NCBI RefSeq assembly: GCF_000315625.1
Contig: NW_005434627.1
Location: forward strand, 17,379-81,378
Direction of reading: 5' to 3'
Source: Guillardia theta CCMP2712
Lineage: Eukaryota; Protista; Cryptophyta
Length of the DNA stretch: 64,000 bases
A program made the position numbers and the translations under genes. How positions within the stretch are numbered: the stretch's first letter is position 1; each line of letters begins with the position of its first letter. Positions 1-64,000 of the stretch are shown piece after piece. The notes under the pieces are model-generated. The model did no database searches, had not been told where the DNA came from, and was given only the letters and a program-made list of their open reading frames with translations.

Positions 1-293
1 AGGAGAGGGAGGGAGCGAGAGAGACAGAGAGACACAAAGAGACAGCGACAGAGAAAGAGAATGACATAAAGAGAAAGATTGCAAGCGAGTGCGAACGAAA
101 GAGAAAAAAAGAGGTGCCTAGAAATGATCGAAGAATAGAAAATACAAGTGACAGAGCGAGGAAAATGAAGAGTGAACAATGAAGAGGATATCAACAGAAC
201 AAACATTCTGTCTGAGAAAGACTTTACTTACTACTTTCCCAATGACTCTCTTTACCTTCTCCAGGCTCCGCCAGGACCGAAGCACCACCAGCA

Positions 294-3200
294 ATGACCA
301 GCAGGCTCCCACCCCTCCTCCTCGTTGCCTGCATCCTCTCCTCCTCATCGGCCGCTGGTCAGTCGCTCAACAGCACAGTGGGAGTGCTGTCGCCGGTGCT
401 GGTCAAGACGTACGGGTCTGTGCCTCTCCTGGCGTTCAAGCAGGTCTCCATGGCCTGCCTCATCGCGCTCTATCACGTCAACACTCGAGACCCTCAGATC
501 GTCGGCCAAGCCGTCGTCGACCGCCTGCCCCAGGTCTGCGACGAGCTGGCCTTGGTGCTGGGCGTGACGTGAGCTGGCAGGGCTTCCGCATCGACGTGAA
601 GTTCAAAGACTCGCAGTTCGACGCAGCAGAGGCGCTCAAGGAAGTCTTGGCGTGGAGAGAGTCGTCGAGCATCGATGCGATAGTGGGCCCGATGACCTCG
701 GACGGGTCGCAGGTCGTGAGCCTTGTGTCTGCTCTGCAGGGGACGCCGGTGACGAGCTTCGGGGCCTCTTCCACGCTTCTCTCGGACAAGCAGACGTACC
801 CGCTCTTCTCGCGAACCAACCCTCTCATCATGCTGAATGCCATGGCGCTCATCGGGGTATGCCTGCGGTTCAAGTGGAAGCAGATCGCGGTCCTGTGTGA
901 GGACACAACCTACGGCAACGGCTTCCTGTCAAATGTGCAGGAACAAGCCTCGTCCAAGGGCGTCGACTTGGTTCAAGTACAGAAGTTTGTGCCAGAAGGC
1001 TCCAAGTCCATTGCTGCAGCCATGAGCTCCCTGCAGAAGAGCCGCGCCAAGATCTTCCTCTACCTCGGCATCGGCGTACCCAACCTGGAGCTGGTGCTGA
1101 CCTATTCCAACAAGGAGGGGCTCTTGCAGGACGGACACGCGTGGGTGGCGGGGGAGATAGGAGTGCCGAGTGCGGTGGTGGCATCCATGCAGCACAAGCA
1201 GCTGGCGGCGCTTCTCAAGGGCTGGATACAGATTCGCGTCGCTCCTTTGTACGGGAAGAAGCGAGACCTCCTTGAGACCGCTTTCAGGACGGTCGACCAG
1301 TCCAAGGTGAACAACTCCATCATCGGCATGAAGCCCGCGGAGTACTCCATGCCCTTGCCCGACTATGCCTCCTTCGCTTACGATGCCGCGTGGGCCACTG
1401 CGCTGGGGCTGGCCAAGACCAACGGCACGGGGGCGGCGCTTGCTCATGCGATCAGAAACTCCTCGTTCCCCGGGGCCTCGGGACTGGTGTCCTTCGACGC
1501 GTCGGGAGATCGAGAGCCCAACGGGATCGTCGTGACTATCGAGAACATCCAGCCGTCCTCAGCGAACGCGTCCGTGATAGAGTCCGTCGTCATCGGTACG
1601 TGGGAGGCCGCCCAGGCCTTCGCCGACGTTAGCGGACTGACTCCGCTGTGGCCTGGCGGAAGAAGCGGCTGGAATCCGCCCAGTGACGGGTCGGGTCAAG
1701 GTCGTGACAAGCTGCTGACGATCGTGCTGGCAGTCAGCGGAGGCTTCCTGGTACTTCTGCTGGCGATCTCGGCGGCGTTCTACCGGCTTTACAAGGCGTC
1801 GCTCAGAAACAGAACGGCAGAGGAGACAGACTTGTCAAACATGATGAGTCGAGTCCGAGAAGCCTTGGGAGTCACCGTGAGCGCAGGGTACATCTTGCCG
1901 AGCGAGAAGTCGTCTTCCATCTTCAGCTGCTACCGGAGGTCGAGGGTCATCGTCATGGACAAGCGAAGCGTAGAGGCTGTGGCCAAGCTTGCGCTGGGCG
2001 ATGACTTTGCCAAGAACGACTTCGAGCGCTTCTACGACTTTGTCAAGTACAGAGCAGATGTCGTTGCGGGCAGGTCGTTCGGAATGATAGCGGACGAGGA
2101 GTCCATGAAGGCGGAGACGGACGCGCTAGACCTCGAGGCGCAGCAGGGGGGGGAGGAGATGACCGAGATGATGCAGCGACTGCACAGCCTCATCCTCATG
2201 GTGTGTCTTCGGATCCTGAGCCCCTCGAGCTCGAGGAGCGAAGAGGAAGGCAGCGACATGCTGTCGGTGGGGTGGAAGGCTCGCATGCTGCAGTCTCGAG
2301 AGAGCCTTGGAGATGTGTTGATGGCAGAGACAACGCACAGCTTGTACGAGGATGAAGCTTTCACCCAGTACCTGAGCGGAGACTTCGAGCGAGCATATGA
2401 ATACTTCACCGGGCGTGTGCTGCGACTCAACGCTTGGCGAGACAACCCGCAGCTCCTGCCTCGCTTGAAGAAGCACATCCAGCGGCTCATGGACAAGCTC
2501 GCCCGCATCAACGACAGAAGGTATGAGTCCATGATGAAGGAAGCAGGAGGAGCTGAGCTCAAGGAGGTCGGGCAAGGCTTCGTCGACGCCTTGTTCTACC
2601 AGGATGACCATCAGGTACTGCCAGGGCGATGGGTTGTAGCCGACAGGCATGACCGTATGACAGGTGCGAGCGATCAGAGTGGAGGAGGAAGACAGGAAGG
2701 AGTCCAGCCTGCACAAGAAACTAGAGACGTGGAGGCGGCTGAGCACGGGGAGCCTGATGCTACGAGAGGATGTCTTCATATCGCAACTCCACAGCCGTGC
2801 GGTGCTGCTCAACGACTCGTTCCATAGCAAGCTAGTCGACGTCCTCAAGGCGCATGCGGCCGAGTGTGAAGTCGAGAGACCCGCTGGAAGAGCCGCAGGC
2901 CAGGGGGCGAAGGGGGTCAGGATCGCCTGCCATTTCGATGACGGAGTGCATCCGATCGAGTTCGTACCTGCTGCGGTGAAGAAGAAGCCGAGGATGGCTG
3001 AGAAGGTGATGGAATATGCGGCGGCGGAGGAGGAGGATGCTGGCTGGCCTTACAGCCGTCGCGTTCTTGACCCGGTAGGAGGACGACAGGTCTCGATTGC
3101 AGTCCCTCAAGTGCGTGCAGGTGCGAGCAAGCGTCATCTGCAACCGCCCGAGCCACATGGCGCAAGTGTATCGCTGGCTGACGTCGCAAGGCAAGACCGG

Positions 3201-3482
3201 CATGCGCGTGTGCCGGGTGAAGAACAAGCTGAGCCTCGAGGAGGCGCCCGACGGGTACCGAGACATCATGGTGTGCCTGCTGTTTGAAGGCGAAGGTGGC
3301 TTGAACATTATCGGAGAAGTACAGATCCACGACAGGAAGATCTACGAGTGTAAGGTGAAGGTGAGTGCAGCTGAGCTGGGGGGCTGGTGGGGGAAGAGGT
3401 GACGGGTGGGATGCAGATGCACAAGCTCTACCGGATCAAACGAGCTGAGAGCATCCAGAGCATCATGGGTCATTCTGCGTGA
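294..3482 (+). CDS. Single-pass receptor: signal peptide + ANF-receptor/Venus-flytrap (PBP type 1) ectodomain + TM + cytoplasmic RelA/SpoT-like nucleotidyltransferase domain (996 aa)
   Basis: Exons 294-533, 581-2614, 2664-3074, 3121-3360 and 3417-3482 join in frame through phase-0 GT-AG introns of 46-56 nt. Signal peptide MTSRLPPLLLVACILSSSSAA. VFT motifs AIVGPMTS..TPVTSFGASSTLLSDKQTYPLFSRTNP, YASFAYDAAWA and FPGASGLVSFDASGDR. TM LLTIVLAVSGGFLVLLLAISAAFY at about 1712-1783. C-terminal motifs VKKKPRMAEK, LDPVRASV, RVKNK, DGYRDI, EVQIH and MHKLYR. Confidence 0.88.
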
Positions 3483-3734
3483 GAAGGGATGAGCTTGAGA
3501 GGGCCCGCGGCGGGGGAAGGGAGGGGGCTAGACTGTGCTAGCAGGTACTTTGACCAGTCGGATCCCTGCAGGTAAACTTGTGATGATGAGAGAGGTGTAT
3601 TCAAATGTTGTTGGCGGCGTTTTTAATGACTCTCAATTCAAATGTTCTTTGCCGTCTGCCACCGAGCCTGAGTCACTTGATCAAATACCGTTGAAGCAAT
3701 GTGGATAGGAGCAACTGCCAGCGAGTCGTTTGCC

Positions 3735-4660
3735 AAGTCAAGACGGTTCAACGGTTTCAATTCACCTCCGGGACTCCGGGGAGTTCAGCCTCCGAACTGT
3801 AGTTCGTTCGACTCAGTTGCCGCCGACTCTCCGGCAGGCTCGACTCCCGGCCGGGCCGACTCCGGCCTGGGCCGCTCAGTGACTTCGGCCCAACATGACC
3901 GTCGCCCCGGCCCGCCGCCCGCCGCCGCCGGGCCCGGCGGCGCTGGCCCATCCGAGGGGGCCTCCCGGCGAAGGCTGAGACGGTCCCCCCCCGGGCCGCG
4001 GCGGCCCACTGGCCAGGCGGGGGCCGCGGCCGGCCGGCGTCACTGACAGTGAGCTTCACGACTCCTCGTGACGGACGGTCCGGCAACCGGAGTCACGACG
4101 GTGTCCGCCGCCGGAGCCGCTCCGGGATATGATCCCCGGACTCGCCGCCGCCCCGGGACTCCGGGACGCGGGCGTGACTGCTGCAGGCTGGTCCGACTCA
4201 GACTCGCCGGGCTGGCTCCAGGGGGGCCCGCGGGCCGGGCCGCCCAGCCTGCCGCCCCTGAGTGCCGCTCAGCGGCTGTGCGGCCGGCGCCGGGCCCCGG
4301 CGGCCCCGGCGACTCTTAGTCCGGCGGTTCAACGGTTCGGACCCGGCCGACCGTCCGACTGTGATCGGACCGTCCGACGGTCGGACCGTGGGCCGTCGGC
4401 CCCGGCCCAGTCGGTGACCGTCTCTGGCCGCGCACCGTGCCAGACAGCGGCCGGCGGCCGCCACGGGCCAGGCTCCGCGGCCGCCGCCGGCGCGGATAAC
4501 TTGCCAGTGCCACGGTGCCACCGTCCCGCTGGGTACGGTCGGCGTCCGATGTCCGAGTCGCCCACCTACTACGATGAGTAAAAGTTTTCAGTTTAGTCTG
4601 ACGGTCCTCTTTCAACGACCGTCGAACGGTTTACTCAAAGTTAAGTTTCAACGGTTTTCA
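3735..4660. repeat. GC-rich low-complexity intergenic island (CCGG/GGCC/TGAC/GACTC vocabulary)
   Basis: Very high GC content with recurring short motifs. Ends in TTTACTCAAAGTTAAGTT (4630-4647), which is shared with other islands. The ORFs inside are Pro/Arg/Gly/Ala-rich and not credible. Confidence 0.7.
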
Positions 4661-6491
4661 GCCAAGTTTCCGGAGTATTGTTCCCCTTGAACAAACCAAA
4701 GGGACACCCCACCCACTCAGGATTGTCCCAGTCCAGTCAACCGTGACCGCACGGTGTCCCGGAGTCCACCCAACCCCCCGACCCCCGAAACGCTCGGATT
4801 GAGTGGTGACTCCGTACCCGTCATATCCCCCCCCCCTCCTCACCGGGCACGGTACGACCGTCAGCAGTTTGAGACTCTGAAGTGCCAGTCAGGCTGGTAC
4901 TACCACACCCACCCCTATGGCCTATAAGGAGTACCCCCTCTTGACAAGTTCCCGGTCGGTATCAATCGGGAGTCCGCGGCCTCTCATTATCCCCCGCCCC
5001 CTGAAGAAGGACCCCATTGTTTACCATGGAAAAACAGCTGGCAAGGTGGGGTGGTCCCTCTTAAGCCTACTCAGGGGGGCGGATTTCTGATCGGATGATG
5101 AGAAGGGCGGGGGGTAGAGCCTGGTGGTGGAAAAGTGGGGGTCGACGGGTGTTGCAGTCAGGCAAGAATGGGGTAGGGTCATCAAAATGAAGCCAATTTG
5201 GGGGTGGGGTAGAAGCATCGATAAGACCGCTCGATGGGGTCCGGTCGCTGAGTCTGGCAGGGGGTGACTCAGTGGTTTCAAAAAGGGGTGTTGAGGATCG
5301 AGGGGTAGGGTTCTTGGTACTGCACAAATGTGGAAAGTGGGGGTGGGGGGTTCTCCTTTAGATGTATAAGGGCTGGTCAGTTTCATGGAATTGGGGGGGG
5401 TCGGGGTGGTTTGGAGGCCGCATTTATTACGGTAGTAAAAGGGGGTGGGGTCGACCAAGGTAAAACCCATTTGTAGGTTGAATAATAGTTTTAATTCAAG
5501 TTCTTCGCAAGGGCCCCCCTGTTATAGGACATTGAGAGGTAAGGTGGTTGGGGGCTTCTCAGTACCAGGGCTCATTGAAAAGGCATTTTTCCAGTGTCCA
5601 AAAATACATCTTGACGCTAAAACACTAATCAAGCATCAAAAACTATTTTAAAGAGAGCACATTGTTTTGTAGTGTATATTTCAATTTAGTCCCTTTATAT
5701 ACGACTCCCTGCCTTTTAAACATCCGCCTCCCCCTCATTCTTCCTTCCGCCCCTCACCCCTCCCTTTCTCCCCCGCCCCCTTCCATCCCCTTCCTGCCCT
5801 CCAACTTTGCTGTGCTACCCTCTTGCTACTGCTACTACTCCCACTCCTCTCCTCCTCGAGTTCAGTGTTCGATGAACCTTAACTTTCGGTCAAATGCCCA
5901 GATTCTTGCTTTACCATCACTGGTTTCTCCACTCTCTCCCCCCCCCCCCCTCTCCCTCGATCTCCTGTTCGTCCCACTCAGAGACTGGATGGTCCTCTCT
6001 TTCTTCACCTGTTCTTGTTCTCGACCGCTGGGACTGCACTTTCACTTGCATGACCACCTGCATCTTGTATACGCGTCATGTAGATGTTTAAACTTTCACA
6101 ATTTTCTTGAGTTGGTACCGGTATGAGTGCTCTCTAACTCCTTGTCTTGGAAGGAGAATGGCGATGGACTTGTCTTTTGCAGCATTGCTGCAAGTTCCTG
6201 AGATGATTCGATTTCCTTCTGTGAGTTGTTGTGGAATCTTTGCAACCAAGAATCTGATTTCATGTTGAAGAGGTCGTTGGAGAAGAGACCACCAGGCTAG
6301 TTTTGCTTTAGATTGAGGTATAACGTGTAAACAAGCACTCATGTTGATGCCCTCATCAGAGTATATTTGTATCAGAGAATCTCTCGCAGCATCAAAGAGC
6401 TTTTCGGTCGGTTTTCTCGCTTCCTTGTCAGAAATTCGTGGAAATGACACTTGTTTCACGACAGACAAGTCACCCGCGCACAATCAGGTCG

Positions 6492-7203
6492 ATGGAAATA
6501 CATGAAGACGATGACGGGAAAAGAAATCCTTCACCCAGCAACGAGATGGCAGAGGTGAGTCAAGATCGACTCTCGTCTCCTCGCCCTGACTGTAGCGTTA
6601 GATGAAAGGGTTCAACACTATCTTCCCCCGCCGCAAGGCAGGGCAGCAAACGAGAGTAAACAGCAAGCCTGTGGTGCTCAACGAGAAGACTCTCCAGCAG
6701 TTCTTCAGTCTCCCCCTGCATGAAGCTGCTTACAAGCTAGGAATCTCTGCCACCGCCATGAAATCCGCATGCCGGTACGCGAGGAATTGCCTGGATTGCG
6801 AGCACTGACGGGCCACTAGGAAACTTGGCATCAAGAAGTGGCCGTACCGGTCTGTGTATGGAGCCAAGACGCCAGGAGTCGGCAACTCATCTTCCAGCCC
6901 ATCTAACCCATGGAAGAAGTGAGAGAGGGAAGCTGAGCCTCCCGTCCTGACCGTCTGCTCAGGGAAAGTTATGACGCGACCCTGAGCAAGGACGCAGAAC
7001 TTTTGGCGGAGACAGTGATGATGCTCCACGAGGTGAGAAGGGAGGGGGAGGGAGGAGGGGAGGGAGGAGGGGGAAGGGAAGGGGAAGAGTTTGAAGGTTT
7101 CAGTTCGGCTGATTGTGAGCAGAACAAGACGGACGGGAAGGTGAAGGCTGGAGCAGGCGACAGTCACAACCCCGAGATGTCTGTGTCCCGTCTCCTCAAC
7201 TGA
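6492..7203 (+). CDS. RWP-RK domain transcription factor
   Basis: Exons 6492-6554, 6602-6774, 6820-about 6918, then about 6963-7203 give IFPRRKAGQ...LQQFFSLPLHEAAYKLGISATAMKSACRKLGIKKWPYR, a classic RWP-RK motif. The 5' end and a possible extra intron in the GA-rich stretch are uncertain. Confidence 0.88.
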
Positions 7204-7252
7204 TGGCTCAATCTGCGCGAGCTCGTGAGAGGTGTACAGTATGTAATCATGT

Positions 7253-7331
7253 ACAGTGAAGAGAACAGTGAAGAGAACAGTGACAGTGAAGAGAACAGTG
7301 AAGAGAACAGTGAAGAGAACAGTGAAGAGAA
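7253..7331 (+). repeat. 12-nt tandem repeat (ACAGTGAAGAGA, about 6 copies)
   Basis: Directly visible between the stop codons of two convergent genes. Confidence 0.9.
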
Positions 7332-7451
7332 GATAGTCAACAGCAGGATAGTGTTTGTTTGTCCATTTATATGGTTTGGTTTGTAGAAGGGACGTTTCAA
7401 ATTAAAGCTTCATATTATCCTTTCAATTTAAGCAAGCAGCTCTTTCATCTC

Positions 7452-10400
7452 CTAAACAGCCTCGGAGCTTGAAGCTTCTTTGTCATCTTCTCGCTTCTTT
7501 TCCTCCTCATCTGCTGTCTTCTTGCCGTCAGGCTCGTCGTCCCCCTTCCCGACGCGGATGTAGGGAGGAACATTCTTGGGGTGGACCCGCAGGAAGGGGA
7601 TGGTGGAGGGGTCCATGAGAGAGATGAGCGGGAACATGCCGTCATCGAGGATCGTCAGCAGAGCTTTGTCTCGCAGCCACTCCATGCTGATCACCTTCAC
7701 CCCGTCGTTGTTCGCACAATTCTGCACGTGACGCACAAGACGTTCGATGAAGTTGACCATGACGGCGTACAGCCTTCGGATCCCATCCTTGCCAGGCTCC
7801 ATGTGTCCGCCCGTCAGTTCCTGCACAAACCTCTTCATGGGTGCTACTTCAACCTTGATGTCAAGAGAGTCGGGGATGTCGCAGCCGCTCCTTCGCATGC
7901 GATCACCGTAGCAGCTCGACTTGATGGGGATAAGGTGGCGGAAGGTTCGGTAGACATTCTTCTCCGACAGCGACTTGCCGAGCGTCTCTTGTCGCAGAAA
8001 CCCGGCAGCGAAGGAGCGAAGCATGTCCTTGATCAGCTCCTTCGCCTCCGCCTTGAGCTGCAGCTTGAACACAATCTTGACCACCTTGTCCACCAGTCTC
8101 GCATGCGGATTCAAAGGCTTCGAGGATCCTGTGGACTTCCCCTTCCCCTCTCCTCCCTCCTCACCGTCTCCGCCCTCACCGTCTCCACCTTCTCCCTCCG
8201 CACCTCCACCACTTGCTCCTGCGCCCGCGGCTTCAGCATCGCCTCCTCCCTGAGTCACCTCATTCGAGGCCTGGTTGTCAAAGTCCGAGCCCGGCTCGAG
8301 GTTTTCAAAGCTGCCCCCCACCGCTGAGTCGAGATTCTCCTGACCACTGTCCACTTTCCTTCTCTTGTTGTCTGACCACTCCCCAGCGACATGGCTTGAC
8401 TTCATCTCGACCTCCTCGGTGATGAAGAGCATCTTCTTCACGATCCTCTCGTCATACGCGACCGTCACCCCCGCTACTTCCAGCAGAGCCTTGAGCGCGT
8501 CGTCAGTGATGCTGCAGTAGGCTCTAGTCTGGATGTACTCGGCAGGGACAACCTTGACGTCCTCGTTGGTCGCGCAAACCTGCAGGTGGGCAACGAAGCG
8601 GTCGCAGAAGTAGGCGGCAACGGCGTACCATCGCTTCAGCCCCTCCTTGTCGGCGTCAACGGCCCCATCGCTCAATTCGTGAATCTGCCGGCGCATTGGA
8701 GCGATCTCGATCTTGAGATCCAGACCCTCGGGAGGGTCACAGCACGACTTTCTCAGCTTGTCTCCGAAGATGCTGACCTTAGCTGGGACTAGCGTCCGAA
8801 TGGCTCGCAGAACGTTCTTCTCCGAAAGCGACTTCTCGAGAGATTCATGCTTCAGAAAGCCGGACATGAAGGACCTCGTCAACTCTTTCAGCTGCTCCTT
8901 GGCATCCGCTTTCAACTGCAGCTTGAATGTTTGCTTGATCACCTTGTCCACGAGCTTCGAGTGAGGCATCTGAGCCTTCGGCAAGGTCTTGGACGAGGGA
9001 TCGCCCGGCATGCCGTCGTCCAGGCCTCCTTCATCGAGCTTCCCCTCGTCATCCAGCTTCGACTTCCCATCCGCATCCAGGAGGTCATCACCAGCCAACA
9101 TCAACGAGCTTCTGGCTCCCAGCACATCTTTCAACTCCCTCATGTAGTCGCCGTTGGGGTAGTGGTAAAAGAAGACTTCAGCCATGCGGAGCAGCGGTTT
9201 GAAACCTTCGTCCGAGACCAGCGATAGAGCCTTCAGACGCATCCAGTCCAACGTTATGACTTTGACCTCCTCGTTGTTGGCAGTGTGCTGGACATGGGAT
9301 ACCAAACGCTCACAGAAGTGCCCGACTAGAGCATACAGCCTCTTCAAGCCATCCTTGTCGCCGTCGACGGTTCCTTCGCTCAGCTCACTCACTTGCACCT
9401 TCATGGGGGGCGTCTCAAGTTTGAAGGCGAAGCCCTCAGGTTGTTCGCATCCGGCTCGCCTCAGCCTCTCTCCGAAGTTGCTTGCTTTGGCAGGAACCAG
9501 CATCCGGATGGCTCGATACATCGTCCTGTCGGACAGCGACTTCTCAAGGATCTCTAGACGCAAGAATCCGATAATGAAGCACTTGGTGAGCTCTTTGATG
9601 TGCTCCTTGGCATCAGCCTTGAGCTGAAGCTTGAAGATCATTCGGAGCATCCGATCCACCAACCGAGCATGCGGATGTTGCATCTTTGCCCGATTCGCAG
9701 CTCCCTCACCATCGTCACCACTTTGATTGCCATCATCATGATCTGCCATGCTTTCCACTGCCGTGTCAAGTCCCTCGGCAGTCAAGTCCTTAGGCTGGTT
9801 CAAGCCTGATACCATGTCGAGCTTCTGTCGCTTTGGATCATTCCATTCCATGCCGTCCTCGCTCAGCCCGCGCTTCGCCGGGTTCTCTTCAATTCCTGAG
9901 CGGATCGCGTGCGACACTTTCTCGTCATTCTGGATCGCGATGCCTGCGATCTCGAGCAAGGGCTTCAGTCCCTCATCGGCAACGAACGAGAGCGGTTTCG
10001 ATTTTAGCCATTCCAGCCCGATGACCTTGACCTCTTCGTTGTTGGCAGTATGCTGGATGTGATGCACGAGCCTCTCGCTGAAGTGAGCAATCAGAGCATA
10101 CAGCCTCTTCAGTCCCTCTCGATCACCATCGAGCAGGTAGTCGCTGAGCTCCTGCACTTGCCTCCTCATGGGAGCGACTTCGATCTTCAGGTCGAGCCCT
10201 TCGGGGGGCTCGCAGCATCCCTTCCTCAATCTCTCACCAAAGTTGCTTGCCTTGGCAGGGACCATGGTCCTTATAGCACGCAGGATGTTCTTCTCTGAAA
10301 GTGAGCGGCCAAGACTTTCAGATTTCAGGAATCCAATCAAGAAACATTTCACAACTTCCTTGATGAAGTCTTTGGCGTCCGCCTTCAGCTGCAGCTTGAA

Positions 10401-12904
10401 TACCATCTTGAGAACCCTGTCTACCAGTCTCGCATGTGGTGGCTGGATCTTGATCTTGTGAGATGGATCCTCCAATCCTCTCCCATCGTCCATCTTTGGA
10501 ACCCCGTCCTTGTTCTTATCCTTGTTGAGACCATCACTACCGTCGAACCCTTCGTCCTGCTTGTCCATTTCAGAGATCAAGGCTCCACTCTTTCCTGTGA
10601 TGCTCATCTTCGCAGAGCCATCAGGGAATTCTTTCTCGGTGCGAGCGAAGTTCTGGCAGCTGAGCATGAAGGAAGGAGTCATGACCTTGAGCGTCATCTC
10701 CAGCAGAGGTCTGAAACCCTCGTCAATGACGGATTGAAGGCCTGTTCGCCTCAACCAATCTAGAGCGATTACTTTGACCTCCTCGTTATTTGCAATGTGT
10801 TGGATGTGTGATACCAGCCTCTCACTGAAATGAGTCACAAGCGAGTAGAATCTCTTCAGTCCATCTTTATCGGGCTCGATCTCATTGTCACTGAGCTCCT
10901 CCACTTGCCTCTTCATCTGCGAGTTCTCCACCTTGAAATCGAGGCCTTCTGGGGCTTCACAAGCGGAGCGCCGAAGCTTCTCTCCGAATTGGCTTGACTT
11001 TGTTGGGACCAAGTTTCGAATCGTCTTCATAATGTCTTTCTCACCCAAATTTTTACCGACAAGGTCAACTTTTAGCAGGCTGACCATGAATGCCTTCACC
11101 ACGTCCTTCAAGTATTCTTTTGCGTCTGCCTTGAATTGCAATTTGAAAATCTGCTTCACAACCCGGTCCACAACTCTCCCATGAGGAGCTTGCATATTGC
11201 TTGAAGCTTGATTGCCAATCATGCTCGAAACACCATGGCTCGTCTTCTCAGCGCCAACAAGATACAGAAAAGGTTTGAATTCCTCATTTCCAACTGCAGG
11301 CAATCCTTTCTGCTTGAGCCAGGCAAGTTTTACGATGTCGAGGTTATCTTCTTGGGCCTTGGATTGAACGTAGCGTAGAAGCTTGCACAAAAACAAGAAC
11401 ACAAAGTTGAAAATAGTTTCGATGTATATCTTGCCCTGCGATGGAGATTCGGCGATTGCTAAATCTTTGAGAAGTCTTCTGCACGAGCTCAAAAGAAGAA
11501 CGACTTTCAGGTCTTCCCCATCCGATAGAATTGCATATTTTTCCGTGTCGCTTGTCTCCTTGACCTCATTCATGTCAATGTCTGACTGTGCATCGACGTC
11601 TCCATCATCCAACTCCCCTACTTCGAAGTCAGACTCCTTGTATGGCTCGGCTGCGGTTGGAACGATGCTCGGGTTTGACACTATCTTGCCTTCGGCATCA
11701 ACCTGGACAGTGCTTGAGTCGAATGGAAGCCCAAAGGTTTGAAAGAATGTAGTGAGTTCAGAAACGGCGTTTGGTCCTGAAAATGCTGGCCCAATGACTG
11801 AAATCAGGTTATCCTGCATGTTATTGATGTCCGTGATTCTATGCTTCATCAAGTTGAGGAACAAATTGTATACAATACTCTTCAAAGAGTCTGTAGCCTC
11901 GTTGGAAATTTGCGTGGTCAGAATTCTTTTCGCAGTCCTGTCGACAAGTTTCAAGTGCGCGTTTGAACGTAGTTTCCTCGGCAAAGGTGGGATGATCATT
12001 TCGGTAGAGGAGAATTTCTGAGGCACTGGACAGACTGGGTTCACAGGTATAGCAAAAGACTTGGAGGCCTCTTCGATTTCGGGGCTTGCGAGCCACACAA
12101 GTGGTTTAAAGCCCTCGTCGGAAATGTAAAGCAAGGCCTTCCCCCTGACCCATTCCAGAGACAGCACTTTGAGAGACTCATTGTTAGCGCAGCTCTGAAC
12201 ATGTCGGATGAGCCTTTCCTGGAAATGTGCAACCACTGAATAAAGTCTCTTGAGGCCATCTTTGTCTATGTCCGAAACGCCCTCGCAGAGCTCCTGCACC
12301 TGCCTCTTCATTGGCGCCAGTTCCACTCTCACTTCGATACCCTCGGGAGGTTCCCAGCCAGCCTTTCGCAATCGATCGCCGAAGTTGGTGGCCTTAGTAG
12401 GCACAAGATAGCGAATGATCTTGACGAAGTTCTTCTCAGCCAAAGACCTTCCCAGCTGCTCGTGGTGGAGGAAGGCAGCTAAGAAGGACCTTGAGAGATC
12501 TTTCAGGTGCTCCTTAGCATCGGCCTTGATCTGAAGCTTGAAGAGCTGCTTGATGATCTTGTCGAACAGTCTTGCATGCGGCTGCTGTATCTTAAGGGCC
12601 ATAGGGCTCTTCACTCCCAGCCCGATGGTTGCCGCCATGTCTAGCCCCGTTCCTTCTACCTCGTGACCAGGAGGAGGAGGAGCTGCGCTGACTGGTTGGC
12701 ATGCGAGTGAGGACACGTGGCAAGGTCACATCAGAACAGAGGAGCACCTTCCATATCCCCGAAGCCAGCATTGCTGCTCTCGTCTTGAAATGGAGCGCCA
12801 GCATCCGCAGGAGCGTTCACCACCCCTGTTAGGCAAGGAGATGAGCATCAAAGGCATTCAGGAGAATTTCGGAATATACCCATGGCTTGCGAAAAGTCCT
12901 CCAT
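7452..12904 (-). CDS. Large protein (about 1,777 aa) with seven tandem repeats of about 160 aa, each resembling a fused H2B-H2A histone-fold doublet; NLS motifs in linkers
   Basis: Exons 12904-12880 and 12825-12748 (MEDFSQAMGVVNAPADAGAP...) splice in frame to one 5.2-kb exon, 12682-7452. Repeats start at about 12581, 11960, 11186, 10439, 9674, 8966 and 8108 (PHARLVD.V.K..FKLQLKADAKE...). The CDS itself is certain; the histone-fold call comes from manual alignment. Confidence 0.85.
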
Positions 12905-15130
12905 CTTGATCGGTCGATCGCAGAGTTCCAGTCAACAGATCTCCAGATACCAGAGAATTCTAATGATTCGTGCTAGCTCGTTTGAAAACGAACAATCCGG
13001 AAGCCGAAGTCGGAATCAATGTATGGGTGTTGTTTGCCTGCAAGAGAGCAGAAGCCACTAACTACAGAAAGTGTTTCTCATCCTCCTCTCACTATCAGTG
13101 CCTGCGCCCCTTCCTCTGTCCTTCTCTCTGCCTCCTTTCGTCTACTACAATCCTCCCTCTTCCTGCATTGACGATGGGCGCTAATGAGGGATAGGAACGA
13201 GCCTCCTATCTGGCACCCACCCTCGACAAAGTACCCCATTATTGACCATCAATTGTCTGAGCAAAAGAGGGTAGTATTCAACAGTTCAAAGATCAGTACG
13301 GCAAAAAAATAATGAGTAAACTATGTTGATTTCCCGTTCATTTATACCTGACAATAACCATTATATATTTGTAAAACTAATCCCAGTACAATTTTGTAGA
13401 AACCGTCAGTAGTAAGTGAAAATTTCTATTAATTTTTGAATTTTATTAATGTTTACTAATAACAAATATCGAAAAATGATGTTTTTAGATACAAGACATC
13501 TTCTCAGATGACTTTAAAGACAGTACAAGTTTTTGGTACTGCATGGTACAATTTGACACGTCTGTTTGTACTGACTTTCATTCTAATACAAGTTGGCGTG
13601 AATCAATTGAAACAGTGCGCTTCAAATTTCATTTTGAAGCTCCATAATCCCAATAACAGATAGATAGATTGAAATGCGTAGCAAATAGGTTCGCAATCTG
13701 CTTTTTAAAATGACCCACCTCCCACATACATTACATTGGAGGGGGTGAACAACAGGAGGGAATTTGGTAGAAGGGTTTTCGAATGCTTCAGTTTGTAAAG
13801 TTGGTTCACTCTTGAAATAAATTATCTGCTCAATTTCAAATAAAATGAGAAATTCAATAAAAGTTTTGAAAATATAAAATTTCAAATACCGCCCTCGCAA
13901 ACTTGTGCCTCTATATCGAGATGGCCAAGAAAACAAAGAAGAGAGTTCATTTTGGCCTTTAGCAAATAGCACCCCCTAAAAAAAACCAAACGACAGATCT
14001 ATGGGGGAGAAGAAGAGGCGAGGAAGCAACGAGGTGCCTCATCCATCTTGGGGCCCATAGTGCTAATATTTCATAATTCTGGTATGATTAAAATTACATA
14101 GGGTTAGACCTTGGCCTCAACAGATGGGAGGTGCGGCTGGAAGAGGAGCGGAGGAGGAGAAGCGCAAAACATCCGCGACAGTACACATATTTACTCAACT
14201 AAATAAACTATTTTACCGGGCAATGTCCGGCATTTCTCCTGAGGCGGACCGGAGGACGCTGAGGCGGACCGGTTTCTTCTAGTTTCAAATCTCGTACACC
14301 CACCCACCCTTGGTTAAGCCGACTTCTCAACAAAGACCCCCGGAGAGGACTCAACTTGTGAATACTACCCCTCCATATGATATTTTTCTTTGGGAATATT
14401 AAGGGGTGATAGTGATGACTACCCCTACCATGAATCGTTGTAGTAGCCCTTTGCTGCTTACCACCCTTGCCCATCCATGCCCCAGCCGCCATGCAGCCCC
14501 TGGGCTTGAGCAGCGTTCCTACATGCCCCTTCTCATCCGTCTCCTCTTCTCTCATGACCACTTACCCTTCCATCATCTCCGCTTCCCCCTCCTTCCTGCT
14601 CCTTCTCTTGTCCTCCTTGTCCTCCTTGTCCTCCTTGTCGTTTCTTAGTGGAGTACCAGGCTGGTTCCTTTTTTTCACTCTGCGCCCTCATGGAGTTGCG
14701 ACGGGCTCGTCGCTCGCTCTAGTCTTTCATTCCATGCCGATTCATGTGCTGCTGTCCTTCAATCCCTTGAGTTTCCATTTTGTATGCGAACGTGAGAGAA
14801 TATGAATTTGACTTGCACCTTGCGAAACATCCTTTTTGAAGTGTTGAAAGAGTAACTTTTCTCTCATTCTTGTGTTGCTGAGAGTAATGGGGCATTGTCT
14901 CACTCCCTTCCTTTTCATCGCCTGATGTTGTTCTCCTCCAGGTTCAGACTGCATTCAGTTGGTTCAGACTGGTCGACTCGGCTCATGGTCCCGAGAAAGC
15001 GAAGCCTTAGCGCAACTTTGGTGACAACAACAGTCAAGTACCTGATCGCACACCACTAGCACGTGCGGAAGACTTTTCCCTCGCTACTGGCCCAAGTGTT
15101 GTGGAAGAGTAGAGGAATTGGGTGGGCTCG

Positions 15131-15904
15131 ATGGGAAAGAATACGCGAAAGACGAAGGAAGAATCGAAGAAGGCAACTGAGATCGTGCAGCAGCTGTCTG
15201 CAGTGAGCAAGACATCGAACAAGAGGAGAGCGAGGGCTGTGACGAACAAGAAGCACAAAGATGCTAGAGAGGAGGAGAAGGAGGACATGGAAGAGAAGCA
15301 GCATCTGTCACTTGCCGTCAATGATGACACGACTGCGATTTTGCCGACGTTGGTGGCCACAGAGCCGTCCCTCACGTCATCCGGTCTCTTCCAGCCCTCT
15401 GATGGAGCAGCAGACTCATCCTTCTGCACAAAGGTCGGGTGCTCTCCGAGGTGTCTGAGAGGTGTTGATGGCTTGCCAGGGGCAAGAGTGGACGCCGGAG
15501 GAGGATGAGGAGGTGATAGCGAAGTTGAGGATCATACGATCGGGAGAGTTGTCCACAAAGAACATGACGGTTCGACTGTCCTGTGTGTTTGCTCTTTGAC
15601 CTAGTCATGCAGGTAAGAGAGGCTGAGCAGATCCAAAACACCTTGCCGCATCGCACAGTGAATGCAATCAAATTCCGATGGAACGACAAGCTGAAAAAGA
15701 AATTTGTTGAATCGAACTCATCAGTTGACCTACAGGTTTGCCGTATTGACACGCCATTCTTTCCCTTAAATCTGCTGTTAATGCTCCTGATGATGTGGAT
15801 GACGTTGTTGTTCTTGTTGTTCTTGTTGTTCTTGTTCTTGTTCTTGTTCTTGTTCTTGTTGTTCGTGTTGTTGTTGTTGTTGTTTGGTTTGTTGTTGTTG
15901 TTGT

Positions 15905-15936
<32 letters not shown>

Positions 15937-16081
15937 ACAAGCAAATGACAATGGCCACGCTGCTGCTGCTATTGAGGAAGATTAGAGCGATCATGATCAT
16001 AATCTTTGTTTAATGATGATCATAGGCTTGTTTCAACGATATCTGACTGACAAAATGTTTCACCGACAGGTTTCTTTCTGA
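15131..16081 (+). CDS. Myb/SANT-domain protein (about 175 aa)
   Basis: Exons 15131-15433, 15480-15569, 15613-15735 and 16070-16081 join in frame, giving QEWTPEEDEEV...IQNTLPHRTVNAIKFRWNDKLKKK (Myb W-T-x-E-E-D and LPxRTxNAIKxRWN motifs). The start codon is uncertain. Confidence 0.75.
15803..15935 (+). repeat. Intronic microsatellite (GTT/TTCTTG/GAT)n
   Basis: Directly visible in the last intron of the Myb gene. Confidence 0.9.
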
Positions 16082-16196
16082 GGGTTCTAGATCTGTTTTA
16101 TTGTTTTTGTTTCACTGTATATCTTAATGGCTCATGTTAACCCGGTTGTATAGCGCAATAATTGAACGATTGAATCTCTTAGCAAGTCCGGGCGGG

Positions 16197-19100
16197 TCAT
16201 TCATCCGATTTGATGATCCCCTGTCGGAAGGTCCAGTTGAAGCAATCTTTCTCTACCAGCTCATTCTGCTTGATCTGCAAGATATTCCTGAAGTTCTCTT
16301 CTCCGATGACAATCTGCACAGAGTTCAGCATAGCCTTGATGCCGGGGCATCGACGAGGGATGGAGTCAAGGTGAGAACAGGAACAAGAGACTAACCCCGA
16401 GCTTGTGGAATAGTGCTGCGCGCAGTAGCTGCTGTGTGACTTGATCCTTGTCGATGTCGAGCACGTCTCTCCATACGTCTCGTTCGCCCTTGCTGGCCCC
16501 AGATCCCTTCCTCGCCTTCCAACTCTCCTTGGTCCCCTCCTCCTTTGCTCCCTCGCGCGCACCGCCTTCATGCCCCCCCTCCTTGTCCCACCTGCGCGCC
16601 TTTCGCTGCTCGGACTCGCCGGGAGAGGCTCGTTTTGACCTGCTCCTCAACGGTGCTACCTGGTCTCGAAGAATGACCCAGCTGTTGGTCGGCCCGTAGT
16701 CCTCCACCTTCACCTCGCAAGAGCTGGACCCGTGCTGGAACGAGACGACGGCTCGATCCTCTGCTATTTCCCTGAGCTGCCCCTCCTTCCACCGCTTCTC
16801 CTCTTCCACCCACACCGCCACTCGCCTTCCTGCAAGCCCCTGATCCTTCCAGTTGCTGGGAAGCTCTTCAGCTTCGCCGTCAAACACTCGGGGGTCACGC
16901 TGGTCGTGCGAGGACCGGAGTTTGAAAGAGACAGGCTGAAGAGAGTAGTGAGGGGTTCGGATGGGTGGGTTGGCGGAAAAAGGAAAAAGGGGGCGGAAGA
17001 AAATAGAAGGGGAGGTAGAAAGACAAGGATGGACTAGACTGAGAATCAAAAGAAGATCTGGCAGAAGAAGGGGGTGGGGAGAAGGGACGGAGGAAGGGAG
17101 GCAGGAGAGAAAGAGGAGGAGGGAGGAAGGGAGGGAGGAGAGAAAGAGGAGGAGGGAGGAAGGGAGTGAGGGAGGAAGGGGAGAAAGAAGAGGAGGAACG
17201 ATATCTCAGAACTCACGTTGGCTCTCCTTGAGCTTCCTTGCTGCACCTCAGCATCGTGCTTCTCCTTGAGGATCACTTCAAGACATCTGACATCCAAGAC
17301 GGTCAGAGAGGATTTCTTGCTGAGTATCCGAGGCACCTCCGGAAGTCGTTCCTATCGGAGAAAAATTTTCGCTTCTCCTTCGGAATCTGGGCAGGTTGAA
17401 ATGAGGCAGAGCATGAACGGCGATCATCCTTCCTCCTCTACCTTCCTCTGCCTCTCCCGCTCCGCCTTTTCCATCAAATCGTTCGGAACTCCAAAGAGGA
17501 CGAAAGAGTTTCTCGGATCTGTGGTGACATCTTGACGTCTGACGACGTGGGGTGGTGGACAACGCGATACCTTCATGCAAAACTGTCCATCCAAGGCGGT
17601 TGAGCACGTCTTGTTTGTAGATTTTCCATGCCTGTTGCCAATACAATCAACATGACCATCATCATGATCTCCATCTCGATCTCGATAATCTCGATCTCGA
17701 TCATCATCATGATCACTATATCATCATCACCACCACCACCACCACCACCATCATCACCATCATCATTTCCAAATCCTCCATTGCCTCCCTTTCTTACCAG
17801 GTATCGGCGACTCACAGCGGCTTCGTGGTCGACGATTCTCACTAACAGTTTTCGCAACCCTTTATCAACAGCTGCCTCGCCATCTCAAACTCTTGGCAAC
17901 TTGATCACTGCTTCACCTGAGACATTGAACATGTGGTTCAAACTCGAAGGGATCCTCTTTGGTAGCTTCCTGAACGTTTCCGAGACATCAAGGGAGCGAA
18001 GAGAGCACTCATGGGGGCCTCACACGCTGCTTTGTGACACATTGTGCATCTTAACCAGGGCCTGCACAACCTGCACAAAGGCATCAACTAGGAAGTTGCA
18101 AGTCAGACATGTCAAGTACTTGGTCGTTCTTCAGCATCGAGCTGTTGCTGAGCTGATTCTTCCTGTCCGAGGCAGCCTGACTACCTTGAGGTTGACTCGG
18201 CCGCGATGACGATGATTGACCGGCTGTGCTGTCATCACTCTTACCCCTTGCACGTCAAGAGTCAGTCTTCGCACAAACGACCGACACATTCACCTCTTCC
18301 CGCTGTTCTGCTCATTCCGGTTGCCGGCAGGCCGGTTTCGATTCACCGACCCCGGTTTCACAAACGCACTGTGTCCTTGGTTTGATTTGGCGTGTTCATC
18401 TCCGCCTGAGATACAAGGCAAAGATCAAGACATAGGACAATACAAACACACAAACACTCAACCTTCGAACATCTCTTGACAGTTGGATAGGATCTTCGCT
18501 ATCTCCAACTTCTTCTTCGACAGGTTCTTCCCGTCGTCCTTGGAAGAGCCAGCAGCACCAGCAGCAATGCACTTGGGACAGAACCAATCTCCCTCAGGCA
18601 GCTCTTTGATTTTGAGGCACCTGATGTGCCATCCCTTCCCGCAACCTGTATCCTTGCCGCCACAAAGGACAATGTCGTTGTCCTCGGAGCAGTCGAACCC
18701 CTTGCACATCTCGCACCCGATCTCATCCAAGTTTGATGACGAGCCCTCACTATCACTGGAAGGGTACTCCCCCTTGATGTCTTTCAGCGTCTCTTGGGCC
18801 GCGTCCATGTTCCGAGGGTTGATCCGCTTCGTGCGGATGAGATGGTCAAGGAAATCAATGCAGTCTTCGTTGTTGTCCATCAGTGTGTAGATGTTCGAGA
18901 AAGCTGTATACTCGTCCTCCGACACTACTGCGTTCTGGAATTTCAAACCGTCCCTGTACTGCACTGTGGCGTACTGACTGACTAGCTTCAGATGCACCGA
19001 GTTGTCCGTCGCAGTGTTTCGAATCCATCCAACCCACCAGCCCTTGAACACTCCATTCCCCCGCCATTCTCCTACCCACCAAGTGTCTTCGAGCTTCCGA

Positions 19101-19613
19101 GCCGTCTCCCTGTCCTGCGTGCGGTTGGCCAGCCTGATTTTTTCTCTTGCTAATATGCAGAGTCAGGGCCAGAATGTAAGGGGCTAACGAGGCTACAGAG
19201 ACTGAAGAGTCTGAATAGGCTAAGGAGTTTGAAGAGGAAGAGAAAGGAATGGGGTATGTGGCTGATGGAACAAAGGAAAGTGAAGGAAAGGAAAGGAGGA
19301 GGTGCTGCTTGACAAGGCGGTGATACTGGTATGGTGGTGGTGGTGGTGGAGGAGGAGGACGAGAAAAAGGAGGAGGAGGAAGAGGTTGCGGCGGCGGCGG
19401 CGGCGGCGGTGGTGGTGAAGGTGGTGGTGGTGAAATAGGACAGAGAAGATGAATAGAAGGAGAGGAGGACAGAGGAAGAGCCGGAGGAGGACACAGGAAA
19501 ATGAAATGTGGAAGTCAACCCAACTGGGTCATCGACTTACCACTGTGCGAGGTAAGTATGGCCATGAAGCCAGGGATCGAGTCCGGCCTACTCGGACGTG
19601 GTTCCGCTTCCAT
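16197..19613 (-). CDS. Multi-exon chromatin-reader-like protein with PHD finger and Tudor-like domain
   Basis: C4HC3 PHD finger CEMCKG..DIVLCGG..GCGKGWHIRCL..LPEGDWFCPKC at about 18570-18715. Tudor-like segment LAGRRVAVWVEEEKRWKEGQLREI..RAVVSF at about 16740-16835. Last exon ends ..GIIKSDE*. Exon chaining in the middle and the 5' end were not fully resolved, so this could be more than one gene. Confidence 0.65.
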
Positions 19614-20084
19614 TATTTCGTCTGCCCTGCGACGGTTTCGATTAGAGATCCTAGGGAGCAAGCCTGCATTCAAGGAGATTCCGATATAACAAACTTCCGC
19701 TGTGCTGGAGAATACTGATCGTGTGATATGAATGAATGAAGCATAGAAGCCGAGCAGCATGTGAGCATCCTTGGATTGAAACAAAGATATAGAGATAGGA
19801 AGGGATGGGATGGGATGGAGGGTTGAAGGCAGAATCCCCTGAGTTCCCTCACCTCCAACTGGAGTATCTCCTTCCTCCCTTTCTGCCTCTGTCGAGGACT
19901 CTTTCCTGCTCTGCCCCCTCCACCTCACAGAAACATTCCTTCTCTTCTCTCCCTCAATCTCCCTCAATCTCCCTCCTCCTCGCTCGCATTCTTTGTCTTC
20001 CCCCGTCACCCTCCTGCCTTCTCTCCCTACGAAGACCCCATCGTCGCAGCGTCCCATCGTCGCTCTTTATCCCTGAGGCAGGCC

Positions 20085-20520
20085 TGACTTCCCGGGCTGA
20101 TCGGATTCGTTGGCGGCACGGCGACCCTCACCCGTCACGGCCACGTGACCTGCGCCGCACTCCGGCAGTTAATAAGTCAGTGAAGCCTGGTACTCTCAGG
20201 CTCAGCGGCTGCCAGTTGTCCTCGTACGGTACGGCACGTACGTGAAAGATCGGATATGACGGCCCGCGAGTCAGTCGCCGGGCTCTTCAAGTCAGTCAGG
20301 CTCGGAGGGTCCGCCCCACTCTCCGAGGCTAACTTAATGTTTTTACTCAATTCAATTGACGGTTCAAGTAACTTGTTACAAATCAGTCACGGCGGCCTGA
20401 CTGACAAGCACCGTGACTCAAACGCGGCCCGGCCGGCCCCGCCGCCGCATGAGTCAGTGACCGTTACTCGAGTCCGGAGCCTGGAGGCCGCGGGGGCGGC
20501 CGCCGGCGGGCCGGCGTCAT
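20085..20520. repeat. GC-rich intergenic island
   Basis: Same TCAGTCAC/GGCCGG/GACTC vocabulary as the other islands; contains TTTTACTCAA. Confidence 0.6.
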
Positions 20521-21359
20521 TCCATGGTATTTTCTAATGCTCGCTTTTCATCATTTTCGAGCGGGGTACCTCAGCCTAGGCTTTTCAATTATGCCGCGCA
20601 CTGAAAATTTGTACCAGAAATTTCGGCACTGATGGTTGAAAATCTGCCGGAAGTTTGAATCGGGGACCATGTCGAGCAGTTTTAGGTTTACAAGTATTCT
20701 TGCTTCCTCCAAACAACAAGGTTTCAAACATTAAAACTATTTTTGAACTTACCGTGGCACGCTTTTACACGCCTGGGGGTGCAAGTACAACCAAATTGCC
20801 TGCCCTCCCCCTTTCCCCATTGCTGCATCCGCACCCGCCGGCGCACTGCGGCAGGCGGCGACTCTGGCAGTTTGAATCCCAGATGGCTCTCAGCCAATGG
20901 CTCTTGCATCGCACTCAAGCTCCAGGCCATCCAAGGTTGGATCATGTGTGAGCGTTTGTACTTTTTGCGACATACTGCAAGACGACGTTTCCAACAACTC
21001 GAGCTTGTTTTTCGAACGAAGCTGTAGGACTCCGGGGAATCAGCATCGCTATGGATTCCAGAGCCTAGAGAAGTTTTCGAATCCTTTTGATGCTCATTAC
21101 AAGATGGAGTATTGGTCGTTTTCTGTGGTCAAGCATCCACAACCTTCTTTCGTATGATTGAGCTTGGAGCACATCTCAGACTGTAGAGTTGTTCGTTGTC
21201 AAGATTGTTTCTTGTAACTTACTAAAGGATCTCTCTGATTAGGCAATTTAGTATTGTATTGATTAGCTTGCTATAAGACGCATATTACCTCCTCTCTGTG
21301 TCAACCAAGCACACACGCATAAGGCATGTCAGTCGTGTAGGCAACTTCATTGGATTGTC

Positions 21360-21690
21360 GGACAATCCGATGATCACAGTCAGGAGGCATCGGATCGGAT
21401 CGGACTGCCCGGCACGGTCGGCCCGGGCCCCGGGCTCTTGCCAGTCTGATTGGCCGGCCCGCCGTGGTGACTGTGCCTCAGCGGCGGACTCCGAACTCCG
21501 ACTCCTCCGTAAGCGGCTCCGGGAGGCTCTCAGTCACAGTGGGATGGCGTGACGGTGAACGGCGGCCGGGCGCCCCCGCCGGGCGCCCCGGGTCCCGGCC
21601 GCGCCCCGGGGAGCCGCTACCGGGCCGCGTGACTCTGGCTAGTACCGTAGTACTGCCGGGCCCTCCCCAGAGCAAAAAATTCGATTTCAA
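21360..21690. repeat. GC-rich intergenic island
   Basis: Same composition as the other islands; lies immediately upstream of the RWP-RK gene. Confidence 0.6.
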
Positions 21691-21829
21691 TTGAAGAGGT
21701 CGAATGAACACAGCTCTTTTCAAACTCGCTCCGACTCCTAGCGGCGGCCGCCCGAACCCCCTATTGCCCTGGCCAGTCGCCGCCAATCGCTGCTCCTAAA
21801 GCTCCTCTCCTAGTCGCACCCGCTCCTGC

Positions 21830-22420
21830 ATGTCCCTCCCTGCCATGCCCAGCTCTGACAATGACCCCCCTGATGCCTCCATCCGCGTCTACCCTCGCCG
21901 TCGACACAGCGTCCAGCGGCCCATGTCGGCAGTGGAAGTGACGCGTAGCGACCTTGAGAGTCTGTTTCATGTCAAGCAGGAGCAAGCAGCCGCCTCGCTG
22001 GTGAGGGAGACACGACGACAAGGAGGAGGCTGGAGGGTGTCACTGACTTGTATGCAGGGCTTGTCGCTGACGGCCTTCAGAGGCGCCTGCCGCCGTCTCG
22101 GGATCACGCGCTGGCCTTACAACAAGGGGAAAGAAGCTTCTTCGCTACGGAGGATAGGACGGGAAGAAGGCAGCGGCAGCAACAGTGACGAGGGCGAGGG
22201 CGAGAGCGAGGGCGAGGGCGAGGAGGGGACAGGAGCTGCTCGAGGCAGCAGGGGTCACGAAGGGCTTTCGCGCGCGTTCATCGAGTGGTTCCTGTCAAGA
22301 CCGAACGAGATGGAGGAGGACTGCTGGGAGAGCCTGAGCTTCCAGCGTGGTAGCCGTGGGCTCTCTCAGCTTGTAACCTCGACTGAGCCTCAGATGTACA
22401 GAGGTGGGACCGTGAGATAA
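21830..22420 (+). CDS. RWP-RK domain protein (copy A)
   Basis: Removing an in-frame 57-nt GT-AG intron (22001-22057) gives LESLFHVKQEQAAASLGLSLTAFRGACRRLGITRWPYNK. Confidence 0.88.
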   Translation: MSLPAMPSSDNDPPDASIRVYPRRRHSVQRPMSAVEVTRSDLESLFHVKQEQAAASLVRETRRQGGGWRVSLTCMQGLSLTAFRGACRRLGITRWPYNKGKEASSLRRIGREEGSGSNSDEGEGESEGEGEEGTGAARGSRGHEGLSRAFIEWFLSRPNEMEEDCWESLSFQRGSRGLSQLVTSTEPQMYRGGTVR

Positions 22421-23191
22421 GAGCAGGTCGCAGTGAGCAGTTGAAGCCAAAGCCGGTGGTTGATAGTGAAGTACACAATACAGCAATCTACCAAACGTGA
22501 CATCTGGTCGTGAGCATCAGTATGTCCTTCGCTTGCTGTTATCCTTGTGCCTGTCTTTCTTCTTCCCTCCAGCTCCCTCGTTTCATCAACACAAAACTGA
22601 AGAAGAGAAGAAAGAATGAACAATCATCATCGCGATGGACAGACTGATGAAATTCATTCAAAGTCGAGTGCGTGCGACTGAGACAAACGATGGACAGACA
22701 ACTGAAGCTACAGACACTGTCCTGGTCCATCCACCTAAGAACAAACAAGATAGGAATAAGGTCGGCCCTGGGTGAAGAGCTGCAGCTCTATTTAGCACCC
22801 ACCACCTTGTCAAAGGTACTCTGCTCGATGTGGTTTGTTGATGGCAAACCCCAGAGGCCGATGAGCTCCTTGACAAGCATCAGTGCTATCTTGATCTCCC
22901 GCTCGCTGCTCTCGCGATACTTCTCCTCGGTGACCTTGCAGCCAGATCCCTGACGGCCGCCACACTGAGCCGGAAGAAAAACTCCTTCTCCTCAATCTTC
23001 AAGGCACAGTTCTGCTCGGGGGAGCAAGACCCGTAGGCTGGCTGCATCAGCTAGATCCCTGGTAGGCCCATTCAGATCAAAACTGTGCCGATGTTGTGCC
23101 ATGGAAAGACTTCCGCTGCAACTGATTGAACAGTCGGAACAGCCCGCAAAAACCTCAGCATGCAGCTGACAGCTGATACTCCGATGTTGTT

Positions 23192-23921
23192 TCAAAGGTC
23201 CTCTACAAGTAAGCTGAGAGCTGAGTTGAGCTGACTGCCTCTTGAGCGGTCCTCAGTCGAGGTTACAAGCTGAGAGAGCCCACGGCTACCACGCTGGAAG
23301 CTCAGGCTCTCCCAGCAGNNNNNNNNNNNNNNNNNNNNNNNNNNNNNNNNNNNNNNNNNNNNNNNNNNNNNNNNNNNNNNNNNNNNNNNNNNNNNNNNNN
23401 NNNNNNNNNNNNNNNNNNTCCATCTCGTTCGGTCTTGACAGGAACCACTCGATGAACGCGCGCGAAAGCCCTACCCTGACCCGAGAGGCCCGAGCAGCCC
23501 CGGTCCCCTCCTCGCCCTCGCCCTCGCCCTCGCCCTCGCCCTCGCCCTCGCCCTCGCCCTCGTCACTGTTGCTGCCGCTGCCTTCTTCCCGTCCTATCCT
23601 CCGTAGCGAAGAAGCTTCTTTCCCCTTGTTGTAAGGCCAGCGCGTGATCCCGAGACGGCGGCAGGCGCCTCTGAAGGCCGTCAGCGACAAGCCCTGCATA
23701 CAAGTCAGTGACACCCTCCAGCCTCCTCCTTGTCGTCGTGTCTCCCTCACCAGCGAGGCGGCTGCTTGCTCCTGCTTGACATGAAACAGACTCTCAAGGT
23801 CGCTACGCGTCACTTCCACTGCCGACATGGGCCGCTGGACGCTGTGTCGACGGCGAGGGTAGACGCGGATGGAGGCATCAGGGGGGTCACTGTCAGAGCT
23901 GGGCATGGCAGGGAGGGACAT
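23192..23921 (-). CDS. RWP-RK domain protein (copy B, inverted paralog of copy A; spans an assembly gap)
   Basis: Nearly identical to 21830-22387, including the intron. Interrupted by an N-run (23319-23418). If frame is preserved across the gap it ends ..STEDRSRGSQLNSALSLLVEDL* at 23192. Confidence 0.75.
23319..23418. other. Assembly gap (N-run)
   Basis: Run of 100 N. Confidence 0.99.
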
Positions 23922-24073
23922 GCAGGAGCAGGTGCGTGCGTGGAACGGGGCACCAGCGCTTATATGGGGTTGACCACTAGCGACCTTTTCAAGTCGGTCA
24001 CGTTGCACCATGGCCTGTATTATTACTCATCGTACTGGTACTAATAACCCGGCGGGCCGCATTGTCGCCAGAA

Positions 24074-24173
24074 NNNNNNNNNNNNNNNNNNNNNNNNNNN
24101 NNNNNNNNNNNNNNNNNNNNNNNNNNNNNNNNNNNNNNNNNNNNNNNNNNNNNNNNNNNNNNNNNNNNNNNNN
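24074..24173. other. Assembly gap (N-run)
   Basis: Run of 100 N. Confidence 0.99.
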
Positions 24174-24476
24174 TTTCTCCCTACCGGTTCACCCCCACCA
24201 TCCTCTCCTCCATGGTCATCAACGCAATAAGTACTGTATCGCTATCTTCCACTCTACTATCTTCCACCCTCACTCCTCGCCTCCTGTTGCCTCTTTACTA
24301 TTCCCTCCTGCCTCTCTTGTTTCCTTTCCATGTTTTTTATCACTGCAGTCGCTTACAGCATTTTTATTGCCCACAATGGCATACATTCCTCATCTCCCCT
24401 CCTTCCCTGCATCCTGATGTTTCCTCCAGACTATTTCTCCCTTCCGTGTCCCGGCGACTGAACTTGCCACACCCAG

Positions 24477-26151
24477 GTGCAGGGGGAGGCCCCGCCCGAG
24501 CGAGCGCATCATGCGGGTGCCATGGTGGAGAAAGACCTGCTCGTCATCCATGGCGGTAAAGACCGGCTTCTCCTCCTCCCAGTTCTCACGAGGGAGCAGG
24601 TGAGAATGATGACGTCGCCATGTCGGACACGTGGGCAGGTCAGCCGTGGACGGGGCGATCGCGTTTCACTTTCATGGTGGGCAGGTAAAATATCAGAGGA
24701 GGCAGTGAGTTGGACCAGGATCGCCAAGAGCAGAGAGCTTCATGCCAGGTGGGTCTGTGGGGACAGAGGACGAGCGGAGATGATGCTCAGAGAGCCTGTT
24801 CATGCTCCTTCTATCCAGCGGCATCGGTTTGAACGTGTCACAGGCAGGGGCATGTAGCAGCTGCTCATGAGGGGAAATGCTTCATTTTTGGCGGCGTCGA
24901 CATGATGAAAACCTTTGACGGTAATGCGCATGAGTGCTTGTGCTCGTCTTGACAGCTCACCACTGGCAGAGCTGCACGTTCTTGACCTACGCAGCTCCGA
25001 GGAGTGGATGACCCCGAGGACTTCTGGTTTACCTGCTCACGTTCTGCATCCAAAGTCTTGTCGCTGACACAATATGCCAGGAAGGCGCCCGACGGCAAGG
25101 GGGAACCATGGGCTAGCTGTGCGTGAGGACGTGAGGACTCTGGCGTGCCGGGGGAGGAGGAGGGCTGAGAGCTGCGGTAGATGCTGTATGTCTATGGGGG
25201 TTTCGACGGAATCCAACACTTGAACGACATGTAAGATTCTTCTGCTCCTCTTCCTCTGCACCGGCAGTCGCTGAGCATGACGAGGCAGGTACATGCTCGA
25301 CCTTCGATCTATGACATGGCAGCTCCTCCTCCCTCATGCTGCTGATCGACAGCCATATCCCTTGTCGCAGGTACAGGCAGTCTCAGCATGTTCGCTCCAC
25401 CTCCGCCCTCCTCGTGCATCCCCTGACAAGCTCCACATCAGCACGTCCTGCTGCCATGGGATGACAAGCTGATCAGCTTTGGCGGGATGTCCTCAGCCAA
25501 TCATGAGAGCGACGCCCCTGTCAGCGCCATCGACTTCTTCTCGTGCAGTGATCACGTAAGTCTCCTCTCCTCCTCTCCTTCTCTCCTCCTCTCCTCCTCT
25601 CCTCCTCTCCTCCTCTCCTCCTCTCCTCCTCCCTTCTCACACCCGCATGTCCTGCAAGACCTGGGATCCTGCTGCGCAGCAGGTCGGCAGCGAGTACAGG
25701 AGGAGCACTCCGGCTGCATGGTAGAAGATGCTGTTGCCCTTGCTGCCGATGACGTCACTCGAGTGTTTTCGCGGGAAAGTCTCCCTCCATCTTGGTGGTC
25801 GGTGGCTGGACTGCTGATCATCCGCACCCCGAGATAGCGAGCGAGGCCTTCTGGTACTCGTTGGAGGACAAGTCATTGACATCGAGCACGTGGAGCAAGG
25901 GGTGAGCTGTGAGCTCGGTGGACATGGTGAGGGGTCAGTGAGCGCTGGACCTTGCAGGACGGACAAGGAAGTTTTCAGCCGCGTCGGGATGTCTCTGAAC
26001 TCATTTGGTGACTTGCAGTTGACCGCTGACAGGATCTGACGACACGGGATGGTGGGCAGGCAGAGGAAGGGAAGATGAATGCTTCATGTTTGGGGGATGG
26101 GACGGGTTCTTCAACCGCTACAATGATTTGTATCGTGTCAACAGAGAATGA
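24477..26151 (+). CDS. Kelch-repeat (beta-propeller) protein, multi-exon, 5' end unresolved
   Basis: Repeated Kelch motifs in successive short exons: PPERAHHAGAMVEKDLLVIHGG, KCFIFGGVD, LYVYGGFDGIQHLND, KLISFGGM and ECFMFGGWDGFFNRYNDLYRVNRE*. Confidence 0.8.
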
Positions 26152-26217
26152 ATGGTTCCTGTTATCGTCGAATCTCAACTTGCCCGTCACGGTTCGCCCG
26201 TTCTGCTGGCCAAGGTC

Positions 26218-27578
26218 TCACTCGTGCTCAGCAATCAACTCCTCGCGCAGATTCGCCTCTCCCTCCATGGAGTGCATGACAACAGGCTTCAGATCTGCGG
26301 CCTCGTCGTCTGTCAGCGACTGCTGCTTTTTGTCATCCCTGTAGTGCATGAAGATATATGTTGCAATGCCGGCCTGCCGGAATGAAACCAGTCCAGGTCA
26401 GGGGCAGCAGGCACGGGGAGCAAGACTCGTACCTGACACGTCACAAATCCGATCACGTTGAACATGGTCAGGTGGTCGCCGAACACAACAATCCCCGCAG
26501 CGATGGTGCAGATCTCCTTGAAGACCGAGCCCACCGACACCGCCAGGGAGGAGGTGTTGCGGACGAGCACAAACTCGATGACCATGAGGCAGAAGACAAG
26601 GATGGAGCTGAAGAAGAGGGAGGCGGAGAGGATGAGGTAGTACGAGGGCGGCGAGCAGCAGGCGCGCAAGACTGCCACGACCCCCCCGGATTCGAAGATG
26701 ATGGTGGCAGGAAGCAGGGCCAGGCTGACTAGAGGAGAAGTGTAGAGAGTCATCGTCAGAGGAGACAGCCGAGGTCTCGCTGAGCGGCGAGCGGGCTTCT
26801 CCTCCCCCTCCCCCTCCCCCTCCCCCTTGCCTGCAAGGTGATGGTAGCTTTCAAACATTCCCTGCAGCAGCAACTGAGTCAGCGCCCAGCGGAGGCCCCC
26901 CATGAAGACGGCGACGAAGGCAACGATGAAGCCTGTCCACTGGAAGTCGATCTGCCCCCAGGAAGCGATCGCAAGCCCTCCACAGATGGTGACGAGCGAA
27001 AAAAGTAGGACGCAACTGAACTTCTCGAGCTTGAAGAAGAGAGCGAAGATCATGACCGAGAAGGGACCTCCTGCCTTCACCATCTGCGCGAACGACACGG
27101 ACAGCAGCTTGAGCGCGTAGTTGGTCCCTCCGATCTCCAGCGCCGTCACCAGGGAGATGGGAATGATGCAGTATCGGAACTGGGAGGCAGTCACTTCATC
27201 CACCCGAACTCCCGGCATCTTTGACACGACGAACGCATGCAGCGCCATCAGGCCATTGACGCACGCTGTGACTGCAAGCGGGTACGGGAAATGCCCCTGA
27301 ACACCTCGAGTCACCCACCGCACAGGTGCGTCAAACGCAGATCAAGGGGTCGACCTTGCTGGAGACGAGGAACTTGACGTTCAGGATGACAGCAGTAGAG
27401 ATCGCAAACCTAGTATTGGTGCTAGTCAGTCAGCAGGCGAGGCAGACTGAGATGCCTCCTACCATACGAGGTAGAGCGATCCGTTGACGACGTATCTGAG
27501 CCCCACGCTTGACCATTGCGCAGTGTCGAGGCATTCACGCTGACAAGCAGGAGCTCGGTCAGATCGATTCGTTGTCAT
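26218..27578 (-). CDS. Nucleotide-sugar/triose-phosphate transporter family protein (SLC35C2-like, EamA/TPT)
   Basis: Spliced sequence LYLVWFAISTAVILNVKFL..GHFPYPLAVT..NYALKLLSVSFAQMVKA..LRWALTQLLLQ..TSSLAVSVGSVFKEICTI; many TM helices; ends ..EELIAEHE*. Confidence 0.88.
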
Positions 27579-28089
27579 GGTCTCTGACATCAACAAAGCG
27601 TTACCCTCTCAGCAGGAGACTCGTCCTCCAGCTCCGCATGCATGTCAGAGGCTTGCAGAAGTGCTGCGTGCAAGTCAGCAGATCACGACATGCAGTAAGG
27701 CTTGTTTCTGTAACCTGATGAGATCTCCCCATCGTGATCTCTCGCTTCGTGAAATTCGTTTCTTGATCCCTTCCCCATTCCAACGTGCAAGTCACATAAA
27801 CCACTGCAGATCCTGTGCTCTATTCGACATCGCGTCCTTCACCATGTTGCGCTTACTGGAAGCTGTTTGTTGCTGACCGACTCAGCCTCAGTGATCAGCC
27901 AAACTTTGAACCGTGCCGCGTCCTCTCTTGTTGTGTCCAGTGTGCACTTGTCCTCTCCTCTCCTCTCCTCTCCTCCTCTTCTTCCTCACATAAACTTCAT
28001 CCCAGCCTGCATTCGGGCCCCCACACTGCCCCCCAGCCCAGCCCACCCCCACCCCCACCTGTTCCATTTCTCAACCACCCCCTTCCTCA

Positions 28090-28450
28090 GGCCTGCCTCA
28101 GAGACTTCCCCGGCTGGGCCGCGCCCGCCCGGCCGGGCCGCGCGGCCGGGCGCCGGCGCCAACCGTTGAACGCCGGGACCACGGCGTCACTACTGAGTTA
28201 CCCGGCCGGCCAGGGCCACCTGACAGTCACGAGTCCGACACTGACCGGCGGCGGCGGCCGCCCCGGGCCCCGGTCACAGTGGCTGTGTGCCGCCCTCCGA
28301 GTCCGACTCGACTCAGCGGCCGCAGTGCCGCAGTGAGTCAACTGAGGATTCCGAGTCAGTTTCCGATTCCACTTCAAGTTTTCCGGCCCATTGCCGGGGC
28401 AGTGGCTCTGTCATTTTTGTGACGGCGGAATTGAAATTGAGACGGTTTGT
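28090..28450. repeat. GC-rich intergenic island between divergent genes
   Basis: Same vocabulary as the other islands. Confidence 0.6.
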
Positions 28451-28698
28451 TCATACGTTCAGTACCCCAGCAGAGAGATCAAACTATCAACAATTTTCAG
28501 TTAACTATGTTTCCTATACTGGGGGCACTTGGAACCCTCTCATTACCTCTGATTTTTGGGCCAAAATTGGGGAAAGTGGAGGTGGGGTGGATCCGGTGGA
28601 AATGGAGATGGCGGAGCGGCGTGATATGGGCGTGGTGGGGAGATGAGATGGAGAGCGGGAGGGAGAAGATGGACCGAATGTATGAATACACAAGAACG

Positions 28699-30153
28699 AT
28701 GAATCTGCTTTCTTTCGTAGTGCTCTGTTCGATCCAAGGCGTGGATTCCTTCGGATGGAGTAGTTTCTCGACAAGTCTTGGTCACCCAGGATCACTATGC
28801 AGATCGTTGGCAGCATGTCCACAATATCGGCCAGTCCTCGGTCGAGGATCTCTCAGTCTTGGTAATAAGACTTCGAAGTCATGGCATACATTTGGAGAAA
28901 CGACAAAGGTGTCAGTACAGTGCATGAGTACTGAGCAAGAAACGAGAATTCACAAACAAGAGGCTTCGATGGCCAACTCGAGCACATCTAGGCATGTTCC
29001 AATCAATCCACGGCGACAACCCGGCAATGGAACATCTTTGCGACTTTCTTTGCTTCAGAGACGTGTGGCTGCAGCTGAAAGAGCTGTAGTTGTGTCGCAG
29101 GTGAGGAAGATACAAAAACAGACGTCATTGGCCGAGAACCGGAAGAAGATCAGAACGTTGTCCACACGAGATGTTGAATGGCTGAAAAGCAAACGGGGCA
29201 TGAGACTGAGGACAGAGATGTCCCAGGAGAGGATCGTGCGCGCACAGTCGCAAGTGAGAAACGTGGCCGAGAGGAAGGAAGTGTTGGACCTGTTCGTCAG
29301 TGCTACCTCCAGAGCTCTATCAAGAGGGCTGATGGAGCCTGAATCTCCCTTGAGAACAAGCGTGCTAGCAGGAAACAAGGGCTTCGATCCCTGCTGCGTT
29401 GCATCCAGAGACTTGTGGTCTGGAGAGAGACTGCCCGAGGCAGACGACAGTTCCTTGGTCACCTTGGCTGAATCCGAGATTCGTCATGCGAGGCTTGCTA
29501 TGTTGGCCATTGTCGGAGGCCCTGCGTCTGAAACGATCAAGAAAACACTTGAGTGGGATGGCTGGGGGCTTTCAAGGACACCAGAGTTCGAAGGACAGAA
29601 GTTCATGGTAGGGGCGCTGGCAGTCTTCCTGGTGAGTAAGGGGATGAGTGCTTGTTCAGTCTTGAAGAAGTTGCGATAGTTGATGGAGGTGCTGGGAAAG
29701 CGTCAATGGAAGCAGGGGAGGAGGATAGGGTACTGGCACCCTGTTTCAGCTGGGAAGTGCGACGATGATTACGTAAAGGTAGTCATATGCGATGCTCCCG
29801 TCTTGACCTGCAATTGCTGTCAGGTGCCGGGCGATGCAAGCTTCGATCCCCTTGGTATCTACAGAAGAATGACGTCGGATGATGCAAGATATCTGATGCG
29901 ATACCGAGAGCTGAACAATGGCAGGCTTGCGATGGTATGGAGCTAGGATGCTTCCTTGCTAGCACCCGATCTGATCGCTCCTCGGCGCAGGTTGGGTTCC
30001 TTGTTTGGGTCTTGGAGAGGATGTTTAGCCTTGTCAAGACCGATCCTTTCCCATGGTTCCTCGACTTGTGCTGCGCGTCAATCTTGCTCCTGACACCTTC
30101 CTTGCAGGAAGTACACTCTCAGCTACGCTCCTCTTTGGCACTGGGTCAAATGA
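28699..30153 (+). CDS. Light-harvesting complex (LHC/chlorophyll a-b binding family)-like protein with long N-terminal extension
   Basis: Signal peptide MNLLSFVVLCSIQGVDS|F. Helix-1 region GNKGFDP..ESEIRHARLAMLAIVG. Helix-3 region VPGDASFDPLG..YRELNNGRLAMVGFLVWVLE after splicing. Ends PWKYTLSYAPLWHWVK* at 30153. Confidence 0.85.
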
Positions 30154-30544
30154 ACCTCCCAGGCCTTGGCGGGTGTCTACAGCCTGGCATCCGCGCAGAC
30201 TTAAGCGACCGTTAGCGCCTGGCCCAGAACCTGAACAGTCCGGTGACGGGCCTCGTTTGCGAAAATTATTCAGCTTGGCACAGATCGAAGATCGGGTTGA
30301 AGTGGATTGATGCCCATGATGCTTCAAGGCCGTGGCTCTCAGAGCCTCACTGGATTGTTTTGAGGATTCGCGCCAGCATAGCGATGTTCCCTCGCAGAGT
30401 TTCACGGCCGGAAGGCTCCAAATCCCCGGGCTGAGAACGGCGAGCGCTACGACTGACCAGTACATGGCACGGACTGGGACTGCACAAGTCACTGGCAGCG
30501 GAACCCGAGCGGCTGCAGCAGCATCACTGTCAAGCACTGCCAGG

Positions 30545-31450
30545 TAGGAAGCCACTGATCAGTGAAGGGTCACAGAGCCGTCGAAGGCTCCCGGGGCTCT
30601 CGATGATGATTCCGCCCCGGGCGGCGATGTAAGGCGCGGCCCGGGGCAGCCGCTGAGCCGTGCCGGACTCGGCAGTGAGATCGGACTTGCCTGGACCGGT
30701 CCGACCCTGGCAGTACGGTAGACTCGGAGACTGCAGGCTATCATATGCCTTGAAGCGGCGCCGCGACCGCCGGGATACCTGAAGTAGTCCGCCGCTCGTC
30801 CGCGGCTGAACAGGCTTCCGTCCGTCATCAGTGCCGGGCATTTCAAGCGAGCGGCGGCCGGCCGGGCGGCTTCAAGCCTCTGACAGGCCGCCGGGCTCCC
30901 ACCGTGGAAGCCGCCGGAGACTTCAACTTGCCGGGGGGAACTTGGGGAGACGGTGCCGGGCGGCCGCGTCGCACGGACCCGCGACCGTGACCGGTGCTCG
31001 TGATCGGAACTGCGGCTCCGCGACTCAGTCACAGTTGGCCGGGCTCGCGGCCCGGCCAACTGGACTCCGGAGCCGCCGCGGCCCGGTATGATCACGCTGC
31101 CCGGCGACTCCCGACACCGTGCTGAGGATCGGACGGCGACCCGGGCCAGGCTCACTGAGTCACGGTGCGTACGTCACAGTACCCGGTAGGGCCTCGGTAT
31201 GACAGTGGCGAGTGGCCGGTCAAGTTCAGAGTCAAGCTTCACTGTCCGCGAGCCTTCATTGCGCGGCCCGGCGCGTGACTGTTCGCGGCCGGGCAGAGGG
31301 CCGCTGAGGACGGACCGTCCGATCGCCTCCCGGCAAGTCACAGTGACGCCCGGGGCCGCCGCGCTCCGACTGCCGGGCCCAGTCAAGCCAGCCTTAGTCA
31401 GTACAGCGGCGACGGTACCGTACCGTGGCTACGCCTAGGCTTACGGTACA
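30545..31450. repeat. GC-rich intergenic island
   Basis: Same vocabulary as the other islands. Confidence 0.65.
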
Positions 31451-33874
31451 GTGCCATTGAATACAACTACTCATTACGTTCGCTTATAGCTTTAGTTAAT
31501 TCTCGATCCTGTCCTTCTGGTACTAATCATGGACACGGCTCTAATTGCAATTTGTACCAGTCCTTCCCCCCCTGATGGCGCCTGGGGGTCTTCTGCCCTT
31601 GCCTGGAGTAGACCCCACCCTCACTCTCCCATGGGAAAAGAGTAGGTCGGGTGGGCGACTTGGCTGGGGCAAGGGTAGGTTGTGAACCTTTTATTCCAAG
31701 TATTTGCATGCAGAAATTTGTATCGGCGGCGTGCTATTCTTAGATTCAAACTGTACTGCATGACGACAATAAAATCAATTCTACACGCCTTCGTGGTACA
31801 AGAACAGTACCGAAAATCCTATCGACCCACCCATGCTTTTCTCTGTTGGATACAGGAGGCATAACCCCTGGTCAGAGGCGTGTATTCAAAATTTGAACTT
31901 TAACGTAAGGTACCCACCCTTGCTCATGTGTCATAATTCCACAAAACAGGAGGGTGGTCGATACGGCACTCAATCTTGGGATCAGGGGGTGGGTGGTAAG
32001 GAATCCCCAACCCATCCCTCCCTCTCGATGCATGATGAATGTTGCCCATCCAGCGACCATCAGGCTACTGAAAGATGCCAAGACCAACATGGTGACAGAG
32101 GTCAAACATGAGAATCAAAGATGGTGGGTTTGAGTGGTATGCATGCTCACTTTGCAACTCTGATACTTTAGTGACAGATCCTGCTTCCCGGCGAGCAGTC
32201 ATCGTGCATGGATCAGGATGCCCAAAGCTCTGCCCTTTTCAACGCTGCACTTGCACATATTACATGTGGTGATGCACTCAGGTTGGCATTGCTACTCCAC
32301 ATACAGGTTGATGACAGACGTTATATTGTCTAGATTGTTTCGAACCCCAATTCCAGCTTGAACAACATTGTTGAAGACGTGCAAACTGTTAGCGGCAATC
32401 TGTTTCTCAAAAACAGATCCCATCACGAATCACGGTGAGGCTGAGATCAAGTGAAGATTGATCTTCTCATGTTTGTGTATCAGGTAAGCATCGTGCATCC
32501 ACATGAACAAGCAACACGGCATTTTTTTCCTTGGCACCTTCCTTCCTAGCAGAACAATGAACACATGTAAGATATTACATGCTCGTGACGATATCGACAG
32601 CAGACAAGTTTTACGACAAAAGAAAATTATGTAGGGATGATCTAAGTGTATCGAATACTTGCTGTTGGTGCTCAACATGTGGAGAAAAGACGATTTGAAT
32701 GAATTCATGAGAATTCATGACAGTGGATCACTTCTGAAGCAACGTATCTCAATGTTGCATACATAGCTTGACTTCATATCCTTACATCGTGAAAGTTGAC
32801 AACCTGTATGGAGTGAGCTTTTCTGCGTCACATCATCATGCTGAGATCTGCATGCAACTTTCCAGCGCAGTTGCAGAGTCATGTGCACAGGAGTTCTCTT
32901 GCAAGTAAACTAATTCCAGATCATGCTTAATGAAATGCGTACCGTCTGTTGATGCCTTGACCGAGAACAATCGTGTTACAGAGTATTGCTACTCGCTGCA
33001 TGCGAAGCTGCTACTGTCTACAACACTCTAGAGTTCTGAACATCATATCAGTCCACAGCATGCAGGTTGCAAGGTTCCGAACGAACCACGCTTCAAAGCA
33101 GGGCCATGAGCTTTGAATCATGCTTGATAGAACACGTACACTCAGCTCAGTTCATGCTTTCGTGACCCTAGTTGGATGTTCATACACCTTGCCAATACCC
33201 GTGAAACATGTTGCCTCTCCCATTCAAATGTATACTGTAAATCTGAGGCACAAAATTTCTAACATCAAATATCTTGAACTATGCAAAATCAAAATCCTTG
33301 ATTACACTATGATGAGGCAAGAGCAGGATGCTCGTTGTCCCATCTTGTTTGTGAGGGCACGAGTGAAGGTTGAGCTGCTTTGACAAACAGCACTGGATAT
33401 CTAGTGCAATACTTTACATCTCAAGCATTTGTTTATTGATAAAACATAACATTGTCGACTATGCGAATGAAAAATCATCACAGCAACACTTGGATGGTGC
33501 TTGATTCTGAACTTGCAAGATTAGATTACGATAAGGATGATTGTATTCACAAAAGCAATACAACGACCGTGTTATCAAGATATCTCATCGACATTAACTT
33601 CGAATCTTGATGGTCTATCCGTCTTCGTCATTGATTAGCGTTGTGCATATCCCTGCACCATCGCGAGAGGGCTGAAGGGAGGGGGGAGGGGCTCGGGGGG
33701 TCTACCATCATAAAATGCTGGACTCTTAAAAGTATTGTAATTTGTACCATTAAAACAAATAAATTAGTATTACAGGACCCACCCCTGTGCATTTCCCTCT
33801 TCAAACTCTACCACGCCTGTATCAAAGCCCCACAGGAAAAAGAACCCCAAAACCAACAAGCGAACGTAATGTAG

Positions 33875-34390
33875 GCTGAGAACTAGGCCGCCGTGACTGA
33901 CTCAGTGAGTTGAGTTCAGCCTTCACAGGCCCCCCGGAGCCTGTGTGGCATTGTGCCAGCCGCTGGCATGACTCGTAACTTCCGGGCCCTCCGTCGGAGA
34001 GTCCGGGCCCGGCCCCCAAGACTCCGAGCCAAGTTACTGGCCGCGCCCAAGTGACTCAGTGCCATCATCGGGGATCGGACCGTACGGCGGCGGCGGGGAC
34101 CCGGCGTCACTCACCGTCTCAGGCCACACAGTCCGATCACCGTTGGCACACAGCCTCGGCGGCGGCGTGATCTCAAGTTCCCGGTGTGGCTCGGCGGCGC
34201 GGCGGGTCCGTAACCGCCGGAGTCTGACTCTGCCCTTCGTTCTGATAGTGCCTCCCGGGCACGGCGCGGCCGCATTCCGAAGTTCACCCGCCCGGCCCCC
34301 GGGGCGCGGGCGCCGGAGTCGCCGGGACTCGGCCGGGTGACTCGCCGGGCCGGCCGGAGGCGAGGCGGACCCGGTGTCACATTGACGCGC
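33875..34390. repeat. GC-rich intergenic island
   Basis: Same vocabulary as the other islands. Confidence 0.65.
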
Positions 34391-35496
34391 CGCTAAAAGG
34401 GGAGATGACTCTCATGCGGATGTTTATGCGGCTGCATGGCGGGTTGGAGGTCGATGAGGAAGACATGCAAGACTGCAAGGCTGCAGCGCAAGTTTGCACA
34501 ACCGTAGGATGCACAACAGACGAGTAAGTAGCTCTCTGACACAGTACATGTTAGTTGGTTGCCGTTTGCTCCTGATTGCATGCGATCAGTGTTGAATAGA
34601 AGTTGACTCTATCTTTCTGATTGTTGCAGTGATAAGGAGGACTTGTGCAATCTTCTCCGAAAGGTTCAATTCCCCAAGTACAGCTCGCACTGATTCCCAT
34701 CGTCCGACATCAACATCGCACGTTTCTGCCTGTTCCTTTCGCCTCGGAGGCCATTCAAATGATCAGCCGCTAGTAATAGTATGCTAAAATATTGTATTGG
34801 CTTCAAGGCATATAAGATGTTACCAAGAGACTTGCCTGTCTCCTGAGACGTAATGGCAATGAGTAGGGTCATTGTGATGCTGGCACGACAAGAGCAGCTG
34901 TTGGCTTGCATACCAACATGCCGTCTGGATCAAATATACAATGATCCTTTTTTACGGTGCAATGCAAATGTGGTACAGGCAGAGCCATAGGATCTCAATC
35001 CTCTTAAACGGTACGATGTTGACAATACACGAGCAACTCCTCTCAGTGCTGTAATCTGTGTCACAAACACCATGTCCCCTTGATTATTACTGAATTTCAA
35101 GAATTGTGCAATTTCGTTCCGTGATTCGGAACTTTGACAGGAAAGTGGCGTGATTTGAGCAATGCGTTGCTGACAAGATCAATTGTCAAACATAGGTTGA
35201 TTAATTTGAGCCTGCTGAAGAAGAGTCATCGGCTGAAATGTCAAAATGTTTGGTGAAGACAAGCAATAACCGGCGTTCGGGTTCACTCGATGTTGTGCCG
35301 AATTTCAACACTTCCCTTGCTCGCAGAGAGAAGGAAATGAAAGCATACACCATGAATCATGCATGCATAAAATCAGAGACAATTCATTCCATAAATGATT
35401 GTGTAAGAAAGGAAGCTAAGCCGCCGTGAAACAAAACATTAAAGTTTCATCTCATTTCATGCTCCAACAGCGACTTGACATTTCGAGATGATGAAT

Positions 35497-37004
35497 TCAT
35501 TGCTCCATAGCTGTGCCAGAACATGAGTGCTCAAATAAAGCAAACTCCTGATACATCACCATCTCCTTCAATGATTGCGACTTTAGAAATGATCTCATCA
35601 TAGTATTCTAACGAAATGTGTCAAAGACCACAGAGCATCAAAACATGTTCAGCCTTACTCGTAGTCCCCTTGGGGTAGAAGAGAGGATTCTTGCTCTTAT
35701 ACTTGGGCTCGGCCTTGTCAAGATTGCTGGATGAAGTAAGCTTCCGGCATTGCCTGTATATTCAAGAGCTGGCACTTACCGGAATCTTTGAACCCCTTCA
35801 GGAGTGATCACAGTGATGTCCACGTTGCTGCCAAGTACAATCACTAAAGAATCAGTCAACGATGATTTCCTACCTTCCCGAACCAAGATCGTTGTCAATG
35901 CCAGATTGAATCGCAGCACGTACAAGGTCAATCCCCTAAATCATTGTTAGTGGAGACCGCTACAACTCAGAAAGCCCTGACCGGTTGTCTCTCAAGACCC
36001 TCTTGATATCCGGCCTCAAAAACCTTGAAACAATCGATGATCAGCTGCACATCGAAATTTAGCAGGGTACACACCGCCATTGCAGCAAGAGATCCGGATC
36101 CCATTGTTACAAAGGGCAGCTGATCAACGCTACCATGTCTATGTTGAGAGATCAGCAACTTCAGCGAGATCAACATTGGATATCATACGGATGAATGGTG
36201 TATAAAGAAGGCCCGGTCGAATCAACCCCACCAACCACAAGTGCAGCACTTATATAGCCCTTGTCTCGAGTTATATCTGAAACAAAGAAAGACAAATTCG
36301 ACATACCTGATATCTGAACAAATATTGCGAGAGCATAGTCACAGCAGTGATCACACGGCATTCGCGTCTGTAAATATGAAAATCAGAGAACATTGCCTCC
36401 AGTGATGATAAAGCACCCAGTATTCAATCGATGGAGCGTAAGGTTTGAAGCCATCATCTCTGTCGTGAAGAAAGTTCATTCAAATGTGCCATTCGGTGTA
36501 AATGAAACTGTCACCAGTAACATTTTCACAATCCGCAGATGTTCCGGCTCTGTACAAGTAATCAATGATACAGTCTTAGGCTCGAATGAAAAAATGAATA
36601 CCCGCAACAAAAAATATTCGGGGCAAGGTAGTGGATCTTTTCGCAATTCCTGTTCGATCATCAAACACATACAATCACATAGCTTTCAATACTTGTCGGC
36701 AACGATGGGTCCAGAGGTAGCGCGAGTATCAGCTCCAAGAACTACACCATCCTTGAAAATGATACCTGGAAAGGAACATACATTGAGAACGCAGGGATTG
36801 ATTTGCAAACGATTCACCAGCAATGGTGGTTCCGGTTTTCTTTGCTTTCTTAATGATGGAGCTGGAACCATAATTTGCTTGAGACTCTAGCCAGGCATTT
36901 CTACCACATCAAGTCATAAAAAGGGAAAAAGTGGTTCATCGTATCAACCTTTTGCAAAGGTCAAACGAAAATCCACCCTTGGGAATTTCAAGACTTGCTT
37001 CCAT
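35497..37004 (-). CDS. PSMB7: 20S proteasome subunit beta type-7 (beta-2, trypsin-like)
   Basis: More than 10 small exons give MEASLEIPKGGFSFDLCKR..KTGTTIAG|IIFKDGVVLGADTRATSGPIVADK|NCEKIHYLAPNIFCCG..GYISAALVVGGVDSTGP..LPFVTMGSGSLAAMAV..NDLGSGSNVD, the beta-2/PUP1 signature with the catalytic Thr. Confidence 0.95.
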
Positions 37005-37519
37005 GATCCTGGAAATGAGAATCAATTGACCAGGCCGACATCTCACTCAGAAAATCAAAACATTCACATAGATACACCACTTGAAGCAAAGTCAATTCAA
37101 ACAAAGATGTGGACGAGACTGATGGAATACAACACAATACTAAGTAGAACCAGCTTCACTGCAAACTGGCTGATCTCCACCTTACTTAGATAGCCGATCC
37201 TGAGTTAGTTAATATGAAGCAGATTCATCTTTCGGCAAAATTCTCTTGCATAGTCACTAATCGCCTCCTTTCATCATCTCGAATCCACGATGTATCTGCA
37301 CAGACTCCTTGCTACTCCGTTCTCCTCGCTCTCCTTTCTCATTCATCTATCAACCGTCACTTCCTGTAACGATCCAGTGCTCTGGTCAACTCCGTCTCTC
37401 TCATTCCTGTTGTTTTCGAACTTCTACTCTCGTCCCCCTTCGTCTTCCTCCTCTTCGCCCTTCGCTGCTCATAGCAAATGCATCGCTGCTTTCAGTCCGC
37501 CAGCTGTCCATTCGGATTA

Positions 37520-38130
37520 AATCGATTTGAATCGAAATGGTTGCCGCAACCGGCCGGCCGGCGGCGCCCGGCATACACGCCCGGCCCGCGGCGGCCGGGC
37601 GTCACGCCCGTCCGAGTCAGACTGAGTCTCAGCAGCACGGTCACCGGACGTGACGGTGGACGCCGTATCACTGTGACGGTGCCAACGACCGAACTGAACT
37701 TGACCGTGGAAGTTTGTACATTCGTTCATGTCCGATCCGATCATGAGTCCAAACTTGGCAAAACTGACTTGAAAGTCGCTGCCGCCCGGAGCCTGTCAGC
37801 GGCCGGGCCGGGCACCGGGCGTCACAGGGACCGAGCCTGACGGCCCCAGTTTCATGTTGGCATTCATTCCAGCACGCCTGAAGCCTCACCGTCAGGCACC
37901 GTCAGAAAGACTGAGTCCTCAGGCCGAAACCGTGACACGGCACAACTTGCCAAGTTGTGATCGGACACACAGCGGAAGTTGCCACGCAAGGACCGTACGA
38001 TCAAGTCTCGGAGCTCAGTGGCCATCATGATTCAAGCACAGCCAGCGGCGGGCTAGCCTTGTCGGGACACAACTTGTGACACACAACTTGCGCGCAAGGA
38101 TGATCAATGAGCTGGGCGGCTACAGGGCGG
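37520..38130. repeat. GC-rich intergenic island
   Basis: Same vocabulary; ACAACTTG and GACAC motifs recur. Confidence 0.6.
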
Positions 38131-38622
38131 CGTCAGCTTAATGAAAATTTAGCAGATCTTTGATTCCGACACTACCTCCACACATTGCAAGAACTCAATA
38201 TGAGTTCTTGAGGAAGTCTTAAATACACACATTGGCATTAACAATAGAGGAAGCCAAGACTTTGCCATGTCTTAAGCTTGTTGAGAACTTTCCGTCTTCA
38301 AGGTGCCTTTCGTTCAATCATGGAAATGCTGCAATCCAACAGTGAAGACAAATGTGATTCCCATACACTTCGCTAAACCGAAACATGGCAATCCAGAAAT
38401 ATTTCTCCAGTCTGGTACATTTGAATCACAACAGAAAGTTGCTTTCTTGCCTTAATCAGTCAGGCAGAGTTGAATGTAACTACATTGGTATTTCATATGA
38501 TTTATTACACTTTCGGATCTGCTCAGCTTCAGAAGCGCACCAATTCTGTGAATCTATCTATCAAGGCCACTCTAACTATTATACACGAGCGCAAGTGATC
38601 ACACAAACTGCCTAAGGTAGGC

Positions 38623-39233
38623 TTAAGCACGCTCGCCACGGATGCGGCGTGCAAGCTGAATGTCCTTGGGCATGATAGTGACACGCTTGGCGTGGATAGC
38701 GCAGAGGTTGGTGTCCTCGAAGAGCGAAGTGAGGTAGGCCTCAGATGCCTCCTGGAGCGCCATGATGGCATGCGACTGGAAGCGAAGATCTGTTTTGAAA
38801 TCTTGGGCGACCTCGCGGACAAGACGCTGGAAAGGCAACTTCCTGAAATCCAAAAACATCAAGAAATGTAAATTTACGAAAAATATCAAGATATACCTGA
38901 TGAGCAATTCGGTAGACTTCTGGTATCTACGAATCTCACGGAGGGCAACAGTTCCTGGCCTGCATTACATATTACTCACTGCTGCGGCTGGCACAAAACA
39001 AACCATCACCTGAAGCGATGGGGCTTCTTGACACCACCGGTGGATGGTGCAGACTTGCGCGCAGCCTTGGAAGCAAGCTGCTTGCGGGGGGCCTGACGCA
39101 AACACCATCAGAAACATGAAAGCAAACTAAGCTCACAACAGCAGAATTTCTACAACAATCATATATCTCTAGGACAACTGAAACTCACCTTGCCACCTGT
39201 GGACTTGCGGGCTGTCTGCTTGGTACGGGCCAT
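38623..39233 (-). CDS. H3: Histone H3 (three introns; H3.3-like residues)
   Basis: Spliced sequence [136 protein letters not shown]. Confidence 0.98.
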
Positions 39234-40879
39234 GGACGATTAGTCTGGTTAGTGAGAGGAGAGGAGACGGGAACGAGGAAGGGACAGGAATACGCGTGGG
39301 ATGTCCCGGTCGCTGAGCGGTTCAAATGCCCTCTCCTTTTTATTCCAACCACCCCCACCCTCCCGCCCCTACCCCCTTTTGACCACATTTCTTCATCTCC
39401 GGCCTTTACTACCCACCCTACTTTCCCTGCTTTTCCTACCTAGCAGTGCCCCACCCCTGCGAGATTCACGGCCCTCAAGCCCACCCCCCCAATTCTCTGC
39501 GCACCACCCATGAATTCTTTTGGTCACGTTCTCTGGAGCGGGCTTCCAAAACCCCTCAGACGTAGGGGACAAGGGTCAGCGATCTCCCAATTGTCACCCC
39601 TAGTCGGGAGGTGACCCCTCCTCCTTCCATCCCCGGGCTTGTCACTCCTCCGGCCCCTCCACGGCCCGGAATCCATGTTGCCCCAAGTATACTGGGAACC
39701 ACCCTACCATCTAATTTCCTCTTAGCTACCAGAATTCACTACCCCTACCCACCAATTTCAGACCATGCATAGCTAGAGTACTACCCCACCCTCAATTTCC
39801 ATCCATGCGCACCGAGGTGATAACGGCACCTACCCCATGTTTAGGTCAACATCTGACATCCATACCCTACCAAACACCTCCAAACACAAATACCACCCCG
39901 ACCTCCTTTACAAGAACATAGCCACCCCTTTGATTCAATACAGCCACCACCACCCATCAAACATCAAATTGGTCTAGAGTACCCCTTATTTTATGAGATT
40001 TGGGCACCGGTGACGAAGGGAAAAATTTGAATCCTGGGTCCCCAGACCCCTTTATCTTATAGCTAGCTAAAATGAGGGGTACAACACAAGGTGTGGAGCA
40101 CTCTGGGTGGGTTCCCCTGGTAGGGTCCAACCCCGGACCCCTTACCAGATCATCTCATCCGTTACGGCCCCGAAAGTGCGAAATCTTCTAATTTCACAAT
40201 TTCAATTTCTCCAACGCTTTTTGAACTTTTAGAGGAGTTGCACTTCGGTATGTTTCAGATAGTACGTTTCATTCGCAGGGCCCGAAAATTTGAAAAATAT
40301 AAAATGAGTTTAACGAAAATCCAAATGGTAGTACTGTGTGTGAGACAGATATCATTATTTCCTATCATCAAATTTTTGACTGATCAATTTTACATATGTA
40401 ATTCTCAACATTGCTGCTATATTAGGAAATTTATTCTCCATTAGATACTAAATTTCTGTACCAATAGCTGTACCAGGGGGAATAGGTGATACCAGCCGAG
40501 GAGCCGGGGACGAGCCGCGGCGCCCGGGTTCGGGCTTTCCCCAGTTTCCTTCTTACCAGCAAGTAAAAAACAATTCTTTTTATTTTTTTTTAGAGATGAG
40601 TAAATTTGATTTTGTGTGCTGTCGAGTTTTCAGTATAAGTCCTTGTTCGGGCGGGGCCCGTCCGGTGATGTAAGATTACAGTTACGAGCAGTTACGAGCT
40701 GCGTGCCCAGCGAAATGCGTGGCGGCGACGGAAAGCACTCGATGAGGTGGGAGGCTCCTTGTTTGTGATCAGCTCTGCCACCATTTGTTCAATATCAGTT
40801 CATCTTGACATAGATTCCTGTTAAACTGGAAATCTATTCCAAACCTCCGCCTCCATCCTTCTTCTTCCCTACTCTCTCA

Positions 40880-41960
40880 TGTTGCCAAGCCATGTGGCTC
40901 AACTTTGCGCTATCGAAGCAATACTAAAGCAGCTTCATCAACAGGCCTTTGATTCGTTCAATCTTGTTGATTCTTCTGGTGGATCAAGCTGGTGGTGCCA
41001 TCCCCACAAGGTAGGTCCCCTGTGAGATTTTCCCCAGTGGTTGTTAGCACGACTCCAACCACGCCTCTTTCAATGTCATTCAGACAGTCATGGCATGGTT
41101 TCTCTTTTTCTTTTTGCAAACATTGTGCAAGGCTTACATACTGAATCATGATCATTTTCGTGTAGGGTGGTAGACGTTGACATCAGCAACGCCCATGGCG
41201 AAGTGGTGGACATTGACCTGGGTTCTGGAAAGCAAACCAACAAACCTGCCGACACTGGGTTGCCAATAGGAGGCGAGGTTGTGGACTTGGGCTCAATTCT
41301 CTCTCTGCTTTTTGGAGGAGACATCTCAGTGCCTAGTGGAGGAAACGTCATAGAGGTGAACTTGGATCAACCTCCAGTGCAGCATCCCGAGCCAGCCGAG
41401 AGTTTCATCATCTTTGGTATGCCACCAGAGATCAACGTTCGATCAAAATTTGATCAAGAAACTCAGGTGGATCCTCACGAGGTGCTCACGTCATACGCTC
41501 CATGAATGATATGGAAGAAGCTGGCCTTTCTCCCGAGATACCTTTTGATCCATTTTCCCCAAGGTAACCACAAGTTTATCAAGTTGGTGCTGTCCTGTTG
41601 AGTTGCGAAATCAGGCGGCGATTCAGCGGCGATGCTCACTGGGTAGAGGGTAGAAAACGACCGATCTCGCCGAGGGACTTCGAAAAGAAAATGCAGGTTT
41701 TGGTTTTGATTTTGAGAAAAGTAATGTTTGCCGTCTCACGTGGGATTATGACAGAGTTCAAGGAAGGCTTTTGGATACACACCTGAAAAGGTGGACTATG
41801 ATACAATTGCAGGGAAGCAGGTGTTGGAGAATCTTTTTTGATGGCTCGTATTCACTGTTTTGCCATGAAGGGTTGGAGAAGAAGTCAATCAAGTTCATCC
41901 GGAAGATACGATTTCCAGGAAAAAATGAAGGGCTCAGTGACAGCTACAGGATCTGTCACA
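40880..41960 (+). CDS. Hypothetical multi-exon protein (possible signal/TM segment)
   Basis: Coding-like exon 41167-about 41500 (VVDVDISNAHGEVVDIDLG..GEVVDLGSILSLLFGG) preceded by a TAG acceptor. Hydrophobic LIRSILLILLVDQAGG exon upstream. Boundaries unresolved. Confidence 0.4.
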
Positions 41961-42149
41961 TGATTGTGACAAAGGCAGGTCAGTATGTTCAATGCTCAAT
42001 CCTTCAGGTCTTACAGGCTGTTTAGACAAAACGTATTCGAAATTGCGGAGTCCATGCGGCCCGTGCACATGTGAGAGTGAAGCGACCGACAGCAATGCCT
42101 CTATTGCGAATCAAAGCTTTATTTCCGCGGTTCAATTTTCGGCACAGCG

Positions 42150-42915
42150 TATTCATATTGACTCGGCGGGAGTCGGAACCCGGTTGGCGTTGGCAAGTCA
42201 GTGATCAAGATATGACGGCGTTCAACACTTTGAAAGCTTGAAGCATCATGGGAAGGCCCGTCACTGTAGGCATAATCGGAATGAGCGGACGGTGCCACCG
42301 CCGGCTGACTCCCGCGGCTTCCCGGGGACTCAACCGTTCGGCGCCGGACTCGGCTTGAAATTCCGGCGCTGGCACACGGTGACAGCGGCCGCTGTGGCCA
42401 CGCCGTCAAGAGCTTGAGCGACGCAGAAGCAAGCCCCAGGCGGCCGGGCCGGCCGATGCACCGTGCCGCCGCTCGGGTGACCGTCAGTGGTGCAGCCACG
42501 GTTCCACCGGCGCCGCGCCGGGCAGACGGAGAGTCTCTCCATTCCGTAATGCGGTCCGACGCCGTGGCACGGCGTCTCCCGCTGCCAGGCTGAGTCGGCC
42601 CATCATGGCACCGTCCGGTGGTGCCACCGGACCGCCGGGACTCCGGGAGGCCGATGACCCGGCGGACGGTTGGCCGCGCGGCGGGCATGCCGCGCCACTG
42701 AGAGTCGGACAGCCTGTCAGTAGTCACTCACCGTACGGTAGTGACTCATTGCACTGACCGTTGGAAATGTATGCCTGCAAGGAATCATGCGCGGCTCATC
42801 ATTAAACTTCGGATGCTTATGATAAGTCACTGTAAAGCCAAGTTATCAGTACGGTATGTTTTCGCCGGGTGACAGTCACTTAGCCGGGAGTCGGTCTAGT
42901 TGTGAGTCACGGTCC
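42150..42915. repeat. GC-rich intergenic island upstream of tRNA
   Basis: Same vocabulary as the other islands. Confidence 0.6.
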
Positions 42916-42961
42916 TGTTTGAATTGTGATATAGATACCAAATTGCATCCTGTGTCTCCAA

Positions 42962-43033
42962 GCGTTCGTAGTGTAGTGGTTAGCACATCAGCCTTCCAAG
43001 CTGGTGGCCCGGGTTCGAGTCCCGGCGATCGCA
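42962..43033 (+). tRNA. trnG: tRNA-Gly(TCC)
   Basis: GCGTTCG acceptor arm, D-arm GTGTAGTGGTTAGCAC, anticodon arm TCAGC-CT-TCC-AA-GCTGG, T-arm CCGGG-TTCGAGT-CCCGG and discriminator A. Confidence 0.95.
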
Positions 43034-43037
43034 TACC

Positions 43038-43042
43038 TTTTT
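43038..43042 (+). terminator. Pol III oligo-T terminator of tRNA-Gly
   Basis: TTTTT four nucleotides after the tRNA 3' end. Confidence 0.7.
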
Positions 43043-43937
43043 GCTGTGCGTAATTGTGAAGTACCGGTACATTTGAGTCTCATGCCTGGTGGGGTGGTCT
43101 GTTTTCCTTTTTCCTTGCAAAGGCTGTGTCACATAGGACCTGCCTACTATAGGCAACTAGATATCGTCCTACAGGTCTCCATTAGAGCATGCGGACTGAC
43201 TTTTTTTAACCCCTCTTTCCGACGTCCAATTGAGGGGTGAACCTAGACATCTGCAGTCCTAGCACCTCTATATTGTAGCTCCTTGCCTTTTAAGTCCTAG
43301 GATAATGTCTAGGAAATCCCTAGGGACGGTGAGCAAGATAGGAGCCTATGAGGGGGGAATATCGGTATGACCGAATCGTAGGTGAGCGAGTCTATGGGGT
43401 CATAGAAAAGGGCCTTAGCCTTGTTTTGATAGGAAATCGGTCCTAGGAGCATACGGATTGCGTCAAGGCGACCTATGAAGGGGCTGAGGAACGATACGAG
43501 CTGATAGGACCTGGTGCAAGGGGAGATTGGAGGGAAGTGATACCACTACGTCCTCCGTGGGAAGAGGAAGGAGGCACGAGGGAGTGAGGGAGAGAGGGAG
43601 GGAGGGAGGGAGAGAGGGAGAAAGGGAGAGAAAAACAAAGAGGGGGAGAGAGCGAGGGAGCGAGGGAGCGAGGAGGAATACCAGTCAAAGAAGAGTTCTT
43701 TGAGATTCTTCGAGGTTGTTTGTTATCAGCCTGATACAACTTCATATGCACATTGCCCCAGTTGATTTTTTTTCGATCATTTATTGAGTGAGGATCTTCG
43801 AATACGTGATTGGCACCCAAAGGCATTGATTTTCTCAATTTTTTTACGAGCTCACATCATATTTGAGATTGCACACGATCACATTGAGACTAACTGGATT
43901 CAACTGGTACTTCTGTAAATCTGCAGCATAGCATCCA

Positions 43938-44774
43938 ATGTCTGTGAAGAAAATGACGGATGAATGTCACTCGAAACAGCATCAAGCATTTGCTGTGCGA
44001 AAGCCTACCTTTGTACGTCACACAGACAACCGCTTCATCAATTTTATGTCAATCCCTTCCGAAGGAATGCAATCAAATCAGGATTGGATACAACATCATG
44101 ATCGGAAGAAAGGACATGTCAGCTCTAAAATCGTTGTTCCAGATATGCTCGAAAGTGCTCGAAAGGATATCAACTTTATGAGGGAGCTAAAGATCGCGGA
44201 ACAGCGTGCTCGTATACATGCGAATTTCCATGTTGAGCTCAACAGAATTACTAAAGAATTGGAGAGAGAAAGAGATATGCAACTTCAAGCACTAGAATGC
44301 CATCCCGATTCAAGCTCGTTACTTCTGTCCGCGTTACATTCCACATACATTCCAGAAAGCACAAACCAATACATTCAAAGTCAATCTGTTGCTAAATATC
44401 CAACACAAGTTCCAATTTGGGGTCCGACAGTCTCCACTTTTTTTTCCAGGGAAGGATGTACTGATCAAGACGAACCAGAGTTGATGAGGACAAGTCAGGT
44501 TTTGAAAAAGCCTTCCTTCAATCCAGGATCACAGGTCAAGCTGCCATCGTTGCCCGAATTTGTGACAGCTGCGGTGAACGTGAACATGCAAGCTTCCAAC
44601 ACGTCTAAATTGTGCCAAATTGCATCCAGACAAGACACAGAGGGCGCGAAGGTTAAGGATGATCGCAGTGCAATAATCGCTTCTGCATTGGCTAGATTGA
44701 AAAGCTTAGAATTTAAGTTTTGCTCCAGGATGAAACCAAAGAAGGTATCTGGGAAGAAGTGCATGAGGAAATGA
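43938..44774 (+). CDS. Hypothetical protein (278 aa, intronless, short coiled coil)
   Basis: ATG-initiated 837-nt ORF with natural amino-acid composition; coiled-coil segment ELNRITKELERERDMQLQALE; basic C-terminus. Confidence 0.6.
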   Translation: MSVKKMTDECHSKQHQAFAVRKPTFVRHTDNRFINFMSIPSEGMQSNQDWIQHHDRKKGHVSSKIVVPDMLESARKDINFMRELKIAEQRARIHANFHVELNRITKELERERDMQLQALECHPDSSSLLLSALHSTYIPESTNQYIQSQSVAKYPTQVPIWGPTVSTFFSREGCTDQDEPELMRTSQVLKKPSFNPGSQVKLPSLPEFVTAAVNVNMQASNTSKLCQIASRQDTEGAKVKDDRSAIIASALARLKSLEFKFCSRMKPKKVSGKKCMRK

Positions 44775-44874
44775 AATGAGGAACGGATATCACAGACGTC
44801 AAAGTTGGAACTGTGTCACAATGCGCTGTTCATTTCAAATCCGCAAATTGTTTAACTGTTGCATAAACAAACAT

Positions 44875-45170
44875 CTACTGGTTCTCGACCCAGCTGGAGT
44901 AGTTGGGGACATAGGAAGGAGGGCCCTCCCAGTACCTATATTATTCGTTAGAATTTTGACAGGATTTCTACACCAGATCACGAAATCTTACCAGTCATAG
45001 CCACGGGCAGCACGGTTGTTGTCAAACTCGCCCTCACCAACTCCGGCGGTGCCGTACCTTCAACAATCAAATTAAAATTCCATCTCCGATCAACAAAATG
45101 TTCACCATCCAAAGTTCCTGTGGAACACCCAGTCGGAGGGCTTGTAGGACAGCATCTGGCTGTTAGCCAT
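44875..45170 (-). CDS. 63-aa aromatic-rich microprotein (3 exons)
   Basis: Exons 45170-45106, 45057-44992 and 44935-44875 are GC-rich and separated by AT-rich GT-AG introns of 48 and 56 nt. Spliced product: MANSQMLSYKPSDWVFHRNFGWYGTAGVGEGEFDNNRAARGYDWYWEGPPSYVPNYSSWVENQ*. Confidence 0.8.
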
Positions 45171-46049
45171 AGGCTGTAAAACCAGACATCACAACGAATA
45201 AGTACGCAACGGTTGATCTCTAGAATGTACGATATGGATATGGGCTAGTTATTCATGACAAGTAGAGCATAAGTGATCATTGCACTGAATAAAAATAACA
45301 AAGTCTTCTTGGAATATCATTCACGGCAATGCAAGCAGTAGGGATATGCATAAATCGATGAAATCAGATTGATATACAAGATCAATATCTCAACCAAAAG
45401 AATATCTGGAACAGAAGTAATAATTTCTCTATCCATTGAATGCACACCCAGGAAAGGACTGCTGACGACAGTTCTAAACGCTTTGACATATTCTGGAGGA
45501 GGAGAGCTAAAACAGTGTATACGCACATCTTACAAGCAATACAGGCAGCAAAACGTTAAAAGGTGACACACACTACGATCTGAACAGGCGTTTGATTTCA
45601 CAGATCCAGCACATATGCACTATAAGAAGAAGAACAGAAACAGACCAACACAACATGAGAGCTGCACTAAGAGCAACGAGGAAGGAATGCAAAGAAGTTG
45701 AGCAGGAGCTGCAGTATGTCATGAAGACTTACCACGATTCCGAAAGACTGTGCGAGCATAGCAAACGATACTCCTTGGACGAAGGGCCAGGCTTTGAAGA
45801 GGCACGCCCCCACCCCCTGTGACATCCACCCCTTTCCAGCTAGTTAACGATGGGGGTAGGTGTCTACTCTGTGTGGTTGCGCTTTAACCATTCTTCAGGG
45901 GTGGGGTTGGTCAAAAGGTGGGTATGACCCTGACTTAACATTATCGAAAGAAGGGGTGGGTGTGTAACCCGTGTTCTGCCAAGGCTCGTGGTGGAAGTTG
46001 AGCTAGAAGGGTGGGTCAATGGAGTTGGAAAGCAGGGTAGGGTGCAAAA

Positions 46050-46900
46050 GAACCGTGACTCGGACGGCTGAGAGTACGGTAGTAGAGGACGGCCGCCCCA
46101 TTCAATTCCGGCGCGGCCCGCCGGCGGGCCGCCGGCGGGCCGGCCCGGTGACTCGGGAAGCCGGACTGGGCCCGCGACCGGGCCGGCGTACTGTCGGACG
46201 GTCCGGTACACTGCCGTGTGACCGTGACGCCGCCCCCCCCCCGGGCCGCGCTGCCAGGCCGGCTGGGCCCGACGGTCGGACACGGTACTCAGGGGCCGGC
46301 CCGGGTCCGACTCGGCGAGCCTGACCGTCGCCGTGCCACCGTTCAGTGCCCCGGCGGCCGGCCCAGTCACACGGACCGTACTCAGTCACTCAGTACACGG
46401 TGCACCGTGACGGTCACGGACCGGACGGTCACGGACCGCCGGACGGTCACGGACCGTGCCGCGCGGCTTCACTGAGCAGCCCGCCGCAGTAACGGTTACG
46501 GTGAGCGGCCCGCCGCCGTCACCGTGAGGCCCGGTGAGTAATCAGTGATGAGCCTCCGAGTACTAGTCACAGTACCGCCGGTACCCGGCCCGGCGGGGCC
46601 CCGGCGGGCTGCGGTATCCGATCGCCGGGATCGGCCCCTCGTCGGATTCCGAACGGTTCCCCGAAAGGCTCCGATGCGGAGGCTCTGGCCGCGGGAGGCA
46701 GGCCCGGCCCGACCGACAAGCCTGAGTCACTCACAGTCAGTCACACTGCGATGAATTTGGCACAGTGACGGTGAGTCTTCGTTACTCAAAGTTAAGTTAA
46801 AAATCAGGACGAGGGTCACTGAGTCAGTAGTTTACTCAAAGTTAAGTGAAAGTGAGTAGCCGCCCGGATTCTACCGTTACTACCCGGCTGACCTTGACGA
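46050..46900. repeat. GC-rich intergenic island with two copies of the TTACTCAAAGTTAAGT motif
   Basis: Motif at 46782 and 46831; internal tandem GGACGGTCACGGACC repeats at about 46410-46457. Confidence 0.7.
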
Positions 46901-47958
46901 CTCGCCCCACGGTCGACCATCCCGGGGATACTACCCCCTCCGACCGTACTGGAGGGCTCATCGGGCCAATGAACCCCTCCTTTTGACCTCCGATACTACC
47001 CCAACAAGGATGCTCAATGATGGTAAGAACAGTGACACAGGGTAGGGTTCACTGCCGGGACAAGAGGGGTGGGAGGTACTTGAGGCAAGGCTCCGACTGA
47101 AACTGATAATAATGAGACCAGAAATGGCGACTTGCCCGCACGATGTCAGGAGGAGGCGACTCAGATGTAGCAGAGAAGGCTCTAAGATAGAGAGATAAAG
47201 GTTGAGGTTGAGGATGAGGATAGAAACGAACATGAGCCATTCTAACTGAAAGCTTCAAGCTTGCTGAGGCAGTGAGTTGAAGTAGCGTCACAACAGATTC
47301 TCAAAGGATGATCAAACCCGAATCATCAGTGAACGAGAAGTACCGATGAGAGGTAGATGGATACACCAATGCACAGCTGCAGGAGAGAATATGCGGCAGT
47401 AGGGGCAGCAGAAACGCTGAATCTGCAAGTCAGGAACAAAGAAATAAGAGCAACTCTAACGAAGACAGAGAAAGATCAAATTATTCAGTGAGGTTACGGA
47501 GTCCCTCAGAAAGTTTTCAGCGGGACATTTGAAAAAGAGGTATGATGATAACAAGGTGATTAACCAATCAGTGAAAGCATACAGCAAGTTGCTATTCCGA
47601 AGCAAGCAGCAGCCTCTATAGAGTTCGAATGTCAAGAAATGGACTGTTGTGTTTGTTCTCGCGTGCACAGATATGTGACAGATATGTGATGTATTTTTGA
47701 CATAAAATAGCTACAGAATCCTGACAAAAGGCTCAACTGAGAAGTTTGAGATGTGGAGTTTTCAAAGCTCATTGAAACTTTTGATTCTGAGAAATTTCAC
47801 AGGATCTCGAGTTTGGAAGAAAATGAATGTTAGGTCACTCTGATCAATCCAGACGCGAACAGTGGGAACATAACAGCTCTTAACAGGGATCTGAGAGGTC
47901 AAAGGGGATCTTTTAAGTCGCTTGTCATGATGTTCTGAACAGGTTGAAAACCGAAACC

Positions 47959-49383
47959 ATGAATTCCCCTCAAATGGCCAATCTCATGAGCAAAACTGCT
48001 GCAGCTGCAGAGGAATTCAAACGTTTGCTGGCTGCCGAACAGCAGTGGGCAGAGGAGAGAGCGCATTTTCAAAGTGAGATCATCAAGAAAGACCAGGAGA
48101 TTGAGAAGCAAATTGCAAAGATCAAACGTTTTGAGGAGAGTCGAGCAGTGGAGATGCAGGCGTTGAGGAAAGAAAGAGAGGAGTCCAACCGTGATAAAGA
48201 AGCTGCATCGACAAGGATCACTGCATTGCTGCGAGAGCTTGACCTGAAGGCGCAGAGTGAGGTCGGGTTGAGATCGCTTCATGGTTGTCGTCCCTGATCT
48301 TGTGCTGTGCTTGCAGGCTCGATTCAACTTGGAGAAGAAGAGCTGGGCTGAGAGGATAGAGAGGCTGGAGAAGATAAAGGAAAATGCTCGAGAGGATGCA
48401 GAGAGTGCCGGTCAAGAGGTAGCTAGGTTGCAGAAGGCTTATCAAGAGTTGTTCAGCAAGAGCAGGTGATGTAAGACGGCTGGGCAGCCTTGCACGTGAA
48501 CAAATGATCTCAGGTTGGAGAAAGAGCAGCTGTCAAGGCAGATTCAAGTCCTGGAGGACGACAACACAGACATGAGAGAGAAGATCGAGACGCTGCAGGA
48601 GCAGCAAAAGGCTTCCTCCGCACAGATAGAGGCCCTGGACGCTGCCATCTCCGAGGCTCGGCGGGCCATCAACCACCTCAACAGCGAGAAGAGCGAACTG
48701 TCGCAGCAGATGGAGTCGATGGAGCATGAGATAGGAGATGTGCTGCAGCAGCTCCACACGGCTCAGAATGCCCTTGAAGCAGAGAAGGAGGCTCATATCG
48801 CAGCCCTGGAGATTGAGCGGAGTGAACGACAACGGCAACAAGTGCGTGGGGGCCTGTAACATTTGTGCTCTTACAAGCTCACGTCTTGTTGTTCTCTTAC
48901 AAGCTCACGTCTTGTTGTTCTCTTACATGCTCACGTCTTGTTGTGCTGTTACATGCTCACGTCTTGTTGAAGGAATTCTTTGGGCAAGCGTTGGCAGAGG
49001 CTGAAGGGGAATCAAGAAGTGCGCACAGTCAGGTGAATTGATCTACGAGTGAATGAGGGTGTTCAACGTGTTCCAGGTCCATGCTATGAAGCTCAAGATT
49101 GTTCAGTTCGAACGAGAAACGAAGCGCTTGAAGGCAAGGGAGACGCTTCAAGGACCTCGCTGATGCTCTCGGCGCAGGACGAGAAGTCTTTCTTGCAGCA
49201 GAAGATCTCAAACCTTGAGGAGGCGATCGCTCAAGAACGAGCAGAATGGGAGCAGGTGACATCTTGACCGGTGTGTATTTGAATGCCCTCGTGATAGGTT
49301 GGCAGACATATCAGCAAATGACGGAGGCGATCGCTCGGAAAGAAATGGAGCAGGATGCAGCTGCAGGTATCCACCCTGAAAGT

Positions 49384-49442
<59 letters not shown>

Positions 49443-50432
49443 CTTGCCTGCCTGCCTGCCTGCTTGCCTGCCTGCTTGCCTGCCTGCTTGCCTGCCTGCC
49501 TCTTCCCCCCCTCCCCGCCTGCCCGCCCGCCCGCCCTCCCTCCCTCCTTCCCTCCCTCTACCTCACACCCTCCCTCTACCTCACACACACACACGCACAC
49601 ACACACAAACACTTTCTCATTCTCCCTCCCCCCCTCCCTCCCTCTCCCTCTCTCTCCCTTGCCATCTCTTCCTCTGATATCAGTGTAGCACACTTGGAAG
49701 TGATGCTCCGAAGCGTGGGGGGGATCTCCAAGAGCGGGATGGTACATGGCCTGCTTGCCGTTGCCTCCCGATGATCCTTCTTCCCTGGCAGGACGTCGGC
49801 ATGTCCACTGTAGGACTGTCCAAGACAGGTAGCGCTGCTGCGACCTCTCCATGTGCCGCACTGAACGTGCTGGAAGCCGACTTGTCAACAGAAGCGAATG
49901 CACTGAGGTCAATGAAGGTAGGGAGACAAGGAGAGGACAGCCGAAGGCTGACGCGCTTGTTCCATTCAGGTGCACAACCTCAACGACTCGGGGTGACTGA
50001 GCTCAAGTCAGTGCTGTGGGATCACAACATGGCAGGAGAGTGATCGAGCAGGATAGCGCGGTGGAGAGCTCGACGTTTCCTTCCCACTCTCCCGTGGTGC
50101 TTCTCGTCATTCACCTGCCTTCGTGCTAACCCGCTCGTGTCAGGGAGCGTTGACCCCACAAGAGCACGACTGGGACGCAGGTGCAGGTGCCGGGGGAAGT
50201 GCTGGGCTGACGGAGGGGTTTGACAAGCAGAAGGCGAGGAGATGCCAAGGTCTCGCCCTCCCTCGCTGTCGAAACGTCAGAGCAGCTCGCCGATATCTGG
50301 CGAGAGGTCGCTGGAGCTTCAGTGCCTCCTCCTGCCCTGACTCCCGCTCCCTGCAGATCCAAGTCAAAGACACCCGACATGCTTCCAAGGTCCTGCCGAG
50401 CACCTCCCTCGCACTCCTTACTGAGCTGCTGA
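47959..50432 (+). CDS. Long coiled-coil protein, multi-exon (3' end uncertain)
   Basis: Successive E/K/Q/R-rich heptad exons (47959-48256, about 48318-48465, 48515-48841, ...) separated by short GT-AG introns. Confidence 0.7.
48868..48968 (+). repeat. 26-nt tandem repeat, 4 copies, inside an intron
   Basis: Unit CTCTTACAAGCTCACGTCTTGTTGTT. Confidence 0.9.
49384..49500 (+). repeat. (CCTG)n microsatellite, intronic
   Basis: Directly visible; followed by CT- and CA-rich runs. Confidence 0.95.
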
Positions 50433-50852
50433 TGTAGGTACATGCAGGACCAGAAGCGACCAGACACAGGAACGACGACGGGCGAGGTTGCGGAGCAGCC
50501 TGAGCATGCGGCAGAAAGCTGATGATGTTTGCAGGTGACGCAGTTTTGGAATGTCGGGCTGCGAGCGGATTTCTATGGGGTGAGGGGGAGAAGCTTGCTT
50601 GACATGTTGTGACGAGACGCCGCAGGTACGAGACCCGGTCGCTGACGCCAAGTCGGAGTCTGAGGATCGGCACCTCCTCCGCCCCGGACGTGAAGTCTAG
50701 AGCTGAACTAGACGGTCAGTGACGCTGTGGCAGGGACCCCCCTCAACATGAAGGACGCACGCGACGCTAAGAAGGCCTGGTATTAACAAGCTACACATGC
50801 TGCACCAGCTCCAGCTGAGCTCCTCAGCGCTCTTGTTTCTCCTTGCAAATAT

Positions 50853-52792
50853 TTACACAAGCTTAATGGTAGCGCACGCGTTGGCCAGCCCCGCGTCTAC
50901 AGGCGCATGTCATGCTTGGCTCGAGCAAGGGAAGCAGCTCACCCTTGACAGTGCACTTCTCGTCCACGAGCACCTGAGGAGGAAACCCTGGAGGATGGTG
51001 AGGAGGGAGGAGAGGACACGCGGAGCAAGACCTGCGCTGATCTGGAACGAAGAGATGCCATGGTGAGCTTCTATCCAGCGGCGAAGGTCCCCAACAGTCA
51101 TCTGCAAGTCATCTTGACATGGTGTTGGGTACGAAAGAAAAGTCCAACTTGGAGGTTTAGAACAGCACTTGCGCGTTGTCCGTCGGGCAAACGAACCTGA
51201 ATGACGAAGAATTGAGAGGAACGAGAGAGAGAGGGAGAAAGGGGGTAAGAGAGAAAGGGGCAAGGGATGAGCGAAAGATTGTGGGAGGGGAAAGAGCACG
51301 GTACCTGGATGGTGGTTGTCGGTTTGCCCTGATCCACCTGGGGAGCCTCCAGGCTCTGCAGGCAGTTGAATGTAGGAACTCCTCCTCTCCTCCTATCTTA
51401 CACTCCGAGCTGCTGGTTGGCTGGTCACAGACGCAGTCTTGACAGCTTTGTATGCATCGTCCGTCCAGTCCTGCACCCAGCTCACTCGTAGGATCCAGGC
51501 TCACAGCCCCATCGCCACCTTTCCGAGGACGTTTCCTCCTCCCCTGAACGCTTCGAACTTCGGCTTCACCACCTGATCCACTTCAACGGCATCCATCAAG
51601 GGTCAGAGCGACCTTGGCGTTGCTCGGATCTTCCTCCCTGTGGTCGGACAGGGCGATCGTCACGGGAATGGGTGTGCCCTTCTACCTAGTCAGCCTGCCT
51701 TCTTCCTCACAGCATGGAATCTCCACTGACATTGCTGGCCCGTTCCCGCAGCTCCTCAGGAACGATGTTGCGAGCGAGGTCTTGCATGAACCTGTCTTAT
51801 GCTCACGCCTGAGGCTTCCTCCTCCTACTTGCCGTCACCTCCGGTTGACCTCTTGGTTGGACCCTTGGTCAGGATAGCTGCAAGACACTCAGCCGCTGAG
51901 CGCTTTATCGAGCTGCCATCGGTCACCGGACAGGCCCGTCGTTGAGCTGGAATGCATTTCCCTTCCAGACCGTCACCTGCGCCATCGTTACACGTCATGG
52001 CACGGGCTGACTCAACAAGGCTGCCTTGTGGTTCTTTGGCTCCACCGGAGTATCCTGAGCGACCTCTTTGCTGGGAGCCTCGGCCTCCTTTCCGAGCATG
52101 AAGCCCTTCCCGCTATCCAACAAGGATCACAACACCAGGACAGCTGGAGGACAAACAGCAGCGTTCAGCCGCGTTCTTACACGAACGATCGCTTCTTGGT
52201 GCTGGGCTCGCCGTCGGGGGCCTGCGTCTCGGACTTCTCAGCTTTCTCGAACATGCTGGAGGCACTAAAAGTCAGTGAAGGCGCTCTTGCAAGCTTGCGA
52301 TCACCTCTTGGTGAGATCATCCAGCGATGCCGGCCCGGCTTCAGCCCCAGCAGGAACGTCATGGTCAACATCGTCCTCCCCATCGTCAGCTCCTGCACGT
52401 GCCTCACTTCCTTGGTCGCACTGCCCTGGTCATGGGCAGCAGGCACACCCGTCTCTGGCTCTGGCTGGTGGGGAACGACGTCAGCTGCTCCTGCGCCCGC
52501 GGTCACACAGGAATGGGACGCATCAGCATGGAGGAGGGGTCCAACCTCCCGACTCGAAGTATGCGTCCAGTGCCTTCTCGACGTCCCCCTTGGCACTGCG
52601 ACGTAAGGTCAAGGTGTGTCGGGCAGTCGGAGAGCAGTCGAGCAACGTGGAGCACAGAGGAGGACGGTCGACAATCGAAGGAGCCCAAGGGCTTTCACGG
52701 CACAGTACAGTATCTCCTTACCTTTCAATGTAGAACTTTGCCACGTCCTCGGAGGCGCCAGTCATCTCGACAAACCGCTCCATGTCGCCCAT
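50853..52792 (-). CDS. p47/Shp1 (NSFL1C/UBXN2)-like Cdc48/p97 cofactor: UBA-like + SEP + SHP box + UBX
   Basis: UBA-like MGDMERFVEMTGASEDVAKFYIE. SEP domain VTVWKGNAFQLNDGP..FMQDLARNIVPEEL. SHP box FEAFRGGGNVLG. UBX domain VDQGKPTTTIQVRLPDGQR..TVGDLRRWI..GFPPQVL..AGLANA. Confidence 0.88.
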
Positions 52793-53459
52793 GATGCAGC
52801 GAGTCACTCCTGCTGCTGCAGAACAAAAGCACATCAGCATGCCACAGCAGCTTTCCTGACACGATGCAGAGCAACATCTGTGCCTGGATACGTAACTGAT
52901 CCTCACTCCGCACCAGCAATCTTGCTCTTCCAGCCTCCTCAATCCATTCAACCCTCTCTGAAGCTACATTGCTATCGACAACCCTCAAGTTTCTACTGCT
53001 GTCATGGTCGCAGCCACAAGACGGTTGAAGCTGTAAAGCAGCTGCTATATGACCCGGCAGCAAAGGCTCAGCTCAAGTGTTAACAGCATATCTTTCATGC
53101 ACGCACCGAACGCTGCGCTACACAGAAACAACCCTCGCGCTCTTCATCAGCTGCCTCTCAAATATCCACCATCTCTGCATCCTGCACCCATCGCATTGTT
53201 GCCTTTTGATAACCATAATCTCCTCCTCTGCCTACATCTGAATGAACCCCACCATTAATCCCTATTCCTTCTCGATGTCTTTCGCTCAAAGACATCATTA
53301 CCGTCATCATTGTCATGACAACCATTACCCGCCTACTTTCGTTGCCATCGTCTGCCTTCCAAAAAGCATCATCTCCAATGACAGCCATCAACTCGACTTC
53401 CATCAATGCACCCTCAACCAAGGCTGCAAAGGAGATAGACTGAGACTGGTGGAAAAGTA

Positions 53460-53550
53460 TGAGATAAGTAAGATGAGTAAGATGATGGTAAGATGAGTAA
53501 GATGAGTAAGATGAGTGAGATGAGTGAAATCAGTAAGATGATGGTAAGAT
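53460..53550 (+). repeat. 9-nt tandem repeat (GATGAGTAA)n, imperfect
   Basis: Directly visible. Confidence 0.85.
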
Positions 53551-53654
53551 AGTTTTGCAAACAGGTTCGAATCATGTCATGAAACTTGTCGCATCATCAG
53601 CATAACTGATCCCATGTCCTAGCGGACCAGCTTACGCCCTCATCCCCTCACTTT

Positions 53655-54215
53655 TACTGGGGCTGCCTGGCCCGGGCCAGCTGCAGTGCCTGGCCCGGGC
53701 CTCTGCTCAGTGGCCTGCTGCCTGACACTGCCGCGTGGCCCGGCCCGGGCCCGCCGTCCGAACGTCTGTACTGGCCGGGCGAGTCACTCCTGCGGCACTG
53801 GGTCCGACCGTCCATGACTCAAAGTTAAGTTAATGGAGTCCATGGAGTCGCGCCGGGCCCGGCCCGGACTCGAGAGCCTGACCACGCCGTGACGCCCCTG
53901 CGGGGGCCGGCCGGGCGGGGCCTGCCCGGGCCGGCCGGGCCGGACTCCGGACTCCGCCTTGACCCCGGGCGGTGTTTCCCGGCGCTGCCAGTGGGTTTAC
54001 GGCGGCGGGCCCGGCCCGGATCTTCGGAATAGGCACCCCGGTGAACGGCGGCCCGCCGGGCTCCGGAATCATCGACCGGCGGGCTCCCGGAGCGGACTGC
54101 CGGGAACTTCGGAATCGACCCGGACCGCCGGGCGGGCCGGGCCCGGGCGGGCCGCCGGGGCGGGGGGCCGGCCTTTCTCCGCACCGTTGAACTTTTCAAC
54201 GGTTGCCGTTAGAGG
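53655..54215. repeat. GC-rich intergenic island between divergent genes
   Basis: Contains ACTCAAAGTTAAGTTAA at 53817-53833. Confidence 0.7.
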
Positions 54216-55088
54216 ACTGATGACATAGCCCCAGTGAAACGATGCGAAGTTTTGTCATTCGGCTGTCATTTCAAAAATATCTTTCAATATTCAAAGTTAA
54301 AGATGAAATTTCAAATTATGGGAATCAAATTGATTGGAGATATTATTAATCAGCCCGGCGAAAACGAGTGATTTCATCAAGCAACTCTCCCCTGCCCCCA
54401 CCCCTTCCCAAGCGCCCTCACTAGAAATAATTCGTCCCCAGCACCCCCACCCATTCAATCCTAGGGAAGTCCATGGTGGTGAATGGTGGTGAACTACCCT
54501 ACCCCCACTGGACACGTCGAACCATAAACAACCATGCCCTGATTAAAATAGTTTATACGAAGCGGCCTCAGGACCCCCCAGTTCATACAGCTGCCTCAGG
54601 ACCCCCCCTTGATAGAGGAAACCTAGGCTTCAAAAACCTTCTTGCTGTGGTTCTCGTTTCGACTGTCGCAATCTCATCGCTACCTCGCCTTGTACACATT
54701 TATACATTTATATCTCCCCCTCCCTCCCTCCTCCTTCCCTCCTCCCCTCCTCCCTCCTCCCTCCTCCCTCCTCCCCCCCGCCCTACTCCACTGATTTTCT
54801 AACTTGCTTGTTGTGTTCTGTGTGCACTTTCCCAACCTCGGCCTGTGCTTCTTCGCACACAAGGCCGTTTACAATCTCAGAATTTGATAATCCCGCTGCT
54901 CTCACTGCGTTACTTCATTCCCTTTGGTTCTTGGAGCTTGTTGCTCAACCTTTATTTCTCCGCTTCCAGATTGCTCTCAGTGCAGAAATTTGGCTGTTCT
55001 CAACCCCTGGTGCATGCAAGTTCATATCTCATAAGAGGCAAATCAACGTACATCTGTACCAGCAGCCACCGCACAAACGGAATCAAGA

Positions 55089-55511
55089 ATGCAGAACCCT
55101 CCCCCCCTTCAGATAACTGTGATTCCAAGGAAAAGGAAAAACGAAGAGAGGAACAATAGGCAACCAATCACACTCGACAAGGAGACTCTTGAACAATACC
55201 TTCAGTACAGCCAGAGAGAGGCTGCAGCAAAATTAGACATCTCACTCACAGCTCTCAAGAATGTATGCAAGTTTGTTGGGCTAAACAACTGGACCGACAG
55301 CAGAAAGCCTAGCAAGATCCCGCGGTCTTCTCCCTCATCTGAGGATTGTGAAACCAGCAGTCAGTCAAATTCATCCACGTCAAACTGTGGAACAGACGAT
55401 TCATCGAGCTCGGAATCCTTCCTTGACAGTGAAGCAATACGTCGCTGGAGCCCTCGCTCATTCTTCCATGATGAGATTTACGACGAAGTGATCGAACACT
55501 CATGGCTATAA
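55089..55511 (+). CDS. Divergent RWP-RK-like protein (intronless)
   Basis: VIPRKRK..PITLDKETLEQYLQYSQREAAAKLDISLTALKNVCKFVGLNNW; the RWP-x-R motif is degenerate (NNWTDSRK). Confidence 0.75.
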   Translation: MQNPPPLQITVIPRKRKNEERNNRQPITLDKETLEQYLQYSQREAAAKLDISLTALKNVCKFVGLNNWTDSRKPSKIPRSSPSSEDCETSSQSNSSTSNCGTDDSSSSESFLDSEAIRRWSPRSFFHDEIYDEVIEHSWL

Positions 55512-55969
55512 CCACAGTGAACACAGAGTGTATGGTTCGTTTATTTTCTGTGACCACAAAATAATCCTGCTTCTAATTGATCAATAATCAACTTTCAAAG
55601 TCAGAGCAAAGCTGCCAACCTTACTCATGTACGTATATTCGACACGTTGGCCAACGACATGATTGTATATACTCTTTGCTTGTCTAGAATTGGTGTAGTA
55701 GTTTCATGAGTCCCGTACTGCATGTCACGATCAGACAACTTAGAGAGACCTCATGTTAATTCGAACTTGCAGTTCGCAATTTTCTTTTCAAGATTTTCCA
55801 GTAAACCTATTCTTCATAAGGCCTGGACTTTGGCCCCTTCCTCAAAGATGTTCATTCCAGGATTTTGCAGTGAACCTTTTTTTCTTAATACACATATGAC
55901 ATGGACTCTCATTTCATTAATTTTTGCTGAAAGCTGCCACGGTCGGTGGTTCACCATAACAGCAATTTG

Positions 55970-57420
55970 AACATCCGGGCAGCCTGTGTGAGCCGCCTAA
56001 CTAGGTTAAGCCTCAACGTGGCCTGAGTTATGACTGAGGATTCAACTGAGTGCTCCGCCCCACTGCCATGGTATGATCATGGCCGCGGCGCCCAGTGAGG
56101 GTTGGTTCTCACTCTCTTCTCTTCTCGCCGTATGGCCTGTGCGACAGTGTCAGGGTCAAGGCTCCTCGACTCTCCTGATTGTCCTCGTAATGATTTATAT
56201 ACACGCAAAATTGCAGGACCCGAGAGAGACTGAGGGTAAAGTGGCTCTCCAAAGATTTTCGATAGAAACAACAAAAGATGCTAGACACAATCATTCGCTT
56301 CAGGTCACCTATCACAATAGGTCGGATTCCGCCCTTTCAAGTTCCGCTGAATTGGCAGTAGCAATGAATCGCCCCCCTCTGGTGTATTCCTCGAGGAAAG
56401 CTCCCGAAGGGATTCCCAGCGCGATCGGCTTCAAGATGAGGTCAATGTATCGCTTTTTGTGATCATCAGGCAGTCTGAGAATGTACGGTCGCAGGTGCCA
56501 GGCTGGCCCTCACTGAAGACGGTCGCCAACCAGGTTTGAGTCAGGGCCCGGGGGCACTGTCAGAATCGCCGCAGGCACTGCAGCAATTCCCCTACTACCT
56601 CTCGCTGCCACGGATCTAAGATCCGAAGTTGTCCGAAGCAACGAGACCCGGCGGGTTTATCCGATCGGCGATGGCATACTAGTTTGGGCCCGGGACCGTG
56701 GCACACTGTGACAGACCGTACTCAGTCAGTGAGGGCCCTGCGACTCGCCCGGCCGTCAGACTCGGCTTTGAGTCTCAGTGACTCTCCTGAGGCTCAGGCT
56801 CACTGTACGGTCCGACAGTCCGATCATCGGCCCGGGCCGGATTGTCCATAGTACTGATTTTTACCTTAACTTAAGTTGAGTAAAAGTCTAGGCTGACTCT
56901 CTCCGACTCCGGCGAGGGACGGCCTGGGAGCCGGCCGCCCGGCCGGTCTTCAAGTTTACTCAAAGTTAAGTTAAAAATCAGTACGACCGTCCGGTGACAG
57001 TGAAATCTCAGTCACTTGAGTCAAGTTTGAAAATCTAGCTTTTAACTCGCCCTTGACCCGCCGATATGTGGGCGCTGGCGCCAGGGATGCTGGAGACGGC
57101 CAAGAAGGCGCAGAGACATAAGACGCACAAGGTAACAGTAACGTGAAACTTGAAACGTTCACTCTCCCTTCATCATCGTCATCAGTTCAAGTAGTGTCAG
57201 CACGAGCGGACCGCACCGTCTTGTGAGTAGCAGGCCCGAACGAGTCACGTTAGGCGAGCAGGCATCCTGAGGGCATCCAGACCGGCACTCCGATCTGATC
57301 GGATCAGAACGTCTCACGTGACTGTGACAAGCCTCAGTAGTGACTTATAGTAGCCTGCCGAAGGCACCGCCGGGTAGAACGGGGGCCACAGGTTGTCTCA
57401 GTCTGGTGGCGGCAACGAGT
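55970..57420. repeat. Composite GC-rich island with three copies of the dispersed repeat of about 64 nt
   Basis: Copies at 56153-56196(-), 56841-56884(-) and 56955-56986(+). Confidence 0.65.
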
Positions 57421-58373
57421 CAAGTTGTAGACAGCGTTCCGACCTGAAGTGCTAGCAAGAGCAGAGGGTTCCAGAGTGATAGAAGTCATCATCGGATTAT
57501 ACATGTGGGAGCAGAATGATGATCATGTTCATGGTTGGTAATTCTGCCGCTGAGAACGATCGAGATGAACCTTGCAGGGTTCTGATTGACACAACAGGAC
57601 CACACATACGTATCACTGTAAGGCAGATGGTGACCTTTCTAATAATAGACGGTCAGTCAGACGATTGAAAAGCAGTTAAACAATACGGACGATGGCCCGG
57701 CCAGTGGTGCGGTTGGTATCGGACTCGCGGACAGTTAGATTGCGATCTGCTTTCCTCACAATGTGTAAGAATGCTGCTCCCAAACGATTGTCAATCAAAA
57801 TCATTTTTTAGTGAGATACTTCCTGTTTGCTGCATTTTGTCATGTTTCGACATGACAACTACAGATAGGACTTTTGTGAGGGTTCATCTGTCAATGTGCA
57901 CAAAGATGTAGTATTAGACTTAAGCCACGACTTCAACCTCAAATTCAAAGATTGGTGGTCAGGATAACACCAAGGGATTGATGACTTGGTTTTATCAGGT
58001 GTTAATTGACGAAGACAACGAAGATCAAAACACTCAAGACAAAGAGAACACAAACAAGAAGCCAACATCATCTAGGATGCGAACTTTCGGAACAATCATC
58101 AGCACAAATCTTCCCTTGGTAGCATTGTCTCTCAAGAAAAGCAAGCAAATCGTCAGCCTGACTCCCCCAGAAAACACTGTAAGAAACCTTCGTCTTATCA
58201 CCAATTAGTTACAACTTCTCGCTTCAGGTCTCCAACGATCTTTTGGAGGAGAAGAAAGAATGACAAGGTGCAAGCTAATGTCGAGACGACCCAATTGTTT
58301 CACAAGAGTCTTTTCATTGGATAAACTACAGGAGAAAGAATGGAAAAGTGACAACGTCATCAAACATAGAAAT

Positions 58374-59030
58374 TTACATGCAGAAGGAGCCAGGGTGATG
58401 GTCGTTAGCCACGTCCGTCAGCTGATCCTTCCCCTTCTTCACTTCAACATTGGAATCCTTGCGCAATGAGTTGAATAACCCTATCAACCCGATGATCCCA
58501 AACACCAACGACGCCGAGAAAATCCCAAAAAACCTCAGAGCCATCATCCCCGCTGCCCTCAGCGCCAGGAGTCCCACCGTCATCATAGAAACCGCTGCCC
58601 CTGCCCTGAGCGCCCAAGACACATACAGCAGACCCATGGACAGAGCGTCAGTATTGTGCGTGTCCTTGGCAGCTTTCTTGGACCTCAGCTGAGACTTTCT
58701 TGAACGAACAGCCTTGGCACGATTCGACCTTGCCTTCCTCCTGACGGGGCAGTCAGGGTCAAGCTGCCATGCCATCTTCTGGTTGTCCAGTTCCTCCTTC
58801 TCCAAACCCATCAATCTTGCTGAGAGGGGGGGAAGAGGAGGAGGAGTCTGGAGGTAAGTGGGGGTTGTCTTCTGAATTACAACTTGCCTGGTCCTGCCTG
58901 GCACAATTGTTCTGCTTCCTGATTCCGTGCTTCCCTTGCCAGATTTCATCCAAATATGAGGAGCGAAGCATGATACGCATTGAAGTGTAGACAACACTAG
59001 GACACTCTGAACGAAAAGTCTCGCTATCAT
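58374..59030 (-). CDS. Hypothetical plastid-targeted membrane protein
   Basis: MIARLFVQSVLVLSTLQCVSC|FAP is a signal peptide with Phe at +1 (ASAFAP-like), followed by a basic region and C-terminal hydrophobic helices. Confidence 0.65.
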   Translation of the reverse strand: MIARLFVQSVLVLSTLQCVSCFAPHIWMKSGKGSTESGSRTIVPGRTRQVVIQKTTPTYLQTPPPLPPLSARLMGLEKEELDNQKMAWQLDPDCPVRRKARSNRAKAVRSRKSQLRSKKAAKDTHNTDALSMGLLYVSWALRAGAAVSMMTVGLLALRAAGMMALRFFGIFSASLVFGIIGLIGLFNSLRKDSNVEVKKGKDQLTDVANDHHPGSFCM

Positions 59031-60849
59031 GTTGGCCGTCAACTTTTCTTGATGTGTGGGTAAATTTCAGCAATGATAAATATGAATTTCTTTCCTTACG
59101 AGGATGTCAACAGGTTATTCAATATTACCAGATTGACAGTCTGGCAATGTCTCTGTGTGTTACTGAACTCCGTGTCGTGAATTACTCAAAGTGAATATTC
59201 AGTAAGCGATTCTTCAGGAACAAAGTCGAATAAACAATGGGGATGTGATTCAAGTTCAATGTCAATGTTGAAGATTTAGATGGCAACACAAGGCAGGATC
59301 CTCAGAAAGGTGGAAAAGTGGCAGAGCAGCGAAGAAGAGCGACGAAGGGAGTTGTGGGGAGGGAAAGAGCAGGAGGATGGGAAGTGCAGGGCACGAGGAA
59401 TGTGAGGTCCGAGTGGGGGGCTGGGTCACTACTAAAAGACGTTTTAGTCATGAAAATGTGTTTTAAATACCTGTTCTACTATTGTTTTTGTCTCGGGCGA
59501 TTGGGATCCCAAATTCAACAGGTAATGTTTGAAATATTTGAAAACAAATTGTGAAGAGTTTGCTAAGAGCTTGAAAATCTCTCGCCAAATACGTTTGGAA
59601 GCACCTCTACGTTGAAATTTTGAACGTACATCAAAAACCCTTTTTTAACACCACGATATATATAGTTGTAAGGACTCATACAAACATATACATTATTATA
59701 TTATTTTAAATTGCACCCCAGTGGTGACGAAAGAACAGCATTTCGAAACAATTTGGGGTTGGGTAGGGTCCTGAAGTCCAAGCACTGGTTTGCGGGGCAC
59801 AAGAGGTATGATTCTATATGTGCTTCAAGGGATATTCTGACGATCAACTTCTTGGCGTCCAGTGTTCGGCTTTGCTTCTTCTCCTTGTGCTGTGATGGGG
59901 GTAGTCCCTCAGTAGGTGGTAGGGGTAACAATTGTTTTTGAATACACAGCAGGGGTGCTTGACCACGGGTACATTTGTCATGTAAAATGCTGTCTAAGGT
60001 GGGGTAGTCAGTCTATAGAAAAATGGCGTGCCTTGTACCTGAAGAAAATTCGATCAGGAGGACCCTACCCTACAGTTCAACCGCATGAAAAGGGGTGTTG
60101 AAAGCGCTGTCAGGTCTGTCGTACATCTGTATTTTGTGAGGGTAGGGTGACAATTGGACCGGTTGAAATCTCTGATAAAATGCCACAACAACAGAGAATA
60201 AGTATGGTGGGTACTAAGCTCATGGGGTACTCTGAATTTTTGGGGTGGGGCAGCATTAAATAATTACTGGGGTCGGATTCGCGTAATAGAAATCTCAAAT
60301 TTAAAAATAATCTAAAACGAAAAAATTGAACGTGACTTGACCGTCACGAGGAAGGGGGGTGGGAATCACAAGATCCCTCAAAACTCTGTAGGGCTCGAAC
60401 GGGAGCCTGTTGAATATAGAGCTCTTAAGGAAGAAATGCAGAAGGGGTAGGGCCGCAGAGGGCAGCCTCGGCGGGCACTGGGGCCGGAGCAGTGTAGCAA
60501 GCAAGAGGATGATGGGATATGAGAAATTTCCTAATACTCCAAATAGATAACAGGTCGGCTACGGAAGGGAAGGAAGAAACCCTGAGTGGCAAAGCCAAGG
60601 GTGTTCCGGGAAACGATGAGTTTCAACAACGTTTGCAATTTTAAAAAGGTGTAGACTTGTGAGGGAAACGGTGTAGTTTCATTAGTATTATATACGTAAA
60701 TGGTCATTTTAAAGTTAAATTATATATAACTTTCGTCAGATCGGGGATTGGCTCTTTGTGTGTATTGATCTCAATTTTCAAATTTAATCAGATAATTAGA
60801 AACTTCAATTTCATAGCGTCAAATTGCCCCAAGCAGCCTCATTATGTTG

Positions 60850-61450
60850 GGTCCCCTCCGGGCACCGCCCGGCCGGGCGGCCGAGCCCGGCCGAGGGCCG
60901 GCGGCCTGGCCGCTGTGGCGGGGCCCGGCGGCCGCAGCCTGTCGCGGCGGCCCGGCCGGGCGGGGAAAGTGCGGTCGGGCCCAGCGGCAGCCCGGACGGT
61001 GGCCGTGACTCGCCTCAGTCGGACGGCGGCGTCACTGAGTCACGGATGGCAGTTTGACACCGTGAGTCACTGCGGCAGCCGCGGGCCAAACCGCGGCCCA
61101 CGGCACCGTCCGATCCGACGGTCGGACGCCGGCGACACAGGCTGCCGGGCCTCGGACCCGGTCAAAGTTCAATCTTAGGGCCTCAAACTTTCAGTTAAGT
61201 TAAAGATCAGTACGAGGACAATCAGGAGAGTCGAGGAGGCTTGACCCTTTTGAAGCCGCTCCGGGCCGACCGTCGTACGGTAGACTCTCAGAGCCGCGGG
61301 CCGGGCTGGGCCCGGGCCGCCGCCGGGCACTGGCAAGGATCGGATCCGGGCCCGCCGCGGCCGGGGCGGCCCGATGAAACTTTGAACTTGACTGTCCAAC
61401 TCAGTGGGGTCCCTTTGGAAGAGTGCAAGGCCGTCGGTCACTGCCCAAGT
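60850..61450. repeat. GC-rich intergenic island with the longest copy of the dispersed repeat (about 61182-61247)
   Basis: GTTAAGTTAAAGATCAGTACGAGGACAATCAGGAGAGTCGAGGAGGCTTGACCC. Confidence 0.7.
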
Positions 61451-63476
61451 AAAGGGGCATACGGCAGTGTGGCGGGTTGCATCTGAAAGATGGCGTTGAT
61501 TTCCAGAAAATTCCCTTTGTCGAATACTGATTCCATTTTGAAATAAATGAGCCCAAATTGCGCTGAAAGCCTCGAAAGTTACTTGAATAACTCTGATTTG
61601 TATTCGGAACCCTCAAAATGAAGCAAATCATGTTTGTAAATCATACTTGAAAACAAGTTCTTTCGCTTATTTGCTTCGCTGGCAGTACTGGTACCCCAAC
61701 TGTACCCGAGTTACATCTTCAAATATCTTACTAAATTAGTTCTTTCAACTTCAAAGTTTCTTGGAATATTTGATACATTTTTATGAATTTGGGAACCCCA
61801 TCGCCAACTTCAATTGCGCCTTGCCAAGCTCGTGCAGCCCTCAACTACAAATCTTGGACTTCGCACGAGCTCCCTACCCCTACCCCTCCAGCGACGATGT
61901 ACCCCCCATTGACCTCCCTTTCCCCCCCACCCTCCGGTCCAAGAAACTCAATTGAATCTCTATCATCGTGGACCCCTCCTTCCCCCTTCTCAGTTTCACC
62001 TACCCAGTGACACCCCCTACCTACTTTGGTAGCCGAGGTCCCATTCTTGAATGTCTGACCTGCTACCCCCACGCACCCAAATCCATCTGGACTCATCTGT
62101 ACCCCCATCAATACACTCAAAGTACCCCGTTCATTACCATCTTTTCTGACACTGCCACCCTTCCCACTTGATCAAGACATCTCGAGCTTGTTTTTTGAAT
62201 TTTGACCACCCGTGCTGTTATGTCTACTCATGCCTCATGAGGGTGGGTAGGGTGGGTGGATGTGGGCCAGGGGGTGAGGTCCTTTTATAACAACGTCGAC
62301 ACATAACAAAGAGAACGCGTTGGACCCCTTCGACAAAATCTCCACCCACCCTATAAAATACGATGAATATGCATTATAAAGTACCCGTACTGGGCCTCGA
62401 ATCCCGTTTCGGGACCACCCGTACCCACGATTCTTTATCGTTTTCCATTAGCTCTTTTCTTTTTGCACTACCCTACCCTTTCATTGGTACCTGCTAAAAC
62501 CACCCTACCCCTCATTTTTCCGCTACGCCTCAACTACCACCTATGAAACTACCATAACCCCTCATTCTAGACTGCAGTACCCTCTATTGGACTGATTCTT
62601 GTTTACCCCACCCCTCAAAGTCCCAAGAATTCATGAGACTGACCACCCGGTCACTTGGACCACCCCTAGTACCCACCACCATACTACCCCACCCTGTCAT
62701 CATGAGAGGATCCCATGCATCCCCTCCCGATTCATGTGATTGGACCCCCACCGTATGCACTCGAAACATCACCCCCTCTCCACTACCCTACCCTCAAAAC
62801 AAATTGATGCCTCTTTAAATTTCGATAGAGTTGCGTGATTCCATAGGTTTTCCCTTATCTAAAAGAGTCATAGTGGCCGCTTCATTTGCATTCTAGTACC
62901 ACCCACCTGCTGTTTGCTTCACCCTACCCTGTCTGAAATACGAACGGAGATACAGAGGGGGGTCATCTCCCACGCGCCAAACCCGTGCATGGAGCGCGCA
63001 GGCGCTAGAAATGAAGATGGAGGGGCAGGGGAGAGATATGGCTCATTCAGTGATCAAGCGACAAGTCCCTATGTGTCTGAATACCTTCTGAATACCATGG
63101 GGACGAGAAGACTCGATGAAAGCTCCCGGTGCCTGTCTTCAAGCCATGCTTAACTCAGGATCATATTTTGTAGTTGATGTTTTTGGGATGCTGAAGTTGG
63201 AATCAAGGGTTGATTATTTGGTAGAACACCAGCAGAACAGATTTTGAATGCATTGATCTAGTCCATTACTGTCGATTCATGAGATTTTCCGTCCTTCTTT
63301 GCCTCAGAAGAGGCTCTTTAGTGCGGTTCGTCACGTATTTGTACCAAGCTGAGGATAGGGTTGTCAGGAATAGCTATGCTGACACGAGTAGACATGACGC
63401 TGATCGCAACGAAGTAACAAGCGCACATGATACCGCCATTGCCTTGGGGGCGTTCTCTCTTACACTGTTTGAGCAG

Positions 63477-64000
63477 ATGCCAAGGAGGCCCACAAGTGAC
63501 GAGGCCATGCGGGCAGCAAGGTTCTTCCTAGAGGGTTTCATCGAGAGGACCGACAGCCAGGATCACATTCTCCCCAAGAATGACACCTTCTCCCCCTTCT
63601 CTGGGTTTTGCAGAGTTTTTCCCCAGGTGAGATTCGTTGATGTCATAAGTGCTGTGCTCCCAGGCTGACCTGTCGGGCAGTTCTCGAAGAAGAAAGACGG
63701 AGGCTCTGCCACTGACGGGGTTTCAAGGGCAGCTTTCAACAAGATTTGTCTCGAGTACTTCGAGGAAGGGATGAGAAAGCCGGCGAGGAACGGCAACCCT
63801 GGTGCTCTCGAGGCAAACCTTGCGCAGCAGAGAAGGCACTTCCTGAGGGGGCGCTGGAGGGATCCCAGCATTGCAAGGGACTTGGCTGAGCTGAAAAAGT
63901 TGTGGTCGAGCATGACCCCAGAGCAAACGAATGCCTCCATCGCTCTTCTGGAAGACTTCTCCAGGCACTGACTCGTGATCTAGCGCTGGTCGGTGAGCTG
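63477..64000 (+). CDS. Hypothetical protein, 5' part (runs off the window)
   Basis: MPRRPTSDEAMRAARFFLEGFIER..RVFPQ, GT-AG intron 63627-63680, then FSKKKDGG..LLEDFSR in frame. Confidence 0.6.

Follow-up and report, generated by a model that had tools for sequence, protein, structure and literature searches.

Alarmone synthetases are regarded as stress enzymes of bacteria and plastids, and, outside plastids, eukaryotes are known to have no more than the hydrolase MESH1 and a scattering of divRel genes that are still uncharacterised. RSH-fold enzymes also include Tas1, a maker of (p)ppApp, as well as CapRel and FaRel2, which pyrophosphorylate tRNA. The divergent non-plastid SAS genes of eukaryotes (“divRel”: Dictyostelium, Ascomycota, diatoms) have been listed by Atkinson et al. 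2011 (PMC3153485), and domains of the XopAD/SKWP effectors have earlier been predicted to be RelA/SpoT-like (PMC3482391) and to have the SYN fold (PMC13667924).

The locus considered here, situated in a window of 64,000 nucleotides (the whole stretch of DNA that was analysed) from scaffold C47 of the cryptophyte Guillardia theta, is a five-exon gene (294-533/581-2614/2664-3074/3121-3360/3417-3482, forward strand) encoding one 996-aa protein. The predicted order of its parts (signal peptide, ANF_receptor ectodomain, one transmembrane helix, linker and a C-terminal, here putative, nucleotide-converting enzyme) is that of the receptor guanylyl cyclases NPR-A/B, from which it differs in having neither a cyclase nor a kinase-homology domain (as judged by Pfam) and in the unrelated fold of its output domain. 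Among proteins of solved structure, the ectodomain comes closest in sequence to class C GPCRs (GABA-B1, CaSR, T1R, mGluR), yet the G. theta protein has one transmembrane helix instead of seven, no 7TM_3 match and no detected cysteine-rich domain. Literature searches (Guillardia RelA/SpoT, Venus flytrap with alarmone, cryptophyte ppGpp) retrieved no report of a receptor-type RSH, in agreement with the original prediction, whose author knew of no characterised example of such an architecture.

The best explanation, and one that we hold to be reasonably probable, is that of a ligand-gated receptor whose output domain makes a (p)ppGpp- or (p)ppApp-like cytosolic messenger. The flytrap would close on a small molecule, such as an amino acid, the change would be relayed via the transmembrane helix and the linker, perhaps within a dimer, and would alter the activity of the cytosolic domain, which would use ATP as the pyrophosphate donor to the 3'-OH of a purine nucleotide and so yield such a messenger in the cytosol.

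The receptor portion and its predicted topology

Exon 1 (294..533, +) holds the start codon, a signal-peptide-like N-terminus (residues 1 to ~22) and the beginning of the Venus-flytrap domain (up to residue 80), which continues in the first part of exon 2 (581..1522, +; Pfam match at residues 81-394) and extends to residue ~430. ANF_receptor (PF01094, E 2.7e-36) and Peripla_BP_6 (PF13458, E 2e-12) are the only Pfam families found in the protein, and the closest solved relative of the ectodomain is the GABA-B1 Venus flytrap (4.4e-16), followed by T1R3, CaSR and mGluR1 (to 1e-9). Further along exon 2 (1712..1780, +), the transmembrane helix (residues 458-480), with a basic stretch after it, accounts for the sole 19-residue windows with a mean hydropathy above 1.6. 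The signal peptide, flytrap and single helix that had been proposed for this gene are supported by Pfam, hydropathy and the GABA-B1-type similarity. The remainder of exon 2 (1781..2614, +) encodes a helical linker (residues 481-758), predicted to be cytosolic, in which no Pfam family was found and in which residues ~630-677 have a pLDDT below 50 in the predicted structure, while its juxtamembrane and pre-catalytic segments are conserved among the few paralogs aligned. Altogether, a type I topology is predicted, in which the single transmembrane helix separates the signal peptide and ectodomain from ~300 aa of mostly helical linker and the ~210-aa C-terminal domain. The homodimer prediction for the C-terminal domain scored 0.00, which speaks neither for nor against a dimer.

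Whether such a receptor faces the exterior of the cell is a separate matter, as the identical protein with the identical chemistry could reside in an endomembrane (the ER or the plastid-surrounding ER), sensing a lumenal metabolite and signalling to the cytosol. A signal peptide and one transmembrane helix are, indeed, all that can be read from the sequence in this respect, neither of which specifies the plasma membrane; in cryptophytes, a signal peptide can also lead to the ER surrounding the plastid, the outermost membrane of which is continuous with the ER. We nevertheless find this location unlikely, as the Venus-flytrap domain starts at residue ~27 with no transit-peptide-like extension following the signal peptide, the ectodomain contains five N-glycosylation sequons, and it resembles those of GABA-B, CaSR, T1R and NPR, which are cell-surface sensors.

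The C-terminal domain and its relatives

Exon 3 (2664..3074, +; residues 759-895) encodes a helical hairpin and the first half of the RSH-synthetase-like domain, including K864, R868 and K872 of motif 1 and D894, placed by alignment at the position of the catalytic Asp. Intron 3 (3075..3120, +; 46 nt, GT..AG) interrupts the LDP|VR motif, after which exon 4 (3121..3360, +; residues 896-975) supplies R897, R927-x-K929-N930, the G-loop G940-Y941-R942-D943 and E961-x-Q963 (the catalytic Glu position), whereas exon 5 (3417..3482, +; residues 976-996 and the stop) adds a final helix with H977-x-x-Y980.

The predicted structure of this domain has the SYN-type alpha/beta nucleotidyltransferase fold and matches RelA/SpoT synthetases, RelQ/SAS1 and RelP/SAS2 among them (PDB 5ded, 6ex0, 6fgk; 12-18% identity), with Tas1, CapRel and FaRel2 structures matching likewise. 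As far as the model goes, a different fold is thereby ruled out, and the domain belongs, as a divergent member, to the RSH synthetase fold, with the build of a small alarmone synthetase. The long-RSH structures align only from about chain residue 137-176 onward, which fits their inter-domain helices only, and the reading of the pre-catalytic helices as a degenerate HD domain was, therefore, rejected, there being no HD_4 signal either.

Sequence-based detection is far less straightforward. The RelA_SpoT match that had been expected for the C-terminal region did not appear: the Pfam model (PF04607) gives no match at E<=10 for this protein, nor do any of 54 relatives match it at E<=1, and distant paralogs reach 17.6-18.7 bits, below its 27-bit cut-off. 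When the family profile is aligned to RelA_SpoT with hhalign in local mode (the global mode alignment being meaningless), the score of 26.4 (P 0.006) exceeds those of 150/150 shuffles; the family profile detected no RSH chain among the PDB sequences. Pfam rows for CALCOCO1 and Evf (obtained with single exons, the MMETSP transcript protein P0002 or its C-terminal parts) were dismissed as chance, and so were, as noise, Tri1a, portal proteins and the HCN channel C-linker (E 0.018), obtained when PDB sequences were searched with the cytosolic part (phmmer) and with the family HMM.

The RelA/SpoT motifs that had been read, in order, from the translation are only partly canonical. D894, E961 and Q963 are invariant across the 54 family sequences and are aligned by hhalign to the DxxGxR and ExQ motifs; the RelSeq counterparts of D894 and E961 are presumably the Mg2+-holding D264 and E323. 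The acceptor motifs align as well (R927-V-K929-N930 with RfKD of the RxKD/ExDD motif, and G940-Y941, containing the G-loop Tyr, with NGY), and of the three basic residues of motif 1 (RxKxxxSxxxK), which in RSH synthetases bind the phosphates of ATP, two are conserved (K864 and K872). On the other hand, the first Arg of motif 1 is replaced by Pro/Ala and a family-specific R868 occupies the Ser position, the DxxGxR motif has its Arg shifted forward by two positions towards the N-terminus, both the PK preceding the G-loop and the His following it are missing, and the canonical ExQxRT reads ExQxHD. Three of these changes, namely those in the first Arg of motif 1, in the spacing of Gly and Arg in motif 2 and in the RT that ends ExQxRT, also set the domain apart from RelQ/RelP, which are, moreover, soluble bacterial tetramers, whereas the G. 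theta domain would be tethered to a eukaryotic membrane receptor.

By sequence, the nearest named relatives are the RelA/SpoT-like domains of XopAD/RipS (SKWP) effectors and PRK09169 proteins, as 15-19 of the 54 family members match these models over the catalytic core (best E 3e-7 to 5e-6); this protein itself scores 13-16 bits against the full-length models, in the C-terminal catalytic region only, their cut-offs being at least 2000 bits. Those effectors act in the eukaryotic cytosol too, but the G. theta protein has no SKWP repeats, RdRP-like unit or secretion signal of that kind, and its gene is a eukaryotic one with spliceosomal introns. With toxSAS toxin-antitoxin systems the fold alone is common: these are small, prokaryotic or phage-borne and accompanied by an adjacent antitoxin, unlike a spliced 996-aa membrane protein. 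DivRel and the plastid RSH/CRSH, too, are nuclear-encoded in eukaryotes and have synthetase domains of the RSH superfamily; they do, however, match the RelA_SpoT model, and they are soluble proteins or (RSH/CRSH) work in the plastid. The receptor family is a lineage of its own, which has diverged much further and has a transmembrane sensor architecture.

Candidate activities of the output domain

With several residues deviating from the canonical ones, the domain may use another donor or acceptor or may have lost its activity. The domain might be an active pyrophosphokinase with a macromolecular or other acceptor (e.g., the tRNA 3' CCA end, as in CapRel, FaRel2 and PhRel), in which case the receptor would directly throttle translation with no diffusible messenger involved; we regard such an acceptor as quite unlikely.

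It seems similarly improbable that the domain is a pseudoenzyme, i.e., an RSH-fold module that does no more than bind a nucleotide or another protein and forms a receptor tail with a regulatory or scaffolding role, even though the silence of the curated RelA_SpoT model, the substitution of several canonical motif residues and a genome without a dedicated hydrolase partner would all suit it. At a mean column identity of 27%, the invariant residues of the family are the catalytic Asp, the ExQ Glu and Gln, one Lys of motif 1 and, in the strand motifs, an Arg and an Asn, and such invariance is typical of catalytic constraint and not of a binding surface. As for the hydrolase, G. theta has a canonical RSH and an EF-hand RSH at other loci, and the only two HD_4 domains of the genome lie within its two canonical long RSH genes, so no obvious cytosolic remover of a (p)ppGpp-like product is present; the divRel group likewise has no partner hydrolase (PMC3153485). 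The receptor producing a pyrophosphorylated nucleotide messenger, as in the original prediction, is supported in part, with one transcript, the predicted type I topology, the Venus-flytrap ectodomain and the RelA/SpoT fold in its favour; against it count the missing RelA_SpoT Pfam match, the modest profile-profile P, the lack of RSH chains among the PDB hits of the family profile, the changed residues, the lack of an obvious cytosolic hydrolase and the structural matches to RSH-fold enzymes with other products (Tas1, CapRel, FaRel2).

One expressed gene, its family and wider meaning

The receptor and the synthetase-like domain are encoded by a single expressed G. theta gene. Intron-less transcript contigs from three independent studies cover 263-3594 with precisely the four GT..AG joints of the five in-frame exons, namely those of introns 1 (534..580, +; 47 nt; joint present in contigs X1, X2 and X4), 2 (2615..2663, +; 49 nt), 3 and 4 (3361..3416, +; 56 nt), the transcripts including a 5' UTR (263..293, +, the contigs starting at 263) and a 3' UTR (3483..3594, +, 3594 being the end of the longest contig, X1). 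That 2664-3482 is a separate gene or a pseudogene fragment, the fusion being an illusion of in-frame reading, might be suggested by an NCBI model (P0001) that deviates in its central part and its C-terminal end and by exon-by-exon Pfam searches finding nothing beyond exon 2, but this annotation artefact has a negligible probability, being refuted by individual contigs, 3152 and 3061 nt long and obtained in separate studies, that cross all four junctions with zero mismatches, by the exact agreement of P0002 with residues 283-996, the last before the stop, by P0001 matching, instead, a damaged inverted copy nearby, and by the recurrence of the identical fusion in paralogs. The Hanusia phi ortholog (P0003) is colinear over the exon 1/2 junction, and three reads of the raw-read RNA run X12 were placed, with ~6% of the run read. 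At the 5' end, 18 loose letters of contig X1 are absent from both the window and the genome; a pyrimidine tract with an AG ending at 264 makes an additional 5' UTR exon possible.

The domain is paired with ANF at at least nine loci in the G. theta genome, a lower bound for the paralogs sharing the architecture, and among other cryptophyte proteins it is also the C-terminal part of receptors whose ectodomains are of the CHASE or the phosphonate-binding type, a range of ectodomains suggesting that it behaves as a general signalling output module, as cyclase and kinase domains do elsewhere. Another ~35 stretches that match the domain profile, but are more divergent, lie in large open frames (~130-1500 aa) of the same genome, and metagenomic homologs sit on short, eukaryotic-looking contigs without Pfam matches. 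Scans with the family pattern, which sees close relatives only, covered 185,579 prokaryotic genomes, where they yielded no close copy, and the viral contigs of IMG/VR, where they yielded nothing. As Pfam cannot see the family, none of the current gene sets of cryptophytes or metagenomes annotates it. Neither this modular receptor family, nor the XopAD/SKWP kinship, nor the eukaryotic divergent SAS genes already listed had featured in the original prediction.

It is conceivable, albeit doubtful enough to be offered tentatively, that cryptophytes possess a receptor-to-alarmone system in the eukaryotic cytosol, in which Venus-flytrap/CHASE/PBP type I receptors would synthesise a 3'-pyrophosphorylated purine messenger, the ~35 divergent matches would belong to the same network, and the XopAD/SKWP effectors, which plant pathogens carry, would mimic or hijack an ancient eukaryotic signal of such a type. 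What the locus presents is an expanded gene family in which an RSH-fold domain with strongly constrained catalytic residues is the predicted output of ligand-binding membrane receptors; if active, it would bring to eukaryotic signalling both a receptor enzyme class and a cytosolic second messenger that are new, and would also hint at what the RelA/SpoT-like domains of XopAD/RipS effectors do in plant cells.

Gene structure, transcript and inverted copies

The window corresponds to C47:17379-81378 of the Guillardia theta genome. Joining 294-533, 581-2614, 2664-3074, 3121-3360 and 3417-3482 (+) gives an open coding sequence of 2991 nt (996 aa) with introns of 47, 49, 46 and 56 nt, all GT..AG, and the five-exon in-frame gene spread over three frames that had originally been predicted was thereby recovered. 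Its spliced cDNA was likewise confirmed, as Logan contigs from three separate studies could be placed on 263-3594 with exactly four skips, corresponding to the predicted introns, and otherwise no difference, with one contig of 3152 nt and another of 3061 nt each crossing all junctions; since all four introns are absent, RNA is the only possible source. The MMETSP transcript protein P0002 (714 aa) shows identity with residues 283-996, and two fragments of the Hanusia phi ortholog, P0003 and P0005, align colinearly with the gene, exon 1/2 junction included. One mRNA thus carries, in this order, the Venus-flytrap ectodomain, the transmembrane (TM) helix, the linker and the C-terminal RelA/SpoT homologue (RSH)-like domain. 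A separate transcript for 2664-3482 is ruled out by the intron-less contigs across all junctions, P0002 and the colinear Hanusia fragments.

Transcript contig X1 starts with 18 letters before 263 that are absent from both the window and the genome sequence, and that represent a 5' UTR exon missing from the assembly or else an artefact of assembly; window positions 245-264 resemble a 3' splice site (pyrimidine tract plus AG). Upstream of the transcript start lies a purine-rich AG/GA-repeat tract (1-240), and just 3' of the gene, 4001-4500 has 78% G+C (vs. a window mean of 52%) and overlapping open frames on both strands.

The NCBI model P0001 (GUITHDRAFT_110643) departs from the gene mid-protein and at the C-terminus, and fits instead an inverted, near-identical copy outside the window (99.6% identity over 3038 bp; C47:~5648-8685 (-), i.e., L033:2149-5186), which lies head to head with the gene, ~9 kb upstream. 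In this copy the reading frame is broken near residue 604-606 and similarity ends after window nt 3295, so that neither the ExQ strand nor the final helix is present. A second head-to-head ANF_receptor plus RSH-like pair, ~11 kb apart (C80:110441-113420 (-) and C80:124305-127282 (+)), suggests recurrent inverted duplication within the receptor family.

The C-terminal domain and its putative active site

Pfam RelA_SpoT was matched by none of the exon pieces, P0002 or the 54 aligned relatives, and the family profile found no RSH among PDB sequences. Despite failing this Pfam model, the domain is, at the sequence level, a well-defined family, with phmmer returning 439 proteins at E<=1e-3 from 1.8 billion representatives (conserved core, P0002 548-708). 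In the 54-sequence alignment (mean column identity 27%), K872, D894, R897, N930, E961 and Q963 (full-length numbering) are invariant, and K864, R868, R927, K929, G940 and D943 nearly so. Profile-profile comparison with 95 canonical synthetase domains paired RvKNkF..dGYRDl..GEIQihD..HkLYk with RfKDYI..NGYqSLH..EVQIRT..H.lYK and, at lower stringency, K..RMrEK with RxKxxxSxxxK and LDPVR with the DxxGxR strand; the score of 26.4 exceeded 150 of 150 column-shuffled controls (mean 13.9, sd 2.6, max 21.9), the reversed control giving 15.1. The RelA/SpoT-like C-terminal domain of the original prediction therefore held in its motif pairing, above all shuffled controls, but not as a Pfam RelA_SpoT match.

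Two further sequence bridges lead to RelA/SpoT. The same core is matched by NCBIfam PRK09169 in 19 of the 54 family members (best 3.3e-7) and by the XopAD/skwp effector model in 15 (best 4.6e-6), the effector domain having been called RelA/SpoT-like by Zhang et al. 2012 (PMC3482391) and assigned the fold of the RSH synthetase domain (SYN) in a 2026 structural survey (PMC13667924); judged by sequence, it is nearer to our domain than any characterised synthetase. The other bridge is a distant paralog tier in the G. theta genome, which the family profile recovers (E 1e-11 to 1e-4) and whose top Pfam match is a sub-threshold RelA_SpoT (E 0.002-0.005). The domain has the RSH fold and is most likely a member of the RSH superfamily, although it fails the curated sequence model.

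The Asp and Glu positions for Mg2+ binding are retained, as are the ExQ Gln, two of three motif-1 basic residues, R-x-K from the RxKD motif and the Gly-Tyr pair in the G-loop. As these canonical catalytic-type positions are also the family's most constrained columns, the pattern argues for a catalytic domain and against a dead scaffold. The first motif-1 Arg is lost and a new Arg stands four residues past K864; the motif-2 Arg is shifted towards the N-terminus by two residues, the G-loop lacks its flanking PK and His, and ExQxRT is replaced by ExQxHD. Among known enzymes of the RSH fold, some synthesise (p)ppGpp, some (p)ppApp, and others pyrophosphorylate tRNA; the sequence of the domain points to no particular one of these products.

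Only two HD_4 domains were found in the G. theta genome, each inside a canonical long RSH gene (HD_4 plus RelA_SpoT): C47:131263-132737 (+), which shares the scaffold of the receptor gene and lies ~111 kb downstream of it, and C24:131220-132315 (+), which has EF-hands, like plant CRSH. This inventory counts against a simple (p)ppGpp cycle, as product removal would need another enzyme type; the same missing-hydrolase situation was noted for eukaryotic divRel genes by Atkinson et al. (PMC3153485).

Sensors, predicted topology and family distribution

Exon 2 matches ANF_receptor (2.7e-36) and Peripla_BP_6 (2e-12), the nearest solved sequences being the Venus-flytrap domains of GABA-B1 (4.4e-16), T1R3, CaSR and mGluR1. 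The flytrap domain begins ~5 residues past a signal-peptide-like N-terminus, leaving no space for a plastid transit peptide. From the single hydrophobic segment (458-480), with basic residues just after it and five N-glycosylation sequons before it, we predict a type I protein whose C-terminal 516 residues are cytosolic. The linker (481 to ~786) matches no Pfam family; in an AlphaFold model of the 516 residues (pLDDT 76, pTM 0.76), 481-630 is helical with middling confidence, 630-677 falls under pLDDT 50 and 680-780 forms confident helices, and the juxtamembrane and pre-catalytic segments are conserved among the seven sequences extending into the linker (the protein itself, its Hanusia ortholog and a few paralogs). 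Long Rel/RelA structures match the model starting at chain residues 137-176, a weak indication that the helices before the catalytic core may correspond to those preceding the synthetase domain in long RSHs.

The domain is a receptor output module used behind different sensors, with long homologs carrying ANF_receptor (P0006, P0029 and, below the Pfam cut-off at 20.5 vs. 25.4 bits, P0012), CHASE (P0009) or a phosphonate-binding-type periplasmic binding domain (P0010). Counting paralogs of the same architecture, as originally proposed, in the G. theta genome (87.1 Mb, 669 contigs) gave nine loci at which ANF_receptor and a strong domain match share a strand and are separated by 2-3 kb (two each on C47 and C80; one each on C1, C108, C133, C262 and C316), four of them (C1, C108, C133, C262) with two tandem flytrap matches; together they hold 14 of the genome's 21 ANF matches, and seven more strong domain loci are without an ANF domain. 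Some 35 weaker profile matches (E 1e-11 to 1e-4) sit on C1:834103-842865, C206, C12, C49, C86, C56, C13, C5, C64, C50, C48, C103 and others (loci L005-L007), in open frames of ~130-1500 aa (mostly >1000 aa) that often hold two domains each, an arrangement also seen in XopAD; L005 and L007, which were examined, have hydrophobic, TM-like stretches and sub-threshold RelA_SpoT as top Pfam match (E 0.002-0.005).

Named family members come from cryptophytes only (G. theta, Hanusia phi and the non-photosynthetic Cryptomonas paramecium), with many further members being unnamed fragments from metagenomic contigs that have no Pfam match. Pattern scans of 185,579 prokaryotic genomes and IMG/VR viral contigs, a method that sees close relatives only, found no close relative.

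Proposed signalling and what is new

Ligand binding would close the flytrap, and closure would be relayed via the TM helix and the conserved linker, probably within a dimer by analogy to other flytrap receptors, to a putative cytosolic pyrophosphokinase that may form a 3'-pyrophosphorylated purine nucleotide. Input domain, topology and logic are shared with receptor guanylyl cyclases; the protein is, however, not one of these, as it lacks both the cyclase and the kinase-homology domain. Full-text literature searches turned up no account of a receptor-type RSH, a Venus-flytrap/alarmone link or cytosolic RSH signalling in cryptophytes. The enzyme fold and the sensor are each already known, and what is new is the family-wide architecture and its cellular setting, the interest of this receptor-RSH pairing being raised by the prediction lying open to bench testing.

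Follow-up and report, generated by a model that had tools for sequence, protein, structure and literature searches.

A Guillardia theta protein of seven tandem repeats predicted to be H2B-H2A-like double histone folds

On the minus strand of the window, the 64,000-nucleotide stretch of Guillardia theta CCMP2712 DNA analysed here, the gene at 7452-12904 encodes a protein of 1780 residues with seven colinear repeats, each predicted to be a double histone fold, in which two consecutive histone folds pack against each other as an intramolecular pseudodimer. A confident structural model shows this architecture for the fourth repeat (R4), and it is assigned to the other six repeats by homology to R4. 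In the model the predicted first fold resembles H2B/NF-YB and carries an alpha-C helix, the second resembles H2A/NF-YC, and the H2B-then-H2A order is supported at the fold level. A preliminary description of this DNA had read the protein as seven tandem H2B-H2A-like doublets in one polypeptide, a reading upheld by the repeats recovered with blastp and an HMM together with the R4 model and its Foldseek and VIA matches.

The gene is cellular, spliced and transcribed, with three exons and two short GT..AG introns. The transcribed region covers 7302-13100 on the minus strand: a single 5770-nt transcript contig from run X1 extends from 7302 to a 5' end about 80 nt past 13100 with both introns removed, and contigs from X2 and X7 concur. 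Intron 1 (12825-12878, 54 nt) and intron 2 (12692-12747, 56 nt) are absent from the contigs of these three runs, which come from three studies. Exon 1 (12879-12904), defined by the splice joint in the contigs, holds the candidate start ATG at 12904; exon 2 (12748-12824) is supported by the contigs and the joined reading frame; and exon 3 (7452-12691), 5240 nt including the stop codon, codes for all seven repeats and lies in a frame of 1754 codons that runs without interruption from 12716 to 7452, the contigs again agreeing. Joining 12904-12879, 12824-12748 and 12691-7452 gives the in-frame 1780-residue protein. Since this transcript-supported frame starts at the ATG noted in the preliminary description, the gene coordinates and the 5.2-kb uninterrupted exon given there are right. 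Nothing was found to favour the viral origin that had also been suggested: IMG/VR returned no relative, the introns are spliceosomal and the neighbouring genes (ANF_receptor, PHD, RWP-RK) are cellular. The Histone3 (RF00032) 3' stem-loop had no match in 6800-7500 at E<=1, and without a histone-type stem-loop the gene is therefore not regulated like a replication-dependent histone.

A blastp search of the protein with R4 returns five more copies at E 6e-59 to 2e-75 and, at E 3e-9, the latter half of the remaining one, R2; judged from these alignments, the similarity between repeats is far beyond chance. Six repeats are 166-167 residues long and mutually 48-62% identical (the same range holds for R1, R3 and R5-R7 against R4, the modelled copy), and the mean column identity of the repeat alignment is 47%. 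All on the minus strand, they are R1 (residues 71-236, 12087-12584, net charge +7), R3 (residues 536-702, 10689-11189), R4 (residues 785-951, 9942-10442, assigned from the AF2 model and its fold matches), R5 (residues 1040-1206, 9177-9677), R6 (residues 1276-1442, 8469-8969) and R7 (residues 1562-1727, 7614-8111). The divergent copy, R2 (residues 279-523, 11226-11960, net charge -12), is recovered with both halves colinear by an HMM for which only the six canonical repeats were used (E 3e-10, Z=1e6), and its first half by itself scores only 14.3 bits. R2 is 245 residues long because an acidic insert of about 75 residues separates its two folds; the majority of its conserved basic residues are gone, and it would probably be a structural or protein-binding unit. 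The linkers had been described as acidic or Gly-rich, which holds for the longer ones (pI 4.3-5.3) and for the Gly-rich linker ahead of R7, but not for the two short linkers flanking R2, which are not acidic. The N-terminal stretch ahead of R1 is also acidic (pI 4.05). A Pfam search of the 1754-residue frame found no other domain.

An ortholog in Hanusia phi also has seven repeats; its gene model begins at a later Met equivalent to residue 53 of the full-length protein. Its doublets are 88-97% identical to their Guillardia counterparts (95.8% for R1), whereas both ends and the linkers, L3 with its 12 residues excepted, are 56-88% identical, and in a tree each repeat groups with its own Hanusia counterpart. 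This shows that the seven-copy array is older than the Guillardia/Hanusia split and that the doublets are under stronger conservation than most linkers. With seven similar units in one reading frame, each opened by a conserved K-x-Q-x-P-H motif, the protein could be imagined as a precursor whose linkers are cleaved to free seven histone-like doublets, serving as a dosage device in the manner of polyubiquitin or algal polyproteins. Such a role is highly improbable: the linkers vary widely in sequence and in length (12-119 residues) and share no common cleavage motif, and the divergence of the units, each of them individually kept in Hanusia, argues for position-specific roles and not for dosage.

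The repeat HMM identifies 16 proteins among 1.84 billion representatives, and in genome G000 the gene described here is the sole match. An HMM made from the Guillardia repeats only aligns over both halves with P0002 (7e-46), P0004 (1e-35) and P0013 (2e-15); relatives other than the Hanusia ortholog have one doublet. The single-doublet homologue P0002 bears an N-terminal YABBY/HMG-box domain (E 2.6e-12), and the flanks of P0004 and P0013 are Lys-rich and NLS-like. These searches show the repeat of about 167 residues to be, by its sequence, a previously undescribed family, a cryptophyte-type double histone fold. Neither the repeat family nor cryptophytes are mentioned in two surveys from 2026 that deal with double histone folds (PMC13088155, PMC13520046); both surveys agree with the preliminary description, which knew of no cellular protein with seven doublets. 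A protein with so many fused histone pairs has not previously been reported.

By sequence, no significant histone match was obtained with Pfam, PDB profile or hhalign searches, all of which stayed below threshold. Pfam Histone (PF00125) did not match the whole protein and reached a best E of 0.14 among the seven repeats, and a PF00125 search of the organism's own genome did not include this gene among its matches. A PDB profile search gave E 0.17, which is not significant, and hhalign against the H2A, H2B, H3 and H4 of the same genome gave non-specific values of E>=0.04 (0.042 for H2B, no match for H2A). Histone_ABTB (PF26281), TFIID-18kDa (PF02269) and DUF1931 had no match at E<=10 in the protein or in any repeat. 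It is thus a single predicted model, built from 19 sequences, that carries the fold assignment. The by-eye H2B and H2A alignments of the preliminary description are not statistically significant alone, but the first half is placed in register, as judged by the helices and by hhalign to the genome's own H2B. The sub-threshold matches are enriched in histone folds, each in the appropriate half: NF-YB2 and ORP1 for the first, and for the second the Melbournevirus miniH2B-H2A (E 0.005), the sole near-significant sequence match in the PDB. Two homologues have sub-threshold CBFD_NFYB_HMF matches (E 0.045 and 0.17). The first half weakly matches alpha1-L1-alpha2 of NF-YB2/B3 in register, sharing 'DAKE..E.V..F', and alpha1 of the second half opens with P-x-x-R, which we take to be a motif of H2A-class folds. 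The repeats lack the basic N-terminal tails and the H2A C-terminal docking extension, and are flanked by linkers that are for the most part acidic (pI 4.05-5.3).

The AF2 model of R4, made from an input alignment of 19 sequences, has a pLDDT of 94.8 and a pTM of 0.90. It contains two helix-strand-helix-strand-helix motifs in one chain, the first with helices at 11-23, 30-48(-53) and 59-69 and an alpha-C at 76-84, the second with helices at 98-108, 117-144 and 152-157 and a short alpha-C at 169-174, after which the linker begins. The first-fold alpha2 is about 10 residues shorter than that of H2B, and short strands in the loops form bridges at L1/L2' and L2/L1'. All of the top 50 Foldseek matches in the PDB are histone doublets or single-chain H2B-H2A, among them the SOS histone domain, HMk of M. 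kandleri, Melbournevirus doublets and 4nft_A (E 5.8e-4, TM 0.64). The exhaustive VIA search ranks ten double histone folds first (Z 12.6 to 5.2), including SOS (12.6), Melbournevirus (11.7 and 11.2), fused H2A-H2B (11.3), HMk (10.5) and Spt3 (8.9), with unrelated folds beginning at Z 4.9. SOS, HMk, fused H2A-H2B and the viral doublets superpose in the handshake arrangement over 144-167 residues (Z 10.5-12.6, TM 0.55-0.73). Single H2B chains match the model at residues 5-88; the match at residues 90-179 is chain B of a Dpb4-Dpb3 crystal structure, an H2A/H2B-like pair. Given the shallow alignment, the lack of a significant sequence match and the middling Z scores that helical models can reach by chance, it could be argued that AlphaFold has over-read some other all-helical domain. 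This is very doubtful: all five template-free models have a pLDDT of 93.5-94.8, the structural matches are exclusively double histone folds before a sharp drop to unrelated ones, the strand bridges are those of true histone pairs, and the independent weak sequence matches are to histone-fold proteins, every one in the half expected of it. Neither a non-histone fold nor a silent gene, the outcomes named in the preliminary description as counting against it, was found: the two folds of R4 superpose in a handshake on H2B-H2A histones, as had been anticipated from running AlphaFold and Foldseek on one repeat, and transcript contigs show the gene to be expressed and spliced. A three-repeat AF2 model (R1-R3) is of low confidence, with a pLDDT of only 38.9.

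The best structural match is the H domain of SOS1 (1q9c, 3ksy), likewise a single-chain pseudodimer with an H2B-like and then an H2A-like fold and very little sequence identity to genuine histones (rmsd 3.5 over 152 residues in VIA; rmsd 3.2-3.6 and TM 0.66-0.73 in Foldseek, 1q9c). In SOS, a cytosolic protein of animals and Capsaspora, one copy lies N-terminal to DH-PH-RasGEF (DH-PH-REM-Cdc25) domains, whereas the cryptophyte protein has seven copies that are 12% identical to 1q9c and keep basic loop residues, and RhoGEF, PH and RasGEF domains are absent from its 1754-residue frame by Pfam. The same pseudodimer occurs in HMk (1f1e), Spt3/SUPT3H and the bacterial proteins 1wwi and 1r4v (Z 8.3 and 5.2), and in ABTB2-type, HSIH-DHF and animal 'multiplet' proteins; an Atlas search with R4 also returned plant H2B.7-like/Histone_ABTB and archaeal doublet clusters. 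No sequence relationship to any of these was found, and for Spt3, the bacterial proteins and the ABTB2 type the likeness is purely structural. The eukaryotic multiplets in the literature hardly differ from canonical H3/H4/H2A (PMC13520046), in contrast to the highly divergent Guillardia family, for whose array a spliced transcript of full length provides support. NF-YB/NF-YC, NC2 and Dpb4/Dpb3 (POLE3/POLE4) share mildly basic cores without histone tails, their sequence matches falling below significance (E 0.13-1), but are pairs of separate small subunits, whereas in Guillardia the two folds are fused into a unit present in seven copies.

The doublets of Nucleocytoviricota (Melbournevirus/Marseillevirus; 7n8n, 9cvt) have the same H2B-then-H2A order in one polypeptide, and in a BFVD search with R4 they (E 9e-4 to 4e-3) outrank H4-H3 doublets. 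Unlike the repeats, which are 11-18% identical to them, the viral proteins have recognisable Histone Pfam domains and build nucleosome-like particles with H4-H3 doublets. Viral histone triplets and quadruplets contain no more than four folds in a chain (PMC11222145), as against 14 in the Guillardia protein, all of H2B-H2A type with no H3/H4-like unit and encoded by a spliced gene whose neighbours are ordinary eukaryotic ones.

Across the family, conserved basic residues are found in L1 (K25, K29, K33), alpha1' (R102, R103), L1' (K117), L2' (K148) and alpha-C, and are adjoined by conserved acidic ones (D116, E145 and an NNEE stretch where H2A has KKTR). The doublet cores have a net charge of +2 to +8 (pI 8.5-9.6), compared with +10 for the tail-less H2B+H2A cores of the same genome, and the whole protein has a net charge of -25. 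The linker motif DPKRQKLD (9816-9839, minus strand), which resembles a classical monopartite nuclear localisation signal and is unchanged in Hanusia in a linker that is otherwise less conserved, shares a W-x-D/E-x-KRxK-x-D context with a second NLS-like motif, DNKRRKVD (8349-8372, minus strand), whose KRRKVD core is kept in Hanusia. Hints of chromatin or DNA binding comprise the basic loops and cores, the KRQK/KRRK motifs, the P0002 YABBY/HMG box and the P0004 and P0013 flanks; the acidic residues beside the basic ones, the overall negative charge and the SOS precedent count against it.

The SOS H domain, having lost the electrostatics for it, does not bind nucleic acid (PMC13088155), and this raises the possibility that the repeats are protein-protein interaction modules, re-used as in SOS, Spt3 and TAFs, with seven copies providing multivalency for a protein partner and no need of DNA contact. 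The rank of SOS and Spt3 among the structural matches, the change of the H2A L2 'KKTR' to 'EEVK', the acidic L1' and the charge of the whole protein are consistent with such a scaffold. It is nevertheless rather unlikely, if a serious candidate, as the cores are still basic and near tail-less H2B+H2A, the conserved basic residues lie precisely at the canonical DNA-contact loops, and one homologue is fused to a DNA-binding box. Alternatively, the doublets could mimic H2A-H2B and interact with H3-H4 or with factors that bind H2A-H2B, namely chaperones and remodellers, making the protein a multivalent partner, sink or decoy, or the acidic, aromatic-containing linkers could themselves chaperone basic histones. 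The order and shape of the folds would fit the H2B-H2A(.Z) dimers in chaperone complexes found by Foldseek, and the linkers may resemble acidic chaperone stretches, but mimicry seems improbable in a protein that has neither an H2A docking domain nor acidic-patch sequence similarity and whose shortened first-fold alpha2 corresponds to the helix that contributes to the four-helix bundle with H4.

On balance, we infer that the seven-doublet protein, with its mostly acidic disordered linkers, probably resides in the nucleus and binds chromatin or DNA multivalently, its localisation being suggested by the short motifs only. An H2A-H2B or NF-YB/NF-YC dimer holds about 30 bp of DNA through its paired-loop (L1/L2) and alpha1-alpha1 surfaces, and each mildly basic doublet might grip about 30 bp in the same way, while the acidic linkers might keep the modules apart, moderate their hold on DNA or interact with basic partners. 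A more speculative and improbable extension is that the seven pseudodimers stack side by side on DNA as a continuous superhelical ramp, giving a single-chain, H3/H4-free, hypernucleosome-like particle that would wrap about 200 bp. If true, archaeal histone polymers and viral histone quadruplets would have a cellular eukaryotic counterpart in such a ramp, which would represent a second, non-nucleosomal mode of DNA wrapping in the eukaryotic nucleus.

The AlphaFold2 model of R4, one of the seven repeats (R1-R7) of the poly-doublet protein encoded on the minus strand at 7452-12904, consists of two helix-strand-helix-strand-helix motifs and has a pLDDT of 94.8 and a pTM of 0.90. The input was a 19-sequence alignment of the seven repeats and the homologues found by profile search, and templates were omitted. 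Comparison of the R4 model with the PDB by Foldseek returned only histone doublets in the top 50, namely single-chain H2B-H2A(.Z), the SOS histone domain, HMk and the Melbournevirus doublets. An exhaustive VIA search, independent of Foldseek, placed double histone folds in all of the top ten positions (Z of 12.6 for SOS, 11.7 and 11.2 for Melbournevirus, 11.3 for fused H2A-H2B, 10.5 for HMk, 8.9, 8.0 and 7.0 for Spt3, and 8.3 and 5.2 for bacterial double histone folds), with unrelated folds coming next at Z of at most 4.9. In the same search residues 5-88 of the model were matched by single H2B chains and residues 90-179 by a Dpb4-Dpb3 chain. Within a viral structure library, H2B-H2A doublets outscored H4-H3 doublets against R4, and the ESM Atlas again gave H2B-like/ABTB, SOS and archaeal doublet clusters. 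Given these structural matches, each unit is predicted to form a double histone fold with the H2B-like half ahead of the H2A-like half, the model being confident for R4 only and the assignment of the other units following by homology; a model of the three repeats R1-R3, at a pLDDT of 38.9 and a pTM of 0.26, was too poor to be used. The proposal of H2B-H2A doublets made in the preliminary description thus held up when R4 was modelled and compared by Foldseek.

At the level of sequence, Pfam gave nothing significant for the whole protein or for any repeat, and a Pfam Histone search across the whole genome did not touch the gene. Profiles of the repeat, of the family and of the halves gave only sub-threshold matches in the PDB by hmmsearch (E of at least 0.005), and an NC2alpha-like protein compared by hhalign was likewise sub-threshold; hhalign comparisons with the genome's own H2A, H2B, H3 and H4 were non-significant and non-specific, and a language-model atlas look-up scored an uninformative 0.77. 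The weak matches consistently involve proteins with a histone fold, and each falls in the half where it would be expected: in the PDB profile search, α1-L1-α2 of the first half matched NF-YB2/B3 and ORP1 and the second half matched the Melbournevirus miniH2B-H2A, and two homologues show a weak CBFD_NFYB_HMF match in their second half. Pairing with the genome's own H2B by hhalign is in register with the fold, with a 10-residue deletion in α2 and a good match in L2-α3 (SLSEKNILRAIRTMVP against TLSAREIQTAVRLILP).

The seven copies are readily recognized in one another. A blastp search of the protein with one unit recovered five further copies (E 6e-59 to 2e-75) and matched a seventh in its second half (E 3e-9), and the mean column identity of the seven-way alignment is 47%. 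Six of the seven units are 166-167 residues long, and identity to R4 is 48-62%. The divergent copy, R2, is 245 residues long owing to the insertion of about 75 acidic residues between its halves, and was recovered, colinear, by an HMM to which only the other six repeats contributed (E 3e-10 at Z=1e6). The linkers, of 12-119 residues, are mostly acidic, with a pI of 4.3-5.3 in the four long ones. Two of them carry conserved KRQK and KRRK motifs within a common EW(N/S)(D/E)xKR(Q/R)K(L/V)D motif (9816-9839 and 8349-8372, minus strand) that is kept in Hanusia, which suggests either shared ancestry of the R4+linker and R6+linker units or a putative functional nuclear import or binding site.

Reading-frame analysis of the window identified 1754 codons without interruption on the minus strand, from 12716 to 7452. 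Public sequencing runs were compared with window 7300-13100, and in three of them, each from a separate study, transcript contigs lack 12692-12747 and 12825-12878, both of which are bounded by GT..AG on the minus strand. Although the nature of these runs as RNA is only guessed, the loss of two canonical introns from joined contigs is an RNA-type pattern. A single contig of 5770 nt, running from 7302 to a point past 13100, spans the gene, and the 3' end has extra reads from a 2026 RNA-seq run. Joining of the three exons, the last of 5240 nt, gives an in-frame protein of 1780 residues from the ATG at 12904, which is the start originally proposed. Given the spliced contigs and the in-frame joining of the exons, the poly-doublet gene is real, expressed and spliced, and the absence of expression that had been named as counting against the original reading did not occur. 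Nucleomorph or plastid targeting was dismissed by eye, the N-terminus being acidic and without a hydrophobic signal peptide. Immediately past the 3' UTR lies a 12-nt tandem repeat on the minus strand (TTCTCTTCACTG and variants, ~8 copies, about 7250-7350), which begins close to the contig end at 7302, and a histone stem-loop, looked for in 6800-7500, is not present there.

Only 16 proteins of the doublet family were found when 1.84 billion representatives were searched with the profile. One, from Hanusia phi, has 1728 residues and seven repeats, with doublets 88-97% identical to those of Guillardia, linkers mostly 66-88% identical, an identical 12-residue L3, and two ends at 56-60%. In the tree every repeat groups with its Hanusia counterpart, and this repeat-by-repeat pairing indicates, from the sequences compared, that the seven-repeat array predates the split of the two genera, each position having been kept. 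The remaining relatives lie on eukaryotic contigs from metagenomes that each bear one doublet, either within a single-doublet protein or as an exon fragment. Whereas the seven doublets of the poly-doublet gene contain no intron, the single doublet of an uncultured relative, at the metagenomic locus L030:546-1356, is divided among three exon-like segments (546-788, 1004-1096 and 1216-1356). The single-doublet homologue P0002, also metagenomic, has an N-terminal YABBY/HMG-box domain at residues 33-94 (E 2.6e-12), so that the doublet is joined to a DNA-binding box; its gene model ends in a low-complexity C-terminus (CVCV/YMYV), probably a gene-calling artefact. Two further single-doublet homologues, P0004 and P0013, have Lys-rich flanks.

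Nothing was found that points to the viral origin raised as a possibility in the preliminary description. Pattern scans of IMG/VR and of metagenomes found no relative of the family, and a profile search of the organism's own genome (87 Mb, 669 contigs) matched the poly-doublet gene alone. Identity to viral doublets, at 11-18%, is not above that to cellular ones, and the gene has spliceosomal introns. Its neighbours, among them an ANF_receptor ligand-binding domain frame (179-2824, plus strand) and PHD finger and RWP-RK frames at 18461-19051 (-), 21830-22417 (+) and 23289-24011 (-), two RWP-RK frames being divergently oriented, are eukaryotic genes of ordinary kinds and show no viral hallmark. 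The long exon without introns is as easily accounted for by duplication, within the gene, of a unit that itself lacked introns.

Histone H3 sequence is also found in the window, 26 kb from the poly-doublet gene. An open frame at 38623-38907 (-) encodes the C-terminal two thirds of the fold (...ARRIRGERA; PF00125 positions 51-122, E 3.7e-31), and given the non-histone sequence ahead of this the frame probably represents the final exon of a gene for H3 or an H3 variant. Outside the window, a 515-residue frame at L010:349-1893 (+), on contig C114 of the same assembly (G000), codes for about 380 non-histone residues and then a complete H3 fold (PF00125, E 1.5e-42); it is an H3 variant whose N-terminal extension is very long, and is unrelated to the poly-doublet protein.

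The favoured reading is that the poly-doublet protein would be a nuclear, multivalent DNA or chromatin binder, built from H2A-H2B-like modules without tails or docking domain, in which the acidic linkers may act as spacers or regulators. This rests on four observations: first, the family-wide basic columns K25, K29 and K33 (L1 and the start of α2), R102 and R103 (the start of α1'), K117 (L1'), K148 (L2') and αC coincide with sites where histone-fold pairs touch DNA. Second, the doublets have a mildly basic character (net +2 to +8, pI 8.5-9.6, with the exception of R2 at -12), nearly as basic as the genome's own tail-less H2B+H2A cores (+10). Third and fourth are the KRQK/KRRK motifs and the HMG-type box fusion of one homologue. 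However, several H2A contact residues are replaced by acidic ones, SOS, the nearest fold to the doublets, is not a DNA binder (PMC13088155), and the overall acidity of the protein (net -25) also speaks against DNA binding; a role as a protein scaffold is a serious rival. Less likely are a mimic or decoy role and a polyprotein precursor.

Double histone folds occur as single domains in SOS, Spt3, HMk and bacterial proteins, in contrast to the seven arrayed doublets, and 14 histone folds, of the poly-doublet protein, and giant viruses have histone doublets, triplets and quadruplets. Viral histone repeats go up to quadruplets, which have been expressed in E. coli (PMC11222145), a 2026 review lists HMk-type, SOS, ABTB2, SPT3, bacterial and HSIH families (PMC13088155), and a 2026 survey of eukaryotic multiplets deals with animal gene models in which near-canonical H3/H4 are fused (PMC13520046); cryptophytes and the doublet family are unmentioned in all three. 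Whereas the eukaryotic multiplets reported so far are gene models whose histones are almost identical to canonical ones, the doublet family is highly divergent and undetected by Pfam, and its array lies in a single cellular polypeptide with a full-length spliced transcript and an architecture conserved in a second genus. In summary, the double-histone-fold architecture is already known, the sequence family is new, and a sevenfold array in an expressed cellular gene is without reported precedent. This extends the range of designs known for histone-fold proteins and offers both a natural test of the effect of tethering histone-like dimers, a question posed by work on viral histone repeats, and a tractable set for biochemistry in a lone doublet, a doublet joined to an HMG box and a seven-doublet array. 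Should the array wrap or bridge DNA, it would represent a new type of architectural protein in eukaryotic chromatin.
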